DNA of 64,000 nt. It comes from Glycera tridactyla (taxonomy: Eukaryota). Location of the stretch: contig OZ286466.1 in assembly GCA_965644265.1 (NCBI GenBank), positions 29,760,001 to 29,824,000 on the forward strand. Direction: 5' to 3'. Both the position numbers and the translations under genes were made by a program. The notes under the pieces are model-generated. The model worked only from the letters and a program-made list of their open reading frames with translations. It did no database searches and was not told the origin of the DNA. This document shows positions 1 to 64,000 of this stretch, in pieces (the stretch's first letter is position 1; every line of letters begins with the position of its first letter).

Positions 1-40832: not shown

Positions 40833-40846
40833 GTTGCCATAGCAAC
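40833..40846. promoter_or_regulatory. RFX X-box motif
   Basis: GTTGCCATAGCAAC matches the RFX consensus GTNRCCNNRGYAAC; motif match only. Confidence 0.4.
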
Positions 40847-43813
40847 TGATTGCTCGTTTACATTCACAAACTCATTTAGTTTGCTAGCCCTTCATTTTTT
40901 CTCCATTTGTTTTCTGTTTCAAGCCGGATTTATCACTCGGCAGCTCCGTGGAGCTGTCACCCTTCAAACACAGATCACACAAGTTCAATGGCTGCTTCGC
41001 TTGATGCAACCAGCAAACCAGAAAAAAAATTCACATTGGCCAAGAACCAAATCGAGACTGCCTTCTTATAGAGTGTGCACTGTACAACAAAGCCAACATC
41101 CTCAACACCTCCCTTGACCACATTTCTTTTCTTTATTGATGCCAATGAAATTCAATAAATATATCAGAAATATAGTCAAATTGAGGAATAAAAATGTAAC
41201 ATGACATTTTCTCAAAAGGTATCTGTTCTCAAGCTCAATCCAGATTGTAGCAACTTTCCCGATTCAATTTCTCATCCAATTCCCAGATTTCTGACAATTT
41301 GCTGAGGATTGACATCAATGCTTCTGGGTATTTTGGGCCACAAAAAATCCAAAACTATGAAATGAGTCTGGAGAAATTCAGTCTCAGATTCATTCAATCC
41401 ATACAAGTTTCAGGTTGCAGCTCACTAAATAATTTCTGCATTCTGACCTTATTTCTGGATGCAGTTCTCCAAATAATATCAATTTCAGTGAGAAATTAAT
41501 TCATTATTCTCTGCAATCCATACCTATTTCTGAGTACAATTAATGAAGAATATTCGTGATCAATCCTGATTTTTAAGGAGCCATTTGCTGGATAATTCTC
41601 ACATTCGTTACCAACATTTGGATGCAGTTTGCAAAATAATCCTCATATTTCACCCTGGAGCAAGAATTTGGGCATCCATTCAATTCATCCTTTGGGTCGA
41701 TACCACCGCTCAATTAACGGGATCTATGTGAGTAATTTCACACATTGTACTATAGATATTGGCAGATAATGTCGAGGATGCCATTCTATGGTGAACAAAA
41801 ATAGTAGTGACGCCAATTTCAAAGAGTATTTCATTGCAATAGTTATTAGAAAAATCCTAATTTCATGGAGTAGCACCAGCAGAAAAATGCAAGAATTTGA
41901 GCTCGAAAAGAGAGATCATTACTCAAACATTGTGATGTATGGAGTATCTGTAGCCTTAGATGTGTTATGTAGACAGATTGTCCATGGGTACTTGGTAAAG
42001 CATCTGTCCACCGGAGAGTGAATTAATAATAAGTATAGCCCATTTGTCAGGTTTCATTATTGAACTCATTCATACTAGGCAAGAAATAGTGGAGAAGCCG
42101 TCTATTCCCTTCTGCTCATCCTTCTCTAATACAAACATTGGCGAGAAAGCACCAGACCCAGAGGATCTAGGCAGCTTTCTGAGAGAGCCTTGATGGCCAG
42201 ACTGTGGAATCCAGGGTGGGACTGCGTGATGGTGCAAGCCACTGAACTTGTGTGATAGCCCCCCGCAGTGACTCACTCTCCAGTTGATCAGCTGCAGAAT
42301 ATGGCATGTGCTTCCAGTAGAGAGAGGCAAGAATTGCAATAGAACAGAGATGGTAAGTATATATATATATGGTGCAACACTCAGAATTCCATGACTTCAC
42401 GAATACAATCAACAAATCTATGCCAATACTATGCGAAAATAAAACGGAGTGGGTGGAAGAGAGAGAAAGTATCTGTAAGTGGATCGGTAAACTTCTCTGA
42501 ATGTCTGCATATAGCCGCAAATTGAAAAGTATTTGAATTCAATTTGCAAGTTATCGATAAATCTGGAATGTCATGTTCGGCTATTTGACGGGGCACCTGT
42601 TGCCAGAGAGCAAACATGGCCGCTCTCCCGGTAGCATTTGACTGACAGCTCAGCTAGTATTTACATTAACCCATTCATTTCTGTATCATTCACTCAACGT
42701 CGAACCATTCAACTGCCCTAGAACCATCCAACGACCCTCGAACCATTCTACACTCCTCGAACCGTTCAACAACATGAACTGGTGGGATTATTTCACATGT
42801 GGATAGGCATTGCTAAAATTTTTATTTATCTATTTATTTATCCATAATTAGACTCATATGAATAAGAAAATAAAAATTCACATTGATCAAAAATTTGACA
42901 AGTAAAAATAATGATGCTGATTCTTAGTAATGATGGCAGAATTCGCTTTTGCATATAAAATCAGGAATATTGTGCTTCAAATTTCATTCAAAAATGTAAT
43001 GCAAAATCTTGATGATTGTCATTTTTGCAGGTAACCAAGCTACTCCTCCAGATTTGGTAAAAATAACATTCAGTTAAAGTTCAGTTAATGCCGGAGAAAT
43101 TGTTCCAATTACTCCTCACCACTTCCCATCCATCGATCAGCGAGAAACCCCAAAAACAATGATTATTGCCAAAACCCCACCCACAAATTTCCGATCAGCA
43201 CACTTGAATGAATGCCTTCCTCATGATCCCCTCCACCTGGACCCCCCCCCCCCCCCCCCCCCCCGCCCCCACCCCTCATCCAGCGAAGAAAGTACTGATC
43301 CACCAAGAAGTCTAACAATATGAAGAACATGATATTCAGAAAGGGTTCCTAATTTTTGGGCTCTTCCATGGAATTCTGAGTGAGCAATTATGTTATTGTG
43401 TCAAAACCATTTTGCTTACTGCCAGCGCAGGTCGGCCACAGAAAAGACGATGCATGGGATGCATTGTACGATGAAACATTTGGATCGATCAAGGCAGATT
43501 GTGCCTTGATCAGCATGAACAGGCCAAACTGGAAGATGTTGGCTTAATGGTATAAAGGTAGAAACATACGATCATTGTGAGTATTAACTCAATCCCATAA
43601 TGCGGGAACGTTGATACCAAATCAAATTTCCAAAATTTCAATGACCACATATTTCAGATTCGTATGATAACCCTCAAATAATTGAGGCAATATTTGTAAC
43701 ATAATGTTTCATCGTACATCACATCCAAAACATTTCCCATCCGGTGGTCCGCTCCGTTCAAGCAATACGCAAGACGGAATCGAGCAGGTTATTGTGAGTA
43801 GTAGACTCCGTAC

Positions 43814-43849
43814 CTCGTCATTCAATGTACCGCCAAGCAGCGCGAGCTC
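43814..43849 (-). CDS. Candidate 36-nt in-frame cassette exon (ELALLGGTLNDE) in the Musashi intron
   Basis: CTGAC branch motif at 43885-43881, AG-free pyrimidine-rich tract ...tttgttgttatctgttccgtttcccttag|, 36 nt with no stop in phase 0, donor GAG|GTACGG. Confidence 0.45.
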
Positions 43850-46800
43850 CTAAGGGAAACGGAACAGATAACAACAAACGGTCAGAAAAAAACACTATAG
43901 CAGGTGCAAAAAACACAGTCAAAAAACAAAAACGTCATCGCAAAAGTCTACCAAAAGCGTCACCGCAGAAGGGGCACAACGCGGCGCGAGCGACACTTGG
44001 CAGATTGTCATCTATAACGTTAATTTGCAATAGATTAACACGTCACAATCATTCAATCCTAACTCTCACGCTACTGTTAAAGGTAATTAACCATCACTGC
44101 AGCATCAAAATTAATCCAGCAAAATTGATAAGAATATCAATATTAACCAAAATTTTGCATTTCCATGGCAACTGGAAGGGTTTTTCGAAAAGTGGCATAT
44201 ATACTGATTAAGGGTACAGATATTTCAACTGACCAAAGATCACTTGGGCCCAGTGTAAATATGTATGTACATATGTATCTTGAGCAATAAAGTTATCTTA
44301 TATCTTATATCAAAGAATGGCGATCTATTCACAACAAGATAAATCTCACAAGAGCCACCTGAAGTATCATTGTGGTACTTCATCACCATAACAACCAAGA
44401 TGGCAGCACATGCCAAAACCATGACATATTTTATGCTTTATCTCAGGCAATTCTGGTCCGATTTTCATAATCTCAACACCAAAATGATCAGTATTAAGAT
44501 TCCCTATCAATATATGATAGTTCCATGAGACTCTATGGGAAAAAATATCCAGAATCATGCAGATCTTTTCACATCAGTTTCCTTCAGCTGTGCAAAGTTC
44601 CACATGAGATCCTGTCTGACAGGCCGGATGAGCGAATTTCATCATTTCCGTAAATCAAATTGCTGGACAAAATTGACCACATTTATGATGGGGGTGTAGC
44701 AGCATAGCATTGCAAATGTTACTATTATATTTCAATTCAATGAGAACTATGATTCTTGTCCAAGAGATGCATTGTGAGCAAAGAATGGGTCTGCCGAAAT
44801 CTCTTTGCTCAATCACTCAGGGGAGAACAAGCAGCAATATAAATAGACATCTAGTGATTCAATAACTAAAACACTATGCCACACCCAATCAGGACTCAGG
44901 TAAACTGTGACAACCGCCACTAGGGTAAAATTTCTCTTCATTTCTCCAGAATATTACTTGAGAGCAATCAATTTGAAAAAGAAGATTCCTTTCTGGAATA
45001 GGTATGAGATTGCACAGAAAATGCCATTCACCATTGTGAAGTCAGAAATTACCATAGTTTACTCACATTTGGTGAGGATTTCCTCTGGTCAGGTACAGAA
45101 TGATTTCAATTCTATACACTGGTAATTTCATAAAACGCTCTTATCACTAGAATGAGACTTCATTGAAGAGACCAAAGATGTGACATTGGTTGGCACTGCC
45201 ATTTTTTGAGCAGACTGCAGGTTTTTGTGACATGCAGGGTGGCCTCCCAAACATAACCTGAAGTACATCATCCATCCTCATATGGGAACCAGTGTCTTTC
45301 AAATCAGAATGAATATAAAGGATATGAGGTGCAGTGGTTGTCATAGCAACCTGGAAAACTCACTTCAAACCGTTTTGGGTAACTCAACTTTGCACAGATC
45401 TTGAGCCACTTTCTTCGAAAAATTGTTCAGTGATGGCATTGCCCAGGTTAAGTATGGCATAAAAGCAAGAAAGCCACCATGTGTGATCCTTCAATATACA
45501 TTCAAATTGATGAGCAACAAAGATGCCAACCTTTGATGGACAGAAAGAGTAGCGCTACCAATTTCAAAAATTAGCGCTACCACTATTTGCAGAGGAATAT
45601 TAGGACAATTTTTTAGAGAATCATCACTCAAAAATGACAAGAATTTAGGCTTAAAAAGAAAATCCACTGCTATGAAATCATATCGGTTGGCATCTATGAT
45701 GAATTTGGGGGTTGCAATCCCCTTCAGATGATGGATAGTGTTGGTTTGGTTTTTTAGCAGTTCGTTTCTATTTACAAGATCACACGTGATGCGTATTCCT
45801 GCCACATCAACAACGCTGCTAACATTCAAATGTTACGTACGTATGCTAGGATCAATAAATGCAGAGCAGATAACTACACCCAAATGAACACAAGTTAAAT
45901 TCACAAGGTGCTCTCTTTTTTCTCGTTGCCAAAAAGACATTGCAGGACAAACAAACTACAAAGGCAATAGAAATACATCAGACTGAGCAACCCGTTAAAT
46001 CTTTGGACACAAGAAAACATCTAGTCTAAATCGTAGAAAAGTATCACTCTATCACAGGTCCAGTTTTCGACATGTTTTCGTCCTTCACAACAAATTGTAC
46101 CACAGATACAGACGGTCAAATCTATGCATTCTGAAGAAACCTTACATAACGGTTCTGAAAATATCCCAAAGGCCTGGGTTTGTCATTTCCGGGTAACATA
46201 AAAAATTTATCTTTGGTATAAAAGCAAGAACACATAGTTGATAAATATATAATCATTCCATCGACATTGTAAGACATTTCATTCAACAAATGTTTTTTCA
46301 CGACATCAATCAACAATCATTGTATTGTTAATGGGATAAACCCTGTACCAACTTGGTGATCTGCTTTGTGTCAACACATGTCAAAATACACAGGAAAATT
46401 TGTACTTATATCACAGAGTATCATGTTATTACCTGATACTAACTGATCTATACCCTTTATTGCGACAGAATACAAGTCCAGCAATTCCTTTAACCAGGAT
46501 TATAGTCTCATGAATGATCTCAGATTTACAGGGGGTCACCGATCAGGATGAATATGGTAATACCAATATTGACACCCTAAGTTCTTGCCCCCTTCGCCCT
46601 ATATTCAACCGCCATCCTGACTATTTTTATTTACCAGGATGACTATTTTTATTTGCTGCACCTCATCGCACCTCAATCCGTTTCTATTGAAGTGGTACAT
46701 GGACAAATAACGTAGGAGACTTGGTGTTGTCAACTTCAGTTGTACACAATCCAAGTCATGGCAGCATCCTTTTTTTATTTTGCTTCACCTTTTTCACTGC

Positions 46801-49800
46801 ATCATTAGATCCATGGAGTAAACCCCCAACATCATACCTGGGGGATTATATGCCACCCTCTCATTTTCATATCCCATACCTGGTAGGTGGAAAGATATAA
46901 TGATTCGGGTAACTAAGAGTACTATGACACAAGAGTACAGTTAAACCTGCAACGAGATACTGTTGCCCTAAATGTCACTGAAATGTGGTCTCTCAAAAGA
47001 GGTGGTCTCTTGTCAGACATATATTTGACTATGACAGATTAGAAGCTGGTGTGAGGAAGTCGTCCCCTGTCAGAGATGTCTGTCATCAGGGGGCCTCTCT
47101 TCGTGGGTTTCACTGAGGTCTGGACCACACAGCTCGGCGGTCTCAGTGGGACTCACATTGTGATGTCACAATTCGATGCCATGTGGGTTGCTAAGGACTC
47201 TTCTGGGTACAGATCAGATCATATTCCCACAGAAATCCTCCAATCGCTACAAGTCCTAGTCCTATTGGTATCACATCATGTCTACTCCTACAAAACATCC
47301 ATGTGCAATGGTGAAAAATCTGTTAAATCTCGCTCTCAAATCTTCCAAGATTCCCTGCAAATATATGTAATTCACTTGACCCTGGCTAAACAGCATCTCA
47401 TAGTGGATCAATCCGCAGCAACTCGGAACACGCCAAGGTTCCAACCCTTCAGTCCAAACTGTCAAACTCCCCCCCCCCCCCCCCCCCACCACTACCCAGG
47501 GCTAGTAGATTTGCATAGTAGTAAGGTCAACTCTTTTTTCACTGTGGCCAGGTAGGAAATGATCGAACTGTGCAGGTGAACAGCTAGGAAAGGCACTATC
47601 CAGAATTTGGCAGGTGGATTTCGATTCCACCTGCCAAGGGGGCAGGTAGATTCTCAGGATGTTTCCGAGCATTTTATCCTCTGATCTCATCCCCACTTCT
47701 GATGATGAGGACAATTATGAACAGATCACAATAAAAATATGCCATCGGGGATGTCAGTTCTTTTTGCCCCTCACAAAGATGAAGAGTTCACCATCTGGAT
47801 TTTGGTACGGCAGATGGTTGTGATTTTTGTAAATACAAAAAAGTATCTAAACTCTCACCATCAGCACCTATGGCAGGTCATTCCAACCGCCAAGGTTACT
47901 TCACTCCGAATAACAAGTGACTCATGCACATGTTCTACCTTCTAACATGGATATAATGTATGAAAGACAAAACAGCCATGAGCACATCTGCAGTGATTGA
48001 AAATACAAGTGTCAATGGCCCCTTTCACTGAAATACAGATGTATATATTAGAAAAATCATCAGGAGCTGCTCCCTGCTGCTGCAATTTCTTGCATGCTTC
48101 ACAGCAGTTGAGTGCAGCTGCTGACATCTGGGACTTCTTCCATCTTTGTGAAATGAGCCTGAAGCAATCCAGATGGCAGCACTCTCAAGTAGGGGTGTAG
48201 AACAAGTATATGCCCATGTTTGGAGAAAGTAGCTCTCTCTCCACTGATTCTGGTCCGATTTTGTTGATTCAAAATCAAAACTACTCGGTATACAATTCCC
48301 TTTTCAGCCATGCATACAGCATTGTTCTCCCAAATGACAGTAATCTGTGGAACAATTACATCCCTGGAGATTCTCAGTCACCACAAAGCCACCATACTAG
48401 ACTATGTGCCTCATGTATTTTCTTCATCAAGGTTTTAACATTTACGAGTGTAGAGCTGCAACACTCCGAGATGGCCCCCACATGTGACATGTCTGCAAAC
48501 ACCAGCTTGAGTCGCATCTAATCGACACCGATACTTTGATATTCTCTGATATTTGATCCCCTTCCACCAACACTTCACCCTCGCTGCCAGGCTTCTCTCC
48601 CCGGCAAGGAACAAAGACCCCGATACCCCGGTACCACTACAAAAACCATGTCTCCTCCAGTGGAAGCTTGCACCACGGTGAAGGTCACAGGGTCATTGGG
48701 TCAACAACGGGCAGGGATGCCAATCCAACCTGACTCCGGTAACTGGGACAATATGGGCTAAATCGGAAGCCGTAAAAAACCCAGAGCAAAACCACAATAT
48801 TTGGGTGGCCCCGTCAAGTCACCTCTTCACTCTGAGGAAAATAAGCAGTGATACGTCTGGGAATCACCAGCAGGAAGTGCATGGTGGGGCGCGATTAAAA
48901 ACTGGAACGATATCCGCGACACCCTTACATATGTATTTTCACTCATGTGGTTACTTAACCTGTAAACCCTGCCAAACTTAATGCTCTGTGCCAGCTGTTG
49001 TCCCATTGCTGCTTCGTTTCTATGGTTCCCCAGCATCTAGTGTTCAGGGTGTGTGAGAGTGATGCCTGCAGGAGACAGAGCATTTAGCTTCCATAGGCCA
49101 GGAACACATGGCTCAATACATACATGTACCTCAAATCCGTCTAAACCTATCAAACATCACACTACATCCAATAGCCAAAATGGCCAACCAAAGGAGGCGT
49201 GGCTGCTGGTGGCAATTTTGTATCCTTCGGGAAAATGAAAATCCTAGGTAGTTCTGTTATATATACAAACACTAGATTCCCATATAATGTAGCCAGGGAG
49301 ACAGTATGACTTCAGGTTATCATACCAGTAAAAATAATAGAGCACGCAGTGGCGGATACAGGGGGAGGGCACATGCCCCCCCCCCCCTTCAGCCTGATCA
49401 TAGCCTTTTATTTATTTTTTTATCCAAATTATGGTCGAATTATTAAGTTATTTGTCCCATTATTGGGTCATGCTATTTGGAAAGATTCTTGGGTGAAAAA
49501 AACACACAGTTTACTAAAAGGGAGAACAACTGCCGAGGGAGAGGGCAACTGATGGCAGCGCAAAAGTGTGAAATCGGCAGCAATCATGATGTGAGAATTA
49601 GACACCAGAGGAGCCTGCAATGGAGCAAGGAGGTCATCGCCAACGGCAACCACGCTCTACCATCGCCATCTATTCCAGCAGCCATCAAATTCCCCCGCTG
49701 CCACCTGGCCAATTGCTCTAACCACATTACTGCTACCCCTCGTAAAAAATTCAAACATCGGACAATTTCCTAATCGGATTCTCCAACATTTAAATGAAGA

Positions 49801-50069
49801 GATATCCCGTGCCATCAGAGTGGCACTGATTTGAATGGTACCCTATCCAGCAGAGCTCGCAGAGGGACCAGCTGGTGGCAGGATTGGCGGAAACTTCTGT
49901 TAATGATTCCCAAATGTGCCACCTCTGTAGAACACACACATGTTCATGACTCTCTCAACATCAACACACATGCAAAATTTTGCTTTTTGATCACAATTTT
50001 GCTTTTCAATCAAATTTTCATCACTTCTGAAATGTATCATGACAAATTGCAGCTTTCACAGCACATGTA

Positions 50070-50230
50070 CAGTAGAACCTCCTCTATAGACCACCTCTCT
50101 ATAAAGGCCACCCTGAGCTGTGACCATAGTAGTATTTTCAACAGTAAATGACCTCTCTATATAGACCACCTACCTATAAAGGAAACTTCCTGATGCGACC
50201 GAAGGCGGTCTTTGTAGAGAGGTTTGACTG
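50070..50230. mobile_element. Complete 161-bp MITE with TA TSD (Tc1/mariner-pogo type)
   Basis: TA|CAGTAGAACCTCCTCTATAGACC ... GGTCTTTGTAGAGAGGTTTGACTG|TA. Related fragments at about 7201, 15470, 19800, 20300, 20530, 26365, 32550, 33230, 46935 and 58730. Confidence 0.85.
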
Positions 50231-53200
50231 TACTTCAATATTGACGCGTATCTGGTTCGGAGGAACACTGAATCATAAGTCTTCTGTTGAAATTGTATTG
50301 GGTATAATCAATGATGGGTTAGAGAATTGGGTGATGGAGATTAGCATTTGGGTTGAATGTTATCACCAAGATGGGTAAACTATGCAATAACTTTTGGGGT
50401 TAATTCCTGCCCCCTTTCCAAATCTGGTTGATAAAAATAATCAAGCTGTTTATGTACCACTGTGGTTTCTGTACACATCTGGGGAAGTTTATAAAGTACA
50501 TTTCCATCAATCGGTGAATGTGGTAAATTGGTTGGTAGTTTGCTGTGATTGCCACTAGGTGGCTGACAGGTCTGAGGGAGCTTGGAATCACCTAGGGTCA
50601 CTGCATGGATCCACTAGTAGGCCTGCCAGTACATTTGCTCACAGACCTGTGGCATATTTTCACACCCACGTCAGCTGTCAATCACACGGGCCCCAAACGA
50701 AAGGTACATATACACATGCTTGAGGCTATATGTCATGTTGAAAATGTTAAATGTTAGCATCATAAAACGCAAATAAATTGTGCCCACTTATTTGCCACCC
50801 ATCTGCATGCCAACCCACTCATTGATGGTTCACACCAATACCAGATCAGCAACCTAACATTTCACCATCCTATTTCAATCTACTTTTGACTATTGCTGCT
50901 TGTGCACACAATCCTTCTGAATTTACAAATCTAAAATACATGCGGGCATCTATGTTGAAACACATGAAATCGTAAAAAGGACCCCCTGAATTCCCAATTG
51001 ACAAGACAAAACCTGAAATGCCAACATTTGTCGACCTAAAATAACATAGTCCAGTCTTCGAATTTCGCACTCTCCCGCATCACGGGGAGAGTGAATTTGA
51101 TTTCGGGTGAGTGAAACTTCCAAATCACTCTCCTGATGGGAGAGTGGGAATTTTTCAGTTGATGTGAGAGTGATGGAATTTCTGTGGAGACAGAACACCA
51201 CAATTTTGATTACACCAACAATAATCCCTAGTCCCTGTGAGTAGGCTTTGCATTTGCCTGCGCATGTATGATTCTGAAGAACTAACCTCAGGAAAATTCG
51301 GGAGAGTGAATTCATTTTCGGGAGAGTGATTCTCCCAATCTGCTCTCCCGATGGGAGAGTGGCTGAAAGTTTTTCGTGAAGACTGATAGTCGTAGTCGAT
51401 AACAGGGATGTATGTCATTCTTTCATGAGCAAAACAGTGATCATGCCAATGTCGAATAGATAGGTTGCCAGTATTTGCAATGGTCAGACCAAAGAATACT
51501 GAATTTATTTTGAGTAATGTTATGCATAAAATGGCTGACTTTGCATTCATTGAGAGAGATCAATTCCAAAGGAACGTCTTCCCGAGTGTTTTTCGGAGGT
51601 GTTTCAACCAGCTCTCGATTATTCAATGCACGTTAACCTCTCTCAACATAAAACCTTCCAACTCCCGCCAATATCCTCCGTCGTGCAATTTTATATTCAG
51701 CGAGTAGCAATCATAAATTCGCTGTCTCAGCTGGGAATTCCGTGCCGGGAATGGTTAACTCAAAATTCAATACGAACCACACTACGCCTCAACCCCACCT
51801 CAGCAACAATCTTCCCCTGGACATTTTGCCTTTCAACAAGAGAACGTTGACAATGGGAAGAACGAATTTGAAAAAAAATTGTTCTCAGTCATTTCAGAAT
51901 TTGAATTTAATAACACATCCTTTTCAACAATTCATGGCTCATTATCAGTGAGTAATGAATTTCTCTGAGAAATAATGCGGTATTAACAGGGTCACTTCAA
52001 GCTGACTGGTCATCTTTCCACGGTACATTGAGCACACACTTGAAATATATAGGGGGTACAAATAAATAGAATGTTTTAAGTGGAGCAGAGTGGTTCAAAG
52101 GCGCTGACAATGGAACTCCCGAGCAACGGGGCTTACTGCTGGGTCAATGGTGGCTTCCCCCTGCTGAAACATGTTTGAACACTTCTGTTTAATTTTGAGC
52201 TCAGTCAATCTGCTTGCTTGCATACATTGCAACCAGAATAATATTTGACCATCATCAATGACTCCCCCCCCCCCCCCCCACATGTATGGTATATGTAGTG
52301 TAACTAGAAGGGAGGACGGGAGAGTGTGTGTGGGGGGGGGGGGGATATTGATTCTGCCAATATGCATGTGCATACACATTCACACTTACAGACACCAGGC
52401 TTGCATTTCTAATGTGTCCCAGTGCCCTATCTCATATCATAGGCATGCAATATGTCACTTCTAGAATGTANNNNNNNNNNNNNNNNNNNNNNNNNNNNNN
52501 NNNNNNNNNNNNNNNNNNNNNNNNNNNNNNNNNNNNNNNNNNNNNNNNNNNNNNNNNNNNNNNNNNNNNNNNNNNNNNNNNNNNNNNNNNNNNNNNNNNN
52601 NNNNNNNNNNNNNNNATGCAAGTCAGATTAAGCATATCTTCAAAATTGATGAATTTCCAGAAGCTACTGAGACATATTCTCAAAAGTATGCATCCTGAAA
52701 CTTCCAGTCAGATTGCAGCAACTTTGCGAATTCTATTTTTTCAATTCAACTTTCAGAAATCCCCAAATTGTAGGTAAACCGGCATCACTGCTTGAATATC
52801 GAGCGAAATCGTACTCGAGTGAATTGAGATTCCAGCATAATACCGAGTTTTGGTATGTGTAGGAATTTCCTCCTAAATTTTTCCATGTCATAAATAACAC
52901 CCGTCAGTCACTGAACTGAGCTTAAGCATTATGAAAACCTTAGGTATTTGACTGCGGAAATATCACTATCTCTATTCAACTTTTATTTGAACAAGACCTC
53001 CAAGCTTCATCCCCGGAATCACACCATTTTGAGAACAAATTGCACCACTTTTAGAACAAGTTATTAGCAAAGAAAACCACAACCTCTAATCAAAGCATGT
53101 ATCTTTCTTTCCCTCTCTCTCTCTCTCTTTGTCGATAAAAATATTCATTCAGCAGCCCAAGTATATCTATCAATCATCCAGTTGAATTTCAGTGAAGTTT

Positions 53201-55049
53201 TCTACCACAAACTGGGACCTAAAACATTGTAACAACAACCAAACAAGATGCACAAAACTGGATCGGTGAAGGGCAGCCAAGACAGAACCTGGAATACTCG
53301 CATATCAGTGAAACGATCCGTCGACAACACGGTCATTATATCAAAGGCTGGTGACAAGACGGTCTTCTGTCCTCCACTGCTGGCGTCAAATTATGAACTC
53401 AACCAAGATTTTTTATTATAAGTGCATATCATGACATAAAGACTGATTTTCAGCCTGCTAGACGGGTACCTGGGTGACATGTATTGACTGGCTCCCTCAC
53501 TGATTCATCCCATCTCAGCACACAGGACACACTCTACTCGAAACTTCCCGAAACTTCCCGGACCTTGAAATATAACAGCATACCCTATACTCATAAAAAA
53601 ATCCAGGGTTCAGAATGAAAATTCACTCATGGAATAAAGCATTATTCCGAAGGATGTTGAAAGAACAGATATACAGTCTTGAGTACAAATGTATAACATA
53701 TTCCAAACCAATGTAAAATCAGAATTAACTATATAAGGCTGAAGATAGCAAATGACTAGGAATCGTAAACTGAACTTCACAATTTCATAGTTGATGATAC
53801 ATATTAGATTGTTGAAAAGAAAACACTGACTCACACTCACTTTCACCAAAGTGTATTTGGAGCTGGTAGGGTTACACAATACTCTTGAGATCTGCGAACG
53901 TTTTCGCCCTGGTATATTAGATTGAGCAGACTCTGACATGGGAAAGATACCCCCCCCCCCTTCTGAGCACAGGCTGAGCTATATTGAGACACCCATGCAA
54001 TGGGCACAGGTGGCATCATCTGAAAACACCTCTCGGAGAAAATCCTGGATTTGCCACTGATCAGTTCAGACACACCTATACATCAATTGAATAAAAGAGA
54101 TGATCCTATGCATTGCATATCAGAGCTGATCTAAGCACACAGCACCCGCACAATGATAAAGCAGATTGCTGATAATGACGCCGAAGCCAATCAGCATCAC
54201 TTGAGTCGGCGGCATGAAGCGAGTGCCATCACACGCAGCAGACTCCTGCTAATCATACTGTATTATTGAATGTAATCAGAACCCCAACTCAGTAAACACC
54301 AAGTGTAAAGTGCAAGAGTACAAGTGAGCCAATCTCACACACACACAGACTTGCTCACGGAGCATATATCAGCACTTGTATGCAGACATGGGATTTATGT
54401 AGCAAGCTTATTGCAAATAACTCGCATTTCCAGGCAATGTACATGTGTATATTATAACTATAGTGGGGTGGGGTGGGGCTTCTCAAATAGGAGCTTTTAG
54501 TGGTGATAACGCCATGGTAGCAGGCATGTGATGTAAGTGATGCATGCATACATGCATTCATACACACTTTTGTTCTAATTTGGGCTAGTGACATGTTGCA
54601 CAGGCAATAAGTCTACGACATGTTTTAAATGCCCAAGTTGAATTTGGGGCTTTCTTATGGGGGTTGAACCCACAACCTCTTAGTAAGGCACCCATTGNNN
54701 NNNNNNNNNNNNNNNNNNNNNNNNNNNNNNNNNNNNNNNNNNNNNNNNNNNNNNNNNNNNNNNNNNNNNNNNNNNNNNNNNNNNNNNNNNNNNNNNNNNN
54801 NNNNNNNNNNNNNNNNNNNNNNNNNNNNNNNNNNNNNNNNNNNNNNNNNNNNNNNNNNNNNNNNNNNNNNNNNNNNNNNNNNNNNNNNNNNTGAGTTGCT
54901 CTCATTGTGCCTGTACACAATTTATTCACACACTCACTCAGACATATAGGAGCAATGTATGCATACACACGAGCGCATGTCTATAATCTTAATTGACGGC
55001 CTCGGTCCCGCGCCATCAGAGAAGCACTACAAAACAACCATAGCAAACA

Positions 55050-55062
55050 CCACTAGATGGCG
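55050..55062 (+). promoter_or_regulatory. CTCF core motif
   Basis: CCACTAGATGGCG matches CCASYAGRKGGCR; similar matches at 39626-39637 and 50552-50563. Confidence 0.45.
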
Positions 55063-58000
55063 TAAGGTTTCACTACATCAGAAGCTGGCTGCTGGATGGA
55101 CAAGAGAAGTCGGAATATGACAGACGTCCAAATATGGGAGCATGTATGCGAATCCTGTACTTCGTCAACTACAAAACCACCCTAACCATCCTTGGCAATG
55201 ATTTGATATTGTGTACTATTGGGAAATCTCACTTATTCCAAATGTGTAATAGTATTGAACAAAAACAGAATTTTCGGAATTCCTAAATGGTATTCCAGCC
55301 CTCAAGCTTATCCCACTCACCCATCATCATTACTCAATTAATATTCAATGCCTCAAAACAATAATTGCTTCACCTAGATGAGTAGTCATCTAGATTTTAT
55401 AACTCTCTTATAGAACTATTGAACCAATTACTCATAGAATAGGAACCCCAAGTTGCTTCATGTTGAAACAGTTGCAGGAACAAGTGCCTTCTTCAGATTG
55501 TAGCATGCAAAGACTTCCAATGAACTGAACCCTTATAAGGGCCTGGAGTGGACCGCCTTATACCAAAGAGCCTAGAAGGTACAACAGCACTCGAGCCAAA
55601 GGTCATTCACAAGGTCGTTCACATTCACAGCTATTACACTGAATGATGGATAAGCACCATCTAGTGTACACAGTGAAAAAGAAAGAAAATACCATTCTTC
55701 CGAGAAATACCGTTCTAGCCATCCAATGGGAGGAAGAAATCTCTTTCTGTCCCATACTTGACTCAGTTGACTGATATATTTCTGGACTGTTCCACCCCTT
55801 TGAGACATCAGCACCCATCACTGATTTAAGATATATCCATTAGCAATGGCGAGCAAGTTTTCTTTTAGTGATCCTAATGTACTGCATGAGTTCTCCTTTT
55901 GTCCAGGGTACATAGCAAGGTCTTTACATATAGTACATCCCGCTAGGAATTCCTCTCAATTCGATCATTTTTGAAAGGGAAAAACAGACAGGAAGACCGG
56001 AGTGTTGAATGGTCAGAAGCCAGACTACCCCAGTACTGGGCTGAAGGAATGAGCAAAAGGTACGGATACGGAGGGAGATCATTGATAGAGAGGGGGGGGG
56101 GGGGGGGGGGTGGTGATATCTTATAACAATGTCACAGATCCCATCATCAAATCAGTGCAATTCAGTCNNNNNNNNNNNNNNNNNNNNNNNNNNNNNNNNN
56201 NNNNNNNNNNNNNNNNNNNNNNNNNNNNNNNNNNNNNNNNNNNNNNNNNNNNNNNNNNNNNNNNNNNNNNNNNNNNNNNNNNNNNNNNNNNNNNNNNNNN
56301 NNNNNNNNNNNNNNNNNNNNNNNNNNNNNNNNNNNNNNNNNNNNNNNNNNNNNNNNNNNNNNNNNNNNNNNNNNNNNNNNNNNNNNNNNNNNNNNNNNNN
56401 NNNNNNNNNNNNNNNNNNNNNNNNNNNNNNNNNNNNNNNCACATTAAAAACTACAGAATACCCAGTATGCTGTGGAACCACTCCATAAATGGGACTTATT
56501 GTTGGTTATCAAATGTGAACAGAAGTGGACGAGTGGATTGGATATTGCTAGAGGGGGTGGCGTGCGTATCGGCGTACAGTCGGGTAAATCGTGCATGTAA
56601 GTTATCGCATAATAGGCACGGCATTGTAGGCACTAAACAACGAAGCATAATCAGCCTGTTTGGCCCGTGATGAATGCGTTCATGGCATGTCCTCTCCTGT
56701 CTAATAGACATATAAGGTTGCAGCAGCCAGGGGGGAGGCACCCGTCAACTGCCCGATACAGACTGCAGCGCCATGTGTTATTGACTGGCACCATATCCAA
56801 TACGTATCACAGACCACCCAAGAATTGCGGTTGGTTCGTCTCAAAATTTTCACTGACCACCATCGACCATCTCAAATAATCCTGCCTGGGTTGAAGAGAC
56901 ATTCGGCGTTTCTCAATCCATCAATAAGTCTCCAAGGACTTATGACATAGAAATTGCATTTGATAAATCAAGGTTTGTGTACGTCATGTGTTCCAGGTCT
57001 ATTAAGGTGCAATACCTCATCCTTTGTAGCATCACTATGAGCACTGGGCAGCCAAAAAAGGGTCAGCTCAAACACACCTTTACCGACAGAGAATAAAGAG
57101 GATCCTATATCTTATCATATGCGTTCATTACCAGCAGGAAAAGGCAAAGGTCTTCAACAAATGACAGTATTTGAAACAAGGATGAAATTAGGCTGAAGAA
57201 AAATTCAACCAGTTCTCTATCACTCAATGAGTGAACTTTGATTACTAATATCAAAATATCAATATAAGCTCAATTGATTTAGAAAAGTTTGAGTGAGTAA
57301 ATGGAGGAGATTTACTCAGCATGAATAATGAAAACATGGCGCACACATGCATCCTTCAACCTCATAATTTCAGACACAGTGGATTGTGGGGACAACTTCA
57401 CTGACTGAAAGCTGCATTATCTTAGGACAATCTGTGCTCATCGGATAATTGAAGAAGCCAGGATCACTGCAGGAAAATGCTGCTATGACCCACCCATTGT
57501 CAGCCATAAACTGAAATATCCGCAGATATCTTGCCTTTCACATATTACTTGTGGCCATACAATAGTTGTTCAAGTCATTGGTGCAACTAAAAATGAGAAA
57601 AGATTGAATGATTCAATTCAAAGCTGAGACAAATGAGAGTTGTACAGATTTAGTTGCATCCAAGGGTTGAAATACAACTCAGGCAGGAATGGGTTAATAT
57701 GTATGAGATACAACATTCGGTGCTTAGTTTGACCCATAAATGTCCTTGAATTTGACCCATAAATGTCCCATAAATGTCCGCCAATCTCCACCCTGATTGA
57801 GCATTGCATGCATGCTAAGACATAAAGAATCCAAACACAGCGGTGATGCACAAAACAACCCCCTCCCCTCACCCACACCCACCCACCCAACTCCCCATCC
57901 CACCCAACTCCCTGCAAAACATACAAACACACATGCATGATTCTTCTTCCCCACCCATTACTTTCATCGACCTTGTTTGCCCTGATTCCTCACTGAGCTG

Positions 58001-59653
58001 CATTCAACTGTGGACATATTAGGATCAACAAAGTGGTGAAGGATCAACAACATTCCCATAAAACTGGGTCAATAATGACCTCTGAATCTAGGTCAATATT
58101 GACTACTCGGATCTCGCGGGAAGATGCGATCTCACGGGAAGATTGGTCATCTGAGGCTGATTCGGAGTGAGTTGGCGGCAAAACAAACTAATGAAGGGGA
58201 ATGATCATAAAATTCCAATTACCAGCTTCTGTAGCCATATAAACAGCTCAAAAATACAGACATTAAATATGGAGCAAGTGTATTTATTAGCAAAATACCT
58301 CCATAAAATCTAACAGGGTTTTTTGACAGCTTGCACTATTTCCATGACTTCTTCATCACTCCCACATTTCACGCGCCCACCCACAATATCACCGCTCGCA
58401 TTTCACGTGCATACATCTCACCTACATATCATCGCCCACAATTCAAACTGCATATTATCGTGAAACAATGCTGGTGGGATAAATGAAATCTTTTTGTCAT
58501 GCATGGCTTACTCGGCATTAGCTAAAATATTCATTGACTAGACCAATATTCAAGAAGCCAAATCCAAAGTTGTGTCACCAGCAACAGTGCAGTCTGTGAG
58601 TATCAAATGTTCCTCCAGAATAATTTCCCCAAAGTCATAGGCTACTATACCTGCTCTCAGCAAGCACCTGTCATGAGAGACCACTTTCCATGTAATTCAG
58701 TGTTAGTCTATCAGATTACACTGCATTCAGCCACAGGTAAACCTGTCTACAAGACTATGATAAGTTTCATCAGGATATGGTCTATGTAGACAGGTGGTCT
58801 TTCTTGGGACTCATACTTACTGTTAAAAATGCTGTGTTGGTCACCACTCAAAGTGGCCTTTGTAGGTAGGTGGGCTCTGTATTGAGGTGATCTCTCACAC
58901 AAGCTCAACTCTTTGGGTAATCTATACTGGATACACCTCATTATGGGTTGATTGTAACTGATATAGAGTTTAGGGGCCAGCTGTATTATTGGCCAGCACT
59001 AACTAACGCTAGAGTGATATTTCCTGCAGCCAACTTGGCTAAGGCACCTTTAGCCAAAAGCATTGTGAGATGACATCATGTTTACCATCACTTTCATTTC
59101 AGGTATGTGCATCAAGTTCAAGACATGAGGTATCTTATTTAGTCCCCCAATCATATACTGTATATGAAATGCAGATTTATGACTCATGACCTATAGCTGA
59201 TACAATCCCTGTCTTCATTCAATATAAATATATCCAAATTTCAATCAGCCCATTGCTTGGCATTTCCCTCAGCCAAATGAGAAATAATTTGCTAGCCCCT
59301 GGCTACCTACTGGCAGGTAGCAATCTAGAGCTGTGCTGTATAAGTTGCTGAGCCACGGTAACTATAGCAACACTTCATCAGCAACCAATCTGTCTCTCAA
59401 ATAACCTGCCACCTCAACCATGATGAGAAATCACACAGAAAATTTGGGTCCACTCAGACGGAGAAAAGACTGCATCTCTAACGAAACTACAGTATAACAG
59501 TTTGCGGCTGCTGATGGATATGCACTCATTCATCAGCCATTATCAACTGTTCTGGGGAGGAAAAAAGCCAGTTGGGATCAACAGGAAGTTCGGGCCACAA
59601 ACGAGGATCTGGAATTCATCCTGGATCAAGCTAACCCTGTTATATCCCAATCT

Positions 59654-59841
59654 CAAAGATACCAAACTTCGATGAACGAGACCAGTGATAAAGCTAATTT
59701 CGAAGAGTAATGATGGCAGTATTTGCGATGATCAAATAACAGGATCCAACCTTTCTTGAAGTGATGTAATACATGAATGCAAAAGTTCTGGCTCAAATAG
59801 AGTAATCATTACTCCAAAATTTCAGATAGTTGGCATCCCTG
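59654..59841 (+). mobile_element. MITE-like family copy ending GTTGGCATCCCTG
   Basis: Aligns with the 26072-26260 and 19555-19726 copies. Confidence 0.65.
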
Positions 59842-60680
59842 CAATCTCAAGAAAATTGCTGAATATCACATCCTTTCCATACTGACAATTCCAAGATGAA
59901 AATTGTGAGTACTCAATTGAGAATTCAATGGTCTTTATGGTCCCTAAACAAGAAATGCCACACTTCTCATCCCCATGTCACATAATCAGTCTTCTTCACA
60001 TGTTGCCTGAACATTGATCATTCAAAATAATTTCAGAATACTCAAGTAGGGAGTGATTCCTAACTCCACATTCCATGATTGTATTCAAGGTGAATATGGA
60101 GATTAAAGGGTCACCTGCATGTTTGTGTAAACAAGAGGAGGGGGGCATGCTAGCACGCTACACCTGCCCCAATGTAAACAAACACTGGGTGTGTGGGCTC
60201 TCCAGAGAGGCAGAATCTAGGTCAACACGCTCCACTTATGGAATGATGGGACATCAATGGGCTGCAGTGCATTGTGGGAGCTATGACGGGTCACAGCCGA
60301 CTGGTCCTGATTTACAACCAAGCTCTATGCCCCCATCTAGCTTGCATCGCAGTTAGGGCAGTTCTTCCGAAGCATCGCAGTTTAGGGCAGTTGCAATACT
60401 GAATATGCTTGAATCATGATGCTCAACTTGACAAAAAAACTGCCCCCCCCCCCCCACTTGCTCTTGCACAGTCATCCCATGTGCAAGAAGTCATAAAATG
60501 TGTCCGTACAGTATGGAGACCCGTTAGCTATAGCCACTCCAATAAAATCTGCCCTAAACGAAAGACACTGCTGGTCAAGTCAATAAAATCTGCCCACAGT
60601 AAACCACAGCCTCCCACTCCAATCAGGGAAAGTCTCTTCAATCTGATGTGCCTCAAGTGATAGCAGTTTGTCCCGATAAT

Positions 60681-61366
60681 ATGTGCCTCAAATCCATTGA
60701 TGGCAATTCACTCCAATCATATGTGCTTCAAATTCATTGATGGCAATTCACTCCAAATCACAAGTGCCTCAAACACATTGATGGCAATTCACTCCTATCA
60801 CATGTGCCTCAAATTCATTGATGGCAATTCACTCCAAATCACAAGTGCCTCAAACACATTGATGGCAATTCACTCCAATCATATATGCCTCAAATTAATT
60901 GATGGTCATTCATTCTAATCATAGGTGCCTCAAATCCATTGATGGCAATTCACTCCAATCACAAGGGCCTCAAACACATTGATGGCAATTCACTCCGAAT
61001 CACAAGTGCCTCAAATCCATTGATGGCAATTCACTCCAATCATATGTGCCTCAAATTAATTGATGGTCATTCATTCTAATCATAGGTGCCTCAAATCCAT
61101 TGATGGCAATTCACTCCAATCACAAGGGCCTCAAACACATTGATGGCAATTCACTCCGAATCACAAGTGCCTCAAATCCATTGATGGCAATTCACTCCAA
61201 TCATATGTGCCTCAAATTAATTGATGGCAATTCACTCCAATCATATGTGCCTCAAATTAATTGATGGCAATTCACTCCAAATCACAAGTGCCTCAAACTC
61301 ATTGATGGCAATTCACTCCAAATCACAAGTGCCTCAGATTAATTGATGACAATTCACTCCAATCAT
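60681..61366. repeat. 40/41-bp minisatellite, about 17 copies
   Basis: Unit atgtgcctcaaatccattgatggcaattcactccaatcat repeated with variants. Confidence 0.97.
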
Positions 61367-62070
61367 GTCTGCCTTCATATGACTGCTACTAATAGCTACT
61401 AATAGCTACTGATAGCTACACTTTTCTGTATAATGTGCCTCCATGTGAATCATAGCCATTCACTTCAAAGCCATGTGCCCTGATTGAACCATATCACTTC
61501 TCCCAGGACTAAAGGAGATGTGTTGGAGTATACCCAAATGATGCCACTACCAGCGGCATGATACTTTAGGAAGCCATATTATGACCTGGAATGGACTGTA
61601 GCAGGATGCAGTACCAGTCCCCTCTAAAAAGCATAATAATTGACTACCAGATCGTCATGGCGTAATATAGGGGTGAAAATCGTAATCATTACACAAAAAT
61701 CGTAATGGTTGGCATCTCTGGGGTTCTAAAGAATACATTCATGATCCCATTTCTCTAGTTCTGCCAATGAAATGTGCCTTAAATATTTCCATTTTCCATG
61801 ACCATTATTCACAGAATGAAGCAGTAGTGTGGATCCATCCTCTGACGTTTAGAACTAAAATTATTGAAATTAAGATTAAATTATTTTAGTGATTTTTTGA
61901 GTGTGATGATGAGTAATGATGTCAGTAATCAGTAATGATGTCAGTAATTGTGGAAACTGACAAAGATAATCTAGCCTGTATCACCTAATGACGATCCAAG
62001 AAAGAGTAATTACTTCATCCTGATGTTGTTAGCAACTGTGTGCAACTGGAGGGGGGGGGGGGGTAGTAGT

Positions 62071-63021
62071 TAGGCCTTGAACGATCTACCACGGATACGA
62101 ATCGATACGTATCGTGATACGCTGCTCATGATACGATATCTCCACGATATATCTCAAGTATTTTGCGAAAACATCAAGAAATTAGCCTATCTTTCCTGGC
62201 GCCCCACACTCGTAATAATAGTCAGAAACTTACCAAAAAATTCGCCCATGCAGATTGAGGGATGCCAAAGAACCGGATGACCTCGGATTTCCGATAAGAC
62301 ACAGTTAAATCATATTTGCGTACGGCCAAACATGTGGAGTGAAGCGGGCGAAAATGAGGGACTCGCTGGAAAAACAAGACCTTCACGGCCTCGTGCTTTC
62401 GCCATGCAATGAATATGAATGATACCTGATTAAATCCCTATATGGAACGAATCCCGGTAACATTGTGCAGCATACTGTGCAAACCATTTAGCAATACATT
62501 GTACAGTTTCCTCATGATGGCGTGGTGAAAAACTGTTTTGCGACCAAAAGTGAGTGAAAAATCAAGATGGCGTCCGTCGGAATAACACCACGTGCGTTTC
62601 ACACTGCTTGCCTTTAAGCGCGAAACACGGCAAGAAACATTTGTTTTAGTGCTCAAATATGTATGCCAATCGGTTCCCAGGGCCTCGAATATGACAGTTT
62701 GAATGATAAATTCCGAAAATGCAACAAAATGATTGATTTGAGTTGCTATTCGTAAAATAATTCTCGCAAGCGCGAGATGACAACAAGATGCGCAGAAGAC
62801 GTACTTTCATTGGTTCATTCACCCTGGCTGCGCAGGTGTCAAAGCAACATGGCTGCACCCTCGAACAAATGGATTTATCACGTTCGAGGTGTATTTCTTG
62901 CTATTTTCATCAATTAAACAATTTGACGATATATCGTGGACTTTTTCGGGTGTATCGTGACCAGGCTGATACGGAAAAAATAATCGATCCGTGAGTGTAT
63001 CGGCGAATCGTTCAAGGCCTA
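62071..63021. mobile_element. Non-autonomous hAT-type DNA transposon (951 bp)
   Basis: Perfect 15-bp TIR TAGGCCTTGAACGAT / ATCGTTCAAGGCCTA; 8-bp TSD GTAGTAGT (62063-62070 and 63022-63029); subterminal gatacg/cgatat repeats; no transposase ORF. Confidence 0.92.
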
Positions 63022-64000
63022 GTAGTAGTAGTATGGCTTCTGCAATTCGAGGGTAGAATTTGAACAATCACCAGTGATAGTGACAACTAAACCACTCAAA
63101 GCTGACAGCCCTGCTCACATGTGTGACATGCACCCATGAACCATTTCAATGGGCCTGCTATTTCACCATCACTGCGAACCATAGTCGTAAAAGTGCAGCG
63201 ATTAGCAGGCTATTATATTTTTATATTCTGTTCCCATCATGCTCTGAAAAGTAAAAAATGCTGCTAAGTGGGTATATATACTAGAGCTCATCAACTTCCG
63301 ACATAATATCACTTTGTAGAGCCAGATTCACGCCAGCTTAACCTCTCATTGCGGAATCCTAAATCTCGGAAATGGCGCAGAAATACTGTTGGAAAATAGA
63401 ATGTCCTTCATTAATGCATTCCAAGATGGTCTATGTTGGGAGGTGAGGAAGGGNNNNNNNNNNNNNNNNNNNNNNNNNNNNNNNNNNNNNNNNNNNNNNN
63501 NNNNNNNNNNNNNNNNNNNNNNNNNNNNNNNNNNNNNNNNNNNNNNNNNNNNNNNNNNNNNNNNNNNNNNNNNNNNNNNNNNNNNNNNNNNNNNNNNNNN
63601 NNNNNNNNNNNNNNNNNNNNNNNNNNNNNNNNNGATGAAAATAATGACACACCATTATTCAAAACAATGATATTAAAATGTTTGCATAATTTTCACACAA
63701 AACAATCACACGAGAATTTTATGCATACAGCACCGATCAGCCCCATGCCGATGACGTCAATGAGATACCAGATATCCCGGATATGTGGCGGCGTGCATCC
63801 ATTGGGTGTGAATCATGCGGATTTAACGCAATCTTTACAATCATTTCACGATCCAACATCCAAAGATGGCCGACATGCAATGCATTTTCTACAACACCGC
63901 ACTAGCCATAATTCTGTCAAAATCGGTGGAACGGTTCCTGCATGTTTGAATCAATATCCTCCTCCCTGGCCCACAAACCTCTCCGTCTCAGTGCACAAGG

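Follow-up and report, generated by a model that had tools for sequence, protein, structure and literature searches.

Does the Musashi gene of Glycera tridactyla carry an additional short exon that lengthens the linker between its two RNA-binding domains, RRM1 and RRM2? The question is raised by a 36-nt open frame within the approximately 96-kb phase-0 intron that separates the two domains. It lies on the minus strand of the window (the whole stretch of DNA analysed, 64 kb in length); a gap of 40 kb separates it from the next exon downstream, the 93-nt exon with which RRM2 starts. A sequence-only reading had proposed it as an in-frame cassette exon. The features that the argument needs are as follows.

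43814..43849, minus strand: candidate 36-nt open frame, from AG acceptor to GT donor by direct reading, encoding ELALLGGTLNDE.
43850..43885, minus strand: acceptor region, with a CTGAC branch-like site (43885-43881), an AG-free pyrimidine tract and cccttag.
43805..43813, minus strand: intron side of the donor, gtacggagt, 3' of the exon end GAG.
3772..3864, minus strand: real downstream exon by homology, RRM2 residues 1-31, phase 0.
43741..44045, no strand assigned: CpG-preserved block holding the candidate, CpG o/e 1.41 over 305 nt.

The best single-stretch PDB match of the RRM2 exon is Musashi-1 RBD2 (5x3y), and its DNA is 81.5% identical to the orthologous exon in the closest genome compared (ENA ERZ25767047, ctg39072). 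Exon 7 of Drosophila Rbp6 is equal to it in size, at 93 nt; that gene also has a 36-bp exon, and the Musashi/Rbp6 family commonly sets tiny exons into huge introns (PMC3507872). The upstream linker exon lies outside the 64-kb window, and the K/M junction was placed from homologues.

Direct reading of the minus strand gave GAGCTCGCGCTGCTTGGCGGTACATTGAATGACGAG for the 36 nt, which translates without a stop. The stretch is bounded by a canonical 3' splice site, cccttag/GAG at 43849, and a canonical 5' splice site, GAG/GTACGG directly after 43814. CTGAC has its first base at position -36 of the acceptor and its branch A at -33; going upstream from the acceptor, no AG occurs before -47, and 82% of positions -25 to -3 are pyrimidines. 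The branch site, U-rich AG-free tract, acceptor, stop-free frame and donor described by the sequence-only reading are thus all present on the minus strand. Its phase-0 fit with the host intron also holds, as the exon at 3864 opens on the codon ATG (MITRTKK...). With a length of 3n, an open frame and phase 0, the candidate is frame-preserving, the phase of the upstream exon being taken from homology. The codon immediately 5' of the 36 nt is TAG and the 36 nt contain no in-frame ATG, so that a first exon made of them would be untranslated, with the ATG at 3864 as start codon. The recursive splice site or RS-exon signature (AG/GTRAGT) is absent, the candidate having AG/GAGCTC; better recursive-site matches are present in the window at 18173 and 4989. 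A plus-strand ORF of 128 aa (43825-44211) is A/K-rich and was set aside for lack of support. Since phase and frame fit, a cassette exon would be formally possible.

The strength of the splice signals was scored with a crude matrix of metazoan frequencies. On this crude scale the candidate acceptor reaches 8.3 bits and its donor 8.5 bits; the corresponding values of the real RRM2 exon are 7.9 and 9.4. Among all acceptors on the sense strand (64 kb), that of the candidate ranks 6th. In the control strands, 237 kb in total, one pair of this quality turns up for roughly every 64 kb, and some one in five of them (~0.19) would be both 3n and open, the crude splice-site null giving an expectation of ~0.2-0.3 in-frame exon-like pairs per 96-kb intron. 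At its own thresholds, the candidate is the sole 3n-open pair on four strands (~300 kb in total); with the thresholds slightly relaxed, there are six in-frame pairs on the sense strand and 1-2 per control strand. The candidate is not clearly beyond chance.

Across the 64-kb window, CpG o/e has a median of 0.38 and reaches 1.07 at the 95th percentile, so that the block stands far above the surrounding CpG-depleted gene body, which is presumably germline-methylated. The GC content of the block, 0.46, falls below the value of 0.5 used for vertebrate CpG islands. Only about five CpG-preserved islands are found in the window, and one of them surrounds the real RRM2 exon. In addition, the block is the densest TGACG cluster of the window, with four half-sites (43816, 43933, 43958 and 44041) compared to a background of 0.91 per kb, and TAAT-type motifs sit at its upstream edge. 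The sequence-only reading had placed the candidate in a CpG-rich block beside CNE-like motifs. The CpG enrichment stood, as did both plus-strand motifs, TTAATTTGCAATAGATTAAC at 44020 and GTAATTAAC at 44083; no cross-species conservation was found, a search of 43600-44150 by blastn (word 7) and nhmmer against 103 kb of one distant relative returning nothing better than E 0.4. A hypomethylated cis-regulatory element of enhancer or promoter type is a more probable identity for the block than coding-exon flanks. As the RRM2 exon lies in a similar island, an alternative exon under constraint, together with its flanks, could equally account for the preserved CpGs.

Comparison with the relative was made over the 93 kb upstream of its RRM2 exon, a stretch that stops short of the RRM1-end exon. 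Within these 93 kb, neither blastn nor nhmmer, nor a scan for the peptide flanked by AG and GT, revealed a counterpart of the candidate or of the block, and only the RRM2 exon aligns to the window. The best peptide-like ORF-let, ..KMALSHGTLN at 53.6 kb upstream, was rejected, having a weak donor and a DNA score of 18 versus a null median of 20. Neither the exon nor its frame or splice sites were found conserved in this one distant relative. The lack of frame-preserving conservation, which the sequence-only reading had named as evidence against itself, is therefore what the sole relative presents over the 93 kb of intron searched; the relative is too distant for any intronic DNA to align, so that a lineage-specific exon would be missed. 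Related proteins point the same way. One JGI sample contains a complete Musashi transcript in which 28 of the 31 residues of the exon are the same as here; it runs ...FPRRPNATSAPK directly into MVTRTKK... with no insert. An insert is likewise absent from all of the approximately 12 annelid-type Musashi sequences compared, including entries from Capitella, Owenia, Dimorphilus and Platynereis, and the spacing from xDPK to MVTRTKK is exactly 10 residues in 222 of 265 Musashi sequences.

Transcript searches added little. No RNA run was indexed as matching 43600-44100. Three contig sets, each approximately 1 Mb in size and all from one sample with the species label, gave no alignment to 40850-46849, with almost no power. 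An exact 24-mer over the hypothetical junction of 43814 with 3864 had no match in JGI metagenome contigs, word searches over proteins of 38-763 aa found none of Glycera tridactyla in the protein collection, and an exact look-up of the window ORFs found none of these there either. As these RNA tests are nearly powerless, they leave the cassette exon unsupported rather than refuted. Inclusion of the candidate would yield a longer product containing GAGCTCGCG...AATGACGAG, and use of the 43814 donor would yield transcript overhangs at 3864 ending in ...TTGAATGACGAG.

Insertions are annotated at this position in other animals. In at least nine species, predicted isoforms or gene models have unrelated in-frame inserts of 8-30 residues at the exact same K/M junction, among them the following.

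Ostrea edulis isoforms X2, X7, X9, X13 and X24: +23 aa.
Arctopsyche grandis (caddisfly) Rbp6 X7: +21.
Rhipicephalus microplus (tick) protein: +25.
Anas (duck) MSI2 X30: +8.
Camelus: +11.
Kogia (whale) X15: +14.
Two caecilians: +29 and +30.
Logan protein P0113 (203 aa; both RRMs covered by a contig of 911 nt): +11 aa.

The dimensions of the Logan entry, 203 aa and both RRMs on 911 nt, suggest a spliced transcript. The inserts are mutually unrelated and also unrelated to ELALLGGTLNDE; homology to the tick insert (LAL-LGGTLN versus LALALDGNLN) was considered and rejected, the shuffle p being 0.06 for this insert by itself and 0.11 once all the inserts are taken into account. Such unrelated inserts in at least nine species indicate that exonisation at this junction is common and mostly lineage-specific, without showing that the candidate exon is used. 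They lower the surprise of any single new candidate at the junction and raise the question of whether they are noise or convergent tuning of the linker.

Based on this evidence, we propose with a probability of about 0.65 that the 36-nt stretch is a pseudo-exon that arose by chance, and that the block around it is regulatory or hypomethylated. A long intron would yield, by chance, the pairing of a good acceptor with a good donor around an open 3n frame, and in the main mRNA the exon at 3864 would be expected to follow the upstream linker exon with nothing between them, as in the annelid-type Musashi sequences compared. The anatomy of the stretch, its CpG contrast, the lack of a counterpart in the one relative and the lack of an insert in related proteins are direct observations; that splicing skips the candidate and that the block has a regulatory role are inferences. 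What counts against a pseudo-exon is that its splice signals are on a par with those of the real neighbouring exon, that it is the sole 3n-open pair at its own thresholds, that it lies in a rare CpG-preserved island, that short exons in huge introns are usual in this family, that the RNA tests had low power, that the relative is so distant and that inserts are annotated at this junction elsewhere.

The chief alternative is a real lineage-specific cassette exon between the linker and RRM2 exons, perhaps tissue-restricted or low-level, which we consider unlikely, though the least so of the competing readings. It would add 12 residues and, if the linker here is of the annelid type, extend it from ~14 to ~26 residues, an outcome to which we give the same low weight. 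The strong splice signals, the AG exclusion zone with its branch site and the phase-0 3n open frame argue for such an exon, as do flanks whose preserved CpGs resemble those of the RRM2 exon, the precedent of junction inserts in other animals and the short-exon, long-intron habit of the gene family (PMC3507872). Against it, neither the three contig sets nor the JGI junction search, with almost no power, offered a supporting transcript, the one distant relative has no counterpart, annelid-type proteins have no insert, the inserts of other species are unrelated to it, and the number of such pairs to be expected by chance is not negligible. Somewhat more doubtful still is the extended form, in which the candidate is a regulated cassette exon and one of several recurrent, independent gains that lengthen the linker within this intron across phyla.

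Two further explanations start from the block. It could be an internal promoter of which only the donor is used, 43814 being spliced to 3864 with the 36 nt as 5'UTR, and translation from the ATG at 3864 would then produce an RRM2-only protein; both parts are improbable. The island-like CpG content, the TGACG cluster and the strong donor are consistent with it, and Drosophila Rbp6 offers a parallel in its four RRM2-only transcripts, C-F (PMC3507872). However, RNA support is lacking in the three contig sets (almost no power), and the internal first exon at 22.1-22.6 kb has a CpG o/e of only 0.69, which argues that CpG islands are not the promoter signature of this gene; the low GC content and the upstream ATGs in the block, which would burden the leader, also weigh against a promoter. 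About as improbable, or slightly more so, is an origin of the block by recent insertion: as a piece of a young mobile element it would still have its CpGs undecayed, and its exon-like signals would be incidental. High CpG o/e within a methylated gene body is also typical of young insertions, and a 31-nt imperfect inverted repeat (43450-43480 / 43703-43733) adjoins the block. Against this, the block has no second copy in the 64-kb window, and neither coding potential nor a match to a repeat, mobile element, tRNA or Rfam RNA was found in it. A chance pseudo-exon thus stays our preferred reading.

The answer matters for the function of the protein. If used, the candidate would roughly double a linker that is nearly invariant in length across animals. 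In human MSI-1, linker substitutions reduce RNA affinity (PMC12342889), so that a hydrophobic insert of 12 residues would not be neutral, a further point in favour of a pseudo-exon. NMR work indicates that the linker contributes to RNA binding, and the insert, if used, could alter which pairs of UAG sites Musashi binds. If the recurrent gains of linker exons in oyster, insect, tick, birds, mammals and caecilians are true, they would suggest repeated selection tuning the spacing or flexibility of the two RRMs.

The neural microexons of the SRRM4/eMIC type described by Irimia and colleagues are reportedly 3-27 nt (up to about 51) and have UGC close upstream of the 3' splice site. Similar to these, the candidate is short and frame-preserving, lies in the gene of a neural RNA-binding protein, is preceded by a long U-rich region and ends at a strong donor. 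It differs from them in its 36 nt, above the classic 3-27 nt, and in the position of its UGC motifs away from the acceptor, the nearest TGC motifs (-53 and -59) lying on the far side of the branch site. With the isoforms of Ostrea edulis (XP_048738452.1, X7) and Arctopsyche grandis (XP_077299545.1, Rbp6 X7) it shares the phase-0 junction ...PK/M(V/I)TRTKK..., the short length and the preserved frame, whereas those isoforms are gene models or transcripts and the candidate is known from genomic sequence alone. The internal first exons of Musashi/Rbp6 (Drosophila Rbp6 C-F, PMC3507872; 22122-22580 here) lie in the same intron, and like them the candidate has a donor that could feed 3864; unlike them, it has its own strong acceptor, and the sequence-only reading made it an internal cassette. 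Finally, like the pseudo-exons (cryptic exons) of long metazoan introns, it combines good 3' and 5' splice sites and exon-like spacing with no sign of use in the searches made and no conservation found, and it differs from most of them in being 3n, open, phase-compatible and located in a CpG-preserved island.

The Musashi gene runs on the minus strand of the window, and a 36-nt stretch in its intron between RRM1 and RRM2 had been proposed as an in-frame cassette exon adding 12 residues to the linker. The sequence features described for it are confirmed; the cassette-exon interpretation is unsupported, though unrefuted. We consider it probable (about 0.65) that the stretch is a chance pseudo-exon within a CpG-preserved, probably regulatory, block. 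The two elements concerned are:

43849..43814, minus strand: candidate, 36 nt
3864..3772, minus strand: next downstream coding exon (RRM2), 93 nt, 31 residues

On the 5' side of the candidate, a U-rich stretch is followed by CTGAC beginning at -36 (branch A at -33) and by a pyrimidine tract of 82% C/T (-25 to -3), AG-free from -47 to the acceptor cccttag, which lies directly before 43849. The 36 nt, GAGCTCGCGCTGCTTGGCGGTACATTGAATGACGAG, translate without a stop into ELALLGGTLNDE, and gtacgg follows directly after 43814, all as the sequence-only reading had it. Its phase-0 fit also holds, since the RRM2 exon at 3864 opens on a whole codon and a 36-nt insert keeps the frame. The top single-stretch match of this exon among solved structures is Musashi-1 RBD2 (5x3y), and no RRM1 exon was found within the window.

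Splice sites were scored by a crude position matrix of general metazoan frequencies, so the scores serve for ranking only. By this matrix the candidate has an acceptor of 8.3 bits, the window's sixth best on the sense strand, and a donor of 8.5 bits, against 7.9 and 9.4 bits for the RRM2 exon. At the candidate's own thresholds and a spacing of 18-300 nt, the sense strand holds five acceptor-donor pairs, four of them sharing the acceptor at 25919; the antisense strand holds none, and 86.5 kb of intron from the nearest genomic relative available (ENA ERZ25767047 ctg39072, a 4.1-Mb contig) hold 1 and 3 on the two strands. Pairs of this strength therefore occur about once per 64 kb in the controls, and with a probability of about 0.19 that a pair is 3n and open at 36 nt, some 0.2-0.3 in-frame exon-like pairs are expected per 96-kb intron. 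Lowering the thresholds to 6/6 bits gives six in-frame pairs on the sense strand (the RRM2 exon, four near 22.5-23.1 kb and the candidate) and 1-2 on each control strand. The candidate is a good exon-like pair, yet statistically unremarkable.

Several other features were recorded in the window. The acceptor at 25919 (minus, tttcctttatccag/GT, 9.8 bits) is among its strongest, and strong donors (9.6-11.1 bits) lie 49, 204, 246 and 300 nt beyond it in the downstream direction; every frame to these four donors contains stops, so the site may derive from a repeat or belong to a non-coding exon or a poison exon.

18173 and 4989, minus strand: acceptors with GTGAGG or GTGAGA immediately after
22555-23125, minus strand: cluster of four in-frame exon-like acceptor-donor pairs
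60681-61374: minisatellite, 40-nt unit, ~17 repeats, higher-order periods 121 and 161
24196-24565: minisatellite, 53-nt unit, 7 repeats, 98% identity

By its sequence, the AG/GTGAG arrangement at 18173 and 4989 has the form of putative recursive splice sites, as expected in very long introns.

The claimed CpG-rich setting was borne out. The window is strongly CpG-depleted (median observed/expected 0.38 in 400-nt windows), and the block around the candidate, 43741-44045, reaches 1.41.

CpG islands of the window (400-nt windows; observed/expected of the four islands other than the candidate's 1.1-1.9)
43600-44100: block with the candidate
2100-4400: surrounds the RRM2 exon
15400-16200: further island
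27200-28300: GC up to 0.65; minus strand with long open frames rich in Arg/Ala
62000-63100: further island

The block carries four TGACG half-sites, the densest such cluster of the window, and the two quoted CNE-like motifs are present at 44020 and 44083 (+ strand). No tRNA or Rfam match was found for it. In a methylated gene body, CpGs can be preserved because a regulatory element is hypomethylated, because the sequence is under constraint or because it is young. The last would make the block a young insertion, which we hold to be very improbable; neither a second copy within the window nor a tandem repeat in the block was found. Preserved CpGs cannot separate an alternative exon with conserved flanks from an enhancer, and a real lineage-specific cassette exon is unlikely in our estimate. 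About 70 CpG-rich nt continue downstream of the candidate's donor, and it is quite improbable that a transcript starts in the block and uses this donor only. The in-frame codon preceding the candidate is TAG and the 36 nt contain no ATG, so translation of such a transcript would start at 3864 and yield an RRM2-only isoform.

Conservation and transcripts bear on both the pseudo-exon and the cassette exon. The relative's RRM2 exon shares 29/31 residues and 81.5% DNA identity with that of the window. Walking upstream from it in 10-kb steps, with called ORFs as anchors, gave 103 kb (record 636218-739612), 93 kb of it upstream of the exon; the RRM1-end exon was not reached, so the intron exceeds 93 kb. 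In blastn of the 103 kb against the whole window (60 kb intron), the RRM2 exon was the sole match, and 43600-44150 searched by blastn (word 7) and nhmmer gave nothing below E 0.4. A search for open frames of 24-60 nt with AG and GT at their ends and some likeness to the candidate peptide gave hits at chance level only; the best was rejected, as its donor is weak and its DNA dissimilar. Frame-preserving conservation, to which the sequence-only reading had looked, was thus not found in the relative's 93 kb, this relative being too distant for intronic alignment. No RNA run was listed as matching 43600-44100; the only three runs listed, all from one 2014 sample, came in by species label, and their contigs (~1 Mb per run), searched with 40850-46849 at almost no power, gave no match. 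The exact 24-mer of the hypothetical 43814/3864 junction was absent from JGI metagenome contigs.

The 31-residue RRM2 exon was searched against 50%-identity representatives and then by words. Its exact sequence occurred in no protein, indicating that this genome and its transcripts are absent from the collection; exact look-up of window ORFs also gave no match. The nearest named sequences are annelid, with 27/31 identical residues in Platynereis dumerilii Musashi and 26/31 in a Lamellibrachia entry, which points to an annelid origin of the window. A degenerate-pattern search returned one JGI contig from an environmental sample (Ga0307400_10023035), a full-length 437-residue Musashi transcript in which IDPKVAFPRRPNATSAPK is joined directly to MVTRTKKIFCGG without an insert; it shares 28/31 RRM2-exon residues and has an annelid-type 14-residue linker. 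Linkers of 13-15 residues are common to Capitella, Owenia and Dimorphilus entries, and an insert is absent from all ~12 annelid-type Musashi sequences examined.

Linker lengths between xDPK and M(V/I)TRTKK (265 sequences with both landmarks)
9 residues: 2
10 residues: 222
13-15 residues: 26
18-40 residues: 15 (11 distinct linker peptides)

Among the 11 long linkers, nine are clean inserts exactly after the linker exon's ...PK; those of proteins P0067 and P0148 are diverged.

Clean inserts
Ostrea edulis isoforms X2, X7, X9, X13, X24: +23 aa
Arctopsyche grandis Rbp6 X7: +21 aa
Rhipicephalus microplus protein: +25 aa
Anas MSI2 X30: +8 aa
Camelus: +11 aa
Kogia X15: +14 aa
Geotrypetes: +29 aa
Microcaecilia X3: +30 aa
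Logan protein P0113: +11 aa

These inserts of 8-30 residues, between ...PK and M(V/I)TRTKK, are predicted isoforms or transcripts from nine species of several phyla (proteins P0051, P0299, P0300, P0305, P0311, P0107, P0143, P0113, P0205, P0176, P0206, P0241 and P0242). P0113, with 203 aa on a 911-nt contig spanning both RRMs, is presumably a spliced transcript. The best likeness of ELALLGGTLNDE, to the tick insert, was rejected (shuffle p 0.06, 0.11 after set correction). As the peptides show no kinship among themselves or with ELALLGGTLNDE, exonisation in this giant Musashi intron may be recurrent and lineage-specific. The linker-insert idea has known counterparts, and these are uninformative on the candidate itself. 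That a longer linker could alter the preferred spacing of target UAGs is reasonable in principle and presupposes the candidate's inclusion. In human MSI-1 the linker of ~10 residues takes part in RNA binding, and affinity falls when prolines are substituted into it (PMC12342889). Drosophila Rbp6 shares the architecture of the gene in the window, with a 42-bp exon, a 36-kb intron and a 93-bp exon; it also has a 36-bp exon elsewhere in the gene and makes RRM2-only transcripts (PMC3507872).
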